Below are positions 1 through 64,000 of a stretch of DNA of 64,000 nucleotides, one piece after another; position 1 is the stretch's first letter; the number at the start of each line of letters is the position of its first letter. Position numbers and translations under genes: made by a program. The notes beneath the pieces are model-generated. The model was not told where the DNA came from and did no database searches. It worked only from the letters and a program-made list of their open reading frames with translations. The stretch lies in assembly GCA_963708905.1 (NCBI GenBank), contig CAVPUV010000068.1, positions 3,580-67,579 of the forward strand, in the 5' to 3' direction. The stretch is from an uncultured Gammaproteobacteria bacterium (GTDB taxonomy: Bacteria > Pseudomonadota > Gammaproteobacteria > Xanthomonadales > SZUA-36).

Positions 1-1
1 G

Positions 2-2143
2 GCCGAGAACCTGGCGAAAATGCAGGCCGAACACGAGCACGACATCGTGCTGATCCCCGGTGACGGCGAGCACGGTGCGGCGGGCATTTGTTATGGCGCA
101 TCGCTGGGCGGCGGCCGGGTATTGAACGCGACTTCTTCCCAGGGCCTGCTGTTCGCGCTCGAGCAACTGCCGGTGCAGGCCGGCACGCGCATGCCGATGG
201 TGCTGAACGTGGCAACCCGCACGGTATCGGGTCCGCTGGACATACGCGGTGACCACTCGGACCTCTACTTCGTGCTCAACACCGGCTGGATCATCCTGCT
301 GGCGCGGGACCCGCAGGCAGTCTACGACCTGAATTTCGCCGCGGTTAAAATCGGTGAACACGCGGATGTGCGTTTGCCGGTGATCGTGGCCTACGACGGT
401 TTCTTTACCAGCCACCAGAAACGCCGCTTGCACAGGTTCAATGATGCGCCGGGGATCAAACAGTTTCTCGGCCAGCGCAATGCGCCGTTCACCGCACTGG
501 ATCCGCGGCACCCGGTGACTTTCGGGCCGTATATGAATGACCCCGATCTCATCAACAACAAGAAACAGCTGTCGGATGCGATGGAGGCGGCGCGCAGGGT
601 AATCCCCGAGGTGCTGGAGGAGTTGGGACAGCTCACCGGCCGCAGCTACCCGGTGATGGATGCCTACCGCATGGATGATGCCGAGGTGGCGGTCATCCTG
701 ATCAATTCCGCCGCCGAAACAGCCAAGGAAGCGGCTGACCGCTTGCGCGCGCAAGGCCACAAGGCCGGCGTGCTTTCACCCAATGTCCTGCGGCCGTTCC
801 CGGCCGGCTTGTTCCGCCACTACCTGGCCGGCGTCAGAGCCGCGGTGGTCTGCGACCGCGCCGATTCCTATGGCGCCGACGGCGGCAACCTGTCGCTGGA
901 GGTGCGCGCGGCGCTACAGCAGGACCCCGACAACCACACGCGCATCCTGAGCCGGATATACGGCCTGGGCGGCAAGGATTTCAATGAGGAGGATGCGGGG
1001 CATTTCTTCGCGGAAGCGCTGGATGTGATGACCACAGGACGCGTGGATCTGCCGTTTGCCTATCACGGCATTTACGCCGGTGATCCCGCCAGCAATCCGC
1101 CTGCGGGCTTGCCCGCGATCGAGGTCGCGGCGGTATCACGCGGCATGGCCAGGGTGCACAGGAATCCTGCCAGCGGACGCCTCGATGTCGAGTTGCAACC
1201 GGCCTGGGCGCTGACCAGCGTGCCGTGCCGCATCGCCCCGGGGCACGGGGCCTGTCCCGGCTGTGGTGTCTTCCCGGTACTGCAGCAGGTGTACAGCGTG
1301 CTCGAAGGCGACCTGGTGGTGTTGTTCCAGACCGGTTGCGCCATGGTCGTCACCACCGGCTACCCCAACACCGCGCATCGCATCAGCTACGTGCACAATT
1401 TATTCCAGAACGGCGCAGCCACGCTGTCCGGTCTGGTTGAGATGTACCACGAACTGCTGCGCCGTGGTGAGTTGCCGAATTCGCCGGACATCACCTTCAT
1501 GATGGTCAGCGGCGACGGCGGCATGGATATCGGCATGGGCCCGGCGCTGGGCGCCGCCCACCGCAACCACCGCATGATCATCCTGGAATACGACAACCAG
1601 GGCTACATGAACACCGGCGCCCAATTGTCCTATTCGACGCCGATGGGCCACCGCACTTCCACCAGCGAAGTGGGTCACGAAGGCAGCGGCAAGACTTTCC
1701 ATCACAAGGACACCGCACAGATTTTCGCCGCCTGTCATCTGCCGTTCGTATTCACCGCCAGCGAAGGCTATCCCGAAGACCTGATGCGCAAGGCGGCCAA
1801 GGCCCAGTGGTATGCCAGGAATGAAGGCCTGGTGTACGGCAAGGTGCTGTCGTTCTGCCCGCTCAACTGGCGCACCACCGATGACGCCGCTCAGCCGGTT
1901 CTGCAGTCCGCGGTCGATTCCTGCTTCTTCCCGGTATACGAAGTGGAAAAAGGTATTACCACGATCAATTATGACCCCGACCTGCTCGGCCGGCGGCAAA
2001 AAGTCGCGGACTGGCTGGCGCGGATGGGCAAGACCAAACACATGCTGGCACCCGAGAACGCCCCCGCGCTGGCGGCCATTGAAGCCGAAACCGAACGGCG
2101 CTGGGCGCGCCTGAAAGCCATGCATGCACATCCTGGCTTGTAG
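2..2143 (+). CDS. 2-oxoacid:ferredoxin oxidoreductase, fused alpha (PorA-like) + beta (PorB-like, TPP-binding) polypeptide; 5' end outside the window
   Basis: The frame is open from nt 2 with no stop before the first Met at 20, so the N-terminus is missing. The N-half has OFOR alpha-type motifs (GEHGAAGICYGASLGGGR, TSSQGLLFALEQL). The C-half has beta-subunit motifs (GHGACPGCG cluster cysteines, GDGGMDIGMG...EYDNQGYMNTG TPP-binding). Stop TAG at 2141-2143. Confidence 0.8.
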   Translation, partial: AENLAKMQAEHEHDIVLIPGDGEHGAAGICYGASLGGGRVLNATSSQGLLFALEQLPVQAGTRMPMVLNVATRTVSGPLDIRGDHSDLYFVLNTGWIILLARDPQAVYDLNFAAVKIGEHADVRLPVIVAYDGFFTSHQKRRLHRFNDAPGIKQFLGQRNAPFTALDPRHPVTFGPYMNDPDLINNKKQLSDAMEAARRVIPEVLEELGQLTGRSYPVMDAYRMDDAEVAVILINSAAETAKEAADRLRAQGHKAGVLSPNVLRPFPAGLFRHYLAGVRAAVVCDRADSYGADGGNLSLEVRAALQQDPDNHTRILSRIYGLGGKDFNEEDAGHFFAEALDVMTTGRVDLPFAYHGIYAGDPASNPPAGLPAIEVAAVSRGMARVHRNPASGRLDVELQPAWALTSVPCRIAPGHGACPGCGVFPVLQQVYSVLEGDLVVLFQTGCAMVVTTGYPNTAHRISYVHNLFQNGAATLSGLVEMYHELLRRGELPNSPDITFMMVSGDGGMDIGMGPALGAAHRNHRMIILEYDNQGYMNTGAQLSYSTPMGHRTSTSEVGHEGSGKTFHHKDTAQIFAACHLPFVFTASEGYPEDLMRKAAKAQWYARNEGLVYGKVLSFCPLNWRTTDDAAQPVLQSAVDSCFFPVYEVEKGITTINYDPDLLGRRQKVADWLARMGKTKHMLAPENAPALAAIEAETERRWARLKAMHAHPGL

Positions 2144-2157
2144 GATGAGAGGAAACC

Positions 2158-2997
2158 ATGGCCAATATCCGTGAAAAACGCTCCCTGACGCCTGTCACCA
2201 AGCTGTTCCGCGTGCATGCGCCCTTGATTGCCGCGGCCGCACAGCCCGGGCAATTTGTCATCGTGCGCGTGCGCGCAGGCGGCGAACGCATTCCCCTGAC
2301 CATCGCCGACTCGGATCGCGCCACCGGGCTGGTCACCATCGTGGTGCAGGAAGTGGGTGTCACCACGCGGCTGCTGGGCGCGCTGCAGGAAGGCGATGAG
2401 CTGCTCGACATCGTCGGACCGCTCGGCGAAGCGCCGCACATCCCGGTGCACGGCCATATCGTGGGCGTGGCTGGCGGCTTCGGCGCCGCCGCGCTGCTCA
2501 GCATCATGCGGGCGCTGAAAACCGCGGGTGAACGCACCACCGTGATTCTCGGGGCCCGCGAGAAGGCCCTGCTGATCCTGACCGAAGAGCTGCGGCAAGC
2601 CTGTGACACGCTCGAGCTGTGCACCGATGACGGCTCCGTCGGATTCAAGGGTTTTGTTACCGCACGACTGCAGCAGATGATGGCCGGCGAAGGTTCGGAA
2701 AGGCCGGATTGCGTGGTCGCGATCGGCCCCATGCCGATGATGCGCGCCGTGGCTGAAACCACCCGCGAAGCGGGTATTCCGACCCTGGTTTCGCTGGACC
2801 CATTGATGATCGACGGTACCGGAATGTGTGGTGGCTGCCGCGTCACGGTCGCCGGTGAAGTCAAGTTTGCCTGCGTCGACGGCCCCATCTTTGACGGCCA
2901 CCAGGTGGACTTCAGGGAAGCGCTGCAACGCAGCAAGATGTATGTCAGGGAAGAAAAAATTGCCGCCTGCCGCCAGGCGGAGTTGGGAGCAGCCTGA
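2158..2997 (+). CDS. nfnA: NfnA/SudB-type FAD + [2Fe-2S] ferredoxin:NADP oxidoreductase small subunit
   Basis: 279 aa, starting 14 nt after the OFOR stop with a purine-rich RBS (GAGAGGAAA). Motifs PGQFVIVR..GERIPLTIAD, VGVAGGFG and C-terminal DGTGMCGGCRV..KFACVDGP match the NfnA/PyrK-like family as I remember the Thermotoga NfnA sequence. Confidence 0.75.
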   Translation: MANIREKRSLTPVTKLFRVHAPLIAAAAQPGQFVIVRVRAGGERIPLTIADSDRATGLVTIVVQEVGVTTRLLGALQEGDELLDIVGPLGEAPHIPVHGHIVGVAGGFGAAALLSIMRALKTAGERTTVILGAREKALLILTEELRQACDTLELCTDDGSVGFKGFVTARLQQMMAGEGSERPDCVVAIGPMPMMRAVAETTREAGIPTLVSLDPLMIDGTGMCGGCRVTVAGEVKFACVDGPIFDGHQVDFREALQRSKMYVREEKIAACRQAELGAA

Positions 2998-4403
2998 TGC
3001 CGGTCAAACGCAAGGAAAAAATCCTTATGCCGCAGCGCGATCCGCTGCTGCGCGCGCACGATTTCGCGGAAGTCAACCAGGGCTACGCTTTTGCCCACGC
3101 GCTGTTCGAAGCGGAACGCTGCCTGCGCTGCCAGGTGCCCACCTGCGTGGATGGTTGCCCGGTGCGTATTCCGATCGCCGAGTTCATCCATGCCATTGCC
3201 GCCAAAGATATGCCCATGGCCGCCGAAATTCTGCGCGCAGCCAACCCGCTGCCAGCCATCTGCGGCCGCGTGTGCCCGCAGGAGTCACAATGCGAACTGC
3301 TGTGCAACATGACCGAGCGGTTTGGAGCGGTGGCCATCGGCCACCTGGAACGCTTTGTCTCGGACTGGGAGCGCGAGCATCCGGTCAGCCCACGCTGCGA
3401 TCAGCCCTGGCGGGAAGAGAAGATCGCGATCGTCGGTTCCGGACCAGCCGGTCTGGTCTGCGCCGGCCAGCTGGCGAAGCTGGGCTACCCGGTGACGGTG
3501 TTCGAAGCCCTGCACGCACCGGGCGGCGTGCTGCGCTACGGCATCCCTGAATTTCGCCTGCCCAACAGCATTCTTGACTGGGAGATCGGTGCACTCAAGC
3601 GCCTCGGCGTGGAGTTCCAGTGCAATGTCATCATCGGCAAGACGATCACGCTGGACGCGCTGTTTGATACCATGGCCTATGCGGCCGTGTTTATCGGCAC
3701 CGGCGCGGGCCTGCCCAAGTTCATGGGCATCCCGGGTGAGAGCCTGAACGGCGTGTACTCGGCCAATGAATTCCTCACCCGGCTGAACCTCATGGGCGCT
3801 TTCGAATTCCCGCGCTCCGACACCCCGGTCAAGGTGGGCCAGCGGGTTGCGGTCATCGGCTCCGGCAATACCGCCATGGACGCGGTCCGATGCGCGCTGC
3901 GCATGGGCGCCGAGCAGGCCATGATCGTGTACCGCCGCAGCCAGGCGGAAATGACAGCCCGGGTCGAGGAATACCATCATGCCATCGAGGAAGGCGTGGA
4001 ATTCCACTGGTTGACCAACCCGATCGAGGTGCTCGGCGATGAGGAAGGTTGGGTTACCGGCCTGAAGTGCCAGCAGATGAAACTGGGAGAAGTGGATGAA
4101 TCCGGCCGCGCACGTCCGTTGCCAATTGCGGGATCCGAGTTTGTTCTGCCGGTGGATAACATCGTCCTGTCCATCGGCAACAAACCCAATCCATTGTTGG
4201 TAAAATCGACCCCGGGGCTGAAGACGGAGCCGTGGGGAGGGCTCAAGGTGGACCAGGGCAGCGGCGCGACCAGCCGCAAACGGGTTTATGCCGGGGGTGA
4301 TGCCGTAACCGGCGCCGCCACCGTGATCCTGGCCGCGGGGGCCGGCAAGGATGCTGCTGCCGCCATTCACGCCGACCTGTCTAGCGCCAGGGATTTGAGG
4401 TAG
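2997..4403 (+). CDS. nfnB: NfnB/GltD-family NAD(P)H-dependent FAD/Fe-S oxidoreductase large subunit
   Basis: 468 aa. The ATG overlaps the nfnA stop (TGATG at 2995-2999). N-terminal Fe-S cysteine motifs (CLRCQVPTCVDGCP, ICGRVCPQESQCE) and two dinucleotide folds ([18 protein letters not shown]). Stop TAG at 4401-4403. Confidence 0.8.
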   Translation: MPVKRKEKILMPQRDPLLRAHDFAEVNQGYAFAHALFEAERCLRCQVPTCVDGCPVRIPIAEFIHAIAAKDMPMAAEILRAANPLPAICGRVCPQESQCELLCNMTERFGAVAIGHLERFVSDWEREHPVSPRCDQPWREEKIAIVGSGPAGLVCAGQLAKLGYPVTVFEALHAPGGVLRYGIPEFRLPNSILDWEIGALKRLGVEFQCNVIIGKTITLDALFDTMAYAAVFIGTGAGLPKFMGIPGESLNGVYSANEFLTRLNLMGAFEFPRSDTPVKVGQRVAVIGSGNTAMDAVRCALRMGAEQAMIVYRRSQAEMTARVEEYHHAIEEGVEFHWLTNPIEVLGDEEGWVTGLKCQQMKLGEVDESGRARPLPIAGSEFVLPVDNIVLSIGNKPNPLLVKSTPGLKTEPWGGLKVDQGSGATSRKRVYAGGDAVTGAATVILAAGAGKDAAAAIHADLSSARDLR

Positions 4404-4424
4404 CCGGCGTACATGATTAAAATT

Positions 4425-4442
4425 TTGTGATCTGAGTCAATG
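4425..4442 (+). promoter_or_regulatory. possible CRP/FNR-family operator upstream of the cytochrome gene
   Basis: TGTGA-TCTGAG-TCAAT at 4426-4441 in an AT-rich spacer about 90 nt upstream of the start. The left half-site is perfect for CRP (TGTGA). The right half-site matches only 3/5. Confidence 0.2.
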
Positions 4443-4528
4443 CAAAATTCCCTGTATGGGCCATGATTCAGCAGTGAAAATAGATTTTTCGATGTAGGGA
4501 AATCCCGGAAGTAAACGAGGAGTTGGAA

Positions 4529-6885
4529 ATGAACGCAAAAATTACGAAAGACAGGGTCTTGTGGCAGCTGCTGTTGGGGCTGGTGCTCATTATGGGTTCC
4601 AGTTCCATTGCGCTGGCCAAGGCCAGCACAGCAGCCGGCAACTTCTATACGGCGGCAGACAAGGAGTTTTACCTGACGGCCGATGAGATCTTTTTTATCC
4701 GCCCCGGCCTGGTGCTGGAAATTCAGGATGTCACCATTCCGACGGATAGACAGCCCGAGGTAACGTTCAAACTTTCCGACCCCGGTGGACTGGCTTTGGA
4801 CAGGAACGGCATCACCACGCCCGGCCCGGTCAGCACCTCTTTCGTTCTGTCCTATATCCCGGAAGGGGAAGACGCCTATGTCGCCTACACCACCCGCGTG
4901 GCAGAACAGCCCGATCACGGGCGTCTCAGTGACGCAGGCTTCAGCGGATGCCGGTGGCGTCTATACCGACCTCGGCGGTGGCCAATACCTGTACAAGTTC
5001 AAAACGGCACTGCCGGCCGACTACGATGTCGACGCCACGCACACACTGGGTATTTATGCCCGCCGCGACCTGACGGAGTTCGAACTGGACCGCTACGTGG
5101 CTAACGAACTCGAACACTTCGTTCCTTCCGGCGCGAGCGAGCCCATGCCCCGCGACATCGTCACGACCGAGACCTGCAACGGCAGGTGCCATGATCCGCT
5201 GGCCGTGCACGGCGGCGCCCGCACCGAGGTCGGATTGTGCGTACTGTGTCATAACCCCACGCAGGGAATTGATCCGGATACCGGTAATCTGACGGACTTC
5301 CAGAGCTGGTGCATAAAATCCACGCTGGCTCAGACCTCGACAACGCCTATGGTCGATTATCGGCTTCAATCAGGGGGTAAACGACTACTCCGAAGTCGAG
5401 TTCCCGCCGCTGCTGAACGACTGTGAAACCTGCCATACCGGCGGCACCCCGACCGAGGACTTCCCGCTGGTCGCCAGCCCCAATCCGGCACCGGTGTGTG
5501 ACACGTCCGGCCTTGGCACCACCGAACTGAGCTGGGGTGACATCAGTGGCTTTGAAATCCACATGAATTCCGCCACCGGCCCGGTGTTTGCCGGCGTCAA
5601 GGGCGCGGGATCCAAGGAAACCGGCAAGTGGGTCAGGGATGGAACCGTGTTCTACCTGGTGGATAAAGCCACCGGCCAGACCGCACAGAGACTGCCCGTC
5701 AATACCACGGTACTGGGTTGCGTGGGTAACGCCCCCGGAACGTTCCGCGGCGCAGCCGGAGCCCAGCACACCGAGTGGACGTCTCAGCCTTCGCGTGCGG
5801 CCTGCGGCGCCTGCCACGATGACCTGAACTTCGAGACCGGCGAGAACCATCTGGGCGGCGCTTATGAAGACGACAGCGTTTGCAGTATCTGTCATGTGCC
5901 GGATTCGGGCAATGAATTCGACCGCTCCGTGCGCGGCGCGCACACGCCGCTGTACAAGTCCAAACAGTTCCCCGGCGTGCTGGTCCAGATCCTGGAAGTC
6001 ACCAACACCAACCCCGGTGACAAGCCGACAGTGAAGTTTTCGCTGGGCAGCAAGAAAGGCAAGGTCGCCCCGGCCAGCCTGAACCGTCTCCTGTTTTCCA
6101 TTGCCGGACCGAATAAGGATTTCAGCTTCTATACCCAGGAGAGTGTACAAGCCGATGCGGTCCCGGCAGGTGATGACTGGACCTATACCTTCAAAACCCC
6201 GCTGCCAATGGATGCGAAAGGCTCCTATAGCGTCGGTTTCGAAGGCCGTGAAGACGTTGCCGTCACCAAGCCCGGCGAAGCAGCAGTCACCGAACGCAAC
6301 CCGGCGCAAAATTACACTTTTGCGTTTGCCGTGACCGACGATATGGCTGTCCCGCGGCGCATGGTGGTCGATGACAATAAATGCGAGGATTGTCACAGAA
6401 ACCTCAGCCTGCACGGCGACAACCGGAACAATCCGCAATATTGCGTCACCTGCCACCGGCCTAATGCTTCAGATGTACCCAGGAGACCGGTGAGCGCCGG
6501 CGCCCCTGAATCCATCCACTTCAAGTATATGATTCACAGGATCCATCGCGGAGAGGAACTGGAGAACCCCTACGTGGTGTACGGCTTCGGTGGCAGCTTG
6601 AATGATTTCAGCGAAGTCCTTTTCCCGGGCGATCTGCGCAATTGCTCAAAATGCCATGTCAACGACTCCTTCACCTTGCCATTACCGGAAGGTGTGCTCG
6701 CAACCGATACACCCAGGAATCTGTGGACGCCAACGGAGCCCATCGCGGCGGCCTGCATCGGTTGTCATGACAGTGAGCTTACCGCCACGCATATCGACAC
6801 CAACACCAGCTTCTTTGGTGAAGCCTGCTCGACCTGCCATGGGGTGGGTAAGGATTTTGCGGTGGAGAAAGTTCACGCCAGATAA
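4529..6885 (+). pseudogene. OmcA/MtrC-like decahaem c-type cytochrome, interrupted by three frameshifts
   Basis: RBS GAGGAG at 4517-4522, ATG at 4529, Sec-type signal (LIMGSSSIALA/KA). The coding signal runs in frame 2 (4529 to about 4900), frame 0 (about 4900-5300), frame 2 (5306 to about 5350: LVHKIHAGSDLDNAY), then frame 1 (about 5353-6885: IIGFNQGVNDYSEVEFPPLLNDCETCH...). Haem motifs across the frames: CNGRCH (CX3CH) plus nine CXXCH (CVLCH, CETCH, CGACH, CSICH, CEDCH, CVTCH, CSKCH, CIGCH, CSTCH). Confidence 0.75.
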
Positions 6886-6931
6886 GCTTCAGCACAAAAC
6901 CGGCTTGCAAGCCCCGGCCGGTAAACCATTA

Positions 6932-6967
6932 AGGGTGCAGGATGCAAATCCTGCACCCTTTTTCTTT
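6932..6967 (+). terminator. intrinsic terminator after the cytochrome gene
   Basis: 12-bp perfect stem AGGGTGCAGGAT / ATCCTGCACCCT with loop GCAA, followed by TTTTTCTTT. Confidence 0.75.
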
Positions 6968-6968
6968 C

Positions 6969-7053
6969 GGGGTCAGAGTAAAGTGCCAGAGTCGTCATCC
7001 GGGCTGTCGGGGACATCCAGGTCCGGATGACTCTGGCACTTTACTCTGACCCC
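6969..7053. repeat. 85-bp palindromic MITE/REP-like element, copy A
   Basis: GGGGTCAGAGTAAAGTGCCAGAGTC(GTC)ATCCGG ... CCGGATGACTCTGGCACTTTACTCTGACCCC, with arms of about 31 nt. A near-identical copy in inverted orientation lies at 9583-9667. Confidence 0.85.
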
Positions 7054-8393
7054 AAATTTCTTCTTTTACCGGGCCGCTGAACAAAAGGCCGGATCAGCCG
7101 CTGCACGTTGACCCGCGCCTTGATGCGCGCGCACAGCAGGAAGGAACCCACCAGCTTGCGATGCAGGAATACCGTTTCAGGCGGCGGCGCGCGGAACTCA
7201 CCGTGGCTGGCGAACAGCATGTCGAAACCCGCATCACGCGCCCTCGCAACCAGGTCGGAGGCGCCAAAGTCGTATATCTTGTCGTAACGGATCGGTTCAC
7301 ACACGATGCGAATCACCTCCAGCACCCGCTGTGCGTGCTGCGGACTGTCGCCGGCACCGAGGTAGCCAATCTGCTCCGCATAATGCCGTAGCGCCCCTGC
7401 ATCATTCTCGATCAAGGCCCGGGCGATCCGGCCATAACGTGCGGTGAATTCCTTGCTGAACGTGACGGTCGAACCAAAATCCAGCAGCACGATGCGGCCG
7501 TCCTGCGGCCGGTACAGGTAATTGGCGAAGTTGGGGTCGGACTGCATGATGCGGAATTCGAACAACTCCCGGAACATAAGATGCTCCAGCAATGCGCCGA
7601 CGTGGTTGCGCCGCTTTTGCCCGACGCCCGCCTCGCCCAGTGACTCCAGCGCCGCGCCGCTGACGTAGTCCATCGCCAGCACGCGTTTGGTGGTGAGGTC
7701 AGCGTGCACCCGCGGCACGAGCAAGCGCGCATCATCCGCAACCAGGGCCCGGTAGTCGCGCAGATAGTTTGCCTCGGCGAGGTAATCTGCTTCTTGTGTG
7801 AGTTGACGCTTGGCTTCGGCAACGATGCCGCTGACGTCCATTGCCATCGGCAACACGCGGGCCAGGCGCAAAAACATCGCCAGGTTTTCGACATCGCTGC
7901 CGATGCTCCTGGCCACGCCGGGATACTGGATTTTCAGCGCCAGGTCACGGCCGTCGCGGGTCAGTGCGCGATGCACCTGCCCGATCGAAGCAGCGGCAAG
8001 GGGTTCGAAATCGAAGCGCGCGAATTTCTCCTGCCAGCCCTTGCCATAGGCCTGACCCATCACGCGCCGCACCTGACTTTGCGGCATGGTGTCGGCGGCG
8101 TCCCGTAGTACCGCCAGCACATCGGCAAATTCCCGCGGCAGGAAATCAGCGCTTTCCATGGACAGCAGCTGGCCCATTTTCATCGCCGCGCCACGCATGC
8201 CGGCCAGACGCCTGGCCAGCTTTTCGGCATTGGCCGCGGTCAGGAACATGTTGACCGCCACGGCGGGCGAAGTGCCCGCCAAACGCCGCACGCCTTCGGT
8301 CAGCCCACCCACCGCCAGTTCACCCGCCGTCATGCCGAGCCGTAGCAAACGACCCAGGCGGCTTGTCGGCACACGGGATTTGCGACGCGGCAT
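7041..8393 (-). CDS. ABC1/UbiB-family atypical kinase
   Basis: 450 aa. ABC1 kinase-like pattern (LGRLLRLG..., ASIGQVHRA, LKIQYPG, DPNFANY). The last three codons plus stop (GSE-TAA) lie inside repeat copy A. Confidence 0.8.
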   Translation of the reverse strand: MPRRKSRVPTSRLGRLLRLGMTAGELAVGGLTEGVRRLAGTSPAVAVNMFLTAANAEKLARRLAGMRGAAMKMGQLLSMESADFLPREFADVLAVLRDAADTMPQSQVRRVMGQAYGKGWQEKFARFDFEPLAAASIGQVHRALTRDGRDLALKIQYPGVARSIGSDVENLAMFLRLARVLPMAMDVSGIVAEAKRQLTQEADYLAEANYLRDYRALVADDARLLVPRVHADLTTKRVLAMDYVSGAALESLGEAGVGQKRRNHVGALLEHLMFRELFEFRIMQSDPNFANYLYRPQDGRIVLLDFGSTVTFSKEFTARYGRIARALIENDAGALRHYAEQIGYLGAGDSPQHAQRVLEVIRIVCEPIRYDKIYDFGASDLVARARDAGFDMLFASHGEFRAPPPETVFLHRKLVGSFLLCARIKARVNVQRLIRPFVQRPGKRRNLGSE

Positions 8394-8396
8394 GGC

Positions 8397-9545
8397 TTAC
8401 ACAGCCTGCCCGGCGGCATGACCCGAGGACCAGGCCCATTGGAAATTGAAACCGCCCAGATGACCGCTCACATCGACCACTTCACCGATGAAAAACAGTC
8501 CCGGTACGCGGGATTCCATGGTCTTCGACGACAGTTCGCGGGTATCCACGCCACCCAGCGTGACCTCCGCGGTACGGTAGCCTTCGGTTGCGGCTGGTTT
8601 CACTTCCCAGGCCTGGAGTTCAGCCGCGATTGATTCCAGCCGCCGCTGCGGCCAGTCTGCAAGCGCCTGGTCCTTTGCTTGCGGCCAGTGCATCGCTTCA
8701 AGCTGCAATACCAACTGCCTTGGCAAACAGGTATCGAGCTGCGTGCGCAGCAGTGAGCGTGGGAGCTCGCGCTTCCAGAGTTTCAGCAAAGCGCGGGCAT
8801 CCCGACCCGGCAGCAGGTTGATGCGAATCGTTTCACCCGGTTTCCAGTAACTGGACATTTGCAGCACCGCGGGACCGCTCAGGCCGCGATGGGTGAACAG
8901 CAGATCTTCGCGAAACTCCGCGCGTTGATTGGCAATCGTCACTTCACAGGAAACCCCGGACAATTTGCTGCAACAGTCGTTCATCGCGCCCGTGAAGGTA
9001 AACGGCACCAGCCCTGCCGTGGTGGGCAGCAGCCGCAGTCCGAACTGCCGGGCCAAAGTGTAGCCAAAACCCGAGCCGCCCAGACTGGGTACGGACAGGC
9101 CACCTGCGGCTACCACCAGGGTCTCGGCGGCAAAAGTGCCCTGGTTGCTGCTGAGGCGATAAGCCTCCTGGTGTGTCACGCCGGCAGTCTCGCAGCCAAT
9201 GCGTATTTCCACGCCAGCCCGGGCACATTCGTCGAGCAGTAGTGCAACGATCTGTTTCGACGATTGCCGGCAGAATAGCTGGCCGCTCAGACCATTGACG
9301 GTTTGTTTTTCAAAATATTCAATGTGGTGGCGTTGCAGGAGCTCAATGAAATCCCATTGGGAGTAGCGGCTCAGGGCGCTTTTGCAAAAATGCGGATTGG
9401 CCGAAAGGAACCGCTCCGGGCTGACATGCAGATTGGTAAAATTGCACCGGCCGCCGCCCGACATGAGGATTTTCTTGCCGACCTTGTTGGCGCGTTCCAG
9501 CACCAGCACCCGCCGGCCGCGTTGGCCGGCGGTGAGGGCACACAT
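8397..9545 (-). CDS. BaiN/YhiN(HI0933)-family NAD(FAD) flavoprotein, N-terminus disrupted by repeat copy B
   Basis: Family hallmark MSGGGRCNFTN. The longest ATG-initiated ORF starts inside the Rossmann motif. In-frame upstream codons (to 9581) encode DTIIIGAGAAGL but have no ATG/GTG/TTG start, and the frame hits a TGA inside the repeat. Confidence 0.7.
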   Translation of the reverse strand: MCALTAGQRGRRVLVLERANKVGKKILMSGGGRCNFTNLHVSPERFLSANPHFCKSALSRYSQWDFIELLQRHHIEYFEKQTVNGLSGQLFCRQSSKQIVALLLDECARAGVEIRIGCETAGVTHQEAYRLSSNQGTFAAETLVVAAGGLSVPSLGGSGFGYTLARQFGLRLLPTTAGLVPFTFTGAMNDCCSKLSGVSCEVTIANQRAEFREDLLFTHRGLSGPAVLQMSSYWKPGETIRINLLPGRDARALLKLWKRELPRSLLRTQLDTCLPRQLVLQLEAMHWPQAKDQALADWPQRRLESIAAELQAWEVKPAATEGYRTAEVTLGGVDTRELSSKTMESRVPGLFFIGEVVDVSGHLGGFNFQWAWSSGHAAGQAV

Positions 9546-9582
9546 CAGGCCGGCAGCGCCGGCGCCGATGATGATGGTGTCA

Positions 9583-9667
9583 GGGGTCAGAGTAAAGTGC
9601 CAGAGTCATCCGGACCCGGATGCCCGCGACAACCTGGATGACGACTCTGGCACTTTACTCTGACCCC
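9583..9667. repeat. 85-bp palindromic MITE/REP-like element, copy B (inverted relative to A)
   Basis: Same terminal 25-mer GGGGTCAGAGTAAAGTGCCAGAGTC on both arms. The arm carrying the extra GTC is on the opposite side to copy A. The central roughly 20 nt are similar to the reverse complement of the centre of A. Confidence 0.85.
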
Positions 9668-9682
9668 AATTTTCAAGTTTCA

Positions 9683-10141
9683 TCAGTTCTGTACTTGCCA
9701 GCTGCCGTCGGCCTGACGGCACGCGGTGCCGTAAACCTGCTCCGTGTTGCCGCCGATGGTTGCATCCACGGTATATTCGCGACACGGCCCGCTGTTTGAT
9801 TCAATGGTGCTGGTAGGCGTCACGGCGTACTCATACCCGCTGTCGGGATTGACCCAGGTGCTGCGTACGCCGGTGCGCACGTTTTCCAGCGCCAGCGCCG
9901 TTTTCATCTGGTCCTGCTCATCCATGTGACGGCCAATGTTGCCGCCGATCATCGCGCCCGCCAGCGATCCGACGATGGTCGCAACCGCCCGGCCGCTGCC
10001 GCTGCCAATCTGGTTGCCGAGAACGCCGCCGGCAACGGCTCCAATCAACACGCCCTGGTCCTGTTGCGTGGGCATATCGGTACAGGCGGATACCAGCAGT
10101 ATCGAGCTGGCACATGAAATCAGCATCCATTTCTTTAACAT
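9683..10141 (-). CDS. glycine-zipper / 17-kDa surface-antigen-like lipoprotein
   Basis: Start chosen at ATG 10141, with RBS AAGAGGA 6 nt upstream. Lipobox LLVSAC. Glycine-zipper segment GAVAGGVLGNQIGSGSGRAVATIVGSLAGAMIGGNIG. Confidence 0.7.
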   Translation of the reverse strand: MLKKWMLISCASSILLVSACTDMPTQQDQGVLIGAVAGGVLGNQIGSGSGRAVATIVGSLAGAMIGGNIGRHMDEQDQMKTALALENVRTGVRSTWVNPDSGYEYAVTPTSTIESNSGPCREYTVDATIGGNTEQVYGTACRQADGSWQVQN

Positions 10142-10287
10142 CACCATTCCTCTTTTTAGCGCTTGAGGCACCCATGATACCCCGCAATTGGGGACTTCGC
10201 GATTCATTGACCACTTTGGATAGCGAACCGCATCGAATGGTTCCCGGGTTAGGCCGCACCACCAGGACCAGCGTGGAAATTCGGAAC

Positions 10288-12132
10288 TTATTTATACCCT
10301 GCAGCCTGCAGTGAGAACAGCCTGGCGTAGTGGCCATCCAGCTGTATCAGCTCCGCGTGGCTGCCGCGTTCGATGATCCTGCCATTTTCAATGACAACGA
10401 TCTGGCTGGCCATGCGCACGGTGGAAAAACGGTGCGAGATGAGAATGGCGATGCGGTTGTGCGTCAACTGGCGGAAGTGCTCGAATATTTCGGCTTCAGC
10501 AGCGGCATCCATGGACGCGGTGGGTTCATCGAGCACCAGAATATCGGCTTGCGTGCGCATGAAGGCGCGTGACAGGGCGATTTTCTGCCATTGGCCGCCG
10601 GACAATTCCTGACCGTTCTTGAACCACTTGCCGAGTTGCGTGCCATAGCCGGCGGGCAGTCCTTCGACCATGGCGGCGGCCATGCCCATGGCCGCCGCCT
10701 CGCGCCAGCGCGCCTCGCTGGTGAAATAACGCACGTCGCCGGCACCGATGTTCTCGCCCACCAGGAACTGGTAGCGGGCGAAATCCTGGAAGATGACGCC
10801 GATGCGCTGACGCAGTGCGCTCTCTTCCCAGTCGTTGAGGTCCAGGCCATCGAGCAGGATGCGCCCGCTGTCGGGCCGGCACAGGCGGGTCAGCAATTTG
10901 ATCAAGGTGGTCTTGCCCGAGCCATTCTCGCCCACCAGCGCCAGTGATTCACCGGGTTGGATATGCAGATCGATGTCCACCAGCGCCGCCTGGCTGGAGC
11001 CCGGGTAGGTGAAGCTGACATGCTCAAAGCGTATTCCGTCGGCAGGAAGCGGACCGAGCACGGCGCTGGCTTTTGCTTCCACCGCCGGCGTTTCCAGGTA
11101 TTCGTACAGCGTGGAAAGATAGAGGTTGTCCTCATACATGCCGCCGATTGAGGACAGGATGGCCGCAACGGCGGATTGCCCCTGGCGAAACAGCATCAGA
11201 TACATGGTCATCTGCCCCAGCGTTATGCGGCTGGCGATGGCGGCGGTGGCAATCCAGGCATAAGCCGCGTACAACGCCACCGTGCCAATCAATCCCAAGG
11301 CGAAACCCCAGCCGTCGCGGCGGATGGCCAGAGCACGGTCTTCCTTGTACAGGCGGCGATAAATATCCCGGTAGCGCTCCAGCAGTAAAGGACCCAGCCC
11401 GAACAACTTCACTTCCTTGACGTTGTCTTCTCGCGCCAGCACGGTCTCAAGATAAAGTTGCATCCGGGTTTCGGGGGAGCGCCAACGAAACAGGCGAAAG
11501 GCATCCGCGGAGAATTTGGTCTCGGCAAAGAAAGCCGGCAAACCGGCGATCAGCAGCACCACTACGGCCCAGGGCGAGAACTGCACCAGCAGCACGCCGT
11601 AACTCACCAGCGATACCAGGTTCTGCGCCAGACCGAAGGTGCGGGTCACCAGGGACAGCGGGCGGCTCGAGGCTTCGCGCCGGGCGCGGGTGAGCTTGTC
11701 GTAAAATTCGGCATCTTCGAACTGGGCCAGTTCCAGCGTCAGCGCCTTCTGCAGGATCATCACGTTGACCCGTTGACCCAATTGCGCGCGCAACAGTGCC
11801 TGGCACAATGAGATGCCGCGCTGCGCGCCGGACAAGGCTGCCACGATCGCCGCTTCGACGGCGACCAATGTGAACACCCGGTACGGGGAGGTCACGCCAC
11901 TCTCCTGCGCGGCCCGCGTCGCCGCGACCACCGCGTCGATGATCAGTGCGCCCACCCAGGCCATGGCCGCTGGCAGCGCACCGGCCAGCAGCGTGAGCAG
12001 GGCCAGTGCCACTGTCAGGCGGTGGTTGGTGGTCCACACCAGTTCCATAGCCCGCCGGCTGTAGCGGAATACGCCGAGAAAACCGCGGGTGGTGGCTTCA
12101 GCTGGAGTCGTGGATGGGGGATGATGCGCCAT
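10288..12132 (-). CDS. ABC transporter, fused permease/ATP-binding protein (MsbA-like exporter type)
   Basis: Walker A GENGSGKTTLIKLL, signature LSGGQWQKIALSRA, Walker B ILVLDEPT, and an N-terminal six-helix-like hydrophobic half. The start is uncertain: ATG 12132 was preferred over the TTG at 12240. Confidence 0.8.
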   Translation of the reverse strand: MAHHPPSTTPAEATTRGFLGVFRYSRRAMELVWTTNHRLTVALALLTLLAGALPAAMAWVGALIIDAVVAATRAAQESGVTSPYRVFTLVAVEAAIVAALSGAQRGISLCQALLRAQLGQRVNVMILQKALTLELAQFEDAEFYDKLTRARREASSRPLSLVTRTFGLAQNLVSLVSYGVLLVQFSPWAVVVLLIAGLPAFFAETKFSADAFRLFRWRSPETRMQLYLETVLAREDNVKEVKLFGLGPLLLERYRDIYRRLYKEDRALAIRRDGWGFALGLIGTVALYAAYAWIATAAIASRITLGQMTMYLMLFRQGQSAVAAILSSIGGMYEDNLYLSTLYEYLETPAVEAKASAVLGPLPADGIRFEHVSFTYPGSSQAALVDIDLHIQPGESLALVGENGSGKTTLIKLLTRLCRPDSGRILLDGLDLNDWEESALRQRIGVIFQDFARYQFLVGENIGAGDVRYFTSEARWREAAAMGMAAAMVEGLPAGYGTQLGKWFKNGQELSGGQWQKIALSRAFMRTQADILVLDEPTASMDAAAEAEIFEHFRQLTHNRIAILISHRFSTVRMASQIVVIENGRIIERGSHAELIQLDGHYARLFSLQAAGYK

Positions 12133-12222
12133 AAGACATGGTATTTTACAACCCCGAGCATAAGCTGCTGCGTTTTCTTTATTGAAAATATTAACTTCCA
12201 CAATACTGATGCTTGGGCTAGA

Positions 12223-16785
<4,563 letters not shown>

Positions 16786-16792
16786 AATTATC

Positions 16793-18229
16793 ATGACCAA
16801 GCCACATGACAATTTTGCTTTTCTGCAACGACCGCGCATCGACCCGGACGTATACCCGCTGGAAGTTCGCCGCAGTGAGTTCCGCGAGATTTACCAACCG
16901 TTCGTCCAGCAAGAAGCGGCAGACCAGGCTGAACGATGCCTGGACTGCGGCAATCCGTATTGCGAATGGAAATGCCCGGTCCACAACTACATACCCGATT
17001 GGCTCAAACTGGCAAACGCAGGCCGCATCATGGAAGCGGCCGACCTGTGCCATGAAACCAACAGCCTGCCGGAAGTCTGCGGCCGCATTTGTCCGCATGA
17101 CCGCTTGTGCGAACAGGCCTGCACCCTGCAGACCGGTTATGGCGCCGTCACCATCGGCGCCATGGAACGATATATTGTTGACGAGGCGCTGAAGCACGGC
17201 TGGCGCCCCGACATGTCCAGGGTCCGGCCCACACCCTGGAGCGTCGGGGTGGTCGGCGCCGGCCCGGCCGGATTGGCCTGTGCCGACGTACTGGCGCGCA
17301 ACGGCGTCAGCGTGACGGTATATGACCGTTATCCCGAGATTGGCGGTTTGCTGAGTTTTGGCATTCCCGATTTCAAGCTGGAATTGAAGGTCATGCGCAA
17401 ACGGCGCGAAGTGCTGGAGGACATGGGTATCCGGTTCCGCCTCACGTGTGAAATTGGCCGGGATATCCAGGCCCATGAATTGCTGAGCATGCATGATGCC
17501 CTGTTTTTCGGTACCGGCACGTATACGCCGGTGGATGCGCAGCTGCCCGGCACGGAGCGGGGCGGCGTGGTGCCGGCCTTGCCTTTTCTGATCGGCCAAA
17601 CGGCACACCTGTACGGGTTCGATTTACCGGACTACCCGCACATCAGCCTGGCCGGCCAGCGTGTCCTGGTCCTGGGCGGTGGTGACACGGCGATGGACTG
17701 CGTGCGTACCGCGGTGCGGCAAGGCGCCGCGTCAGTGCATTGTGTCTATCGCCGCGATCGCGGCAACATGCCCGGGTCGCAACGCGAAGTCGATCATGCG
17801 AAGAAAGAAGGAGTGCAGTTTGCCTTCAATACGGTGCCATTGGCTTTGCAACACCAGGATCAGAAACTACAAGGACTTCGTGTGGTGCGCACTCGCCTGG
17901 TGCCTGACGAGGCGGGTGGGCGGGCGCGGCCCGAGCCGATCGAAGGCAGTGAGGAAGTTCTGCCCGGCGACGCGGTCATTTTTGCTTTTGGTTATCGCCC
18001 CAGCCCGCCCGCCTGGTTGGAATCACTTGCTGTAAGCACCTGCAAGGACGGCCTGGTACAAACCGGCGAGCGCTTGCCCGGACAAACCAGCAATCCGGCC
18101 ATATTTGCCGGCGGTGACATGGTGCGGGGTTCCGACCTGGTGGTGACCGCCATTGCAGATGCCCGCCAGGCCGCGCAATCCATGCTGCAATACCTGCAAA
18201 TGCAGCAGCCACAACTCAAGCGAGCCTGA
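16793..18229 (+). CDS. gltD: glutamate synthase small subunit (enterobacterial-type)
   Basis: 478 aa, starting 7 nt after the gltB stop. Near-collinear with E. coli GltD (CLDCGNPYCEWKCPVHNYIPDWLKLA, VVGAGPAGLACA, GGGDTAMDCVRT). Confidence 0.9.
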   Translation: MTKPHDNFAFLQRPRIDPDVYPLEVRRSEFREIYQPFVQQEAADQAERCLDCGNPYCEWKCPVHNYIPDWLKLANAGRIMEAADLCHETNSLPEVCGRICPHDRLCEQACTLQTGYGAVTIGAMERYIVDEALKHGWRPDMSRVRPTPWSVGVVGAGPAGLACADVLARNGVSVTVYDRYPEIGGLLSFGIPDFKLELKVMRKRREVLEDMGIRFRLTCEIGRDIQAHELLSMHDALFFGTGTYTPVDAQLPGTERGGVVPALPFLIGQTAHLYGFDLPDYPHISLAGQRVLVLGGGDTAMDCVRTAVRQGAASVHCVYRRDRGNMPGSQREVDHAKKEGVQFAFNTVPLALQHQDQKLQGLRVVRTRLVPDEAGGRARPEPIEGSEEVLPGDAVIFAFGYRPSPPAWLESLAVSTCKDGLVQTGERLPGQTSNPAIFAGGDMVRGSDLVVTAIADARQAAQSMLQYLQMQQPQLKRA

Positions 18230-18234
18230 ATCGA

Positions 18235-18648
18235 TTGCCATTGCAGATCACCCCCACGCTTTCCATAGCGGATGATGAAATTCAACTGAGCGCCATTCGC
18301 GCCCAGGGTGCGGGTGGCCAGAACGTCAATAAAGTATCATCAGCGGTCCACCTGCGTTTCGATATCATTTCATCGTCACTGCCCGACCTGTGCAAACAGC
18401 GTCTTCTGGCCTTGCCGGACAGGCGCGTCAACGAGCGCGGCGTCATCGTCATCAAGGCACAACGATTCCGTACCCGGGAGCAGAATATTGCGGATGCGCT
18501 GGCACGCCTGCGGGTTTTAATCCAGGCAAGCCTCATCGAACCGCGACGCCGAATCGCCACCCGGCCGACACGTGCGTCCGGAGAGCGCCGCCTGGAAGGA
18601 AAAACCAGGCGCGGGCGCGTCAAGCAACTGAGGAGCAAAGTACAGTAG
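18235..18648 (+). CDS. arfB: alternative ribosome-rescue factor ArfB (YaeJ; peptidyl-tRNA hydrolase)
   Basis: 137 aa. GGQ motif (AQGAGGQNVNKVSSAV) plus a basic C-terminal tail. TTG start 5 nt after the gltD stop. Confidence 0.8.
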   Translation: MPLQITPTLSIADDEIQLSAIRAQGAGGQNVNKVSSAVHLRFDIISSSLPDLCKQRLLALPDRRVNERGVIVIKAQRFRTREQNIADALARLRVLIQASLIEPRRRIATRPTRASGERRLEGKTRRGRVKQLRSKVQ

Positions 18649-18650
18649 GC

Positions 18651-18806
18651 CTAGGGAAACTCTGATTAATTCAGAGTTTTCGTGGCACAGGGATGTGCCA
18701 CCATTTTCAATGAGTGCAACTCATTGAAAATGAAGCCAAACAAAAATCACATTTTTTGTTTGGCGTGCTCTGATAATGCATGGATGCATTATCAGAGCTT
18801 TCCTAG
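18651..18806. other. array of five distinct perfect hairpins closed by a 5-bp outer helix (function unknown)
   Basis: H1 18657-18679 (9 bp, loop TTAAT). H2 18682-18701 (8 bp, loop GGGA). H3 18702-18732 (14 bp, loop GCA). H4 18735-18764 (12 bp). H5 18767-18798 (14-15 bp). Outer pairing CTAGG 18651-18655 with CCTAG 18802-18806. Spacers are 0-2 nt and all stems are Watson-Crick without mismatch. Confidence 0.85.
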
Positions 18807-18904
18807 AAGGTTCCTGCTTTAGATGGTTGCAGCCCTGTACCTATGTTCTCATTCGTACTACAATGATCCTTACTGGAATTATTATCGACTGAAGGGACAT
18901 ATAC

Positions 18905-19357
18905 ATGGTCAAAATTAACGCAAACAACGCCCGCAAGGCGGATTTCATTTCCCTGATGGACGCACTGGCGCGGGCACATCACAAGTATTCCCTGTTTGAC
19001 GCCGAGGTGCACCGCCTGTCCGGCGCGGGTCTGACCGCGCCACAAGCAAAAGTCATTTTCTGCCTGGGCGACACCGACGGCATGCCCTGCAGCGAGATCA
19101 CTGAACAGACCCTGATCACCAAGGGTACTCTGACCGGTGTCATCGATCGCCTGGAGGCAAAAGGACTGGTGCAGCGGTGGAGCGACAGCGACGACGGACG
19201 CAAAATCATTGTCGATCTTACCCGTATGGGAGATCGCGTGTTCCAGCGTGAATATCCGCGCTATCTGGCGCAACTGAAACCACGCTTCGAGGCATTCAGC
19301 TCCCGTGAACTCAAACAGGCCGCTGCCTTGCTGGGCAGAATCGCCGATCAGTTCTGA
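18905..19357 (+). CDS. MarR-family transcriptional regulator
   Basis: 150 aa. Winged-helix pattern typical of MarR (LTAPQAKVIFCLG..., GLVQRWSDSDDGRKIIVDLT). Confidence 0.75.
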   Translation: MVKINANNARKADFISLMDALARAHHKYSLFDAEVHRLSGAGLTAPQAKVIFCLGDTDGMPCSEITEQTLITKGTLTGVIDRLEAKGLVQRWSDSDDGRKIIVDLTRMGDRVFQREYPRYLAQLKPRFEAFSSRELKQAAALLGRIADQF

Positions 19358-19414
19358 TGTGCTGTATATTTTGCTAAGTCAGTGCCTGCTAAAGTTTGAC
19401 CTGCAACAGGCATC

Positions 19415-19912
19415 ATGGACTGGATGATACTGTGGTGGTTGCTGGCGGGCCTGCTGGTCGTGGCGGGACTGGCCGGAACCGTGCTGCCCGCGCTGCCCGG
19501 AGTGCCGCTGGTGTTGGCCGGCCTGCTGATGGGCGCCTGGATCGGCAATTTCCAGGTCGTGGGTTGGCCAACCCTGGGTATTTTTGCCCTGCTGACCGTG
19601 CTGGCCCAGGCACTGGACTTTCTTGCCAGTGCTTTTGGCGCGCAGGTTGCGGGCGCCGGCGCCAGAGCGTTCTGGGGCGCGACAGCAGGCGCCCTCGTCG
19701 GCCTGTTTTTCGGCATTCCCGGCATGGTGCTGGGGCCATTTGTGGGTGCCATGCTGGGTGAAATCAGTGCCGGCAGCGGCTTGAGACAGTCCAGCCGCGC
19801 CGGCCTTGGCGCCTGGCTGGGCATGATGTTCGCCACCGCCATCAAACTGGCGATTGCGTTCCTCATGATCGGGATTTTTATTTTTCAATTGGGGTGGCAA
19901 GAAGTTACCTGA
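19415..19912 (+). CDS. DUF456-family small membrane protein
   Basis: 165 aa, four to five hydrophobic helices. The N-terminal LPALPGVPLVLAG motif resembles DUF456. Confidence 0.6.
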   Translation: MDWMILWWLLAGLLVVAGLAGTVLPALPGVPLVLAGLLMGAWIGNFQVVGWPTLGIFALLTVLAQALDFLASAFGAQVAGAGARAFWGATAGALVGLFFGIPGMVLGPFVGAMLGEISAGSGLRQSSRAGLGAWLGMMFATAIKLAIAFLMIGIFIFQLGWQEVT

Positions 19913-20040
19913 GGCACGCATCACCCGGGCGTGACGCATGACCCGCGCGGCTGCATCGGCGCCAAATTAACGCAAATTGATCAGAATTGTCCGGACGAAC
20001 CTTATGCAAGCTTGAACCCGGAAATCTTCTTGGTTTAGCG

Positions 20041-20235
20041 ATGGCGAATCAATCGCATCATGAAAGCGCTTACGGCCTCACTCCCAAGGACGAGCTCCCC
20101 GAATACCCGGAGTGGCTTGCTTTGCTCCTCGTGATGGTTTTCAAGTATAGTCAATGGTTCGATGAACACATACACGCAAAGAAGAACCGCAAGCACGTTC
20201 ACGTGCCGGCGAAACGACGACCGGGGGAGGGGTGA
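20041..20235 (+). CDS. hypothetical 64-aa protein with one hydrophobic helix, stop overlapping the gltB2 start region
   Basis: ATG 20041. Its stop TGA at 20233-20235 shares its A with ATG 20235 of the next gene (GTGATG). No convincing RBS and no recognised family. Confidence 0.3.
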
Positions 20236-23200
20236 TGGCATATTCATCGCTTGATCCCTCAAGGGCGCCGCGTGCGCTGGCCGAGGCCAAAGGCCTGTAT
20301 GACAGTGCTTTCGAGCACGACTCCTGCGGTGTCAACTTCGTGGCCGACATCAAGGGCCGCCGCAGTCATAACATCGTCCAGATGGGCATCGGTGCTCTAT
20401 GCAATATGGAACACCGCGGTGCGGTGGGGTCTGACCAGAATACCGGCGATGGTGCGGGGGTTCTGCTGCAGATTCCGGACCGGTTCCTGCGCGCCGTCGT
20501 CCCGTTCGATCTTCCCCCGGAACGCGAGTACGCCACGGGCATAGTTTTCCTGCCGCAGAACCCGGTTCAAGCGGCCGCCGGAAAGAAAGAAGTCGACCGC
20601 ATCGTCAGGGATGAGGGGCTGGAAGTGCTCGGCTGGCGCAATGTCCCGATCAATGCGGATATGCTCGGCAGGGCGACCGTCGAGACGATGCCGACCATAC
20701 GCCAGATCTTCATCAGCGGCGCCGGGCTCGCCGGCATGGAACTCGAGCGCCGGGCGTACGTGATCCGCAAGCGCACCGAGCATGAGATCCGCATTTCCGC
20801 GGGCGGGAAAGAAGCCAGCGAAGCCATCGGCGGCGCTTCCGAGATGCACGAAGGGGTCTATTTTACCGGCCTGTCTTGCCGCACACTGATCTACAAGGGA
20901 ATGTTGATCGCAACCCAGCTGGCCTCTTTTTATCCGGACCTCTGCGACGAACGGGTCGAAAGTGCGATGGTTCTGGTGCACTCACGTTTCTCGACCAACA
21001 CCTTCCCTTCATGGTCGCTGGCGCATCCATTCCGCATGATCGCACACAACGGCGAAATCAATACCATCAAAGCCAACCGAAACTTCATGCGCGCGCGCGA
21101 ATTGCTGCTGGCAACAGACCTGATCCCCGGTGACCTCTCCCGCATCTTCCCGGTGTGCACGCCCGGCGCCTCTGATACGGCGGGATTCGACGAGGCGCTG
21201 GAACTGCTTTATATGGGCGGGTATTCCCTGCCGGATGCGATGCTGATGATGATTCCGGAGCCATGGGAAGGCCATGAACACATGGACCCGGACGTGCGTG
21301 CCTATTACCGCTATCACGCCTCGCTGATGGAGCCGTGGGACGGCCCGGCGTCCATTGCGTTCACTGACGGGCGCGTGATCGGCGCGGTGCTCGACCGCAA
21401 CGGCCTGCGCCCGTCTCGCTACTGGATCACCGATGACGATATTGTCATCATGGCATCGGAAGTCGGTGTCGTCGATATCCCGCAGCAGAAGATCATCGAG
21501 AAAGGCCGGCTCCAACCCGGAAAAATGTTCCTCATCGACGCCATCGAGGGCCGCATCGTTCGCGATGACGAGATCAAACGGCGCCTGGCGGCGAAGCACC
21601 CATACCAGGCGTGGCTCGACCAGCACATGATCCACATCGACGACATTGAGGACAGCCTGTCAAGGCGGCAAGAAACACTGGCCTTGGTCAAACGCCAGCA
21701 AGTCTTTGGCTATACCCACGAGGAACTGAAGCTGCTGATCGCGCCGATGGCAAGGGACGGCAAGGAGGCACTTGGCTCGATGGGTACCGACACACCGCTC
21801 GCAGTGCTGTCCGATCGCCCGAAACTGCTCTACGACTATTTCCAGCAGTATTTCGCACAGGTTACCAACCCACCCCTCGATGCCATTCGCGAAGAACTGG
21901 TTACCTCGATGCGCATCATGCTGGGCCCTGAAGGGAACCTCTTCGACCCCAGGCCGGAGTCGTGTGCGGTGATCGAACTCGACACGCCGGTCATCGCCAA
22001 CCACCAACTCGCCAAGTTGTTTAGCGTTGGCGCCGAAGTCGTCAACTGCCTCTACCCCGTCGCCAAAGGGGCCGAGGGACTGAGAGGCGCCCTCGATCGT
22101 GTGTTTGCGGAAATCGACGCAGTTATCGAACGAGGTGCATACGGCGTTGTCCTCAGCGATCGCGGGTCAACGGTCGAGCTGGCCCCGATCCCGGCACTGC
22201 TGGCGACCGCGGCTGCGCACCACCATCTGATTCGAACCAAGAACCGCACCAAAGTGGGTCTTATTGTCGAGACCGGCGAGGCCCGTGAGGTCCATCACAT
22301 CGCTCTACTGATCGGCTACGGTGCGGCAGCCGTGAACCCATATCTCGCTTTTGAGACCATCGATGATCTGGTCCAAACGGACGCTTACGGCCTGGGTCAT
22401 CTCGATCACAAGACGGCTCGCGCCAACTACATCATGGCGGCGACCGCGGGTATCCTAAAAATCATGTCCAAGATGGGCATTTCGACCGTTCAATCCTACA
22501 TCGGAGCCCAGATCTTCGAAGCGGTTGGTATCGGTCCGGAGCTGATCAAACAGCATTTCACCGGCACTACCAGCCGGCTCGCGGGAATCGGCCTCGATGT
22601 GGTTGCTGCAGAGGCCGCGTTGCGCCACCGGCTCGCGTTCAACGACCGGCCGGAGGAGCGAGCTCATCGCGGACTAGATTTCGGGGGGGATTACCAATGG
22701 CGGCGCGAAGGTGAGAGGCACCTTTTCAACCCCGAGACGGTCTTCAAGTTGCAGCACGCCACCCGCGAGCGCCGCTATGACATCTTTAAAGAGTACACCA
22801 CCCGGGTCGATCGCCAGTCGGCTGCAATGGCCACGCTGAGGGGCATGTTCCGTTTCCGGCTCGAAGACCGGCAGGCCGTTCCGATCGACGAGGTTGAACC
22901 GGTATCCGAGATCGTCAAGCGCTTCTCGACCGGCGCCATGTCGTATGGATCTATCTCCAAAGAGGCGCACGAGACGCTCGCCATCGCCATGAACCGGCTA
23001 GGCGCAAGGTCAAATACCGGCGAGGGCGGCGAAGATCCGGACCGGTACCAACGAGATCCTAACGGTGATCTGCGGCGCAGCGCCATCAAGCAGGTCGCCT
23101 CCGCCCGGTTTGGCGTGACTTCCGAGTATCTGGTGAATGCCGATGACCTCCAGATTAAAATGGCGCAGGGCGCCAAGCCCGGTGAGGGTGGGCAACTCCC

Positions 23201-24839
23201 CGGTTACAAGGTCTATCCGTGGATCGCAAAGACCCGTTACTCGACGCCGGGCGTTGGGCTGATCTCGCCGCCGCCGCATCACGACATTTATTCGATCGAA
23301 GACCTCAAGCAACTGATTCACGACCTGAAGAACGCCAACCCCGAGGCGCGGATCCACGTCAAGCTCGTCGCTCAGATGGGCGTCGGAACTGTGGCTGCCG
23401 GGGTGGCGAAGGCCAAATCGGATGTCGTGCTGATTTCGGGCCACGACGGCGGCACAGGAGCGTCTCCGCTCACATCAATCAAACATGCCGGCGGCCCGTG
23501 GGAGCTGGGTTTGGCGGAAACCCAGCAGACCTTGCTCCTCAATGGGCTGCGCGACCGCATCGTGGTCCAGGTCGACGGGCAGCTCAAGACCGGCCGGGAC
23601 GTGATTATCGCAGCCTTACTGGGCGCCGAGGAGTTCGGCTTTGCCACGGCCCCGCTCGTCGTCATGGGTTGCATCATGATGCGGGTGTGTCACCTCGACA
23701 CCTGTCCGGTTGGCATCGCTACACAGAACCCGGAATTGCGTGAAAAGTTCAAAGGCAAAGCCGAGTTTGTCGTCAACTTCATGGAGTTCGTTGCCCAGGA
23801 AGTGCGAGAGTTACTGGCAGAGTTGGGCTACCGGACGCTCAATGAGGCGATCGGGAGGGCAGAGCGCCTCAACGTTTCGCGCGCGATCGAGCATTGGAAA
23901 GCAGGGGGGCTGGATCTCGCGCCGATCTTCCATGTTCCGGAACTGCCGAAAAACACGCCGAGACGGCATACGACGAAACAAGACCACGGGCTTGAATATG
24001 CGCTTGATCAAACCCTTATCCGGCTCGCCGCCGCGGCCCTCAAGAACGGCGAACCCGTCAAACTGGAACTCCCGATTCGAAACGTCAACCGGACGGTGGG
24101 CACGCTCCTGGGATACGAAGTCACGAAACGATACGGCGGTGAAGGACTCCCGGACGACACCATCGAGGTCAGGTTTACTGGATCCGCCGGAATGAGTTTT
24201 GGGGCATTCTTGCCTCGCGGCATTACGCTGCGGTTGACCGGCGATTCCAATGATTATGTCGGCAAAGGTCTCTCCGGCGGCCGAATCATCATGCAGCCAC
24301 CGGAAGAAGCGCCGATCATTGCAGAGCACAATATCCTGGCGGGTAATGTGATCCTCTATGGCGCGACCGGCGGGGAGGCTTTCCTGCGCGGCGTTGTCGG
24401 CGAGCGCTTCTGCGTGCGCAACTCGGGGGCTGTGGCTGTCGTCGAGGGCATTGGCGACCACGGTTGCGAGTATATGACGGGCGGGCGGGCGGTCATTTTA
24501 GGCTCGACCGGCCGGAACTTCGCCGCCGGTATGTCGGGTGGCATCGCCTATGTTCTCGATGTGCACGGCGACTTTCTCACCAAGGTCAACCCGGAGATGG
24601 TCGACCTCGATGCGCTCGACGACAATGACCGGGCTTTCCTTTTGGATCGGGTCTCGCAACATCATCGTGAAACCGGCTCGGCGGTGGCAGAAGCGCTGCT
24701 GGGCGACTGGCAGGCAAGCCTGCACAAGTTCGCCAAGGTCATGCCCAAGGACTACAAGCGGGTCCTGGAGGCGGTGCGAGAAGCCGAAACCGGCGGACTG
24801 CCGGTCAACGACGCAATCATGGCGGCCGCTCATGGCTGA
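20232..24839 (+). CDS. gltB: glutamate synthase large subunit, second copy of a different (Gram-positive/actinobacterial-like) lineage
   Basis: 1535 aa. Ntn Cys in [14 protein letters not shown], full amidotransferase/FMN/GXGG architecture, RBS GGGAGGGG upstream. The sequence is clearly divergent from copy 1. Confidence 0.9.
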
Positions 24840-26295
24840 CCCGCGCGGTTTTCTCAAGCACGGCCGGGAGCTGCCTCAGCGGCGTCCAGCCGATGTGAGA
24901 ATCAAGGACTGGAAAGAAGTCTATAAGGATTTTCCCAAGGAAAAACTGCGGCAACAGGCAGCGAGGTGCATGGACTGCGGCATTCCGTTCTGCAACAACG
25001 GATGCCCGCTGGGTAACTTGATCCCTGACTGGAACGATTTGGTGTACCAGGATCATTGGCGAGATGCCATCGACCGGCTGCATGCCACCAATAACTTTCC
25101 GGAATTCACCGGCCGGCTGTGTCCTGCGCCGTGCGAAGCGGCCTGTGTGCTCGGCATCAACCAGGATCCGGTGACAATAAAACAGATGGAGGTCGAGATC
25201 ATCGACCGTGCATGGGATGAGGGATGGGTCACACCCATACTGCCGTCGGTAAAGACGGGTAAGCGGGTGGCGATCGTTGGATCCGGCCCGGCCGGTCTCG
25301 CTGCCGCCCAGCAGCTTACACGCGCCGGGCATCGCGCAGTTGTGTTTGAGCGTGACGATCGCATCGGCGGACTGTTGCGGTACGGAATCCCCGAGTTCAA
25401 GATGGAGAAACGCCATCTGGAACGGCGTCTCGAGCAATTGCGGCAGGAGGGTACCGAGTTCCGGACCAGCATAGAGATTGGTGTCGATATTCAAGCAGAC
25501 GAACTCATGAAAGAGTTCGACGCAGTGATACTCGCCGCCGGCGCCTGCCAGTGGCGCGACCTCCCGATCCCCGGCCGCGACCTCAAAGGTATCCATCAGG
25601 CAATGGAATATCTTCCGCTCGCCAACCGGGTCCAAGAAGGCGATTTCAAGGTGTCCCCGATCTCGGCTGAGGGCAAGCACGTTATTATCATCGGCGGCGG
25701 TGACACAGGCGCGGACTGCCTTGGCACCGCCCACCGGCAGGGTGCCGCATCGGTGCGTCAATTCGAGATCTTGCCGCGTCCGCCAGACGAACGCGACGCC
25801 TCCACGCCGTGGCCCACCTGGCCGCTCAAATTCAGCGTGTTATCAGCCCACGAGGAGGGTGGAGAGCGCGTTTTCGCAATCGCCACGGAGAAGTTTATCG
25901 ACGATGGCAGCGGCCGGGTTGCCGCGCTGCAGACCCGTCGCGTGAAATCGAAAAGCCCGGGTGTGCGGTCAGCTTTCAAGCCATTCAACGCCACCGAACA
26001 GAAGTTTCGAGCTGATTTGGTGCTCCTCGCGCTTGGCTTCACTGGACCCGAACCGGGTCCGATGCTCTCCCAATTCGGAGTTGATCTGACCAGCCGCGGC
26101 AATGTGGCTCGAAATGATCTCTGGGCGACAAATGTCGAAGGCGTTTTCGTAGCCGGCGACATGGGTCGAGGCCAATCTCTGATCGTGTGGGCCATCGCCG
26201 AAGGCAGAGCGGCAGCGGCGGCGGTCGACTTGTGGTTGACGGGGGAGACACTCCTGCCGTCACCCGTTGGACCATCAACAGTGCCGCTGACCTGA
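24832..26295 (+). CDS. gltD: glutamate synthase small subunit, second copy
   Basis: Start ATG 24832 overlaps the gltB2 stop (ATGGCTGA). [13 protein letters not shown]...[27 protein letters not shown] resembles Bacillus/actinobacterial small subunits. [25 protein letters not shown]. Confidence 0.9.
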
Positions 26296-26400
26296 AGTGC
26301 ACACCACGATCCCATGAAATCTCGCAAAATCAAGAAACCACCATATGCACCAAAAAGAAGACAAAACTCATTTTAATTCTTTATAATTCAATCTGTTAGA

Positions 26401-26795
26401 TTGAAGAAGGAAGGAGTTTTGCCTGTGACAAACTGTACCCAAGAAGCACTTCAATTTCCAGCCCCGAAACGCCGTAAAACGGTGCACAACATGCCTGGGC
26501 CATCCTGGCCCCAGGTCAAGATCGTCTTCCGTGGTGACTCGGGCTTTTGCCGCTGGCGCATGCTGTCCTGGTGTGAACGGAACCGGGCGGCTTACATCGT
26601 CGGCATCGCCCAGAACAAGCCGCCTGAACGCGGCTATCGCCTCACTCCAGCGTGACGCCGAAGCCTGTTTTGCCGCTTCCGGCAGCAAGGTGCGCTGGTT
26701 TACCGAACTGCACTACCGGGCGCAGAGTTGGAAGTGCGCGCGGCGAGATGGAGAATCGCATCAAGGAACAACCGTTGGATCTGTTTGCTGACCGG
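26401..26795 (+). mobile_element. decayed IS1380-family transposase remnant
   Basis: Fragments in three frames: VTNCTQEALQFPAPKRR (N-terminus), KIVFRGDSGFCRWRMLSWCE..YIVGIAQN, RWFTELHYRAQSWKCARR, and GEMENRIKEQPLDLFADR (the family hallmark as I recall it). About 400 bp remain of an element normally about 1.6 kb. Confidence 0.6.
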
Positions 26796-26797
26796 TG

Positions 26798-26992
26798 TTA
26801 TTGGGTCCGTCGCCAGGACGTTGTCGGGTCCACGGTTACCACCTTGGTGCTCATGAAATCCGCTACCGTCGCATCAGCCAGAGGCTGTCCCTCGACACCC
26901 TGGGTCACGAGCCTGAGCAGGTCCGTTTCAGTGATCATGCCCAGCAAGTTTCTTTGCAGCAGGCGTGGCAAGAAGTGACTCGAAGCGTTCAC
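26798..26992 (-). pseudogene. CBS-domain gene fragment
   Basis: LLGMITETDLLRLV...VADFMSTKVVTVDPTTS is the end of one CBS repeat plus the start of the next. It is truncated on both sides by thrC and the IS remnant. Confidence 0.4.
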
Positions 26993-27006
26993 GCGCGAAT
27001 CACAAC

Positions 27007-28284
27007 TCAGGCTTTCGCTAACAGCAATTCACGTAACGCCCCATAGTCCCCCGGAATAGTTCTGGACAGAACCTCTTTATTCTGTACCGCCGCCAACGCG
27101 GCGGGCAGCGGCAGCACGATACCCAGCGTTTCCTCAATCACTTCCAGGAACTTGGCCGGATGTGCGGTGCACAGGAAAACCCCTTCTTCACCCGGTTCGA
27201 GTGATCGCTCCAGCGCCGCCCAGGCCAACGCGCTGTGCGGATCAGCAAGGTAACCTTGTTGCCATAGCGCGCGCATGGCGGCACGGGTAGCCGCGTCATC
27301 CAGCGACACTGCCGACAGCAGCCGCTCCAGCGGCAGGCCATGACGTTGGCCCAGCTCCAGCACCCGGGGGAAATTATTCGGCAGTGAAATATCCATGGCG
27401 TTGGTGATGGTCGTTACCGTGGCGCGGGGATCCCATTTCCCTGAGCGAAGAAATCTCGGCACGGTATCATTGGCGTTGGTGGCCGCGATCATACGCTTGT
27501 AGGGCAGGCCAATCGCACGGGCGATCAACCCGGCGGTGACGTTGCCGAAATTGCCGCTGGGTACGCTGAACACCAGATTTTCCGGCTGCTCGGCAGTGGC
27601 GACTGCTTCGAAGTAATAGCAAACCTGGGCCAACAGACGAGCGATGTTGATGGAGTTGGCCGAATTCAAGCCCAGTGCCTGCTTGAGCTCCTGATCATCG
27701 AAACATTGTTTGATCAGACGCTGGCAAGCGTCAAAATCATCCTCAACGGCGACCGTGCGTACATTGCCGCCCAAGGTGCAGAACAGTTTTTCCTGCAAGG
27801 GTGAGATCCGGCCCTTGGGGTAGAGCACCACCACATCGATGCCGGGCTGGCCGAAGTAGGCGTGCGCTACCGCAGCGCCGGTATCGCCCGAAGTTGCGGT
27901 CAGAATGGTCATCGGCCCGTGGCGGTGAAACTCCTTGAGGCAACGGGCCATAAAGCGGGCGCCAAAATCCTTGAATGCCAGCGAGGGCCCGTGAAACAGT
28001 TCCAGCGCCCGAATCGAAGAACCAATGACCGGTACTTTGACCGGGAAATCGAAAGCCGAGGTCACCATCGCCTGCAGGGTGCTCGCGGCGATTTCCCCCT
28101 CGGTCAGGTGCTGCAAAATGGCGACGCTGCGTGGCACAAACGCCAATTCAAGCAATCCGCTAACATCCGGCAAGGCCTGGAAGCGGCGCGGGAAGTACAG
28201 CCCCTGTTCACGGCCGAGCCCGGTCAGCACTGCCTGGCGGAAACTGGCCTGCTCATCAGGCCGTTTGATATTGATCAGTTCCAT
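27007..28284 (-). CDS. thrC: threonine synthase
   Basis: Start ATG 28284 gives MELINIKRPDEQASFRQAVLTGLGREQGLYFP, collinear with the E. coli ThrC N-terminus. PLP-lysine region FHGPSLAFKDFG. Confidence 0.9.
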   Translation of the reverse strand: MELINIKRPDEQASFRQAVLTGLGREQGLYFPRRFQALPDVSGLLELAFVPRSVAILQHLTEGEIAASTLQAMVTSAFDFPVKVPVIGSSIRALELFHGPSLAFKDFGARFMARCLKEFHRHGPMTILTATSGDTGAAVAHAYFGQPGIDVVVLYPKGRISPLQEKLFCTLGGNVRTVAVEDDFDACQRLIKQCFDDQELKQALGLNSANSINIARLLAQVCYYFEAVATAEQPENLVFSVPSGNFGNVTAGLIARAIGLPYKRMIAATNANDTVPRFLRSGKWDPRATVTTITNAMDISLPNNFPRVLELGQRHGLPLERLLSAVSLDDAATRAAMRALWQQGYLADPHSALAWAALERSLEPGEEGVFLCTAHPAKFLEVIEETLGIVLPLPAALAAVQNKEVLSRTIPGDYGALRELLLAKA

Positions 28285-28303
28285 GACCACTGGCGGCTGC
28301 GGA

Positions 28304-29308
28304 TCAATCGCTGCTGACAATGCTGCGGGCGCCGCCCAGATCGGCGCGGCAGGTATACACAAAACCACTGTCAGTTTGCCGGTAGTGCCCGGCCAGCCAG
28401 TCGGCCAGCACCGGCGCCACCGCTGGCTGGTCAACCAGCGCAAATACCGTTGGGCCGGAACCGGAAATACCAACAGCCAGCGCACCCAGTGCGGTCAGTT
28501 CTTCACGGGCGCGATCGAAGCCCGGCAGCAGGCGGCGGCGGTAGGGTTCAGCGATCAAGTCTACCAACGAGGCTGCCGCCAGCGCGGTCTTACCGGTGTA
28601 CAGCGCATAGACAAACTGCGCGAACTGGGCGCCATGGCGCACGGCCGTGGCCCGCGGCAATTGTTCCGGCAAAACCGCGCGCGCTGCGCGCGTGACCAGT
28701 TCCGTGCCTGGCCAGCACACCACGATCTGCCAACGGGCCGGCCACGGCAGTGGATACTCGGACTGGCCTCCCGGCGGGCACAGGCGCAGACCGCCGTAAA
28801 GACAGGGCGCAATATTATCGAGATGAATTTCGCCGCTGACGCCACCTTCAATTTCTGTCATCAAACCAAACAGAGCGCGTGAACCCAGCGGGCCGCCGTG
28901 CCAGCGATTGAGTACTTCCAGCGTGGCAACCACGGAGCTGGCGCTGGAGCCGAGACCGCTGCCGATGGGCAAGCGTTTCTCCAGAACAAGCTCCAGTGGT
29001 TCCACGGCGATGCCGAGTTGCGCCAGGGTTTGTTGGTAGAGCCGGCAGCACTGCAGCACGATGTTCTTTTCCTGGTCCACTGGCAGTTTATGTGCAAACG
29101 GCCCACGCACCACCAGTTTCCAGTCGTCACGTCGCCCTGGACGCACCTGCACCGTGTCACCCAGAAGGGAGCCGTCCAGCGGCGCCAGCGCCAGCCCCAG
29201 CGCATCGAAACCGACCGATACATTGCCGATCGATGCCGGTGCGAATACGGTCAAGGGTTCCCGCAGGCTGACCGGATGCGCTCCGTTTGGCGAAACAACT
29301 GCCGTCAT
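28304..29308 (-). CDS. thrB: homoserine kinase
   Basis: GHMP kinase motif PIGSGLGSSASS. N-terminus VFAPASIGNVSVGFD resembles E. coli ThrB. ATG 29308 overlaps the thrA stop (ATGA). Confidence 0.85.
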   Translation of the reverse strand: MTAVVSPNGAHPVSLREPLTVFAPASIGNVSVGFDALGLALAPLDGSLLGDTVQVRPGRRDDWKLVVRGPFAHKLPVDQEKNIVLQCCRLYQQTLAQLGIAVEPLELVLEKRLPIGSGLGSSASSVVATLEVLNRWHGGPLGSRALFGLMTEIEGGVSGEIHLDNIAPCLYGGLRLCPPGGQSEYPLPWPARWQIVVCWPGTELVTRAARAVLPEQLPRATAVRHGAQFAQFVYALYTGKTALAAASLVDLIAEPYRRRLLPGFDRAREELTALGALAVGISGSGPTVFALVDQPAVAPVLADWLAGHYRQTDSGFVYTCRADLGGARSIVSSD

Positions 29309-31779
29309 GCACGCTGATCCAGCGGCCGCCACACCGTTCGCAGCAGGTCACCAAACACCCCGGCTGCCGTGACCTCGGCGCCCGCACCATAACCCCGCAG
29401 CACCAGCGGGATAGGCTGGTAGTATCGAGTGTGCAATACCAGTGCGTTTTCACCATCGCGGATCGCGCCCAGCGGCTCGTCCCGCGGCACTGCTTCCACT
29501 GCAACACGGCAGTGACCGTCAGCAATGCGGCCCACGTAGCGCAGCACCATCCCCGCGGCTTTCGCTGCACTTACCTTCCCGGTAAAAGACTCATCGAGCG
29601 TCTGCAGGGCGGCGATGAGGTCAGCCGGGTCGACCGCAGCAATCGCTTTCATCGGCACGGCCGGCTCTACCTCGATATCGTCCAGTTCCAGTTCCAGCCC
29701 GACTTCGCGTGCGATGATCAGCAGCTTGCGGGCCACATCCATGCCGGACAGGTCATCGCGCGGATCGGGTTCGGTATAGCCCAACTCCACGGCCTTGGCC
29801 ACCGCTGCCGACATGGCCATGCCGTCTTCCAGCAAGCCGAAAATCATCGACAGAGAGCCTGAGAGGATGCCGCCAAATGATTTGAGCTCATCCCCGGAGC
29901 GGATCAGCGCCTGCAGGGTATCGATTACCGGCAGGCCGGCGCCGACGTTGGTTTCATAAAGGAATTTTCGGAAATTGCGCCCGGCTGTCTGCCGCATCGC
30001 GCGGTAGTAATCGATCGATGCCGTGTTGGCTTTCTTGTTGGCAGCGACCACATTGAACCCGCTTTCCAGGAAGCGGACGTACTCGCCGGCCAGCGCGGCA
30101 TCGGTGGTGCAGTCGACCACGGTCGGATTCAGCAGGCCCAGGCGCTCGCGCACCGCGATGACATCATCCATATCCCAGGACTTGCCCCGGTCTTGCAACA
30201 GCTCGGCCCAGCGGCTCAAGTCGACCACGTCGTCCGCCACGTAGAGTTTGCGGCTGTTGGCAATGGCGCGTACACGCAGGTCTGTACCGTGCTGCATGAG
30301 ACTCGCCGCCTGGCGTCGGAATTGCCGTAACAATTCACTGCCGACATGGCCGCAACCCAGCAGGATGACGTTGACATGGGTGGTGTGGCTGAAAAATGCG
30401 GTGTGACATGCCCGTGTGGCCGATTGCGCATCTTCCCCCCTGACCACCACTGCGATGGCGCATTCGGTGGATCCCTGGGCGATGACTTCGACATTAACCC
30501 CGGCGGAGGAGATCGCCATCAGGAAGCGCGCGGCAATACCACGGTAGAGCTTCATACCCTCGCCAACCAGGGATATGACCGCGCGGTTACCCTGCACCGT
30601 GATGTCGCCAATCAGGCGATGCAGGCGTTCAAAATGGAACTCTTCTTCCAGCGCTTTGCGGGCATTCTCCGCATCCCGCTGGCGCACACACAGCGTGATA
30701 CTGTATTCGGACGACGACTGCACGATCAGGATGATGGAAATGGTCCTGCTGGCCAGCGCATCCATGACCCGCCGGGCGATACCCACCCGGCCGCGCATAC
30801 CGCCGCCCTGCAGGGTGATGGAAGCGACCTGTTCGAGGTGGGAGATACCGCGTACCACGTGGGTGCGCTGCGCTGCGCGGTGAATCAGCGTGCCGACCCG
30901 CCCGGGGTCGTAGGTATTGCGAATCTCGCACAGGATGTCATTTGCCGCCAGCGGGGTCAGTGCCTTGGCCGAAATCACCTTGGCGCCGAAATAGCTGAGC
31001 TCCATGGCCTCTTCGTAGCTGACCTCATCCAGGCAACGGGCGTTGGACACGATGCGCGGATCAGCGGTGAAAAAGCCATCCACGTCTTTCCAGATCTGGC
31101 AACGGCGGGCGCCGGTGGCGGCCGCAATTGCCGCTGCCGAGTAATCCGTGCCATTGCGCCCCAGTAACTGGATTTCACCGTCGGCATTGCGCCCGTAAAA
31201 CCCCGGCAGGACCAGCACCTTGACCGCTTCCGTGAGGCGTTGCTTGAGCAATGGCGCGGCGGCGTCGATATCCACCAGTGAATCCAGCCAGTCCTCGTTG
31301 GCCAGCGGCAACACATCCGCATCGGACCAGGCGGCGGCAATGCCGCGGTACTGTAAAAGATCAACCATGAGCCGGCTGCTGAAACCTTCCCCGCCCGCCA
31401 GCATGCGCGCACGGATACGGTCCGGACACTGGCCCAGCAGGCGCACACCCTCGATGCGCCGCGCCAATTGCCCGGATTGTTCCTGCAGGAATGCCCCGCC
31501 CAGAGGGGTTTTGATCCCTTGCGCTGCCATGGCATCGACGATGGTTTGCTCGCGTGCCAGTGCCTCATCGATTTCCGCCTGACCGCTTTCACCGCGTACC
31601 GCCTTGTCGATCGCGGCCACCAGCAGGTCGGTTACACCCTTGACCGCCGACAGCACAACAATGACCTGGCCCGTACCGCCATGATGCTCGATAACGTCGG
31701 CGCTGGCGCTAAAGCCGGCGAGATCGGCCAGCGACGTACCGCCGAACTTCTGCACCAGCAAAGAGTTGGCAGCACTCAC
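29305..31779 (-). CDS. thrA: bifunctional aspartokinase I / homoserine dehydrogenase I
   Basis: 824 aa. KFGGTSLAD aspartokinase signature, ACT region and a C-terminal homoserine dehydrogenase domain. The GTG start overlaps the asnB stop (GTGA at 31776-31779). Confidence 0.9.
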   Translation of the reverse strand: MSAANSLLVQKFGGTSLADLAGFSASADVIEHHGGTGQVIVVLSAVKGVTDLLVAAIDKAVRGESGQAEIDEALAREQTIVDAMAAQGIKTPLGGAFLQEQSGQLARRIEGVRLLGQCPDRIRARMLAGGEGFSSRLMVDLLQYRGIAAAWSDADVLPLANEDWLDSLVDIDAAAPLLKQRLTEAVKVLVLPGFYGRNADGEIQLLGRNGTDYSAAAIAAATGARRCQIWKDVDGFFTADPRIVSNARCLDEVSYEEAMELSYFGAKVISAKALTPLAANDILCEIRNTYDPGRVGTLIHRAAQRTHVVRGISHLEQVASITLQGGGMRGRVGIARRVMDALASRTISIILIVQSSSEYSITLCVRQRDAENARKALEEEFHFERLHRLIGDITVQGNRAVISLVGEGMKLYRGIAARFLMAISSAGVNVEVIAQGSTECAIAVVVRGEDAQSATRACHTAFFSHTTHVNVILLGCGHVGSELLRQFRRQAASLMQHGTDLRVRAIANSRKLYVADDVVDLSRWAELLQDRGKSWDMDDVIAVRERLGLLNPTVVDCTTDAALAGEYVRFLESGFNVVAANKKANTASIDYYRAMRQTAGRNFRKFLYETNVGAGLPVIDTLQALIRSGDELKSFGGILSGSLSMIFGLLEDGMAMSAAVAKAVELGYTEPDPRDDLSGMDVARKLLIIAREVGLELELDDIEVEPAVPMKAIAAVDPADLIAALQTLDESFTGKVSAAKAAGMVLRYVGRIADGHCRVAVEAVPRDEPLGAIRDGENALVLHTRYYQPIPLVLRGYGAGAEVTAAGVFGDLLRTVWRPLDQRA

Positions 31780-33458
31780 GGCTGGTCCACCCCGGCGTAG
31801 GCGTCCTGGTGCACCGAGCGCATGGCACGGCCCGAAGGGTCATTCAGTGCCTGCAGCGATTTGTCCCACAAGATGGCTTCAGGCGTGCTGCAGGCCACGG
31901 TCGGTCCACCGGGCACGGTCTGGGCCGCGGAGGCCAGGGGAAAATGCTGTTCAAACAGGCTGCGGAAGTAATAAGCTTCTTTGGACTCTGGCGCATTGAA
32001 CGGGAACCGGCCGACCGCGCGGCTCATGTCTGCATCGCTGACCTGCTCCCGGGCGTGATCCTTGACGGCGTCGATCCAACCATAGCCGACACCGTCGGAG
32101 AACTGCTCCTTCTGACGCCAGGCAATCGCCGGCGGCAACAGGTCGCTAAAGGTCTCGCGCAGGATCTGCTTCTCGATTTTGCCGGTAGTTATCATCTTGT
32201 CCGCCGGGTTGATGCGCATGGCGACGTCGAGGAAGCGGGTGTCCAGAAACGGTACCCGCGCCTCCACGCCCCAGGCGGCCATGGCTTTATTGGCGCGCAG
32301 GCAATCATAGCTGTGCAGGCGCGAAAGTTTACGCACCGTTTCCTCGTGGAAAGCCTGCGCGTTTGGCGCTTTATGAAAATACAGATAGCCGCCAAAGATT
32401 TCATCGGCGCCCTCGCCGGACAATACCATCTTGATGCCCATGGCGCGGATCTTGCGCGCCATCAAATACATGGGCGTGGCCGCGCGTATGGTAGTGACAT
32501 CGTAGGTTTCGAGATGGTAGATCACCTCGTCCAGAGCATCGAGGCCTTCCTGGATGGTAAAGGTAAAACCATGGTGCACGGTGCCGATATGATCGGCGGC
32601 GACCTGTGCAGCGGCCAGATCAGGTGATCCATCCAGGCCGACGGCAAACGAATGCAAACGCGGCCACCAGGCCGGGCTGCGCTCGCCGTCCTCTACCCGC
32701 AACGCGGCATGACGCGCAGCCAGCGCGGCGATAATGGACGAATCCAGACCGCCGGACAGCAGCACGCCGTAGGGCACGTCGGTCATCAGGTGACTTTTTA
32801 CCGAGTCTTCCAGCGCCGCCCGCAGAGCGGCTTTGTCGGTAGTGGCCTGCGCCACGTTTTCGAACTGTTCCCAATCACGCCGATACCAGCGCTGTGGTTC
32901 CGCCTGGCCCGTTGTCCACAGATGCCCCTGCGGGAATTCGTGCACCTGGTTGCATACATCCATCAGCGCCTTCATTTCCGAAGCCACCAGCAACTGGCCG
33001 TGCGCATCATGGCCAAAGTACAAGGGCATGATGCCGATGGGATCGCGCGCGATCATCCAGAAGTCGGCTTCCTCGTCATACAGGCAAAAGGCAAACATAC
33101 CGCGTAGCTGCTCGAGAAAATCGGCGCCATGCTTGAGGTACAAAGGCAGGATGACCTCACAGTCCGATTCGGTATTGAAAGCATAAGTGTGCTTCAGCGC
33201 GGCGCGGATTTCCCGGTGATTATAAATCTCGCCATTGACTGCCAGCGCCTGCCGGCCACTCTCGCTGAGCAGGGGCTGGGCGCCGGTGTTGACGTTGACA
33301 ATGGCGAGGCGCTCGTGCGCCAGCACCGCCTTGTCAGAGGTATAGATGCCACTCCAGTCCGGGCCGCGGTGTCGCAGCATGCGGGATTGTCGCAGAGCCA
33401 TTTTACGGACGGATTGAACGTCCTGGCGTAGCTCCAGTACGCCGAAAATCGAGCACAT
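31776..33458 (-). CDS. asnB: asparagine synthase B (glutamine-hydrolysing)
   Basis: 560 aa. N-terminal MCSIFG nucleophile Cys2 and the SGGLDSS PP-loop motif. Confidence 0.9.
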   Translation of the reverse strand: MCSIFGVLELRQDVQSVRKMALRQSRMLRHRGPDWSGIYTSDKAVLAHERLAIVNVNTGAQPLLSESGRQALAVNGEIYNHREIRAALKHTYAFNTESDCEVILPLYLKHGADFLEQLRGMFAFCLYDEEADFWMIARDPIGIMPLYFGHDAHGQLLVASEMKALMDVCNQVHEFPQGHLWTTGQAEPQRWYRRDWEQFENVAQATTDKAALRAALEDSVKSHLMTDVPYGVLLSGGLDSSIIAALAARHAALRVEDGERSPAWWPRLHSFAVGLDGSPDLAAAQVAADHIGTVHHGFTFTIQEGLDALDEVIYHLETYDVTTIRAATPMYLMARKIRAMGIKMVLSGEGADEIFGGYLYFHKAPNAQAFHEETVRKLSRLHSYDCLRANKAMAAWGVEARVPFLDTRFLDVAMRINPADKMITTGKIEKQILRETFSDLLPPAIAWRQKEQFSDGVGYGWIDAVKDHAREQVSDADMSRAVGRFPFNAPESKEAYYFRSLFEQHFPLASAAQTVPGGPTVACSTPEAILWDKSLQALNDPSGRAMRSVHQDAYAGVDQP

Positions 33459-33720
33459 GGGGCGTCCTCGTAAAAAAATAACGGGTTATCAGGGAGGCGG
33501 GCTCTCGTTTGCAGCCTCTGCTTTGTCAGCGCCTCGGCATCACTTCAGTCCGTGCATCCTGCTGATGGAAATCACGAATCCGAACCAGTAATACTAAGGG
33601 CTTATGCGCTGCGCGCCAAGCACCAGAATCAATTTATTGGCGCTTTTAGCTTCCTTCAGCAACCGCACTCCGGGGCATTGCCCACCTGTCGGGCTTGGAC
33701 CGCCGAGTAAATGTGAACAG

Positions 33721-33765
33721 GCTTTAACCCGGAAAGTCCATGTATGGACTTTCCGGGTTTAAAGC
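33721..33765 (-). terminator. long hairpin overlapping the stop codon of the upstream membrane-protein gene (possible Rho-independent-like stop or processing site)
   Basis: GCTTTAACCCGGAAAGTCCAT / ATGGACTTTCCGGGTTTAAAGC forms a stem of about 20 bp with one bulged T. No U-tract follows on either strand. Confidence 0.35.
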
Positions 33766-34820
33766 ACTTCTTCGAGTTCCGCCTGGTATTCTTGATACAA
33801 GCTATAGTTGTGCTTGATCGCCTCCGAGCCTTCACCCTGCTGGATCATCGCCGTGCGTAACTGCTCCTTGACCCAGCTGTGTTCCGCCCAGTTGCCGCCG
33901 CCGGTTTTTACCACTTCCATTTCGGCGTTGTTGGCGCCCAGACCGCTGCCGATGCCTGAATAGACGCGAGCCACATCGGTGACCGAGGCCTGCTCCTTGT
34001 TCTGCACTTCCTCGCCGAGCTTGTTCATTTTGTCGGCGTACTGCTGCTGCAAGGCGGCGGTCTTTGTCAGTACCTTGATCAAGTCTTCAACCTGGTCATC
34101 GTCGAGCATGCCGTTGCCGGGCGCGTCATAGGTATCGGCCCGGGCAGCTTCCATCAGCCTGCTTTGCCGTTCCATTTCACCGAACATGCCGGAACCCGTC
34201 TGGCTGGTGTTGGAGCCGCCGAAGTCTCGCATGCTCGCGCCGCGCGACATCATGCCCCCTCCGAGTAAGGTGGCCAGGATCATGTTGGCCACGAACAGGG
34301 CGATGATACTGACGACGAAGTGCAGCGTCCGTTTCTCATCTGGCACCGCCAGCGCCAGTGGCAGGATCTGGTACAGGAAGACCAGTGATGTTACCCCGCC
34401 GGCCAGCATGATCAGCAAACCGACGCTGGGCACCAGCGCTGCGATGACACCCGCGACCATCGCTGGGATCGAAGTCAGTGAAATCGCCGCGAAAGCGCGG
34501 TCAAAGTTGCGCTGGCCGCCGAAATTGCCGGCCAGGAAGCTGAATATATATGCACCCAGAGCCAGCCCGAGCGCCGCCATTACCAGCCCGATGATCAGCG
34601 CAACAAGGAAATTGGAACCATAACCGTATGAATAAAAGCCCCCGGTCAAGCGGGAAAAGATCAGCGACAACACGATATTGCCCACCACCAGCGGCCCGGT
34701 CAGCACCGTGGCCGTGCTCAGCCACGGCGGATTGCCCGCCAGATAGGTCTGCCAGGTGGCCGTATGATCGAGCAGCCCGCCCTTGATCAGCTTAAGTGTT
34801 TGTTGATAATCAAATTTCAT
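33759..34820 (-). CDS. hypothetical membrane protein: Yip1-like multi-pass N-domain + about 150-aa soluble helical C-domain
   Basis: Start ATG 34820 (MKFDYQQ) with RBS GAGGAG 7 nt upstream. About five hydrophobic helices, then a Gly/Ser linker and an acidic, coiled-coil-like tail. The family call is tentative. Confidence 0.5.
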   Translation of the reverse strand: MKFDYQQTLKLIKGGLLDHTATWQTYLAGNPPWLSTATVLTGPLVVGNIVLSLIFSRLTGGFYSYGYGSNFLVALIIGLVMAALGLALGAYIFSFLAGNFGGQRNFDRAFAAISLTSIPAMVAGVIAALVPSVGLLIMLAGGVTSLVFLYQILPLALAVPDEKRTLHFVVSIIALFVANMILATLLGGGMMSRGASMRDFGGSNTSQTGSGMFGEMERQSRLMEAARADTYDAPGNGMLDDDQVEDLIKVLTKTAALQQQYADKMNKLGEEVQNKEQASVTDVARVYSGIGSGLGANNAEMEVVKTGGGNWAEHSWVKEQLRTAMIQQGEGSEAIKHNYSLYQEYQAELEEVL

Positions 34821-34898
34821 TGCCGCGCTCCTCACAGTGTGGATCCGGGCGCGACCAGCGATGGCAAGAGTTTGCTTGGGAATCCTTGATGGGCGCTG

Positions 34899-34935
34899 AA
34901 AAACCCGGACCCCATGACTTTAGGTCAGAGTCGGG
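34899..34935 (-). terminator. candidate intrinsic terminator after korB
   Basis: On the minus strand: CCCGAC...GTCCGGG stem (one bulge, loop about 15 nt) followed by TTTTT, about 25 nt after the korB stop. Confidence 0.4.
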
Positions 34936-34959
34936 AAATATTCAATAAAAAACGTCCGT

Positions 34960-36015
34960 CTAGCGCATCTGGCTTTGCAGCTTTTCCAGCGCTGCGCGGC
35001 CGGGATTGAGCTCTTCGAAGGTAAATGCTTTCAGCGGCTTGCTGGCGGTACCTGCAATGGCGTGCATTTCGGGCCATTGTTCGTCGATGAACAGCAGGCC
35101 GGTGGGGATTTCTCCCTGGTCACGATGCTTTTCCAGGTAGCGCAGTGCGACACTGCGCCGGGTGGGGTCGTATTTGGGATCAGTTTTCTTCAGCACGACG
35201 GTGGCACCGTCGTGCATTTTCACGCTGACCGTTTCGCCCTCGGCATAGTGCGCGGTGATTTCGCGGGCGGGCGGCACAAAGTCGGTCGCAATGGCCTGGT
35301 GCTTGTGTTCCCTGGTATAAGCGTAGCTCTTGGTCGAACCGACATGATCATTGAACGTAACGCAGGGCGAGATCACATCGAGCAGAGCGCAGCCTTTGTG
35401 CGCAATACCCGCCTTGATCAGGGATACCAGTTGCTCGCGATCGCCGGAAAAGCTGCGGGCGACAAAACTGGCCCCCATCGAGATGGCGGCGGCGACCGGA
35501 TTGATGCTCTGCATCTGGTTGACTTCGCCCTTCTTGGCCGTACTGCCGGGATCAGCCGAGGCAGAGAATTGTCCCTTGGTCAGGCCATATACACCGTTGT
35601 TCTCGATCAGATAGAGCATGTTGAGGTTGCGCCGGATGGCATGGCCAAACTGACCAAAGCCGATGGACAGCGAATCGCCGTCACCGGAAACGCCAATGCA
35701 GATCAGGTCGCGATTGCCGGCGTGGGCGCCAGTGGCAACCGAAGGCATGCGGCCATGCACCGAATTGAAACCATGAGCGCCGTGGACGAAGTAGGCCGGG
35801 GTTTTGGATGAGCAACCGATGCCCGACAGCTTGATCAGCTTTTCCGGGGCGATGGACATTTCCCACAATGCCTGCACCAGTGCCGCTGTGATCGAATCGT
35901 GACCGCAGCCGGCACAAAGCGTGGACAGGCTGCCTTCGTAATCCCGCTGCAGCAAACCCAGCGCGTTGCGTTTCTGGCCGGGAAGATCGATTTTCGGTTT
36001 AGCCAGGTAGGTCAT
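34960..36015 (-). CDS. korB: 2-oxoglutarate:ferredoxin oxidoreductase beta subunit (KorB type)
   Basis: 351 aa. CAGCGHD cluster motif and TPP motif GDGDSLSIG...ENNGVYGLTKGQ. The ATG overlaps the korA stop by 4 nt. Confidence 0.85.
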   Translation of the reverse strand: MTYLAKPKIDLPGQKRNALGLLQRDYEGSLSTLCAGCGHDSITAALVQALWEMSIAPEKLIKLSGIGCSSKTPAYFVHGAHGFNSVHGRMPSVATGAHAGNRDLICIGVSGDGDSLSIGFGQFGHAIRRNLNMLYLIENNGVYGLTKGQFSASADPGSTAKKGEVNQMQSINPVAAAISMGASFVARSFSGDREQLVSLIKAGIAHKGCALLDVISPCVTFNDHVGSTKSYAYTREHKHQAIATDFVPPAREITAHYAEGETVSVKMHDGATVVLKKTDPKYDPTRRSVALRYLEKHRDQGEIPTGLLFIDEQWPEMHAIAGTASKPLKAFTFEELNPGRAALEKLQSQMR

Positions 36016-37829
36016 GCGGCGGCCTCGGATTGCAGAAATTGATTGACACCGTTGACCACGCAGTCGCTGGAAATCGGCAGACCGTTGTAGTGCAGAATAG
36101 ACTGCAGCTTGTCGGCCACTTTTTTGATTTCCAGCATCAGCAGGGACTTCATCTGTGCATCGCGATTCTGTTCCACCACGAACACGGTGTCATGCTGTTG
36201 CAGAAAAGCCAACACTTCGGCACCAAAGGGAAAGGCCCGCAGCCGCAGGTAGTTGGCATGTACACCCTGCCTGGCCAGCCGGTCGCGCGCTTCGATCACG
36301 GCGCCATCGGAACTGCCAAAGGCTACAATACCGAGGCGGGTGGGCATGGCCGCAGAGGTGACCACGGCCGGCAATACCAGCTTCTTTGCCGTTTCCCACT
36401 TGACCAGCAGACGTTCCATCACGTCCTGGTATTCCATCGAATCTTCGGTATAGCCGCCCTGGCTGTTGTGCCCCGAGCCGCGCACGAAGTACGCGCCCTT
36501 GGGATCTTCGCCCGGCAGCGTGCGGTAAGTGATGCCATCGCCGTCGACATCCTTGTAGCGAACGAAGCGCGCTATCTGCGCCAGTTCCGCCGGGCCCAGC
36601 ACTTTGCCCCGATCCGGCCGGTAACTGTCATCCCACTGCAGCTGCGGGATCATCCAGTCGTTCATGCCGATATCGAGATCTGACAGCATGAACACCGGGG
36701 TCTGCAAGCGGTCGGCCAGGTCGAAAGCCTTGACCGACATTTCGAAGCACTCCGCCGGGTTTGCCGGCAACAAAATGGGGTGGCGTGTATCGCCATGCGA
36801 AGCATAGGCGCACAGCATCAGGTCGCATTGCTGCGTACGGGTCGGCATACCGGTCGATGGGCCGACCCGCTGCACGTCGATGAAGACCGAAGGAATCTCC
36901 GCGTAATAGGCAAAACCGATGAATTCGCTCATCAGCGAAATGCCGGGCCCCGAGGTAGGCGTAAATGCGCGCGCTCCGACCCAGTTGGCGCCTAAAACCA
37001 TGCCGGCGGCGGCCAGTTCGTCTTCGGCCTGCACGATGCAAAACCGCTTCTCGCCTGTTTCCGGGTCGGTGCGGAACCGGTCGCAGAATTTCTTGAAACT
37101 ATCCATCACTGAGGTCGAAGGCGTAATCGGATACCAGGCGCCCACGGTGGCACCGGCATAAACGCAGCCCAGACCGGTGGCCGCATTGCCATCCAACAAG
37201 ATATGACCGGCATTGTCGCCCATTTTTTCTGCATGTACCGGCAAGGGGCAGGTGAACTGGGTCAGCGCATGGTTATAGCCCAGCATGATGGCCTGCAAAT
37301 TACTTTCCACCAGCCGGGGCTTAGCCGCGAAGGTCTCCTCCAGCAGCTCGCGCAGGACCGCCAAATCGATATCCAGCAGGGCCGCCAGCACGCCCACGTA
37401 GGCAACGTTTTTCATCAAAATACGCTGGCGCGCCACGCTGAATTGCTCATTGCACAATTGCGACAGCGGCACCCCGAGAATGGTGATGTCGTCACGCATC
37501 ATCGTGCGTTCACGCGGCCAGGTGGAATCATAGACCAGGAAACCACCAGGACTGACTTCGGCGAGGTCTTTGTGGTAGGTCTGGGCATTCATCGCCACCA
37601 TGATGTCCACGCGCCCGGCGCGCGACATGTAGCCGTCACGGCTGGCGCGAATTTCATACCAGGTTGGCAAGCCCTGAATGTTCGATGGAAACATGTTCTT
37701 GCCGGTGACCGGGATGCCCATACGAAACAGGGCTTTCATCACCAGGGCGTTGGCGCTGGCTGAGCCCGTTCCATTCACCGTGGCGATTTTCAGGACAAAG
37801 TCGTTTATCCGGCTTTGCGTTGCTGGCAT
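36012..37829 (-). CDS. korA: 2-oxoglutarate:ferredoxin oxidoreductase alpha subunit (KorA type)
   Basis: 605 aa. N-terminal gamma-like domain (IATVNGTGSASAN) fused to an alpha domain (AGATVGAWYPITPST, QAEDELAAAG). Confidence 0.85.
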   Translation of the reverse strand: MPATQSRINDFVLKIATVNGTGSASANALVMKALFRMGIPVTGKNMFPSNIQGLPTWYEIRASRDGYMSRAGRVDIMVAMNAQTYHKDLAEVSPGGFLVYDSTWPRERTMMRDDITILGVPLSQLCNEQFSVARQRILMKNVAYVGVLAALLDIDLAVLRELLEETFAAKPRLVESNLQAIMLGYNHALTQFTCPLPVHAEKMGDNAGHILLDGNAATGLGCVYAGATVGAWYPITPSTSVMDSFKKFCDRFRTDPETGEKRFCIVQAEDELAAAGMVLGANWVGARAFTPTSGPGISLMSEFIGFAYYAEIPSVFIDVQRVGPSTGMPTRTQQCDLMLCAYASHGDTRHPILLPANPAECFEMSVKAFDLADRLQTPVFMLSDLDIGMNDWMIPQLQWDDSYRPDRGKVLGPAELAQIARFVRYKDVDGDGITYRTLPGEDPKGAYFVRGSGHNSQGGYTEDSMEYQDVMERLLVKWETAKKLVLPAVVTSAAMPTRLGIVAFGSSDGAVIEARDRLARQGVHANYLRLRAFPFGAEVLAFLQQHDTVFVVEQNRDAQMKSLLMLEIKKVADKLQSILHYNGLPISSDCVVNGVNQFLQSEAAA

Positions 37830-39625
37830 GGGGCCTCACCACTCTTGCTGCTGCCGTTGTAATCAACGGCCTGGGGAAATTCGAGGAAGGACTTCTGCAT
37901 ATCCCAGGCCGCGGTAGGGCAGCGCTCGGCGCACAGGCCGCAATGAATGCAGAAATTTTCATCCTTGACCATGACGCGGCCGGTTTGTTTCAGCGCGTCA
38001 GAAACGAACAGCGGCTGATCCGGCTCCAGCACGGGGGCCTTCAGCCGCACCACCAGTTCCTCTTCCTCGCCATCCGGCGTAATGGTCAGGCACTGGGTGG
38101 GACAAATATCCAGACAGGCGTCACACTCGATACACAGGGAATCGGTAAACACCGTCTGGATATCGCAATTCAGACATCTCTCCACCTCGCAGGCGGCTTG
38201 CTCGGCGTCGAAACCGAGTTCAACTTCGCGGCCCAGTTCCTCGAACCGGGTCTGCAAGGAAACGTGCATCATCTTGCGCCGGGCCGCCGGATCGAAATCG
38301 TTGGAATAACTCCACTCGTGCATGCCCATCTTGCGACTGCCCAGGTTCAGGCGGGCGGGCAAGCGTTCGAGCAGCGACACGCCCTGGCAATGGAGATGGA
38401 TGGAAATAGCCGCCTGATGCCCATGCTCCACTGCCCAAATGATGTTTTTGGGGCCAAAAGCGGCATCGCCGCCAAAAAATATACCTTTGCGTGTCGATTC
38501 GAAAGTCACCTTGTCAACCAGCGGTTCTTCCCACTTGTTAAGCTCGATGCCGAGGTCACGTTCGATCCAGGGAAAGGCGTTTTCCTGGCCAATGGCCAGC
38601 ACTACGTCGTCACAGGGGATAAACGTTTCACCGGTGACTTTCTCGTCCGTGATACGTCCGTTTTCAATACGGTATTCCATCAACTCAAAAGTCATGCCTT
38701 TGAGCTTGCCATCCTCGACAACGAATTCTTTGGGCGCGTGATTGACCAGAATCTCGACGTTTTCCTCTTCCGCATCTTCGAGCTCCCAGGCGGAAGCCTT
38801 GAAGAACTGCCGTGGTTTGCGGGCCATCACCTTCACGCTCTTCGCCCCCAGACGCAGCGACGTGCGGCAGCAATCCATGGCGGTATTACCGACGCCGATA
38901 ATCAGCACGTGGTCACCAATGGATTCAATGTGCCCGAAAGCCACGGACTCCAGCCAGTCGATGCCGATGTAGATGTTCCCGGTGTCGTAGCGGCCGGGCA
39001 GGATCAGTTCCTTGCCGCGGGGCGCGCCGGTGCCGACAAAAACCGCATCGTAACCTTCTTCCAGCAAGGCTTTCATGCTTTCCACGCGGTGGTTGTACTG
39101 CACCCTCACACCCATGTTGATGATGTAGTCGATTTCTTCCTGCAAAACTTCTGCCGGCAGGCGAAACGACGGTATGTTATAGCGCATCAAGCCACCGGCT
39201 ACAGCCTGTGCTTCAAACAGGGTGCAGTCATAACCCAGCGGCATCAGGTCATTGGCCACGGTGAGGGAGGCGCAACCCGCGCCAATCAGCGCAACTTTCT
39301 TGCCATTCTTCTGTTTGGGAATGAGCGGCAGGCGCTCGCTGATGTCCTCTTTGTGGTCAGCAGCCACGCGCTTGAGGCGGCAGATTGCAACCGGTTTTTC
39401 GTCCATGCGGCCACGGCGGCAGGCCGGTTCACAGGGACGATCGCAGACCCGTCCCAGGATGCCGGGAAAGACATTGCTTTCGCGGTTGACCATGTAGGAA
39501 TCGGTGAAGCGTCCCTGGGCAATCAGGCGGATGTACTCCGGCACGTCGGTATGCGCGGGGCAGCCCCACTGGCAGTCCACGACCTTATGGTAATAATCCG
39601 GATTTGCAGTATCCGTGCGTTTCAT
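37805..39625 (-). CDS. GltD-like NAD(P)H/FAD oxidoreductase fused to a C-terminal 2x[4Fe-4S] ferredoxin domain (KorC-like partner of KorAB)
   Basis: 606 aa. N-terminal Fe-S cysteines (CQWGCPAHT, GRVCDRPCEPAC), ALIGAGCASL and IIGVGNTAMDC folds. C-terminal CIECDACLDICP and CIHCGLCAERCP. Its 3' end overlaps the korA start by 25 nt. Confidence 0.75.
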   Translation of the reverse strand: MKRTDTANPDYYHKVVDCQWGCPAHTDVPEYIRLIAQGRFTDSYMVNRESNVFPGILGRVCDRPCEPACRRGRMDEKPVAICRLKRVAADHKEDISERLPLIPKQKNGKKVALIGAGCASLTVANDLMPLGYDCTLFEAQAVAGGLMRYNIPSFRLPAEVLQEEIDYIINMGVRVQYNHRVESMKALLEEGYDAVFVGTGAPRGKELILPGRYDTGNIYIGIDWLESVAFGHIESIGDHVLIIGVGNTAMDCCRTSLRLGAKSVKVMARKPRQFFKASAWELEDAEEENVEILVNHAPKEFVVEDGKLKGMTFELMEYRIENGRITDEKVTGETFIPCDDVVLAIGQENAFPWIERDLGIELNKWEEPLVDKVTFESTRKGIFFGGDAAFGPKNIIWAVEHGHQAAISIHLHCQGVSLLERLPARLNLGSRKMGMHEWSYSNDFDPAARRKMMHVSLQTRFEELGREVELGFDAEQAACEVERCLNCDIQTVFTDSLCIECDACLDICPTQCLTITPDGEEEELVVRLKAPVLEPDQPLFVSDALKQTGRVMVKDENFCIHCGLCAERCPTAAWDMQKSFLEFPQAVDYNGSSKSGEAPCQQRKAG

Positions 39626-39749
39626 GAACCCTGTTTATCCTGCCGAAATAAACGACCTGTGAGAAAATTTGGCGCAAGGATAACGTTTTTGCAAGCGAGG
39701 TGCATTAAAATCATCGTGTCTTTCGTTCATCAACCCAAGGAGAAAAGCC

Positions 39750-40139
39750 ATGACGCCCGAACTGAAATACCTGGCAATGATCGCAACGTTTACGGCTCTG
39801 CTGTGGATTCCCTACATTCTGAATTTGCTTGGCCGCAATAAACTCAGTGACGCGGTCGGGTACCCCGACCAGCCGCTGGTGATGGCGCCCTGGGCCGAAC
39901 GTTTGAAGAAGGCCCACTACAACGCCGTCGAAAACCTGGTGGTGTTCGCTGCGCTGGTGATGGTCGCGCACGCGCTGGCAATCAGTAATGCCGCCACAAC
40001 AAGTGCAGCAGCGGCCTATTTCTGGGCGCGCATCGTGCACGCTATTGCTTATACCTTCGCCATGCCCTGGCTGCGCACGCTTGCATTCGCGGTGGCCTGG
40101 GGCGGCAGCATCTGCATAGCCTGGCAGATCCTGGGGTAA
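39750..40139 (+). CDS. MAPEG-family membrane protein
   Basis: 129 aa, four helices, RBS AAGGAG. The pattern (HYNAVENLVVFAALV, ARIVHAIAY) is typical of MAPEG. Confidence 0.7.
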   Translation: MTPELKYLAMIATFTALLWIPYILNLLGRNKLSDAVGYPDQPLVMAPWAERLKKAHYNAVENLVVFAALVMVAHALAISNAATTSAAAAYFWARIVHAIAYTFAMPWLRTLAFAVAWGGSICIAWQILG

Positions 40140-40206
40140 GGGCCGACCTGACGACCGAAATTCTGAACCTTGTATTCACCAATGGAGAACCCACACTTGA
40201 TGCTGA

Positions 40207-40316
40207 GAGCCGGGCCGGGGATTTTGTCCTGGGACACGCCGTAAATACATCCCTGTAGGCTCGGATGCGACATCCTTGTCGCATACGGTCCCAGGACAAA
40301 ATCCCCGGCCCGGCTC
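40207..40316. repeat. 110-bp element bounded by a perfect 29-bp inverted repeat
   Basis: GAGCCGGGCCGGGGATTTTGTCCTGGGAC at 40207-40235 has its exact reverse complement at 40288-40316. Inner 8-bp hairpin ATGCGACA/TGTCGCAT at 40265-40284. Confidence 0.85.
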
Positions 40317-40346
40317 GTTACTCCGCTCAAATCGGGCGGCGGTGGC

Positions 40347-41573
40347 TCAAATGATTAACCTATCCAAGGCGCTGACGAGTCGAGTCACTTCCTCCGCACT
40401 GGTGTAATGCACGAATGAAGCACGCACGGCCCCGCCGTCCCTCGCTGCGCCCAGAGCTTGCAGCAAGCGGTAAGCGTAAAAATCTCCCACCCCCACCCCC
40501 AGCTTATGCTCGGAAAGACCGGCCGCCAGCTCAGGCGAAGGAAATCCGTCAACCGTGAATGCAACCGTCGGTGCGCGTTCGGCGGCATTGCAGCGACCGA
40601 CCAGGCGGATGCGGGGGTGGCCGTCGAGGAAATCCAGCAACGGTTGCAGCAGTCTGATTTCCTGTGCTCGAAACAATTCGCGCACGGCCCTGGCTTGTTC
40701 CGGCGCAGATGCCGGCGCAGCAAAATGATGACGATACACGGCTTCGAGGTAATCGATCACTCCATTGCTGGCCGCGATCTGTGCATGATCGGGACCGGCG
40801 GGGGTGAAACGTGCGCCCGGTTTTCCGGCATTGAAGAAATGACCCTGGTTCGGCAATTCAGCATTCAGTTCTTCGCTCATGAACATCACCCCAAGGTGGG
40901 GGCCGTATACCTTGTAGAGTGAAAACAGGTAGATATCAGCGCCGAGAGAACGTATATCCGGCAGGCCGTGGGGGCAAAATGATACACCATCGACAATGGC
41001 GATCGCGCCGACCGCATGAATGCGGTCGGTGAGTTCACGCACCGGGTTGATGCTGCCGACGATGTTGGAACAATGGGTGAAGGCCACAGCCCGCGTGTGG
41101 GGCCCCAGCCAGGTATCCAGACCATCGGGATTCAGTTCCGCGGTAGCGGGGTCGACTTTCCACTCGTGGATGACGATGCCGTCAGCTTCCAGGCGTCTCC
41201 AGGCGCCGATATTCGCCTCGTGATCCTGGTTGGTAACGATCACCTCGTCTCCGCGCTTGAGGTGCTGGCGCAGTGCTTGCGCAATGACATAAGTGTTTTG
41301 CGAGGTCGAAGGACCAAAATGAACCTCATCCGTGGCCACATTCAGCCAGGACGCCATACGGCTGCGGGCAGCATCCATTTCCGCACCCGCCTGCCGCGAA
41401 GCAGGAAAATTGTAGTAAGGCTGCACTTTGGTCTGGCGATAGTAGCGTTCCAGCCGTTCGATTACCGCGCCGCAGGCATAGGAACCTCCGGCATTTTCAA
41501 AAAACCCGAATCCTTGCAGCGAGGGCTCACTGAAGGCCGGAAACTGGGTGCGGATGAAGTCGGTGTCTAACAA
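40347..41573 (-). CDS. class V aminotransferase / cysteine-desulfurase-like PLP enzyme
   Basis: 408 aa. PLP-lysine region LFSLYKVYGPHLG. The TTG start overlaps the gabD stop by 7 nt. Confidence 0.75.
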   Translation of the reverse strand: MLDTDFIRTQFPAFSEPSLQGFGFFENAGGSYACGAVIERLERYYRQTKVQPYYNFPASRQAGAEMDAARSRMASWLNVATDEVHFGPSTSQNTYVIAQALRQHLKRGDEVIVTNQDHEANIGAWRRLEADGIVIHEWKVDPATAELNPDGLDTWLGPHTRAVAFTHCSNIVGSINPVRELTDRIHAVGAIAIVDGVSFCPHGLPDIRSLGADIYLFSLYKVYGPHLGVMFMSEELNAELPNQGHFFNAGKPGARFTPAGPDHAQIAASNGVIDYLEAVYRHHFAAPASAPEQARAVRELFRAQEIRLLQPLLDFLDGHPRIRLVGRCNAAERAPTVAFTVDGFPSPELAAGLSEHKLGVGVGDFYAYRLLQALGAARDGGAVRASFVHYTSAEEVTRLVSALDRLII

Positions 41574-43051
41574 CCCAGGCCCGCCATGGTCAGGTACTTG
41601 ATCTCGATGTATTCATCAATACCGTACTTCGAGCCCTCGCGGCCTGTGCCTGACTCTTTCACCCCGCCAAACGGCGCCACCTCGTTGGAAAGGATGCCGT
41701 CATTGATGCACACCATGCCGTACTCCAGTTCCTCGGCGACACGCCACACCCGGCCCAGGTCGCGGGCATAAAAGTAGGATGCGAGGCCATAATCGGTGGC
41801 ATTGGCCAAGCGGATGGCTTCCTGTTCGGTCTCGAAGCGGAAGATCGGAGCCACAGGGCCAAAGATTTCTTCGGTCGCAAAAGCCATCTCCGCGGTCACG
41901 TCCTTGACTACCGTGGGCTGGAAAAACAGGCCGCCCAGTGCATGACGCGATCCGCCCTCGATAACCACGGCGCCTTTTTGCACTGCATCGTCCAGCAGCG
42001 CTTCGACTTTTTCCACCGCGCCCGGTGATATCAAGGGGCCGATGTTGACCCCTGCTTGCTCACCCCGGCCGATTTTGAGCCGGCCGACTGCGGCGGTGAA
42101 TTTCTCCACGAATTCCTTGTACACACCTGCCTGCACATAGATGCGGTTGGCGCACACACAGGTCTGACCGGCATTGCGGTACTTGGATATTATCGCGCCC
42201 TTCACGGCCGCATCCACGTCCGCATCGTCAAACACGATAAAGGGCGCATTGCCGCCCAGTTCCATCGAAACTTTTTTCACCGTGCTGGCACATTGACGGA
42301 GCAGCAATTTGCCAATCCCGGTCGAGCCGGTGAAAGAGAATTTGCGCACCACGGCACTCTCGGTCATTTCCTTGCCGACAGCGGCTGAATGCGTGGTGGT
42401 GACGACATTGAACACCCCCGGAGGTATGCCCGCCTGGTGGGCCAGTTCAGCCAGCGCCAACGCGGACAAGGGTGTTTCGGAAGCTGGTTTGATCACGATT
42501 GGACACCCCGCGGCCAGCGCCGGTGCCGCCTTGCGCGTAATCATCGCATTGGGGAAATTCCATGGTGTAATGGCCGCCACCACACCCACTGACTGCTTGA
42601 TGACAACAATGCGCCGGTCTGGCAGGGGACTGGGGATCACGTCGCCATAAATACGTTTACCTTCTTCTGCGAACCATTCGATAAACGAAGCTCCGTACAC
42701 GACTTCGCCGGTCGATTCCGCCAACGGCTTGCCCTGCTCGGCCGTCATCAAAGCGGCCAGGTCATCTTTGTTCGTCAGGATCAGTTCATACCAGCGGCGC
42801 AAAATGGTGGCGCGTTCCCTGGCCGTGCGCTGGCGCCACGCCGGCCAGGCAGCAGCGGCCGCCTCGATGGCCTGACGGGTTTCGGCCACACCCAGCTGGG
42901 CGACATTGGCCAGCAGGCCGCCATCGGCCGGGTTGGTTACTTCGAAAGTGTCGCCATTGCGTGCGGAAACCCATTCACCATTGATGTAAGCCTGCTCACG
43001 CAGCAGGTCGGGATTCTTGAGTTGCAAAACAGCTTTAATTTTGTCCAGCAT
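41567..43051 (-). CDS. gabD: succinate-semialdehyde dehydrogenase
   Basis: Start ATG 43051 (MLDKIKAV..). Near-collinear with E. coli GabD as remembered (AITPWNFPNAMITRK, FTGSTGIGK, ELGGNAPFIVFDDAD, GQTCVCANR). Confidence 0.9.
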   Translation of the reverse strand: MLDKIKAVLQLKNPDLLREQAYINGEWVSARNGDTFEVTNPADGGLLANVAQLGVAETRQAIEAAAAAWPAWRQRTARERATILRRWYELILTNKDDLAALMTAEQGKPLAESTGEVVYGASFIEWFAEEGKRIYGDVIPSPLPDRRIVVIKQSVGVVAAITPWNFPNAMITRKAAPALAAGCPIVIKPASETPLSALALAELAHQAGIPPGVFNVVTTTHSAAVGKEMTESAVVRKFSFTGSTGIGKLLLRQCASTVKKVSMELGGNAPFIVFDDADVDAAVKGAIISKYRNAGQTCVCANRIYVQAGVYKEFVEKFTAAVGRLKIGRGEQAGVNIGPLISPGAVEKVEALLDDAVQKGAVVIEGGSRHALGGLFFQPTVVKDVTAEMAFATEEIFGPVAPIFRFETEQEAIRLANATDYGLASYFYARDLGRVWRVAEELEYGMVCINDGILSNEVAPFGGVKESGTGREGSKYGIDEYIEIKYLTMAGLGC

Positions 43052-43236
43052 GGCGAGATCCTGTACTTGTGTGTCGTCAATAGGCAGAAAATGAATTCTA
43101 CCAAAATACCACGCCCGGGAGAGGCCAGCATTGAACAAGCTGGCGAAATGGCAGATGGCGGCCTGTCTGACTTGATCCGGCAGGCTGCTAGAATAGGCTT
43201 TGGCGGCCACAATCCCCGCCATGCGAGAAGCCACAG

Positions 43237-44979
43237 ATGACCAATTCGACCAGGCTGGACTTCGGATTCCTGCGCCAACAGGTGGTTGGCGCGGATGCCC
43301 CCATAGCCACCCCGTTCGGCGAACGGCTGATGGTATATGCCGATTACACGGCTTCGGGCCGCTGCCTGACGCTGGTCGAGCGTTATCTGCAGAATCTGCA
43401 ACGCATCTATGCAAATTCGCACACCGAAGACGACATCAGTGGCCGCTCTATGACGCATCTGCTGGAAGAAGCGGAACAGGCCATCAAGCGCTCGGTACAT
43501 GCGGGCCCACACGGCCGCATCGTTCCGGTGGGCAGTGGCGCCACCGGCGCGATCGACAAGTTCCAGCAAATCATTGGGGTCATGCTGGCGCCCGCAACCC
43601 GGCTGCATCTGCGTCAACTGCTGGGCGGGGCGCTGGGAGAAGAGGCGCTGCAGGATTTTGAAGATTATATTGGCGCGCACCAACCGGTGGTATTCGTCGG
43701 TCCATATGAGCACCATTCCAACGAGATTTCCTGGCGCGCAGGCCTGGCGACTGTAGTCGATGTGCGGCTGGACCATGAAGGCGGCATCGACCTTGGCCAC
43801 CTGCAAGAATTACTGCAGGACCCGGCTTATCAGGGGCGTAAACGCATCGGTTCATTTTCCGCCGCTTCCAATGTCACCGGAATGTGCTCGGCGGTGCATG
43901 AAATTGCCATCCTGCTGCACCGTTATGATGCCATTGCCTGTTTCGATTTTGCCGCCAGTGCACCGTATGTCGAAATCGACATGAACCCACCGGCCGGGCA
44001 GTACGATGGCGACGCCAGACTGGATGCGCTGTTCATTTCGCCGCACAAGTTTCTTGGCGGGCCGGGATCGTCTGGCGTACTGGTATTCAACGAAAGCCTG
44101 TACCACAAGGATTTGCCGCCCAGCGTCAGCGCCGGTGGAACCGTCGACTATGTCGGCCCCAGCAGCCAGGATTTTATCCGCGATATCGAAGGGCGTGAGA
44201 AAGCGGGCACCCCCGGTGTACTGCAAATCCTCAAGGCTGGCCTGGCGTTCGCCATCAAGGACAGCGTTGGCGTGTCTGCCATCGAACAGCGCGAACGGGA
44301 ACTGCTGCACCGCGTCTTCGACCGCTGGCAGGCGCGGCCGAACATCGAAATTCTCGGTAATGCCGACCCGGAGCGTCGCATCGGCATTATTTCGTTCAAC
44401 CTGCGGGATCGCCATGACAAGTACCTGCATCCGAAGTTCGTCACCACCCTGCTGAATGATCTGTTCGGCATCCAGTCCCGCGCAGGCTGCTCTTGTGCCG
44501 GCCCTTATGGGCACCGCTTGCTGGGCATCGGTCCTGAACAGTCCGAGCAGTACCGGAAGTGGATCGCCAAGGGCTATTCCGGCATCAAGCCCGGCTGGTG
44601 CCGCATCAGTCTGCATTACGTGATGGACGACAACGAAATCGAGTACATCATTGACGCGGTGGAGTTTGTCGCCGAGCACGGACACCTCTTCCTTACCCAG
44701 TACACTTTCGACCTGCACAGCGGGGCCTGGTCACACAAGCGCGACCGCGTCTGTCTCGAGCCGTTCTCGCTGCAAGCCGCGCTCGACTGTTGCGGCCCGG
44801 CACCGACCGCCATGGACGCAGCGGAACGCACCCGCTGCTATGCCGGTTTTATGCAGGCGGCCCGGCAACTGGCAACAGCATTGTGCGGGCAGGCGGAAAG
44901 CCCTGAACTGATAATGGATGCGGAGCTGGAGCCCTTGAGATTCTTCTCGCTGCCGCAAGCCTGTGTCAGCCACCCATGA
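43237..44979 (+). CDS. class V aminotransferase-fold PLP enzyme (cysteine desulfurase-like) with a C-terminal extension of about 150 aa
   Basis: 580 aa. PLP-lysine region FISPHKFLGGPGSSGVL. Divergently transcribed from gabD. Confidence 0.7.
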   Translation: MTNSTRLDFGFLRQQVVGADAPIATPFGERLMVYADYTASGRCLTLVERYLQNLQRIYANSHTEDDISGRSMTHLLEEAEQAIKRSVHAGPHGRIVPVGSGATGAIDKFQQIIGVMLAPATRLHLRQLLGGALGEEALQDFEDYIGAHQPVVFVGPYEHHSNEISWRAGLATVVDVRLDHEGGIDLGHLQELLQDPAYQGRKRIGSFSAASNVTGMCSAVHEIAILLHRYDAIACFDFAASAPYVEIDMNPPAGQYDGDARLDALFISPHKFLGGPGSSGVLVFNESLYHKDLPPSVSAGGTVDYVGPSSQDFIRDIEGREKAGTPGVLQILKAGLAFAIKDSVGVSAIEQRERELLHRVFDRWQARPNIEILGNADPERRIGIISFNLRDRHDKYLHPKFVTTLLNDLFGIQSRAGCSCAGPYGHRLLGIGPEQSEQYRKWIAKGYSGIKPGWCRISLHYVMDDNEIEYIIDAVEFVAEHGHLFLTQYTFDLHSGAWSHKRDRVCLEPFSLQAALDCCGPAPTAMDAAERTRCYAGFMQAARQLATALCGQAESPELIMDAELEPLRFFSLPQACVSHP

Positions 44980-45094
44980 GCACAGAGTATCAAGCGCGAA
45001 CGGCCAGGCCTTGCGAGTCCATCCGCCGCTGGTATTTTATCTACTCGATTCAGACCGCAACCGTGCCTGTCCCCGGGGACTAAGGAGTATCAGC

Positions 45095-45607
45095 ATGACA
45101 AATGAAGCCAGCGGAAACCGTGCCGGCAGCGCCAAGAGTATGTCCCTCATCGTTACCAAAGGCACTTTGGACTGGGCCTACCCGCCGTTCAGTCTGGCGA
45201 CCACGGCCGCTGCCATGGGGCTTGAAGTGACGATGTTTTTCACCTTTTACGGCTTGCCTTTGCTGTTGAAAAACCTCGATCTGAAGCTGTCATTCCTGGG
45301 CAACCCGGCCATGAAAATGCCCATGATGGGTGCCCTTATGGGGATGCCGAACCTGGCTTCGATGATTCCGGGGGTCGAGGGAGCGGCGGCGAAAATGATG
45401 CAGAAACTGATGCGCAGGAAAGGGATTGCCAGCATCCAGGAACTGCGCGCGCTGGCGATTGAAGCCGATGTTCGCATGATTGCCTGCCAGATGACGATGG
45501 ATTTGTTCGATTACTCGCTGGACGACATGATTGCTGGCCCGGAGCTGGGCGGTACTGCCACTTACATCGAGGTGGCAACTCAGTGCGACATCAACTTGTT
45601 CATTTAG
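45095..45607 (+). CDS. DsrE2-like (DsrE/DsrF family) sulfur-relay protein
   Basis: Start ATG 45095 with RBS TAAGGAG. Features: LIVTKGTLDWAYPPF, a hydrophobic Met-rich middle, conserved Cys in RMIACQMTMD. Confidence 0.7.
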   Translation: MTNEASGNRAGSAKSMSLIVTKGTLDWAYPPFSLATTAAAMGLEVTMFFTFYGLPLLLKNLDLKLSFLGNPAMKMPMMGALMGMPNLASMIPGVEGAAAKMMQKLMRRKGIASIQELRALAIEADVRMIACQMTMDLFDYSLDDMIAGPELGGTATYIEVATQCDINLFI

Positions 45608-45634
45608 GCTCCCTTGCCAAATACAGGAAAAATC

Positions 45635-45862
45635 ATGGCTGACCAATTACTTGACGCAAAAGGCCTGAACTGCCCGCTACCCATTCTGAAAGCCAGGAAA
45701 GCACTGCTATTGGTTCCGGCAGGCGGCACTCTGGAAATACTCTCGACCGACCCTGGTTCCGTGGCCGATTTTCAGGCGTTTTGCCGCATCACGGGGAATA
45801 CCCTGCTGGAGCAGGGAGCGGAGGACGGCGTTTATCGCTTCGTCGTGAAAAAGCCGGTCTGA
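45635..45862 (+). CDS. tusA: TusA-family sulfurtransferase
   Basis: 75 aa from ATG 45635. Active-site motif GLNCPLPILKARKAL (Cys-Pro-X-Pro). Confidence 0.8.
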   Translation: MADQLLDAKGLNCPLPILKARKALLLVPAGGTLEILSTDPGSVADFQAFCRITGNTLLEQGAEDGVYRFVVKKPV

Positions 45863-45883
45863 GCAGGGGGCGCGATGGCCCGC

Positions 45884-45907
45884 TATATTAGAATGTTGTA
45901 TATTAGA
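45884..45907 (+). promoter_or_regulatory. direct repeat TATATTAGA x2 (15-nt period) upstream of the rhodanese gene; possible -10/operator
   Basis: TATATTAGA at 45884-45892 and at 45899-45907, in an AT-rich spacer 34 nt upstream of ATG 45941. Confidence 0.2.
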
Positions 45908-45940
45908 CGTAATTGAAGTAACTCATTTTCTGAAGGAGCG

Positions 45941-46288
45941 ATGATGATGCGTTTTAAGAAACTTCTGCGTGGCGCCGTGCTGCTGGCTGCCCTGATTCTG
46001 CCTGCTCTCGCCTGGGCCGGTGACGCCACTTGGATCGATGTCCGTACAGCCGAAGAATTCAGCCAGAAGCATGTGCCTGATGCCCTGAACATCCCCCATG
46101 ACCAGATCGGCGTCAAAATTGCCGAAGCGGGACTGGCCAAGGATGCAGTGATCAATCTTTATTGCGGTAGTGGCCGAAGGGCGGGACTGGCCAAGGAAAC
46201 GCTTGAGTCGCTGGGCTATACCCGGGTGGTCAATATCGGCGACCTGGATACTGCGCTGCTAAAAGCCGGTGCGGCCTCACAGGATTAA
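45941..46288 (+). CDS. single-domain rhodanese (PspE-like), exported
   Basis: Signal peptide MMMRFKKLLRGAVLLAALILPALAWA/GD. Active-site loop CGSGRR. RBS GAAGGAG. Confidence 0.8.
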   Translation: MMMRFKKLLRGAVLLAALILPALAWAGDATWIDVRTAEEFSQKHVPDALNIPHDQIGVKIAEAGLAKDAVINLYCGSGRRAGLAKETLESLGYTRVVNIGDLDTALLKAGAASQD

Positions 46289-46327
46289 TCCTGCCTGTGC
46301 TCCACACCAGATAATTAAATTCAACGC

Positions 46328-46660
46328 ATGGTCAAGGCGCTCAGGTCAGCAGCAGCCGGGAAACCCGACTGGGAAGCGATGAGCCGCAAAGCAGTCGACG
46401 CGGCGGCCTTGCTCAAGGGCTTGGCCAACGAGAGCCGGCTGATCATCATGTGCGTACTGGCAGAAGGCGAGTCTTCCGTCGGTCAGCTGAATGAGCGTGT
46501 TAACCTGAGCCAGTCCGCTTTGTCGCAACACCTGGCGGTGTTGCGACAACAGGGGCTGGTGCAAACCCGCCGCAAAAGCCAAACCATTTTTTATCGTCTC
46601 GGTGAAACTCCGGCGCTAAAAATCATTACCGTGCTGCACGACATTTTCTGCCTGACCTGA
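46328..46660 (+). CDS. ArsR/SmtB-family regulator of the BigR/SqrR (persulfide-sensing) type
   Basis: wHTH (VGQLNERVNLSQSALSQHLAVLRQQGLV). Only two Cys, at positions 42 and 108 of the ORF, spaced 66 residues apart. That matches the sensing pair I recall for BigR (C42/C108) and SqrR (C41/C107). Confidence 0.7.
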   Translation: MVKALRSAAAGKPDWEAMSRKAVDAAALLKGLANESRLIIMCVLAEGESSVGQLNERVNLSQSALSQHLAVLRQQGLVQTRRKSQTIFYRLGETPALKIITVLHDIFCLT

Positions 46661-46691
46661 ATCCAGGTCAGGGGTTGCCGGCGAAAAACGT

Positions 46692-48104
46692 CTATTTGCC
46701 AATACAAAAGCTGGCGAAGATAGCGCCCAACAATTCATCCGGCAGCTTTTCACCGGTGATTTCATCCAGCGTGTGCTGCGCCAGGCGTAACTCCTCAGCC
46801 AACAATTCACCGGCGTGGTCACTGGTCAGCCGTTCTTCGGCGGCGACCAGGTATTTGACGGTCCTTTGCAGCGCGTCGACATGACGCTGGCGGGCGGAAA
46901 AAACACCCTCGGCTTGTTCCGCGACGCCGAGTATCTCGCGGATTTTTGCTCTCAGTTCTTTCAGCCCGGCACCGGTTAGTGCAGAGATATCTATCCGATG
47001 TTGCAACCCTGCCGCATTTTTTGCGCCCCATGCCACATCGTAGTCAGGCTCAAGCAGGTCAGTCTTGTTGAATACGATGATGGTTCTTGCCGGCTCCGGC
47101 AATTCATCGAGCAGGTTCAATTGCGCTTCAACATTGACGGTGGCATCGACGACCAACAGCGCGAGGTCCGAGGCTGCCAGCGCGGCGCGGGCACGCCTCA
47201 CGCCCTCCGCTTCGATGCGATCACTCGTTTCCCGGATGCCGGCGGTGTCGACGACATGGACCGGTATTCCGTCGAGGTCAATCCATTCTCTCAACACGTC
47301 CCGCGTGGTGCCCGGAATTTCGGTAACGATGGCGCTGTCTTGTCCGGACAGGGCATTCAACAGGCTGGACTTGCCTGCATTGGGCCGCCCAACAATAGCC
47401 AGCACGATACCATCGCGCAGCAAACGCCCCTGCCGTGCTTCGGCAAGCAACCCCCTCACAGCCACCTGCGCCTTTTGCAAACGCTGCAGCAAATCGCCAT
47501 CGGCAAGGAAGTCAATCTCTTCGTCCGGAAAATCAATAGCAGCCTCAACAAAGACGCGCACGCGTGTCAGGTTTTCCTGTAACTGCTCAACCCGTTGTGA
47601 AAAAACGCCAGAAAGCGATCGTTGCGCTGCGCGCACGGCCTCTTCGGTACCAGAAGATATCAGGTCAGCTATGGCTTCGGCCTGGGTCAGGTCCATTTTG
47701 TCGTTGAGAAAAGCGCGCTCGGAAAACTCGCCCGCGCGCGCTGCGCGGGCGCCCAATTCCATTACTCGCCGCATCATCATCTGCAAAACGACGGGACCAC
47801 CATGTCCCTGCAGTTCTAAAACGTCTTCTCCGGTGAAGGAGTTTGGGCCAGGAAAGTACAGCGCCAAGCCGCTGTCTATGACCGCACCTGCTGCGTCACG
47901 GAATTTTGCGTACGATGCCGAGCGCGGCGCAGGCTTCCGCCCACAAACCTTCTCTGCAATCTGTCCGGCTGCGGGTCCGCTGATGCGAATGATGCCGACC
48001 CCGCCGATGCCGGGTGGCGTGGCGATGGCGCAAATGGTGTCCGTGGCTGGAGGACCGGAGGGCTTGAGGCCAAGGCCGGCTGGTTCATTAAGCAGGTTAG
48101 TCAT
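46692..48104 (-). CDS. mnmE: tRNA modification GTPase MnmE (TrmE)
   Basis: G1 GRPNAGKSSLLNAL, DTAGIR, NKTD, and the C-terminal FCIGK hallmark. Confidence 0.9.
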   Translation of the reverse strand: MTNLLNEPAGLGLKPSGPPATDTICAIATPPGIGGVGIIRISGPAAGQIAEKVCGRKPAPRSASYAKFRDAAGAVIDSGLALYFPGPNSFTGEDVLELQGHGGPVVLQMMMRRVMELGARAARAGEFSERAFLNDKMDLTQAEAIADLISSGTEEAVRAAQRSLSGVFSQRVEQLQENLTRVRVFVEAAIDFPDEEIDFLADGDLLQRLQKAQVAVRGLLAEARQGRLLRDGIVLAIVGRPNAGKSSLLNALSGQDSAIVTEIPGTTRDVLREWIDLDGIPVHVVDTAGIRETSDRIEAEGVRRARAALAASDLALLVVDATVNVEAQLNLLDELPEPARTIIVFNKTDLLEPDYDVAWGAKNAAGLQHRIDISALTGAGLKELRAKIREILGVAEQAEGVFSARQRHVDALQRTVKYLVAAEERLTSDHAGELLAEELRLAQHTLDEITGEKLPDELLGAIFASFCIGK

Positions 48105-48183
48105 GCAGGAAGCTTAATGCAAAAGCGGTGACTCGTAACGCGTAACGCGTAAGGTAAGGCGTGTGCTGGCTGCCCACGCCGTT

Positions 48184-49890
48184 TTACTTTTCCCCGGCCG
48201 CGATCTTGCGCGTAATATAAACCTGCTGTGCCAACGAAAGACCCGCGTTGGTGGCCCAATACAGGACCAGGCCGGCGGGGAAGAAAGCGAACATCACCGC
48301 GAATGCTATCGGCATCAGGTTCATCATTTTGCGTTGCAATGGATCCATTCCCGCCGTCGGCGTGAGCCGCTGCGTTGCGATCATGAACCCGGCGTTAAGC
48401 AAGGGCAGAACGAAGTAAGGATCGCGCGCCGACAAATTGCTCACCCAGAGAATGAACGGCGCCTGGCGCAATTCAACCGATTCCAGCAGCACCCAGTACA
48501 AGGCGATGAACACCGGGATCTGCACCAGCATCGGCAGGCAGCCGGCGAGCGGATTTGCCTTCTCGGTCTTGTACAGCTCCATCATGGCCTGGCTCATGCG
48601 CGCTCGGTCATCTCCATAACGTTCTTTCAGCTGTTCAATGCGCGGTTGTAGCTTGCGCATGCGCGCCATCGATTTATATTGTGTTTCCGTCAGCTTGAAA
48701 AAGGCCGCCTTGACCAGCACCGTCAATAACACGATGGCCCAGCCCCAATTGCCAACCAGCGAGTGGATGTGTGACAGCAGCCAGAACAGGGGTTTGGAAA
48801 AGACCGTAAAGATGCCGTAATTTACCGTGTGCTCCAACCCTGGCGCCACTTCCTCCAATTGCTCCTGCAGCTTGGGCCCCAGGTAGAGCAGGCTGCTGAA
48901 CTCAATGTGTTCACCAGGCCCGGCGCTTTGCAAGGGTGACACATCGCGCGCTATGTAGCGCGGCCAGCCGCTGGTTTGAATCACCCGGGCGCTGTAGGTC
49001 ACCTGCTCTTCAGCTGGCGGTATCCAGGCCGCAAAAAAGTAGTGCTGGATCATGGCCAGCCAACCACCGCTTACCGTCTTCTCATACGGCTCGTCGGCGA
49101 CGTCTTTGAAATTGACTTTCTCGAACTTGTCCTGGGGGTTGTAAAAACCGATACCGTTGAAACTATACGCAGAAGGGTTGGTAAACCCGCGGGCGGGTTT
49201 TTCTTCAGAAACCGCTCGTTGCAACTGATCGTAGCGGCTTCCCGTCCAAGGTTCGGAACTGTCGTTATCCAGTTGATAGCGAACCTCGACTCCATACTTG
49301 CCTCGCGTGAAAATAAACGTCTTGGTCACGTGAAAGCCTGCTTCAGAGCGCCAGGTCAACGGCACTCGAAGCTCGTCTGTACCGTCCGCCAGTCTGTAAT
49401 CTTTCTGCGCGGACTGATAAACAGAGGTATGGTTAGGCGCGGCCTGGTGTGATAATAGCCCCGATTGAGCTATAAACAGGATCTCTCCGTGCTGCTCCAG
49501 CAGGTTGACTTTTTTCTCGGGCTCTTCCAGAACCACCGGGTAATGCAACAGCTGCGCCCCCACCACCGTACCGCCCAGCATGCTGATCTCGACATCGAGC
49601 ACGTCGGTGAAAACGCTAATCGTGCGGCTTTCGGCCAGCATGACTGCTGCGCTTTCCGGCGTGCGGGCTTCATTTGTATGTGTTTGCGCCTGGGCCGCAT
49701 CCAATGGTTGTGGCAAATCCAGCTCACCCGGCGGCACAACCGGCGCTTCAACTGAAACATCTTTCGCCGACGTGACGCTAACGGATGCTGGTAGGACGGG
49801 TGGTTGGCCGTAGTCCTTGCGCCATTCAATCCACAACATGTATCCCAGCAAACCCAGGGTTATGAGCAATGCCGGTCGAAGATTTCCCAT
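48184..49890 (-). CDS. yidC: membrane protein insertase YidC
   Basis: 568 aa. N-terminal TM helix, large periplasmic domain, and a conserved C-terminal five-TM core (GCLPMLVQIPVFIALYW). Confidence 0.9.
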   Translation of the reverse strand: MGNLRPALLITLGLLGYMLWIEWRKDYGQPPVLPASVSVTSAKDVSVEAPVVPPGELDLPQPLDAAQAQTHTNEARTPESAAVMLAESRTISVFTDVLDVEISMLGGTVVGAQLLHYPVVLEEPEKKVNLLEQHGEILFIAQSGLLSHQAAPNHTSVYQSAQKDYRLADGTDELRVPLTWRSEAGFHVTKTFIFTRGKYGVEVRYQLDNDSSEPWTGSRYDQLQRAVSEEKPARGFTNPSAYSFNGIGFYNPQDKFEKVNFKDVADEPYEKTVSGGWLAMIQHYFFAAWIPPAEEQVTYSARVIQTSGWPRYIARDVSPLQSAGPGEHIEFSSLLYLGPKLQEQLEEVAPGLEHTVNYGIFTVFSKPLFWLLSHIHSLVGNWGWAIVLLTVLVKAAFFKLTETQYKSMARMRKLQPRIEQLKERYGDDRARMSQAMMELYKTEKANPLAGCLPMLVQIPVFIALYWVLLESVELRQAPFILWVSNLSARDPYFVLPLLNAGFMIATQRLTPTAGMDPLQRKMMNLMPIAFAVMFAFFPAGLVLYWATNAGLSLAQQVYITRKIAAGEK

Positions 49891-49959
49891 GGATACTCAG
49901 TCCTTTGCCTGCTGACGCAGGCGCTTTTCTTGGTACGAGCCTCAGACCGCTGCAGAAAG

Positions 49960-50361
49960 TCAGGGCTGCGGCTCGGGTATTTCACGTTGTGTGCTGACGA
50001 CCGGCACAATGCTTGCGCGCTTATCGATCCTTTGCCAGTGTCGAGACAGCTGGTCAAACAACCGCCTGTTGCATATGGAGACGGCCTCCCGCCGGGGCAA
50101 GACCACGATGTCTACAGCCGGGTGTTTGCTGTTAGACAAATAATGCTGGCGAAAGCTTTCCCGTATGATGCGCTTGAGCCGGTTACGTTCCACTGCGCGC
50201 CGGTCAACCTGGCGTGACACCGCCATGCCAAGACGTGAACTGTCATGGCCTGTGTTGCGCCCCAACACTTTGAACCAAGCGTCGGTTGAAACCGCTGCTT
50301 GCTGAAACACGCTCGAGAATGCTGTTGGTCCAGACAAGCGGGACCGACGCGGAAGTGTCAT
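49960..50361 (-). CDS. rnpA: RNase P protein component
   Basis: Start ATG 50361 (MTLPRRSRL). RNR-like motif AVERNRLKRIIRESFR. Conserved position between rpmH and yidC. Confidence 0.85.
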   Translation of the reverse strand: MTLPRRSRLSGPTAFSSVFQQAAVSTDAWFKVLGRNTGHDSSRLGMAVSRQVDRRAVERNRLKRIIRESFRQHYLSNSKHPAVDIVVLPRREAVSICNRRLFDQLSRHWQRIDKRASIVPVVSTQREIPEPQP

Positions 50362-50443
50362 GCCGGTTACTACTCCTGGCGCGACGCGCCACCGTGGCAA
50401 CCCAGAGGAGGCTTATCCCCGGTCTTGCGCTCAACTCCTTGAT

Positions 50444-50578
50444 TCAGGCCGACAGCCGTTTACGACCCTTGGCGCGACGGGCAGAAATCACCGCGCGACC
50501 GCCCCGGGTGGCCATGCGGGCACGGAAACCATGGCGGCGGGCGCGTTTTAGCAGACTGGGTTGAAATGTACGTTTCAT
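50444..50578 (-). CDS. rpmH: 50S ribosomal protein L34
   Basis: [44 protein letters not shown] (44 aa) from ATG 50578. Confidence 0.95.
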
Positions 50579-50710
50579 GGTTCTATTCCTATTCGAGATG
50601 GTTTCGGCGACCCGCGGCCAACTTGGAGCCGGCCGCCAAGAAGACGGTGCTCGATCGACAAAAGAGTGGAATTGTATCTTTTGCACGCGAGCGCGACAAG
50701 CTTGAGCATT

Positions 50711-52681
50711 GTCGAGCCATGTGCGCTGTAGCGATTTTCACGCAGCCAACCGGTTAAATATTGGCCGACAGCCTGAGGCCAATCTACTCTTTATGGTCAC
50801 GATCTCTCTTCCGAGCGCGATGCACGGGTCAAAATGGGCTCAACCATCGGGCAAAGGGGCGCTTCCAGGCGCGGCAAGGCCTCAGTTCCTTGTAAACCGA
50901 TAGATAGGGAGGTGATTCGGAGGTAGTGCGTGCGTTTAGCCGCTGGCAGCAGCCGGAATCGGTTTGACCAGCGAACGCATCTGTCCTTCGCGCCCCTGCT
51001 TCACGTGGCCCAATGCCAGGGCCATCATCACCGCCAGCGCCAGTCCGACCCGCGCCGTCATGTTGCTTTGGCCGCGAATGAAGTGCTCCTCGAAGCCAAA
51101 GCTGTGATCGATGCGGTTGTTGATGCGCTCCAGGGCGCTACGACGATTGTAGCCCCGGCGCCAGGACGGGCTGCCGTGGGGGTGAAGATGCGCCGATTCT
51201 GTTCGGTGATGTCGATGCGCACGATGCGCCCATAATCGCCGGCCTGTATGCTGGCGTTGCGGTGACAGGCCTCGCGGCCGGCGCAATCCAATCCGTAGGC
51301 AGCGGCCGGGCAACGGTACTTCAGGGTGTTGCGGTCGGCCTCAAAGCCCTGGAAGGCCAGATTCCGCTGTTCGCCACTGTGGGGGCACACGCACAACACC
51401 TGCCCCTTTTCCGTGTGGATGATGTTGCCGGCGCGCGCCGGATCCAGGGAGCGGGTGATGGGCTTGGCGGGATCGTAATCCGGCATCTGTTGTTCTTCCC
51501 GCCACAGTTCGCGCGTGTCAATCAGCGGGCGGATGTGGTGCGCATCCCAGAGCCTGGCCTTCAACGCGCCGCTGTCGAGTCCGCGGTCGGCACTGAAGTC
51601 CCGGCAGCGCGCGGCCAGCGACGGGGTCTGTTCAAACAACTCATCGAGCATCCGCTCCAGCTCGACCGCTTCGGAATGCGAAGCCGGCGTCAGGTGGCAG
51701 GCGACGGGGATTTCGTAGCGGGTATCGGCGATCAAGTGCAGGCCGTAGCCAAACCAGCTTTTGACTTTGTTCCAGGCTTGGCCGGTCTTGCGGTCGATGC
51801 CGCGGGTTTCGTGCTTGCCCCAGTCGGCGTCCGGATCGGAGGTCTGGCCCGTTTTGCGATTGACCCGACCGGTGCTGTGGCTCCCGATCGCCTTGCCGTC
51901 GTAGCCAAGATGGCGGCCAAAATCCGGCAGCGCCTGCATCAGCTGCTGCCGCAGGGTCTGGATCATGGCGCCGATCAGGCCCTGCTGTTCCTCCAGGGCG
52001 ATGACATTGCCGAGGAAGCGATAGAAGTTCCAATGGCTGGGAACCGGATCCTGTTCTTTGTGGGCGGTATGGACCACGGTCAGTTGGCCGGTCTGTGGAT
52101 GGCGCTGCAGCGTGGCGACCGGCTTGCCCTGTCGCGGCAGGGGGTTGAAGCCGCACAGATCGAGTAGCGCCGGGTTGCGGCGCAGCTCCCGCAACAGCGA
52201 CTCAATGGAGCGGTGCTGCAAGACGATGCCCGCCAGCAGGGCATGCCACAGGGCGTGCACCGGATAGTCGTTGCGGCCGCGGCCGCGTTTTTCCTCCAGG
52301 GCTTTAATTATTTCTTCATCCGGGAGATACTGGATCACCAGCGCCAAGCGACGCAGATCCGGTAACGCGTCTACATCCTGCCAGGAAAACAAGCTCAGGT
52401 TTGCGGCTGCCATAGGGGCTCCTTCGGGGGCTATAATTCTGTTATTGCTGAACGAATTATACCCTATGGCGGCCCATTATATCCATCTATCAGATTGTTT
52501 TAATTGCATTTTTGCTCCTTTTTTACCCCTTGTTGGCGTGTTGGGGTGAAAATCCCGCCACGGCGCCGAAAACCGGCCCTCGGGCAACAAAACCGCGGGT
52601 TTTCCGGGGTAAAGAAAATTCTCACTGCGCTACAAGCCGCGGTTGATGCGGGCTACGGAACAGCGCACATGGCTCTTCGAC
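50711..52681 (-). mobile_element. IS element A (1971 bp; IS4/IS5-superfamily DDE transposase with a DUF772-like N-domain)
   Basis: Imperfect terminal inverted repeats: GTCGA-GCCATGTGCGCTGT at 50711-50729 versus ACAGCGCACATGGC-TCT-TCGAC at 52660-52681 (14-nt perfect core plus 5-nt tip). Confidence 0.6.
50936..52413 (-). pseudogene. transposase of IS element A, frameshifted
   Basis: The N-part ORF (52413 to about 51180) and the C-part ORF (about 51180 to 50936: PHGSPSWRRGYNRRSALERINNRIDHSFGFEEHFIRG) are in different frames. The junction is at a C5 run on the coding strand (G5 at 51177-51181). Adding one C restores IFTPHGSPSW. Confidence 0.7.
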
Positions 52682-54092
52682 AGGGTGCGATTCAAACTGA
52701 TGTTGTCCTTCAAGCCGCCTTTCTGACTTGATTCCAATAATTGTCCCATTGCCCGTTTGCCCGGTTCAGACGCAAGGCCAGCATATGCTCGGCGTTTTCG
52801 GCACACCACCAGGATCCCGGTAGCTTGAGCCGTTTCTGCACAACGTAGCGATGCGCGCTCTCAATTTCACCCGAGCCAATCGGCAAACCCCTGGCCAAGG
52901 CGCCAGGGTAGTCGAGTTGATCTGTTCGGCGACTCAGGTAGCGGTGGCAAGAGCGCACCGGCGCTTCGCTATCGGCAACATCATCCGCCTCAAGGTGCAC
53001 CCGCAACGACTCGATGACTCCGCCACACTGCCCGGCCTTGAGGCGTTCCTTCTGTTGGTTTAACCACATCCTGGATGCGTCCGCATCCCTATGGATAGCC
53101 GTTGCTGCCGCGCTCAGGTAATCGCAGACATGGTAGCAGTCGACCAGATAGGTGCCCCGGCTGCCGAAGCGCTCATCCACTTGCAGCGCAATCCACTCGG
53201 CTCCATCCCCGACGGCGTGAATCTCGCTGCCCGTCCCGAAACCGGCGGAGCGGGCGCAGCCGAACAGGTGCTTTCCCGCCTCCGCAACGTCGCCGCGCAG
53301 CGTTCCCCCGTAGCGCAATGTTGTGCTGCCCGCCTCGTGCGCCAAGCAAAGCTTGGCTTCCTTCCACTGCAATGTCTTGCCGCGGCGACGATCTTTTTGC
53401 GTCGCATCCGCTTCGACTATCGGCACCATGCCACCATCCATTTCGGCAACCACCCGCTGACATCCCTCTTCACTGGGCCAGCTCTCATCAACAACGGCCG
53501 CCGCAAAAATGGTTTGCGCGTGCTTCTCGGTCACCCGCCGTATCGTGCTCTCGGGCAGAAGGACCCCGTAATGCTCGACCAGCTTGTCCTCAACCCGGGC
53601 GAAGGCAACATCGGCTGCAAAATCCGTCACCACCCGCTGCAAAGGCCGAGAACAGCCGCGATTTCTCACCTTGGCACGTCCGACAAAGGGGCGGATACGC
53701 TTGCTCCCTTGCCGATATTGCACCTCTTCTACGGCAATTTCGCCGAAGGTACTGTGCCAGCGAAGTTTTTTTTACCCTCCCGCCACATCTGGCTTTCGCC
53801 CGCGACGCTCGCCGAAGCCTTGACCGCTTGCCCGCTCGCCCAGGCTTGCAGCGACTCCTGCCCCATCCGCCTCATCTCCTCGATAAGCCGCATCTCCGCC
53901 GCGTCAGCCTCTTGCAGGTTTCCCATCTCGTCATCGACAACCAGCAGCATCGATTCAACACGGCTTCGAAGCTCGGGATGCCCGTTCAGCCGTTCAACCA
54001 ATGCTTCGTCACTCATTCCCATGGCGCTCTCCTCTCAACAGCTCAGCCGGTAAACTCCTGCGATTATCCCACATCAGTTTGAATCGCACCCT
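52682..54092 (-). mobile_element. ISKra4-family IS element (1411 bp)
   Basis: Perfect 22-bp terminal inverted repeats: AGGGTGCGATTCAAACTGATGT at 52682-52703, with its reverse complement at 54071-54092. The left end directly abuts IS element A. Confidence 0.8.
52710..54022 (-). pseudogene. ISKra4-type transposase in two frames (OrfA 97 aa + -1 frame continuation)
   Basis: The upstream frame ends ...WREGKKNFAGTVPSAKLP*. The -1 frame continues GKKKLRWHSTFGEIAVEEVQYRQGSKRIRPF... to 52710. The shift site is an A8 run (T8 at 53766-53773) containing A_AAA_AAC in the zero frame. Confidence 0.7.
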
Positions 54093-54166
54093 CTGAAAAT
54101 TGGGTTGACAAGCTTGGGTCTGAAAAACAGAGTAATTTAACTCCCGGTCAAAACGCAGTGGCCAAG

Positions 54167-54175
54167 TTATCCACA
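54167..54175 (+). promoter_or_regulatory. consensus DnaA box in the dnaA promoter region
   Basis: TTATCCACA is a perfect 9-mer, 153 nt upstream of the dnaA ATG. A TTGACA hexamer lies at 54105-54110, 13 nt from the IS end. Confidence 0.55.
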
Positions 54176-54327
54176 GCGGGTTAGACTAGGGCAGCTCTGA
54201 ACCATTATGCGCTTGGAGCTTCCCAGGGTAGCCCCTGATGAATTCCTCGATATCTCTGGCCGACAGGGGGCTCGCAGGTCGAAGCGGCTTCCCTATAACC
54301 AGAAACCTGCACAGACTAATCCCAGGA

Positions 54328-55632
54328 ATGGCGCATAACCACTGGCAAACCTGTTTGACTTATCTGGAGCGAGAGCTCCCGGCTGAAGATTTCAATACCT
54401 GGATTCGCCCCTTGCAACCCAGGAGCGCAAAGGGACAAACAGCGCTATTGGCTCCGAATGCGTATGTGCGCGATTACATTGCACTCAACCACCTGGAGCG
54501 CATCCGTGACGTTTTCGAGCATCTTGGTGCGGCTCGCGATACAGTCACGGTCGAAGTGTCTGCCAGCAGAGATCCTGCCCGCGCCGTTGGCGTCACGGCA
54601 CGCAAGCAACATGATACGAGCCTCGACACACGCTATCGTTTCAATAACTTCGTCCAAGGCAAATCCAATGAACTGGCTTTTGCCGCCACACAACAGGTAG
54701 CACAGAAACCTGGGCAGACCTACAACCCGTTGCTGCTTTATGGCGGCACCGGTCTGGGTAAAACCCACCTGCTGCACGCAGCAGGTAATCTGATCCATGA
54801 GCAAAATCGCGAGTCCCGAGTGCTGTATCTGCACTCCGAACGTTTCGTAAGCGAAATGATTCAGGCGCTGAGGCACGACAGCATTGAGGCGTTCAAGCAA
54901 CATTATCGTACGGCCGGCGCCTTACTGATTGACGATATTCAGTTTTTTGCTGGAAAGGACCGCACCCAGGAAGAGTTCTTCCATACGTTCAATGCCTTGT
55001 TGGATAGCAAACAGCAAATCATCCTCACCTGCGACCGTTATCCGAAAGAGGTCGTAGGCCTGGAGGCCAGGCTTCGTTCCCGTTTTGGCTGGGGCCTCAC
55101 GGTCGCTATCGAACCGCCTGATTTCGAAACGCGTGTGGCGATTCTCATGAACAAAGCACAGGAACGTGGCTTGATATTGGATGAAGCGGTGGCTTTTCTG
55201 ATCGCCAAGCGTATGCGCTCAAATGTGCGCGACCTGGAGGGTGCCCTGAACACCTTGTGCGCCAATGCACGTTTTTCCGGACGACCGATCACGGAAGCGT
55301 TTGCGCAAGAAGTTCTCCGCGACCTGTTATTGGTGCATGATCGCTTGATTACGCTGGAGAATACGCAAAGAACCGTGGCGGAATATTACAAGATGAAAGT
55401 TTCAGACCTGCTTTCACCACGACGCACAAGAGCCATTGCCAGACCAAGACAAATGGCAATGGCCTTATGCAAAGAGCTTACCGAGCACAGCCTGCCCGAA
55501 ATTGGTAATGCTTTTGGCGGTCGGGACCATACCACGGTACTGCACGCTTGTCGTAGAATTGAAGAGTTATGCGCCACTGATAGCCGCCTTCGCGAAGACA
55601 AGGCCAAGTTGCTTCGTTTGCTGACTGCTTGA
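54328..55632 (+). CDS. dnaA: chromosomal replication initiator DnaA
   Basis: Start ATG 54328 (MAHNHWQTCLTYLERELPAEDFNTWIRPLQ). Walker A GGTGLGKTHLLHA. C-terminal DNA-binding signature GGRDHTTVLHACRRI. Confidence 0.9.
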   Translation: MAHNHWQTCLTYLERELPAEDFNTWIRPLQPRSAKGQTALLAPNAYVRDYIALNHLERIRDVFEHLGAARDTVTVEVSASRDPARAVGVTARKQHDTSLDTRYRFNNFVQGKSNELAFAATQQVAQKPGQTYNPLLLYGGTGLGKTHLLHAAGNLIHEQNRESRVLYLHSERFVSEMIQALRHDSIEAFKQHYRTAGALLIDDIQFFAGKDRTQEEFFHTFNALLDSKQQIILTCDRYPKEVVGLEARLRSRFGWGLTVAIEPPDFETRVAILMNKAQERGLILDEAVAFLIAKRMRSNVRDLEGALNTLCANARFSGRPITEAFAQEVLRDLLLVHDRLITLENTQRTVAEYYKMKVSDLLSPRRTRAIARPRQMAMALCKELTEHSLPEIGNAFGGRDHTTVLHACRRIEELCATDSRLREDKAKLLRLLTA

Positions 55633-55639
55633 GTGAGTA

Positions 55640-55869
55640 TAAGTCTGTGGCACAAATCTGAACAACTTGTGGATAAGCCGGTAAAAAAGTGGAATGCTCT
55701 GCTTATCCACAAGCTGTCAACAAAGCACAATGCTGGTTCCTGACAAGCTTATAAAGCAGTAACATATTGAAAGTTTTAGATAAATTTGGATTTAGGGCTT
55801 TATCCACAGGACCTATTACTACTACTGTTCTTATATATTATATAAATAATTACTAATAGGGATGCAGTC
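55640..55869. other. candidate oriC (DnaA-box cluster + AT-rich unwinding region) in the dnaA-dnaN spacer
   Basis: Three perfect boxes: TGTGGATAA at 55668-55676 (reverse), TTATCCACA at 55703-55711 and at 55800-55808. AT-rich stretch TTCTTATATATTATATAAATAATTACTAATA at 55828-55858. Possible dnaN promoter CTGACA-17 nt-CATATT at 55740-55768. Confidence 0.55.
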
Positions 55870-56973
55870 ATGAAATTCAGTATCAAGAGAGAAACTTTCC
55901 TGCAGCCATTGACCCAAGTCATCGGCGTGGTGGAGCGCAGGCAGACTTTGCCTGTTCTTGCCAACTTCCTCTTTCAGGCTCAGTCCAATGGCAAGCTTTC
56001 CATAACCGGTACGGATATGGAAGTCGAGTTGATCGCGACCGTAGAAGCCACGGTTGAACGAGAAGGCGAAGTTACCGTACCGGCGCGGAAATTGCTGGAC
56101 ATTGTGCGCATGCTTCCGGACAGTGTTGAGATCTCTGTCAACCTGGAGGGTGACAAGCTAACCATCTCTTCCGGCAGAAGCCGCTACACACTGGCCACCC
56201 TGCCGGCCACAGATTTCCCTGCGACCGATCAGTTCGAGACCATAGAAAACATTGAACTGAGAGAAGACAGGCTTAAAAGGCTGTTGGACAAGACCGCATT
56301 TGCCATGGCAAACCAGGATGTTAGGTATTACCTGAATGGCCTGCTGTTCGAATTCAAAGACGGCGTATTGCGCACGGTAGCAACCGATGGGCATCGCTTG
56401 GCGGTGTGCGATCTTGATGATGCTGTCAACCTTAAACAGAACCGGCAGATCATAGTTCCGCGCAAAGGAGTAATGGAGCTATCGCGCATGTTGAATGACA
56501 GCAAAGATATGGTGCGCTTGGGCTTGGGGAAAAATCATGTGCGTTTGCAAAAAGGCACCATTGCGCTTACTTCCAAACTGATTGATGGCCGTTTCCCGGA
56601 CTACCAGGCGGTCATCCCGGTCGGAACGGATCGGAAGATCGAGGTAGATAGGGGAGACTTTACTGTGGCTTTGCAGCGCGCCGCTATTCTTTCCAATGAA
56701 AAATACAAAGGCGTGCGCTTGGAAGCAGCAGGAAATTTGTTGAAAATTATTGCTCACAATCCTCAGCACGAGGAGGCCGTGGAAGTACTGGAAGCCAAAA
56801 TGAATTTTGATCAACTGGCCATCGGTTTTAACGTTTTATATCTTCTTGATGCCTTGAGCGCGATAGAGTCCGAGGAGATCAGTATGGAAATGCGTGATGC
56901 CAACAGCAGTTGCTTGATTACAGCCGCAGGCGGTGGGGACGACCGCCACGTGGTGATGCCATTGAAGCTTTAA
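55870..56973 (+). CDS. dnaN: DNA polymerase III beta sliding clamp
   Basis: 367 aa. MKFSIKRETFLQPLTQV start, three-domain length, conserved position after dnaA. Confidence 0.95.
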   Translation: MKFSIKRETFLQPLTQVIGVVERRQTLPVLANFLFQAQSNGKLSITGTDMEVELIATVEATVEREGEVTVPARKLLDIVRMLPDSVEISVNLEGDKLTISSGRSRYTLATLPATDFPATDQFETIENIELREDRLKRLLDKTAFAMANQDVRYYLNGLLFEFKDGVLRTVATDGHRLAVCDLDDAVNLKQNRQIIVPRKGVMELSRMLNDSKDMVRLGLGKNHVRLQKGTIALTSKLIDGRFPDYQAVIPVGTDRKIEVDRGDFTVALQRAAILSNEKYKGVRLEAAGNLLKIIAHNPQHEEAVEVLEAKMNFDQLAIGFNVLYLLDALSAIESEEISMEMRDANSSCLITAAGGGDDRHVVMPLKL

Positions 56974-57099
56974 CTCACCTATTGTTCAAAGCCAGGCCAC
57001 GCAGCAAGCCTCGGATCCTTCATCCCATATGCAGCTTAAGAGGATGATGGTGCCAGGGCTCCTGCTTCGTTACGATCATGGCTGTGTATCAACACTTTC

Positions 57100-58161
57100 T
57101 TGCACATAGTCTCCCTTCGCATCGAAAACTTTCGCAACTTGAGAAACGTTGCAATCAAGCTGCACCCGCGGCTCAATTTTTTCTTCGGCGCTAACGGTGC
57201 AGGAAAGACCAGCTTGTTGGAGGCCTTGGTGGTGCTTTCTCGCGGGAAATCTTTTAAAACAACTCGCGCAGAGGAATTGAGCGGCAAGGAAACCGGGGCG
57301 TTCCGAATTTTTTCGGAGTCCCAGATGCACTCAGGGCGGATACATAAGCTGGGACTGGAACGAAGCGGAGCCCATTGGAAAGCCCGCAAGGATGGGCAGG
57401 ATCTGTCGTTGTTGAGTACCCTGACCCGCCATTTACCCCTGGTGCTGATGGAGCCCAACAGTCATTTACTGATCAGCGGATCGCCGGATGGCAGGCGCCG
57501 CTTTCTTGATTGGGGTGTGTTTCACGTGGAACCGGCCTTTCTGGACAAGTGGCGCCGCTATTCGCGCACGTTAAAACAACGCAACGCGGCGTTGCGTGAT
57601 AGGAATGTTCGCGTGCTGGACACCCTGGATGCATTGTCGGCCAAGTTGGGAGAGCAGCTAAATGCCTTTCGTGTAGCGTATTTTGAGCAGCTTGTCTTCG
57701 CTTTCACCGAGGAGGTTAACGCGGGTGCGTCGGAACTAAAGGGCGTGACTCTGGAGTATCACCCTGGCTGGAAAGGAAATTCCCTGCTTGAAGCTTTAAG
57801 CAGATCACGCAAGCGGGACCTGGAACAGGGCTCTACCAGCCAGGGGCCACATCGGGCCGATATCGTACTGACCAAAGAACAAAGGCCAATCCGCACTTTG
57901 TTGTCGCGCGGTGAGCAGAAAAGCTTCGCAGCAAGCTTGTTGTTGACACAGGCGCGGCTGTTGGCCTCCCGAGGTGAACCCCCGGTGGTTCTGCTGGATG
58001 ATCTCGCCTCCGAATTTGACCGGCAACACGTCGAGTCTGTGCTCGAAAGCGCCCTAGACTGTGGGGGCCAGGTCTGGGTGAGTGGCACCGCGGCACCCAC
58101 ATTCACCAGAGGACATACAGCGTTTCACGTGGAACACGGCGCGGTACGGGAACTGGTATAA
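57100..58161 (+). CDS. recF: DNA replication/repair protein RecF
   Basis: TTG start. LRIENFRNL..FFFGANGAGKTSLLEAL Walker A. LLDDLASEFD Walker B-like region. Confidence 0.9.
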   Translation: MHIVSLRIENFRNLRNVAIKLHPRLNFFFGANGAGKTSLLEALVVLSRGKSFKTTRAEELSGKETGAFRIFSESQMHSGRIHKLGLERSGAHWKARKDGQDLSLLSTLTRHLPLVLMEPNSHLLISGSPDGRRRFLDWGVFHVEPAFLDKWRRYSRTLKQRNAALRDRNVRVLDTLDALSAKLGEQLNAFRVAYFEQLVFAFTEEVNAGASELKGVTLEYHPGWKGNSLLEALSRSRKRDLEQGSTSQGPHRADIVLTKEQRPIRTLLSRGEQKSFAASLLLTQARLLASRGEPPVVLLDDLASEFDRQHVESVLESALDCGGQVWVSGTAAPTFTRGHTAFHVEHGAVRELV

Positions 58162-58280
58162 TCCGCGCTGACCTCCAAACCTTGCGCGCTGTTCCTGCCC
58201 GGCCATCTCGCGGTTGAAGAACAAACCCGGGTTAACCCGTAACATCAATGATTTATAGGCCAAAACCAGGGGCTGGATAG

Positions 58281-60686
<2,406 letters not shown>

Positions 60687-60733
60687 CACAGGGCTCCAGC
60701 AAAACAGGCCGATTCAGCAGGGCCGCGCGTGTG

Positions 60734-61213
60734 TCACGAGTCAAAGACTCCTGCCCCCTGGTCGTTCAATTCGTTGAGTTTGTGCACCAGATCGTGATCA
60801 TGGTCCAGCAAGGTGGTCTCCAAGCCCAGTTTTTGCCCGGCCTTGATGAAATTACGTTTGGAGCTCAGCAGTACAGCATGCTCCGGCTTGATGGCGTAAC
60901 GTTGCAAGATATCGCGTAGTGCGTCCTTGCGATTGCGTTTCTGCGTTAGCATTGAGCGCCGGACATAGTACACCCCATCCAATACGCCGCCTGCGTCTGA
61001 GATGCGCTTACGGATGCTGTTTGGTCCGAGAAGCGCATCATCCGGACTGCCGTGTTCGCCGGTCCATTGATCTGGTTGAGGTGCGGTCGCCAGCAAGTGG
61101 TAGCCCAGCCGCGTGAGCGCGGCGAGCAGACGGAAAGCCTTATCCCCTGAGTCGCCGCTCATCACGCTGAGGATGTCATCGCGACTGATCAATAGTAAAC
61201 GAATGTTTGGCAT
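60734..61213 (-). CDS. GmhB-like HAD-fold protein with substituted catalytic motifs (probable pseudo-phosphatase)
   Basis: 159 aa in the conserved glyQS-gmhB position. Alignable with E. coli GmhB as remembered: LLLISRDDIL vs IFLDRDGTIN, LLATAPQPD vs VVVTNQSGI, LDGVYYV vs LDGIYYCPHHP. The nucleophile Asp, the TNQSG motif, the Zn cysteines and the GDxxxD motif are all replaced. Confidence 0.5.
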   Translation of the reverse strand: MPNIRLLLISRDDILSVMSGDSGDKAFRLLAALTRLGYHLLATAPQPDQWTGEHGSPDDALLGPNSIRKRISDAGGVLDGVYYVRRSMLTQKRNRKDALRDILQRYAIKPEHAVLLSSKRNFIKAGQKLGLETTLLDHDHDLVHKLNELNDQGAGVFDS

Positions 61214-61216
61214 GGT

Positions 61217-63328
61217 CTATCCCAACACCGACAGATCTGCAATCTGGTCAAATAGGGCTTTCAGCCGGAACAGCAACGCCAGGCGGTTGCGCCGTAGCCC
61301 GGCATCCTCGTCCATGACCATAACCGCCTCAAAAAAACGGTCCACACAGGGACGAAGTTGCGACAGAAGATCCAGACTGGCGACATAATTGCTCTGAGCC
61401 AATAAAGGTTCGAGGGCTTTTTCCGAGCGTACAATATCGGCGAAAAGCCGCTTTTCCTCGGTTATAATGAGCCTATCTTCCTTAATACTGGTATTAATTT
61501 CTGATTCCGACTTACGCAGGATATTGCCTATTCGTTTGTTCGCCGCCGCCAGGCTCAAACCAGAGTCCAGACCCAGGAAGCTGGACAATGCCTGGAGCCG
61601 TGCCTGCAAGTCCGGAAACGTGACCCAGGCAGAGGACATGGCGGCAGTCACCATTTCTGAGCTGTGTCCGGCATCGCGGAAGTACTGCCTGCCGCGTTCA
61701 TTGATGAACTCTCGCACCTCAGCCAACAGAACGGGATCTGCTTCAGTGCCTTGGGCAGCCAATTCGTTGGCAGCCACAGCCAGCAAAAAAGGCAGCGTGA
61801 TTTCCAGCCGGGCTTCCAGCAGAATCCGCACCAATCCCAGCGCGCACCGGCGCAAAGCAAAGGGATCTTTGTTGCCGCTGGGCCGCGAACCAGCGGCGAA
61901 GATCGCAACCAGAGTGTCAACACGGTCGGCCAGACCGACAAGCTGTCCGGCAGCGCTCGCCGGTATGGTGTCGCCGGCGAAGCGGGGCAGGTAGTGTTGT
62001 TCGATGGCTTCGGCAATGGCGACGGACTCTCCGGAGTGAAGAGCGTAATGGCGCCCCATGGTGCCTTGCAGTTGTGGAAACTCACCCACCATTTGTGTCA
62101 TCAGATCGCACTTGGCCAGACGTGCCGCGCGTTCAATGGTATTTTCATCCAGGGACATGAATTTCGCTAATTTCCGCGAAATAGCAGCTATTCTTCTGGA
62201 TTTGTCACCAATAGAACCGATTTGCTTCTGGAATATTACGCCATCCAGGGCCGGTAAAAAACCCTCCAGGGCATGCTTCCGGTCCTGCTCCAGAAAAAAA
62301 CGAGCATCCGCCAGACGCGGCCGGATCACCCGTTCAAAACCCTCCCGTACCCGTGCGACATCCGCGGAGTCAAGGTTGGCTACGGCGACAAACCGCTTAC
62401 TTACCGCAGATGAGGCGGGTGCGGCTTGTATGGGAAAAAATCGCTGGTGATCCTGCATGCTGGCAACCAGGGCCTCGTGGGGCACAGAAAGAAAAGACTC
62501 ATCGAAGGCGCACTCGATTGCGACCGGCCATTCAACCAGATTGCTCACTTCGGAAAGCAATGCAGGATCGATCCGGATGGCCGGGTCTATCGCCAGCAAT
62601 TGCTTGCGGATGGCCGCCTTGCGCTGGTCCTGATCTGCCAGTACATGAGCTTTTTTCAGCACTTCGAGATAGTCGCTCGCCCCGGACAAGGCGTGTGGAC
62701 CCGGCGCGTGAATACGATGACCCCATGTTTGATTACCGGCAAGCTGTCCCAGCAGTGATCCATGAAGCACTCTGTTGCCGTGCATGACAATCAGCCAATG
62801 CACCGGCCGGACGAAACTGAATTCGTGGTGTGACCAACGCATGGGTCTGGGAACAGGTAACTGGCGGACAGCTTGTTCCAGAATCGGGAAGATCAGTTGG
62901 TCGAGCGGCTTTCCCGCTACGCGTATCCTGGCGACCAGCCAATCACCTTTGTCGGTCGTGAGGGTTTCAAGCTGCTGCACTTCCATGTTGACCGAGCGTG
63001 CAAAACCGAGGGCCGCAGCGCTTGGCCGGCCCTCCGGACCAAAAGCCACCGCCAGAGCAGGCCCGCGCCGTTCCTGATCCTGGTCTGGCTGCTGCAACGC
63101 TACCGAACTGAACAACAGGGCCAGTCGTCGGGGCGCCGAATAGGCGCGGCTGGTGGTTATATCAAAGCTGATGCTGTCGCGTTCCAGCCCGGCGCTTACG
63201 GCGCCAAACAATGCGTCGCGCAGCTCATCCAGGGCCTTGGGAGGCAATTCTTCGCAGCCGATTTCGACCAACAGGTGATTCGTTTTCTTCAGCGCTTTTT
63301 CCGCCACAGGCTTCAGTTCATCAGTCAT
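61217..63328 (-). CDS. glyS: glycine--tRNA ligase beta subunit
   Basis: 703 aa. [16 protein letters not shown]-terminus typical of GlyS. The start overlaps the glyQ stop by 8 nt. Confidence 0.9.
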
Positions 63329-64000
63329 GGCGGTCGGCCTTCAGCCCCGGGAAACCAAGCGCCTCGCGCCGCTTGAAGTAACTTTCGGCGACACGGCGCG
63401 CCACGTCGCGCACGCGCAGGATGTAACGCTGGCGTTCCGTGACGGAGATCGCGTGGCGGGCATCAAGCAAATTGAACGTGTGAGAAGCTTTCAATACCTG
63501 TTCATAGGCAGGCAAGGGCAGGGCCAGTTCCACCAGCTTTTGCGCTTCGCTTTCGCAGGTGTCGAACCAGGCGAACAGGGCCGCGACATTGGCATGGTCA
63601 AAATTATAGTGTGACTGTTCTATCTCGTTTTGCAGGAACACCTCGCCATAAGTGACGGTGCGGCCACCAACGTCGGTCCACACCAGATCGAATACGCTGT
63701 CCACGCCCTGCAGGTACATCGCCAGGCGTTCGGTACCATAGGTGATTTCACCCAGTACAGGCCGGCATTCCAGGCCGCCCGTTTGCTGGAAATAAGTGAA
63801 CTGGGTCACTTCCATACCATTAAGCCAAACCTCCCAGCCCAATCCCCACGCGCCCAGAGTCGGAGATTCCCAGTTGTCCTCAACAAAACGAATATCATGC
63901 ACGCAGGGGTCGATGCCCACCGCGGCAAGGGAGTCCAAATACAAGGCCTGGATGTTTTCGGGCGATGGTTTCATCACCACCTGATACTGGTAGTAGTGCT
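63321..64000 (-). CDS. glyQ: glycine--tRNA ligase alpha subunit (5' end outside the window)
   Basis: [24 protein letters not shown]...[21 protein letters not shown] is collinear with E. coli GlyQ residues from about 95 onward. The frame is open to the window edge. Confidence 0.9.

Follow-up and report, generated by a model that had tools for sequence, protein, structure and literature searches.

A REPIN-like palindrome in place of the start region of a flavoprotein gene under purifying selection

Introduction

Where can translation begin when a palindromic repeat stands in place of a gene's start region, and does such a gene still function? This question is raised by a locus in the window, a 64,000-nt stretch of DNA from an uncultured gammaproteobacterium (genome G000), in which a near-perfect palindrome of 85 nt (9583-9667) lies between the stop codon of a lipoprotein gene and the FAD-binding codons of a flavoprotein gene. 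An earlier note on this DNA had described the palindrome as a recent, clean insertion, the excision of which would restore the gene, and had supposed that the gene was either inactivated or forced to use another start. Here, the locus is compared with its counterparts in related genomes and with other copies of the repeat.

Results

The palindrome is built from two inverted arms (9583-9610 and 9640-9667) of 28 nt each, which are 96% complementary and 29 nt apart. The 25-nt arm occurs four times in the window and not once in 100 shuffles, and RNA folding of the palindrome region gives -73.5 kcal/mol (z = -9). Read along the minus strand, the sequence across the junction is ...CAGAAC TGA TGA AAC TTG AAA ATT (GGGGTCAGAG...CTCTGACCCC) T GAC ACC ATC ATC ATC GGC, the flanks of the palindrome being GAAAATT and TGACACC. 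Because the same junction is seen in independent metagenome assemblies (L270, L139, L140 and L269), an assembly artefact can be ruled out as its source. The features of the locus are collected in Table 1.

Table 1. Features at the flavoprotein locus and at a second copy of the repeat (window coordinates)
Feature	Position	Strand	Comment
HI0933-like / TIGR00275 (BaiN/YhiN-type) flavoprotein coding region	8397..9581	-	conserved Asp to stop
REPIN-like element	9583..9667	.	85 nt; two inverted 25-28-nt arms (GGGGTCAGAGTAAAGTGCCAGAGTC...), centre ~29-35 nt
ORF, 29 codons + stop (LKIGVRVKCQSRHPGCRGHPGPDDSGTLL, then stop)	9587..9676	-	from ancestral TTG through entire hairpin to TGA 9589-9587
In-frame CTG	9588..9590	-	three codons 5' of Asp; sole near-cognate start past in-frame TGA
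In-frame TGA	9606..9608	-	inside right arm; shuts flavoprotein frame on upstream side
Tail GAAAATT (AATTTTC on + strand)	9668..9674	-	7 nt; first G is the G of TTG; missing from element-free alleles
TTG	9674..9676	-	start codon in element-free relatives; out of flavoprotein frame in G000
Lipoprotein gene, glycine-zipper / 17-kDa-antigen type	9683..10207	-	upstream of flavoprotein
Second copy, same 85-nt subfamily	6969..7053	.	centre inverted relative to 9583-9667 copy
Tail GAAATTT of second copy	7054..7060	-	7 nt

The flavoprotein is a full-length HI0933-like / TIGR00275 protein of the BaiN/YhiN type, including the N-terminal GxGxxG Rossmann strand. Its matches to Pfam HI0933_like (PF03486; 292 bits) and to TIGR00275 (380 bits) both begin at the Asp encoded at 9581-9579. 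The first ATG of this frame, at 9545, lies 3' of the GxGxxG motif, and the codons for DTIIIGAGAAGL stand 5' of it. The frame is open back to 9605 only; ATG, GTG and TTG are all absent between the TGA at 9608-9606 and the Asp, and the sole candidate is the CTG at 9590-9588. The palindrome thus does stand in place of the start region of the gene, as had been claimed. Two further ways into the frame were rejected: programmed frameshifting out of the 29-codon TTG ORF, since a slippery site is absent, and read-through of TGA 9608-9606 from an ATG overlapping the lipoprotein stop, since that frame is closed in L270.

Selection on the gene was judged from nine orthologues, which align over 1185 nt with no gap and no internal stop. 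Pairwise dN/dS values for the flavoprotein are 0.11-0.20. The terminal branch leading to G000 carries 5N:10S substitutions (P = 0.0009 versus neutrality), that of L270 carries 3N:7S (P = 0.004) and that of L139 carries 15N:29S (P = 2e-8), a total of 44 substitutions with omega still at ~0.18. The gene is under purifying selection and is therefore most likely still translated; its substitution pattern makes it likely that it is still expressed.

Purifying selection on a terminal branch would nevertheless be compatible with a very recent inactivation in G000, and the gene there could be a young pseudogene, in which the element haplotype took the sole usable start too recently for the ORF to have decayed. 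The GxGxxG codons without a canonical start upstream fit this reading, as do the position of the only near-cognate codon within a very stable hairpin, the absence nearby of both a Shine-Dalgarno-like sequence and a promoter-like site, and the lack of the flavoprotein family in 13 of 41 relatives' genomes. Set against it is the breadth of the constraint: G000, L270 and L139 with its near-identical copies all lack a canonical start, yet each shows a strong synonymous excess on its own branch and keeps 394 codons free of frameshifts and stops. Moreover, L142, which has ATT at the position homologous to the TTG, is also constrained. We consider a young pseudogene unlikely, and with it the inactivation that the earlier note had offered as one outcome, the ORF being intact and under purifying selection in each lineage without a canonical start.

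Translation could instead begin at ATG 9545, the first canonical start and the one chosen by automated annotation in G000, L139, L142 and L270, to give a 382-aa protein without the first β-strand and the GxGxxG loop. In Rossmann-fold flavoproteins the GxGxxG dinucleotide-binding motif is required for FAD binding, and this start is disfavoured for that reason. In addition, the matches to both family models start 12 codons upstream, at the Asp, no ribosome-binding site precedes the ATG, and in the 36 nt 5' of it all four sites that vary among the nine lineages are synonymous third positions. Such a truncated protein is very unlikely.

The history of the junction can be read from the relatives. 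Element-free alleles are found in L138 (97.5% identical) and in L141 and L271 (89%), all of which start at TTG, in agreement with the earlier proposal that TTG 9676-9674 was the original start codon. In these alleles the lipoprotein stop lies 3-6 nt 5' of the TTG, which is followed by codons for G(S)D(P/L)CY and then DTIIIGAGAAG. The codons are TTG GGG TCT GAC CCC TGC TAT GAC in one allele and TTG GGT GAC CTC TGC TAT GAC in the other, so that the relatives at 97.5% and 89% identity read MGSDPCYDT and MGDLCYDT, respectively. The MKID N-terminus predicted for the restored gene is found in neither, and a different N-terminus in element-free relatives is the very outcome that had been named as speaking against the prediction. 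Where the closest element-free allele has 17 nt (GGGTCTGACCCCTGCTA, codons 2-7), G000 has 91 nt, which comprise the 6-nt AAAATT and the 85-nt palindrome. AAAATT is missing from the element-free alleles, and the Cys-Tyr codons (TGCTA-T) are absent from G000.

These alleles bear directly on the reading of the element as 86 bp inserted recently and cleanly into a TTG-MKIDTIIIG gene, after its start codon and before codon 4, with ends at 9582/9583 and 9667/9668 and a gene restored by precise excision. Removal of 9582-9667 does yield an in-frame TTG AAA ATT GAC ACC, the ancestral start was indeed this TTG, and the arms of this copy show no departure from the family consensus, as would be expected were it young. 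However, MKID occurs in no element-free relative and, on this evidence, never existed, the native Cys-Tyr codons have been lost, and the junction is common to lineages that have diverged by 6-9%. AAAATT matches the tails that recur beside other family copies and does not represent native codons; the ends of the element thus lack the single-nucleotide definition that had been claimed for 9582 and 9667. One deletion in three would restore the frame by chance, and the frame restored by the 86-bp removal is, as judged from the real alleles, a coincidence. A clean insertion of this kind is most improbable, and we are confident that the element did not arrive as a clean recent insertion.

Nor does a single recent event describe the distribution of the element. 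The right junction, CCCC-T-GACACC, is common to L270, L139, L140 and L269; it is thus present both in L270, which is ~91% identical, and in L139, a deletion derivative in which a 104-nt deletion sets the CTG directly over the lipoprotein stop (CTG overlaps TGA). L139 has, as an alternative start, an in-frame TTG that lies 36 codons upstream and overlaps the lipoprotein gene. At the same site, a relative in the same genus (G001) bears a decayed copy of 153 nt, the centre of which is inverted, as judged from 23/35 matches to the reverse complement versus 6/35 in the same orientation. The element is present in one member and absent from the other of two ~97%-identical pairs (G000/L138 and L270/L142); the junctions are not clean, and these differences may reflect recombination. 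Moreover, G000 clusters in the gene tree with the element-free L138, whereas its junction is that of L139 and L270; either recombination or parallel events must be invoked to explain this conflict. Even in the element-free alleles there is a stretch, GGG(GTC)TGACC(C/T)C, that resembles joined element tips. With what appear to be element remnants in every relative examined, the junction is best described as a long-used landing or retention site that has been occupied repeatedly. Scans of metagenomes with the exact 41-nt 5' coding pattern gave no match, and a shorter 23-nt pattern found unrelated FAD-protein genes only, none with the junction.

The repeat is dispersed in the genome. G000 contains 17 paired elements and further single arms, with 63 CTCTGACCCC ends in 4.0 Mb, and the copies are mostly intergenic. 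Self-complementarity and a GTAG tag are both lacking in the arm, GGGGTCAGAGTAAAGTGCCAGAGTC, in which two CAGAGT units occur in direct orientation. All 17 copies are free of flanking target-site duplications, and no conserved tetranucleotide target was identified beside them. The tail motif is enriched where family copies end, flank position 6 being T in 39 of 57 family ends (21% background). The tail GAAAATT fits the flank motif of the family, A..T.TC, and by this measure arrived together with the palindrome. The second copy in the window (6969-7053) provides the last codons and the stop of an ABC1/UbiB kinase ORF. L138 has the same tail and arm 3' of its ABC1 gene; a clean empty site for this copy was not found, as the L138 contig ends inside the element and L139 has a different palindromic element. 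Solo-tip scars of the form GGGGTC(0-6 nt)GACCCC are not enriched in the genome, with three occurrences against roughly five estimated by chance; two of these three bear family-type flanks. Among relatives, the arms are present in 19/25 genomes of the bacterial family and in 0/16 genomes from the other families of the order. A literature search with the arm sequence returned unrelated primer matches only.

The same 25-nt arm also brackets a transposase gene; the repeat family named in the earlier note is upheld as dispersed and is linked to a transposase. The gene, a single-copy Y1 transposase that is probably of RAYT type, lies outside the window (G000:C44:34250-34891), with inverted arms at C44:34205-34229 and 35006-35030. 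The product carries an HUH motif (HVH) and a YIELNP tyrosine motif and matches Y1_Tnp (PF01797) with 44 bits, above the cut-off. Its best NCBIfam match is NF047646 REP_Tyr_transpos (REP-associated tyrosine transposase), at 63.9 bits below the curated cut-off of 80, and its only PDB match is 4ER8 (E. coli TnpA-REP; E = 0.001). Orthologous genes flanked by the same arms are found in G010 (C81) and G012 (C1), making three genera in all, and no other gene is bracketed by the arms. Repeats flanking TIR-associated tyrosine transposases share the motif GGGGWSAS (PMC3733652), and the arm start, GGGGTCAG, fits this published consensus. The palindrome is thus very probably a REPIN-like dimer of the 25-nt arm tied to a RAYT/TIRYT-type Y1 (HUH) transposase. 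Without self-complementarity or a GTAG tag, the arm resembles a REPIN in how it works but falls outside the classical GTAG REPs.

A miniature derivative of a DDE-type transposon, independent of a RAYT, could also have arms that are terminal inverted repeats and not self-palindromic REPs, and the inverted repeats of Tn3-like elements, like these arms, begin with GGGG. This origin deserves almost no credence, given the lack of target-site duplications, the Y1/HUH transposase as sole arm-bracketed gene in three genera, and an asymmetric 7-nt tail with retained tips that resembles the asymmetric REPIN excision product of Pseudomonas (PMC3116915).

Discussion

Overall, the palindrome is very probably a further member of the already known REPIN/RAYT-type repeats. 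On balance, the reading of a REPIN-like family, a repeatedly occupied site and a gene that is still functional seems a likely one, the exact route by which translation starts being a separate matter. With a 91-nt block in place of codons 2-7, the old TTG is out of frame and no canonical start precedes the FAD-binding motif. The flavoprotein gene seems to tolerate weak starts.

One possible route, put forward tentatively, is a relay ending in reinitiation at the CTG. Ribosomes coming off the lipoprotein gene would reinitiate at the old TTG (9676-9674) and translate the 29-codon ORF through the hairpin, which would melt it; they would then terminate at TGA 9589-9587 and reinitiate at the overlapping CTG 9590-9588 to give (M)TPDTIIIG..., with (M/L)TPDTIIIGAGAAGL as the predicted peptide. 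The proposal draws on the TTG ORF, on the overlap of the CTG with the stop of that ORF (CTGA; verified) and on the position of the CTG over the lipoprotein TGA in L139. L270 and L139 also have CTG ACC CCT GAC. In bacteria, CTG serves as a very weak start, and its position inside a ~-70 kcal/mol hairpin counts against its use. The relay ORF is also not conserved: L270 has TTT at the position of the TTG, and its relay frame is without a canonical start there. Of the substitutes that the earlier note had allowed, the CTG start (LTPDTIIIG) would be the favoured one and the truncated start at ATG 9545 is disfavoured. A wider proposal, that the hairpin repeat is part of a translational relay setting a low, coupling-dependent level of the flavoprotein and that RAYT-linked repeats, by occupying this junction repeatedly, drive start-codon turnover among close lineages (TTG, element-borne TTG, ATT and CTG) in an enzyme that stays under selection, is speculative and rather unlikely to hold in full.

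The locus offers a caution, in that a frame-restoring in silico excision resembled proof of a clean insertion until real empty sites showed it to be a coincidence. It also provides a natural series at one gene junction, with intact, scarred, occupied, deleted and decayed alleles. This series should be useful for following how hairpin repeats linked to a RAYT come and go at a site, which bases travel (the 7-nt tail) and which stay (the GGGGTC / TGACCCC tips), and how a gene persists once its canonical start codon is gone. Should CTG reinitiation prove true, the locus would clearly exemplify a repeat element that has reshaped translation initiation and not killed the gene.

Among known systems, IS200/IS605 elements and PATEs (IS608 model) share with this family an HUH/Y1 enzyme, hairpin recognition, asymmetric ends and no target duplication; unlike them, the family has no distinct left and right subterminal hairpins, and no conserved tetranucleotide target was identified beside its copies. 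REPs at gene ends or inside ORFs (Di Nocera et al., 2013; Rickettsia RPEs) likewise overlap coding regions and supply stop codons, as the 6969-7053 copy does here, or occupy the N-terminus of annotated ORFs. The present case differs in that an in-frame start and six native codons have been lost from a gene still selected in several lineages, and a limited literature search found no report of a start removed by a repeat with the gene still under selection.

The TIRYT / TIRtron arrangement (Di Nocera et al., 2013, PMC3733652) is similar in that a RAYT-like tyrosine transposase lies between long terminal inverted repeats, not REPs, which are also dispersed as genomic dimers and share GGGGWSAS as a terminal motif, a likeness that here extends to the published consensus only. 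The published examples come from Stenotrophomonas, Acidobacteria and others. In comparison with REPIN-RAYT systems (Bertels & Rainey, 2011, PMC3116915; Bertels et al., 2017, PMC5581495), the arms described here are not small palindromes and lack a GTAG (or CGTC) tag, having instead two half-units in direct orientation, each with CAGAGT; copies are few (~17 dimers), and the evidence is of presence and absence between lineages, not of observed movement. In common with those systems, a long hairpin is formed by two inverted units around a short spacer, there are tens of copies, most of them between genes, one IS200-like Y1 transposase gene is flanked by the same repeat, and repeat and transposase are found together across a bacterial family. 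Moreover, the unit is asymmetric, a hairpin with a short 5' tail whose last bases are left behind, as in the excision products of P. fluorescens SBW25 (PMC3116915).

Results

On the minus strand of the window a glycine-zipper lipoprotein gene is followed by an HI0933-like/TIGR00275 flavoprotein gene and an ABC1/UbiB kinase gene, with a near-perfect palindrome at the flavoprotein 5' end. The window contains four copies of the palindrome's 25-nt arm, and shuffled sequence yields none; folding of the region gives -73.5 kcal/mol (z = -9). Twelve codons, DTIIIGAGAAGL, encoding the GxGxxG strand, precede the first flavoprotein ATG at 9545; no in-frame ATG, GTG or TTG lies before them in the source genome (G000), the frame being closed beyond 9605. 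Removal of 86 bp in silico gives TTG AAA ATT GAC ACC. The facts given in the earlier note are all correct; the note proposed a relatively recent 86-bp insertion that displaced a TTG-MKID start.

Feature coordinates (window positions unless a contig is named)
Feature	Position	Strand or context
Glycine-zipper lipoprotein gene	9683-10207	-
Near-perfect palindrome (85-nt element)	9583-9667	between lipoprotein stop and flavoprotein gene
In-frame TGA	9608-9606	flavoprotein frame
29-codon ORF opened by TTG	9676-9587	stop TGA 9589-9587
CTG	9590-9588	flavoprotein frame
Second 85-nt copy	6969-7053	kinase gene end at 7041-7060
Two inverted arms around 214-aa ORF	C44:34205-35030	G000
Second Y1 transposase gene	C7:9593-10093	G000
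~100-nt unit (agatgcgttcaag...ggattgtccaaacatctcggtt), four copies, each finishing in single arm TACTTTGGCACTTTACTCTGACCCC	C22:6300-8700	G000; two units only 128 nt apart
End-plus-tail duplications	C65:30798-30840, C74:2212-2250, C81:19966-20005, C52:32478-32517, C9:53760-53804, C81:236988-237020	G000
Three tandem ~57-nt palindromic repeats (caactgtaagagcgcccttgggcgcgaccgggctttcggccgcaagcg...), unrelated	L008:2720-2900	G013; before flavoprotein orthologue of another genus

Close orthologues were obtained by protein search and their contigs fetched. The element-free relatives L138, L141 and L271 use the TTG, which bears out its assignment as the ancestral start. However, comparison with this empty site had been set beforehand as the refuting test, and the N-terminus differs: MKID never existed. 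Nor was the insertion clean. Relative to L138, 17 nt (GGGTCTGACCCCTGCTA) are absent and 91 nt stand in their place; AAAATT was brought in together with the palindrome, and the G of TTG completes it to a 7-nt tail, GAAAATT.

Flavoprotein 5' junctions in gene sense (approximate protein identity to G000)
Source	Identity	Junction	N-terminus or remark
G000	100%	TGA TGA AAC TTG AAAATT [85 nt] T GAC ACC	element present
L138	97.5%	TGA TGA AAC TTG GGG TCT GAC CCC TGC TAT GAC ACC	MGSDPCYDT
L139, L140, L269	94%	AAC TGACCCC T GAC ACC	right junction G000-type
L142	91%	TGA TCGCCGGC TGA ACC ATT CCG CCC TAT GAC ACC	no canonical start; ATT aligned with TTG
L270	~91% (97% to L142)	TGA TCGCCGGC TTT AAATTT [85-nt element] T GAC ACC	element present
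L141, L271	89%	TGA AAC TTG GGT GAC CTC TGC TAT GAC ACC	MGDLCYDT
G001 (same genus)	85%	TAA AACCC [153-nt decayed element] TGC TAC GAC ACG	in-frame TTG within element

The elements of L270 and G000 differ by 2 nt, and in L139, L140 and L269 104 nt are deleted between two CTGA repeats. The annotated G001 N-terminus, MTTLTPYSESCYD, begins at the TTG inside the decayed element, whose centre matches that of G000 at 23/35 positions in reverse complement, as against 6/35 in the same orientation. More distant relatives have different upstream genes, ATG starts and an aromatic residue preceding the Asp; metagenome scans gave nothing informative. Repeats are drawn to the upstream side of the flavoprotein gene in further lineages as well, as before the G013 orthologue (L008).

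Instead of the single recent insertion proposed earlier, the site looks to have been occupied repeatedly, given the inverted G001 copy and the element-free alleles GGGGTC|TGACCCC (L138) and GGG|TGACCTC (L141), in which the element's two extreme tips are joined. These joined tips may be scars or a pre-existing target. The gene tree, (G001,(L141,(L142+L270,(G000,L138,L139)))), disagrees with the junction haplotypes: two separate lineage pairs, each ~97% identical, contain element-bearing and element-free alleles, and the element-bearing alleles share both junctions. To account for this conflict, either co-occurring strains must have recombined or site-specific events must have happened more than once.

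Beside the second copy, G000 and L138 alike carry a similar tail, GAAATTT, and another adjoins the L270 element. In a set of 57 ends from the family, the seven positions of the flank favour A..T.TC, with T at position 6 in 39 (background 21%). After many G000 ends the final 8 nt and the 7-9-nt tail are repeated in tandem (for example CTGACCCC ACTCCTCTT CTGACCCC ACTCCTCTT); these 15-17-nt duplications could be by-products of transposase cutting and rejoining.

Nine flavoprotein orthologues aligned over 1185 nt without gaps or internal stops, with pairwise dN/dS of 0.11-0.20. Branch substitutions, polarised with outgroups, gave nonsynonymous to synonymous counts of 5 : 10 for G000 (P = 0.0009 against neutrality), 3 : 7 for L270 (P = 0.004), 15 : 29 for L139 (P = 2e-8) and 9 : 17 for L142 (P = 2e-5). 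In the 36 nt before the ATG all four variable sites are synonymous third positions. This synonymous excess, together with the purely synonymous variation before the ATG, indicates that the enzyme, N-terminal strand included, was retained in lineages without a canonical start. A possible alternative, for G000 alone, is that the gene was inactivated very recently.

How a retained enzyme would be started is suggested by the junctions. In element-free relatives the TTG lies 3-6 nt past the lipoprotein stop and lacks a ribosome-binding site, so the flavoprotein is probably translationally coupled to the lipoprotein gene. In G000 this TTG opens a 29-codon ORF running through the hairpin, and its stop overlaps, as CTGA, a CTG that is the sole near-cognate codon to follow the in-frame TGA and precede the Asp. 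The sequence CTG ACC CCT GAC is common to G000, L270 and L139, and in L139 the deletion makes this CTG overlap the TGA of the lipoprotein gene itself. Translation of the short ORF would melt the hairpin, and expression could continue if ribosomes terminate there and then reinitiate at CTG. Against this route, L270 has TTT in place of TTG, and in L139 a TTG that lies in frame 36 codons upstream is an alternative start; CTG is, moreover, a poor start codon in bacteria.

The palindrome starts 15 nt past the lipoprotein stop (9668-9682). Since E. coli REPs within ~15 nt of a stop codon are reported to make terminating ribosomes stall, with reduced expression of the gene before them, the element may affect the lipoprotein gene too. 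The second copy provides the last five codons and TAA of the kinase ORF (...KRRNLGSE); in L138 this gene stops at its own TAG, which is directly followed by the GAAATTT tail and the arm. In L139 it ends earlier, and a different palindromic element, of ~170 nt, takes the place of the copy.

A search of the G000 genome (4.02 Mb, 81 contigs) found 17 paired elements with the arm, comprising 52-nt forms (2-nt loop) and two 85-nt subfamilies. Single arms occur as well, and a broader set comprises 63 ends that read ...TTTACTCTGACCCC. The C22 unit is a composite repeat with one arm only. The 214-aa ORF bracketed by arms matches Pfam Y1_Tnp (IS200-like) and carries an HVH motif and the tyrosine motif YIELNP; its top NCBIfam match, under the curated cut-off, is "REP-associated tyrosine transposase", and the only related PDB entry is 4ER8, E. 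coli TnpA-REP. Orthologues in G010 and G012 (82-90% identity) have the same arms at both sides. The second Y1 transposase is 58% identical to the C44 protein over 167 residues.

The arm is present in 19/25 genomes of the bacterial family and in 0/16 genomes of the order's other families. Exact matches to the 24-nt arm, GGGGTCAGAGTAAAGTGCCAGAGT, are found in >115 contigs (L023-L102 among them) of gammaproteobacterial MAGs with differing order-level labels: Lysobacterales/Xanthomonadales, Pseudomonadales (Azotimanducaceae), Wenzhouxiangellaceae and Elongatibacter, besides one Limisphaerales bin. The arm appears conserved unusually widely for a REP-type repeat, with the caveat that MAG labels at NCBI may not be reliable. 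A literature search with the arm sequence returned nothing relevant.

Discussion

REPs overlapping gene ends are already known; the present case, in which such an element has been written over the start-codon region of a gene that several lineages keep under constraint, usefully adds a natural example but no new principle. The element belongs with those of REPIN/RAYT systems and comes closest to the GGGGWSAS class of inverted repeats. The layout of arms and transposase is that of REPIN/RAYT systems (PMC3116915), but two details set the arm apart from classical REPs: it does not form a palindrome by itself, and it lacks a GTAG tag. The motif GGGGWSAS, described for inverted repeats flanking "TIRYT" transposases (Di Nocera et al., PMC3733652), is matched by the arm's first eight bases, GGGGTCAG. 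Pseudomonas REPIN excision products are asymmetric, consisting of a hairpin with a 5' tail while the last ~6 bp stay behind (PMC3116915), and the joined tips of the element-free alleles resemble these products.

Follow-up and report, generated by a model that had tools for sequence, protein, structure and literature searches.

Several described families of bacterial repeats resemble the sequence analysed here. IS5 carries a DDE transposase which duplicates a Py-T-A-Pu target, most often CTAG (PMC5493358), and MITEs related to the IS5 family are known from Porphyromonas gingivalis (MITE239/464/700 and BrickBuilt) and from Neisseria, where ATR has been linked to ISNme1 (PMC4596501). These MITEs are small and non-autonomous, have terminal repeats matching those of an IS5-family IS of their host and are predicted to form stem-loops, and the folding of MITE transcripts into stable stem-loops is a trait described for MITEs in general (PMC10969869). 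ERIC, Correia/NEMIS, BOX, RUP and SPRITE elements are AT-rich, intergenic sequences with terminal inverted repeats and stem-loop transcripts, often located at gene ends, for which effects on termination or mRNA stability have been proposed (PMC10969869, PMC3184786). Extragenic palindromes also make up the REP, BIME and REPIN sequences, which are multi-copy and sometimes clustered in mosaics; REP superfamilies are defined by a GTAG or CGTC tag (PMC3733652). Finally, attC sites, found next to cassettes and an integrase, form one imperfect hairpin that carries R''/L''-L'/R' boxes and extrahelical bases.

The locus studied here lies in a 64-kb stretch of DNA (hereafter the window), in which an AT-rich tract of five consecutive hairpins follows an arfB gene. 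We conclude, with a probability of roughly 90%, that this tract is a 148-bp IS5-type MITE recently inserted at a CTAG after arfB, and that its stems have been kept in the propagating lineages of the element. The tract combines the features of a MITE that can be tested on sequence: small size, lack of coding capacity, terminal inverted repeats, a target-site duplication, an empty site, further copies and an autonomous IS. As in the IS5 group, its termini start with GGAAG or GGAAA, like those of the IS copies that we found, it is flanked by a 4-bp Py-T-A-Pu duplication (CTAG here) and its partners match NF033581 transpos_IS5_4; it differs from IS5-group members in measuring only 148 bp, in coding for nothing and in having an interior unrelated to the interior or the subterminal regions of the IS. 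Compared with the MITEs of PMC4596501, the hosts are different and so are the terminal repeats (GGAAGCTCTGAT here, as opposed to GAGACC... and ACGTCA...), and they have not been described as five short hairpins in a fixed order maintained through compensatory substitutions. In ERIC and Correia the main fold is one long hairpin joining the two ends, whereas here the two ends fold locally (H1 and H5) with three hairpins between them; moreover, we found no sequence similarity to ERIC, Correia/NEMIS, BOX, RUP or SPRITE, and the copies studied here show neither orientation bias nor constraint in situ. REPs are 20-40-bp G+C-rich palindromes with a GTAG/CGTC tag, have no terminal repeats or duplication and are associated with Y1 transposases, and none of these traits is found in this tract. 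The features of attC are equally missing, the tract consisting of five bulge-free perfect hairpins between gltD-arfB and marR. We found no description of the five-hairpin family in Rfam or in the searchable literature (ISfinder lay outside this scope), and a search of the literature with the terminal-repeat sequences matched only unrelated primers. IS5-related MITEs and MITEs rich in stem-loops are already known, and what is unusual is the ordered five-hairpin interior supported by covariation.

Structure of the tract downstream of arfB

The tract adjoins an ArfB-like ORF (137 aa, RF-1 domain, ORF end at 18648), beginning 3 nt past its stop codon, and ends 98 nt upstream of a MarR-family ORF that starts at 18905; it is co-oriented with both genes. 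The closest named relatives of this MarR protein belong to a Xanthomonadales MAG (69%) and to Elongatibacter sediminis (63%). GC content is 0.39-0.44 in the tract and 0.58-0.66 in its flanks. An inverted-repeat search recovered five stems spanning 18657-18798, with 58 Watson-Crick pairs, 100% complementarity and gaps of 0-2 nt between stems, in agreement with a preliminary description of the locus, which had reported five perfect hairpins in an AT-rich tract right after arfB. Folding of a 181-nt stretch as + strand RNA gave -94.1 kcal/mol, compared with -42.8 ± 3.8 kcal/mol for shuffled sequences (z -13.4), and folding of the - strand as DNA gave a z of -12.7, with exactly the same five hairpins on both strands.

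The element itself occupies 18655..18802 (148 bp, GC 0.40); its + strand is the orientation used in the family alignment, and it matched the covariance model described below with 175.5 bits (E 6e-46). The only ORFs listed over it are long spurious ones overlapping its edges, and it has no coding capacity. Its left terminal inverted repeat, GGAAACTCTGAT, lies at 18655..18666 on the + strand (family consensus GGAAGCTCTGAT) and the right one, GAAAGCTCTGAT as read on the - strand, at 18791..18802, 10 of the 12 positions being identical between them. Two copies of CTAG, to which no strand can be given, flank the element at 18651..18654 and 18803..18806; they were recognised as target-site copies from the sequence, from the flanks of the family, which are YTAR direct repeats, and from the alignment with orthologous loci, where a single 4-mer is found. 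The CTAGG...CCTAG bracket mentioned in the preliminary description does exist, and had been left uninterpreted: it belongs to an imperfect inverted repeat of 16 nt enclosing the whole tract (CTAGGGAAACTCTGAT ... ATCAGAGCTTTCCTAG, 88% identity). We read this repeat as a target duplication (CTAG, 4 bp) followed by terminal inverted repeats (12 nt each), and on that basis scanned genomes with a degenerate two-end pattern.

The five hairpins follow one another on the + strand. H1 (18657-65/18671-79; 9 bp, AAACTCTGA / TCAGAGTTT, loop TTAAT) pairs the left terminal repeat with an adjacent internal inverted copy, and H5 (18767-81/18784-98; 15 bp) is its mirror image, in which the right terminal repeat pairs with an inverted copy of the terminus inside the element. 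Between them are located H2 (18682-89/18694-701; 8 bp, GTGGCACA / TGTGCCAC, loop GGGA), H3 (18702-15/18719-32; 14 bp) and H4 (18735-46/18753-64; 12 bp). A terminator scan picked out two stems as terminator-like, H2 (+ strand) and H4 (- strand), both leading into a T-rich arm of H3, so that the earlier statement that no U-tract follows any stem is not entirely accurate; these T-runs are short and interrupted, and H1, H3 and H5 have none. The earlier rejection of a CRISPR, of tandem repeats and of attC was upheld, and the tract is probably no ordinary terminator either. A consensus scan of 18500-19000 revealed no sigma-70-like promoter, and BLAST of the tract against plasmid and phage collections gave no matches. 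The search of Rfam 15 that the preliminary description had proposed, run at a permissive threshold, gave chance hits and no family, the best hit being a chance match to a eukaryotic snoRNA model (24.9 bits, gathering threshold 100). Breaks of short-read contigs at the tract were set aside as a sign of repetition, since low coverage or the hairpins themselves could also cause them.

A family of elements with common termini and YTAR flanks

When the species-representative genome collection was scanned with the two-end pattern, at least 120 stretches matched, compared with about 8 expected by chance according to our own estimate. Many of the stretches matched in both strand readings. The matches came from several phyla, and several MAGs had many copies; 4 copies were present in the Lysobacterales MAG SOY_64_metabat_135 and 3 on one 6-kb contig (L149). 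The family has the layout YTAR-GGAAGCTCTGAT(YRAWTC)...ATCAGAGCTTCC-YTAR and a length of 140-160 bp, and the right end of the five-hairpin copies reads ATCAGAG in some and TTCAGAG in many. The H1 signature gave at least 120 matches in metagenome contigs and none in viral contigs. Judged from the matches in other genomes, the family is multi-copy and widespread. Within the 64 kb of the window, which represent the genome of origin here, we found no second full copy, no individual arm recurring alone and no IS5-type transposase. The five hairpins are not unrelated to one another but are parts of a single 148-bp unit that recurs in its entirety. Clustering of the interiors of the genome-collection matches separated many subfamilies with only their termini in common, the largest of which (48 members) folds end-to-end in the style of a classical MITE.

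For 118 copies both ends could be recognised, and these were used to examine the duplication. Their flanking 4-mers (TTAA, TTAG, CTAA or CTAG) are direct repeats, identical in 70 of the 118 copies, with a concordance of 101 vs 11 at position 1 and 105 vs about 10 at position 4, and with no inverted correlation. As CTAG is its own reverse complement, the directness of the duplication at the arfB locus is taken from the family, in which pairs such as CTAA...CTAA and TTAG...TTAG are found. The concordance at positions 1 and 4 indicates that 4 bp are duplicated at YTAR and not just TA, and a TA duplication of the IS630/mariner kind was ruled out because these two positions co-vary as direct repeats. 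A 4-bp Py-T-A-Pu target is the duplication rule reported for the IS5 group (PMC5493358).

IS5-family partner elements

An IS with the same termini was found in L039, where a 1147-bp element (2881-4027) has the structure CTAG-GGAAGGTCTGATCAAGT...ACTTAATCAGAGTTTCC-CTAG and encodes a protein of 316 aa that matches NF033581 transpos_IS5_4 with 314 bits (cutoff 140) and contains the domains PF01609 (DDE_Tnp_1) and PF05598 (DUF772). The left terminus of the window element is also present on IS5-family IS copies in L039 and L240, and L240 and L167 carry, behind the same terminus, fragments of IS5-type transposases (partial IS), with five-hairpin copies on the same contigs. The possibility that the hairpins are left-over IS ends was ruled out, since the IS copies with matching termini (L039 and L240) have no hairpin array. 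The absence of the array from the parent IS, together with the different interiors of the other subfamilies, also means that the hairpins are not a general requirement for the transposase.

The common ends and the duplications suggest that an IS5-type transposase mobilises the element. The preliminary description had rightly listed a mobile element among its candidates, although of another class, as hairpin substrates for a RAYT or a single-strand DNA transposase. In the mechanism that we propose, the IS5-type transposase would bind both ends, excise or copy the element and insert it at a YTAR. Insertions in coding sequences would be purged, and copies would accumulate at stop codons or immediately behind them, the arfB insertion being one case. 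Stop codons adjoin or overlap many of the copies. Since TAA or TAG is part of any YTAR, the target sequence itself, combined with the loss of coding insertions, would explain copies at or after stop codons in general and the position 3 nt after arfB in particular.

Covariation in the five-hairpin subfamily

The subfamily to which the window copy belongs comprised nine members, from Lysobacterales, Acidiferrobacteraceae and other gammaproteobacterial MAGs, and all nine keep five hairpins despite different stem sequences. RNAalifold predicted the five hairpins and a terminal stem for these nine copies, with double changes in 21 of 60 pairs. A covariance model was then built from them and 90 copies were aligned. 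In this larger alignment 95.3% of the paired cells were complementary, compared with 38-44% when partners were slid, and double changes affected 45 of 60 pairs (25-29 with slid partners). The covariation score was 0.339, as opposed to 0.12 in shuffled alignments, none of 500 of which reached the observed value, and to about 0.07 with slid partners. The folds of 29 of the 31 strictly defined copies contained exactly five hairpins. Within this subfamily, alignment and predicted folds together show five consecutive hairpins in the interior, with stems that vary from lineage to lineage yet stay paired.

Stems differed in how they varied. H3 is the most variable stem of the family, with double changes in all 14 of its pairs, and in some lineages its T-rich arm has become A-rich with pairing kept. 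H2, with double changes in 6 of its 8 pairs in the family alignment, covaries at the base and is conserved at the apex, and H4 likewise has a conserved apex, AAAATCRCATTTT, above a covarying base. In H5 double changes were seen in 12 of 13 pairs. Nine copies, including that of the window, have no non-Watson-Crick pair in H1-H5, and these perfectly paired copies belong to lineages that are only 77-81% identical to the window copy. The perfection of the window copy thus reflects a recent insertion derived from a lineage in which the stems stay paired.

Distribution of variants and maintenance of the stems

Variants common to several copies and variants private to one copy behaved very differently. 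Among the variant pair types common to at least 4 copies, 43 were paired and 16 broken, whereas only 23 of the variants private to one copy were paired and 93 were broken (Fisher 1e-11). Private substitutions were as frequent in stems (0.57 per column) as at unpaired positions (0.58), and private G.T and A.C oppositions were balanced (16 vs 21). The contrast between shared and private variants argues that inserted copies decay neutrally while the propagating lineages keep their stems, and the fact that stems are hit by private changes as often as loops speaks against selection by the host for a function at each locus. Pairing would therefore be maintained in the propagating lineages and not by host selection at each site. 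The pattern of variants favours either a property of the element itself or a correction of one arm by the other.

The latter possibility, in its extreme form, would make the stems of the MITE functionless, as quasi-palindromes perfected in a single step by intramolecular template switching from arm to arm during replication. Correction of quasi-palindromes is reportedly an established mutational mechanism (Ripley 1982; Dutra and Lovett 2006), and it would fit the lack of any G.T pair in the window copy and 8 others, the strand symmetry of private variants, and the 23 private double changes, for which we estimate that independent mutations at the private rate observed would have produced well under one. 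Template switching should, however, remove broken pairs in situ, and 93 of the 116 private changes are unrepaired and as frequent in stems as in loops; the conserved number, order and size of the hairpins, and the conservation of some apical loops, would also be left unexplained. We consider template switching rather doubtful as the full account of the stems. The 23 private double changes may stem from unsampled lineages or from one-step conversion between arms, two sources that these data do not separate.

Alternatively, the tract would be a MITE, but its array would be kept as RNA, acting as a bidirectional terminator or insulator or as a stabiliser of mRNA 3' ends and so making insertions harmless or useful. 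Functions of this type have been proposed for elements such as ERIC, Correia and BOX, MITE transcripts generally form stable stem-loops (PMC10969869), the fold of the window copy is very stable, H2 and H4 precede the T-rich arms of H3 and were flagged as terminator-like, and copies cluster at gene ends. There is also a strand signal: G.T oppositions exceeded A.C oppositions overall (167 vs 90; by column, 31 vs 15, p 0.03) and the + strand folded with lower energy in 29 of 31 copies. The G.T excess and the better folding of the + strand hint at a modest strand-specific (RNA) component that a reading centred on the DNA of the element does not explain. This strand signal may be inflated, because the alignment was fitted on the + strand and because it is partly inherited between related copies. 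On the other hand, copies showed no orientation bias towards neighbouring long ORFs (37 sense and 31 antisense downstream of 3' ends, 31 and 35, respectively, upstream of 5' ends), and the equal rate of private substitutions in stems and loops, with balanced private G.T and A.C, leaves no sign of selection at individual loci. Moreover, some lineages have an A-rich sequence in place of the T-rich arm of H3 and still keep the pairing, no Rfam family matches, and AT-rich stems without a clear U-tract make poor intrinsic terminators. Maintenance of the array as RNA is, in our judgement, unlikely.

We favour the interpretation that the tract is an IS5-type MITE whose hairpins most likely serve the element, since pairing is kept in the copies that propagate. 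They may bring the ends of the 148-bp element together, through a cruciform or a single-strand fold in which the two ends are paired, and/or may provide a harmless block of transcription that works in either orientation; correction between arms may contribute to the pairing as well. If transcribed, the element would add a very stable structured block to the 3' end of arfB. A further and more tentative step, which we think will probably not hold, is that the array is a functional single-strand structure (cruciforms, single-stranded DNA at the fork, or RNA) needed for mobilisation or amplification by an IS5-type DDE transposase. Were it true, transposition in an IS5-type DDE family would be structure-dependent, and the H1 and H5 ends, which occur alone as 27-bp mini-elements, would be minimal mobile units. 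H1 was found alone as 27-bp mini-elements with flanking duplications in L134, L155 and L175.

With stems kept by compensatory change in propagating lineages and decaying freely once inserted, the family offers a clean test case for the question of whether secondary structure helps MITEs to spread. Matching IS5-type transposases are at hand, which allows a direct comparison of wild-type elements with versions whose stems are broken or restored. Furthermore, hundreds of similar tracts in environmental Gammaproteobacteria and in other phyla will become recognisable by the covariance model and the end signature.

Empty site and recent insertion

Orthologous loci were reached through MarR homologues with 88-96% identity, and five of them (L243 to L247) have the gene order gltD-arfB-marR-DUF456. 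Their arfB-marR spacer measures 104-105 nt, compared with 256 nt in the window, the difference of 152 corresponding to 148 + 4. In the alignment, exactly 152 bases bounded by the CTAGs are absent from all five orthologues, with collinear flanks: L243 reads ...AAAGTACAGTAGGC-CTCA-AAGATTCCTGC... where the window reads ...AAAGTACAGTAGGC-CTAG[148 bp]CTAG-AAGGTTCCTGC.... The sequence from 18807 to 18904 (+ strand) is the original arfB-marR spacer, conserved in the orthologues, and presumably holds the promoter and operator of marR. Conservation of these 98 nt between the element and marR means that the insertion spared arfB, marR and the upstream region of marR. A search of metagenome contigs for exact matches to the predicted empty site gave none, which indicates only that the collection contains no identical strain.

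These comparisons bear directly on the roles first proposed for the tract, since orthologues without any conserved stem had been named in the preliminary description as evidence against its proposal, and the orthologous loci prove to lack the tract entirely. A location between arfB (3 nt from its stop) and marR, in the orientation of both genes, and an extremely stable RNA would fit control of arfB by a structured 3'UTR, an sRNA or an RNase III target specific to this locus, or an insulator between gltBD-arfB and marR. Such a role is very improbable, because the tract is absent from the five orthologous loci, whose spacer is otherwise conserved, the same unit is found at many unrelated loci in both orientations, and it has transposon ends and a target duplication. 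Regarding annotation, a striking structure after arfB resembling a riboregulator thus turns out to be a transposon insertion, and a false lead is removed. No indication of a secondary co-option of the element was seen at the arfB locus.

Clustered REP/BIME-type palindromes, or hairpins acted on by a Y1/RAYT or IS200/IS605-type transposase, might account for several extragenic palindromes in a row and for a multi-copy family; we regard this reading as extremely unlikely, since the five hairpins travel together between terminal inverted repeats and are flanked by a 4-bp direct duplication, a pattern that neither REPs and REPINs nor IS200/IS605 elements produce, no hairpin has a GTAG or CGTC tag, individual arms do not recur alone in the window and the partner elements encode IS5-family DDE transposases. 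Least credible of all is the idea that MarR or other dimeric regulators use the palindromes as operators, suggested by perfect dyad symmetry next to marR: stems that change freely while keeping their pairing are the opposite of a sequence-specific operator, the element is absent from orthologous marR loci, and what is conserved of the spacer follows the element on its downstream side.

The perfect pairing had been taken in the preliminary description as a sign of something recent, and this proved to be a sound guess. The closest relative of the window copy, in L178 (metagenome Ga0326597), differs from it by 1 substitution and 1 indel and is inserted at a different locus with a TTAA duplication. 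The existence of a near-identical copy elsewhere indicates that the lineage of the window element has moved recently.

Shorter derivatives also occur, in the form of variants without H3 and H4. The window element contains an 11-nt direct repeat (TCAGAGTTTTC / TCAGAGCTTTC), which could generate deletions that yield such variants.

Modular variants, clustering and spread of the family

Besides the five-hairpin form of the MITE, the 148-bp non-coding transposon lying between arfB and marR (18655-18802), the metagenome contigs carried three-hairpin variants from which H3 and H4 were missing (L124, L141, L157 and L162) and longer variants of ~185-225 bp, in which additional palindromes were found between H2 and H5 (L128, L180 and L202/L210). 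Several five-hairpin copies could share one short contig, with three on the 6-kb contig L149 and two each on L193, L144 and L091, indicating local clustering or a high copy density in some genomes. Directly after a five-hairpin copy and its TTAA in L167 (9746-10365) comes the end of an IS5-type IS (GGAACGTCTGAACAATTC...), and the contig stops within the transposase gene of this IS. Here the element and a potential partner IS are inserted next to each other at one and the same target.

Also found were 27-bp elements consisting of H1 alone, located on metagenome contigs L134 (~3489), L155 (~22) and L175 (~911). They are made up of just the two termini, spaced by 3-5 nt, with the YTAR target duplication on either side, as exemplified by GGAAACTCTGATTAATTCAGAGTTTCC between two copies of CTAA. 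These solo-H1 elements either arose from full elements by deletion or are the smallest units of the family able to move. Elsewhere in the window, an intergenic sequence of ~33 bp was observed at 54186-54226 (GGCAGCTCTGAAC-CATTATGCGC-TTGGAGCTTCC, preceded by CTAG and followed by CAGG), between one ORF whose end lies near 54053-54082 and another starting at 54238. Both of its ends are similar to the family termini and in inverted orientation, and it may represent a degraded mini-element belonging to the superfamily of the MITE, comparable to the solo-H1 elements.

Among the matches listed from the genome collection (L003-L122), the family termini were found around unrelated interiors in MAGs labelled as Planctomycetota, Nitrospira/Nitrospirales, Deltaproteobacteria, Terriglobales/Acidobacteriaceae, Clostridiales/Oscillospiraceae, Rhodothermales and Zetaproteobacteria. 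This range of labels suggests that the pairing of IS5-type transposase and ends is very widely spread, or that some of the bins are contaminated.

Assembly breaks and gene neighbourhood

Two short-read assemblies of near-identical strains (Logan contigs L001 and L002) break within the MITE, L002 ending inside H1 (...CTCTGAT) and L001 starting inside H5. These breaks fit an assembly interruption induced by the repeat or by its hairpins, but they could equally stem from low coverage.

The window contains two glutamate-synthase large-subunit-like ORFs less than 8 kb apart. Downstream of the first (12022-16785, 1587 aa) come gltD and arfB; the second (20232-24839, 1535 aa) stands alone downstream of marR-DUF456. 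In two of the orthologous loci without the MITE (L244 and L245), the place of the second ORF past DUF456 is taken by threonine synthase and GHMP kinase genes on the opposite strand. Two others (L246/L247), whose MarR is 88% identical, harbour between marR and the DUF456 gene a 355-aa ORF (3076-4143) that gave no Pfam match and that neither the window nor closer relatives carry.

A near-perfect palindrome was also noticed at 33723-33762 (TTTAACCCGGAAAGTCCAT/ATGGACTTTCCGGGTTTAA; arms of 19 nt, 95%, and a loop of 2 nt), between the ORFs 31776-33458 and 33759-34835, both on the minus strand. This palindrome is not similar to the MITE and might act as a terminator or as a regulatory site.
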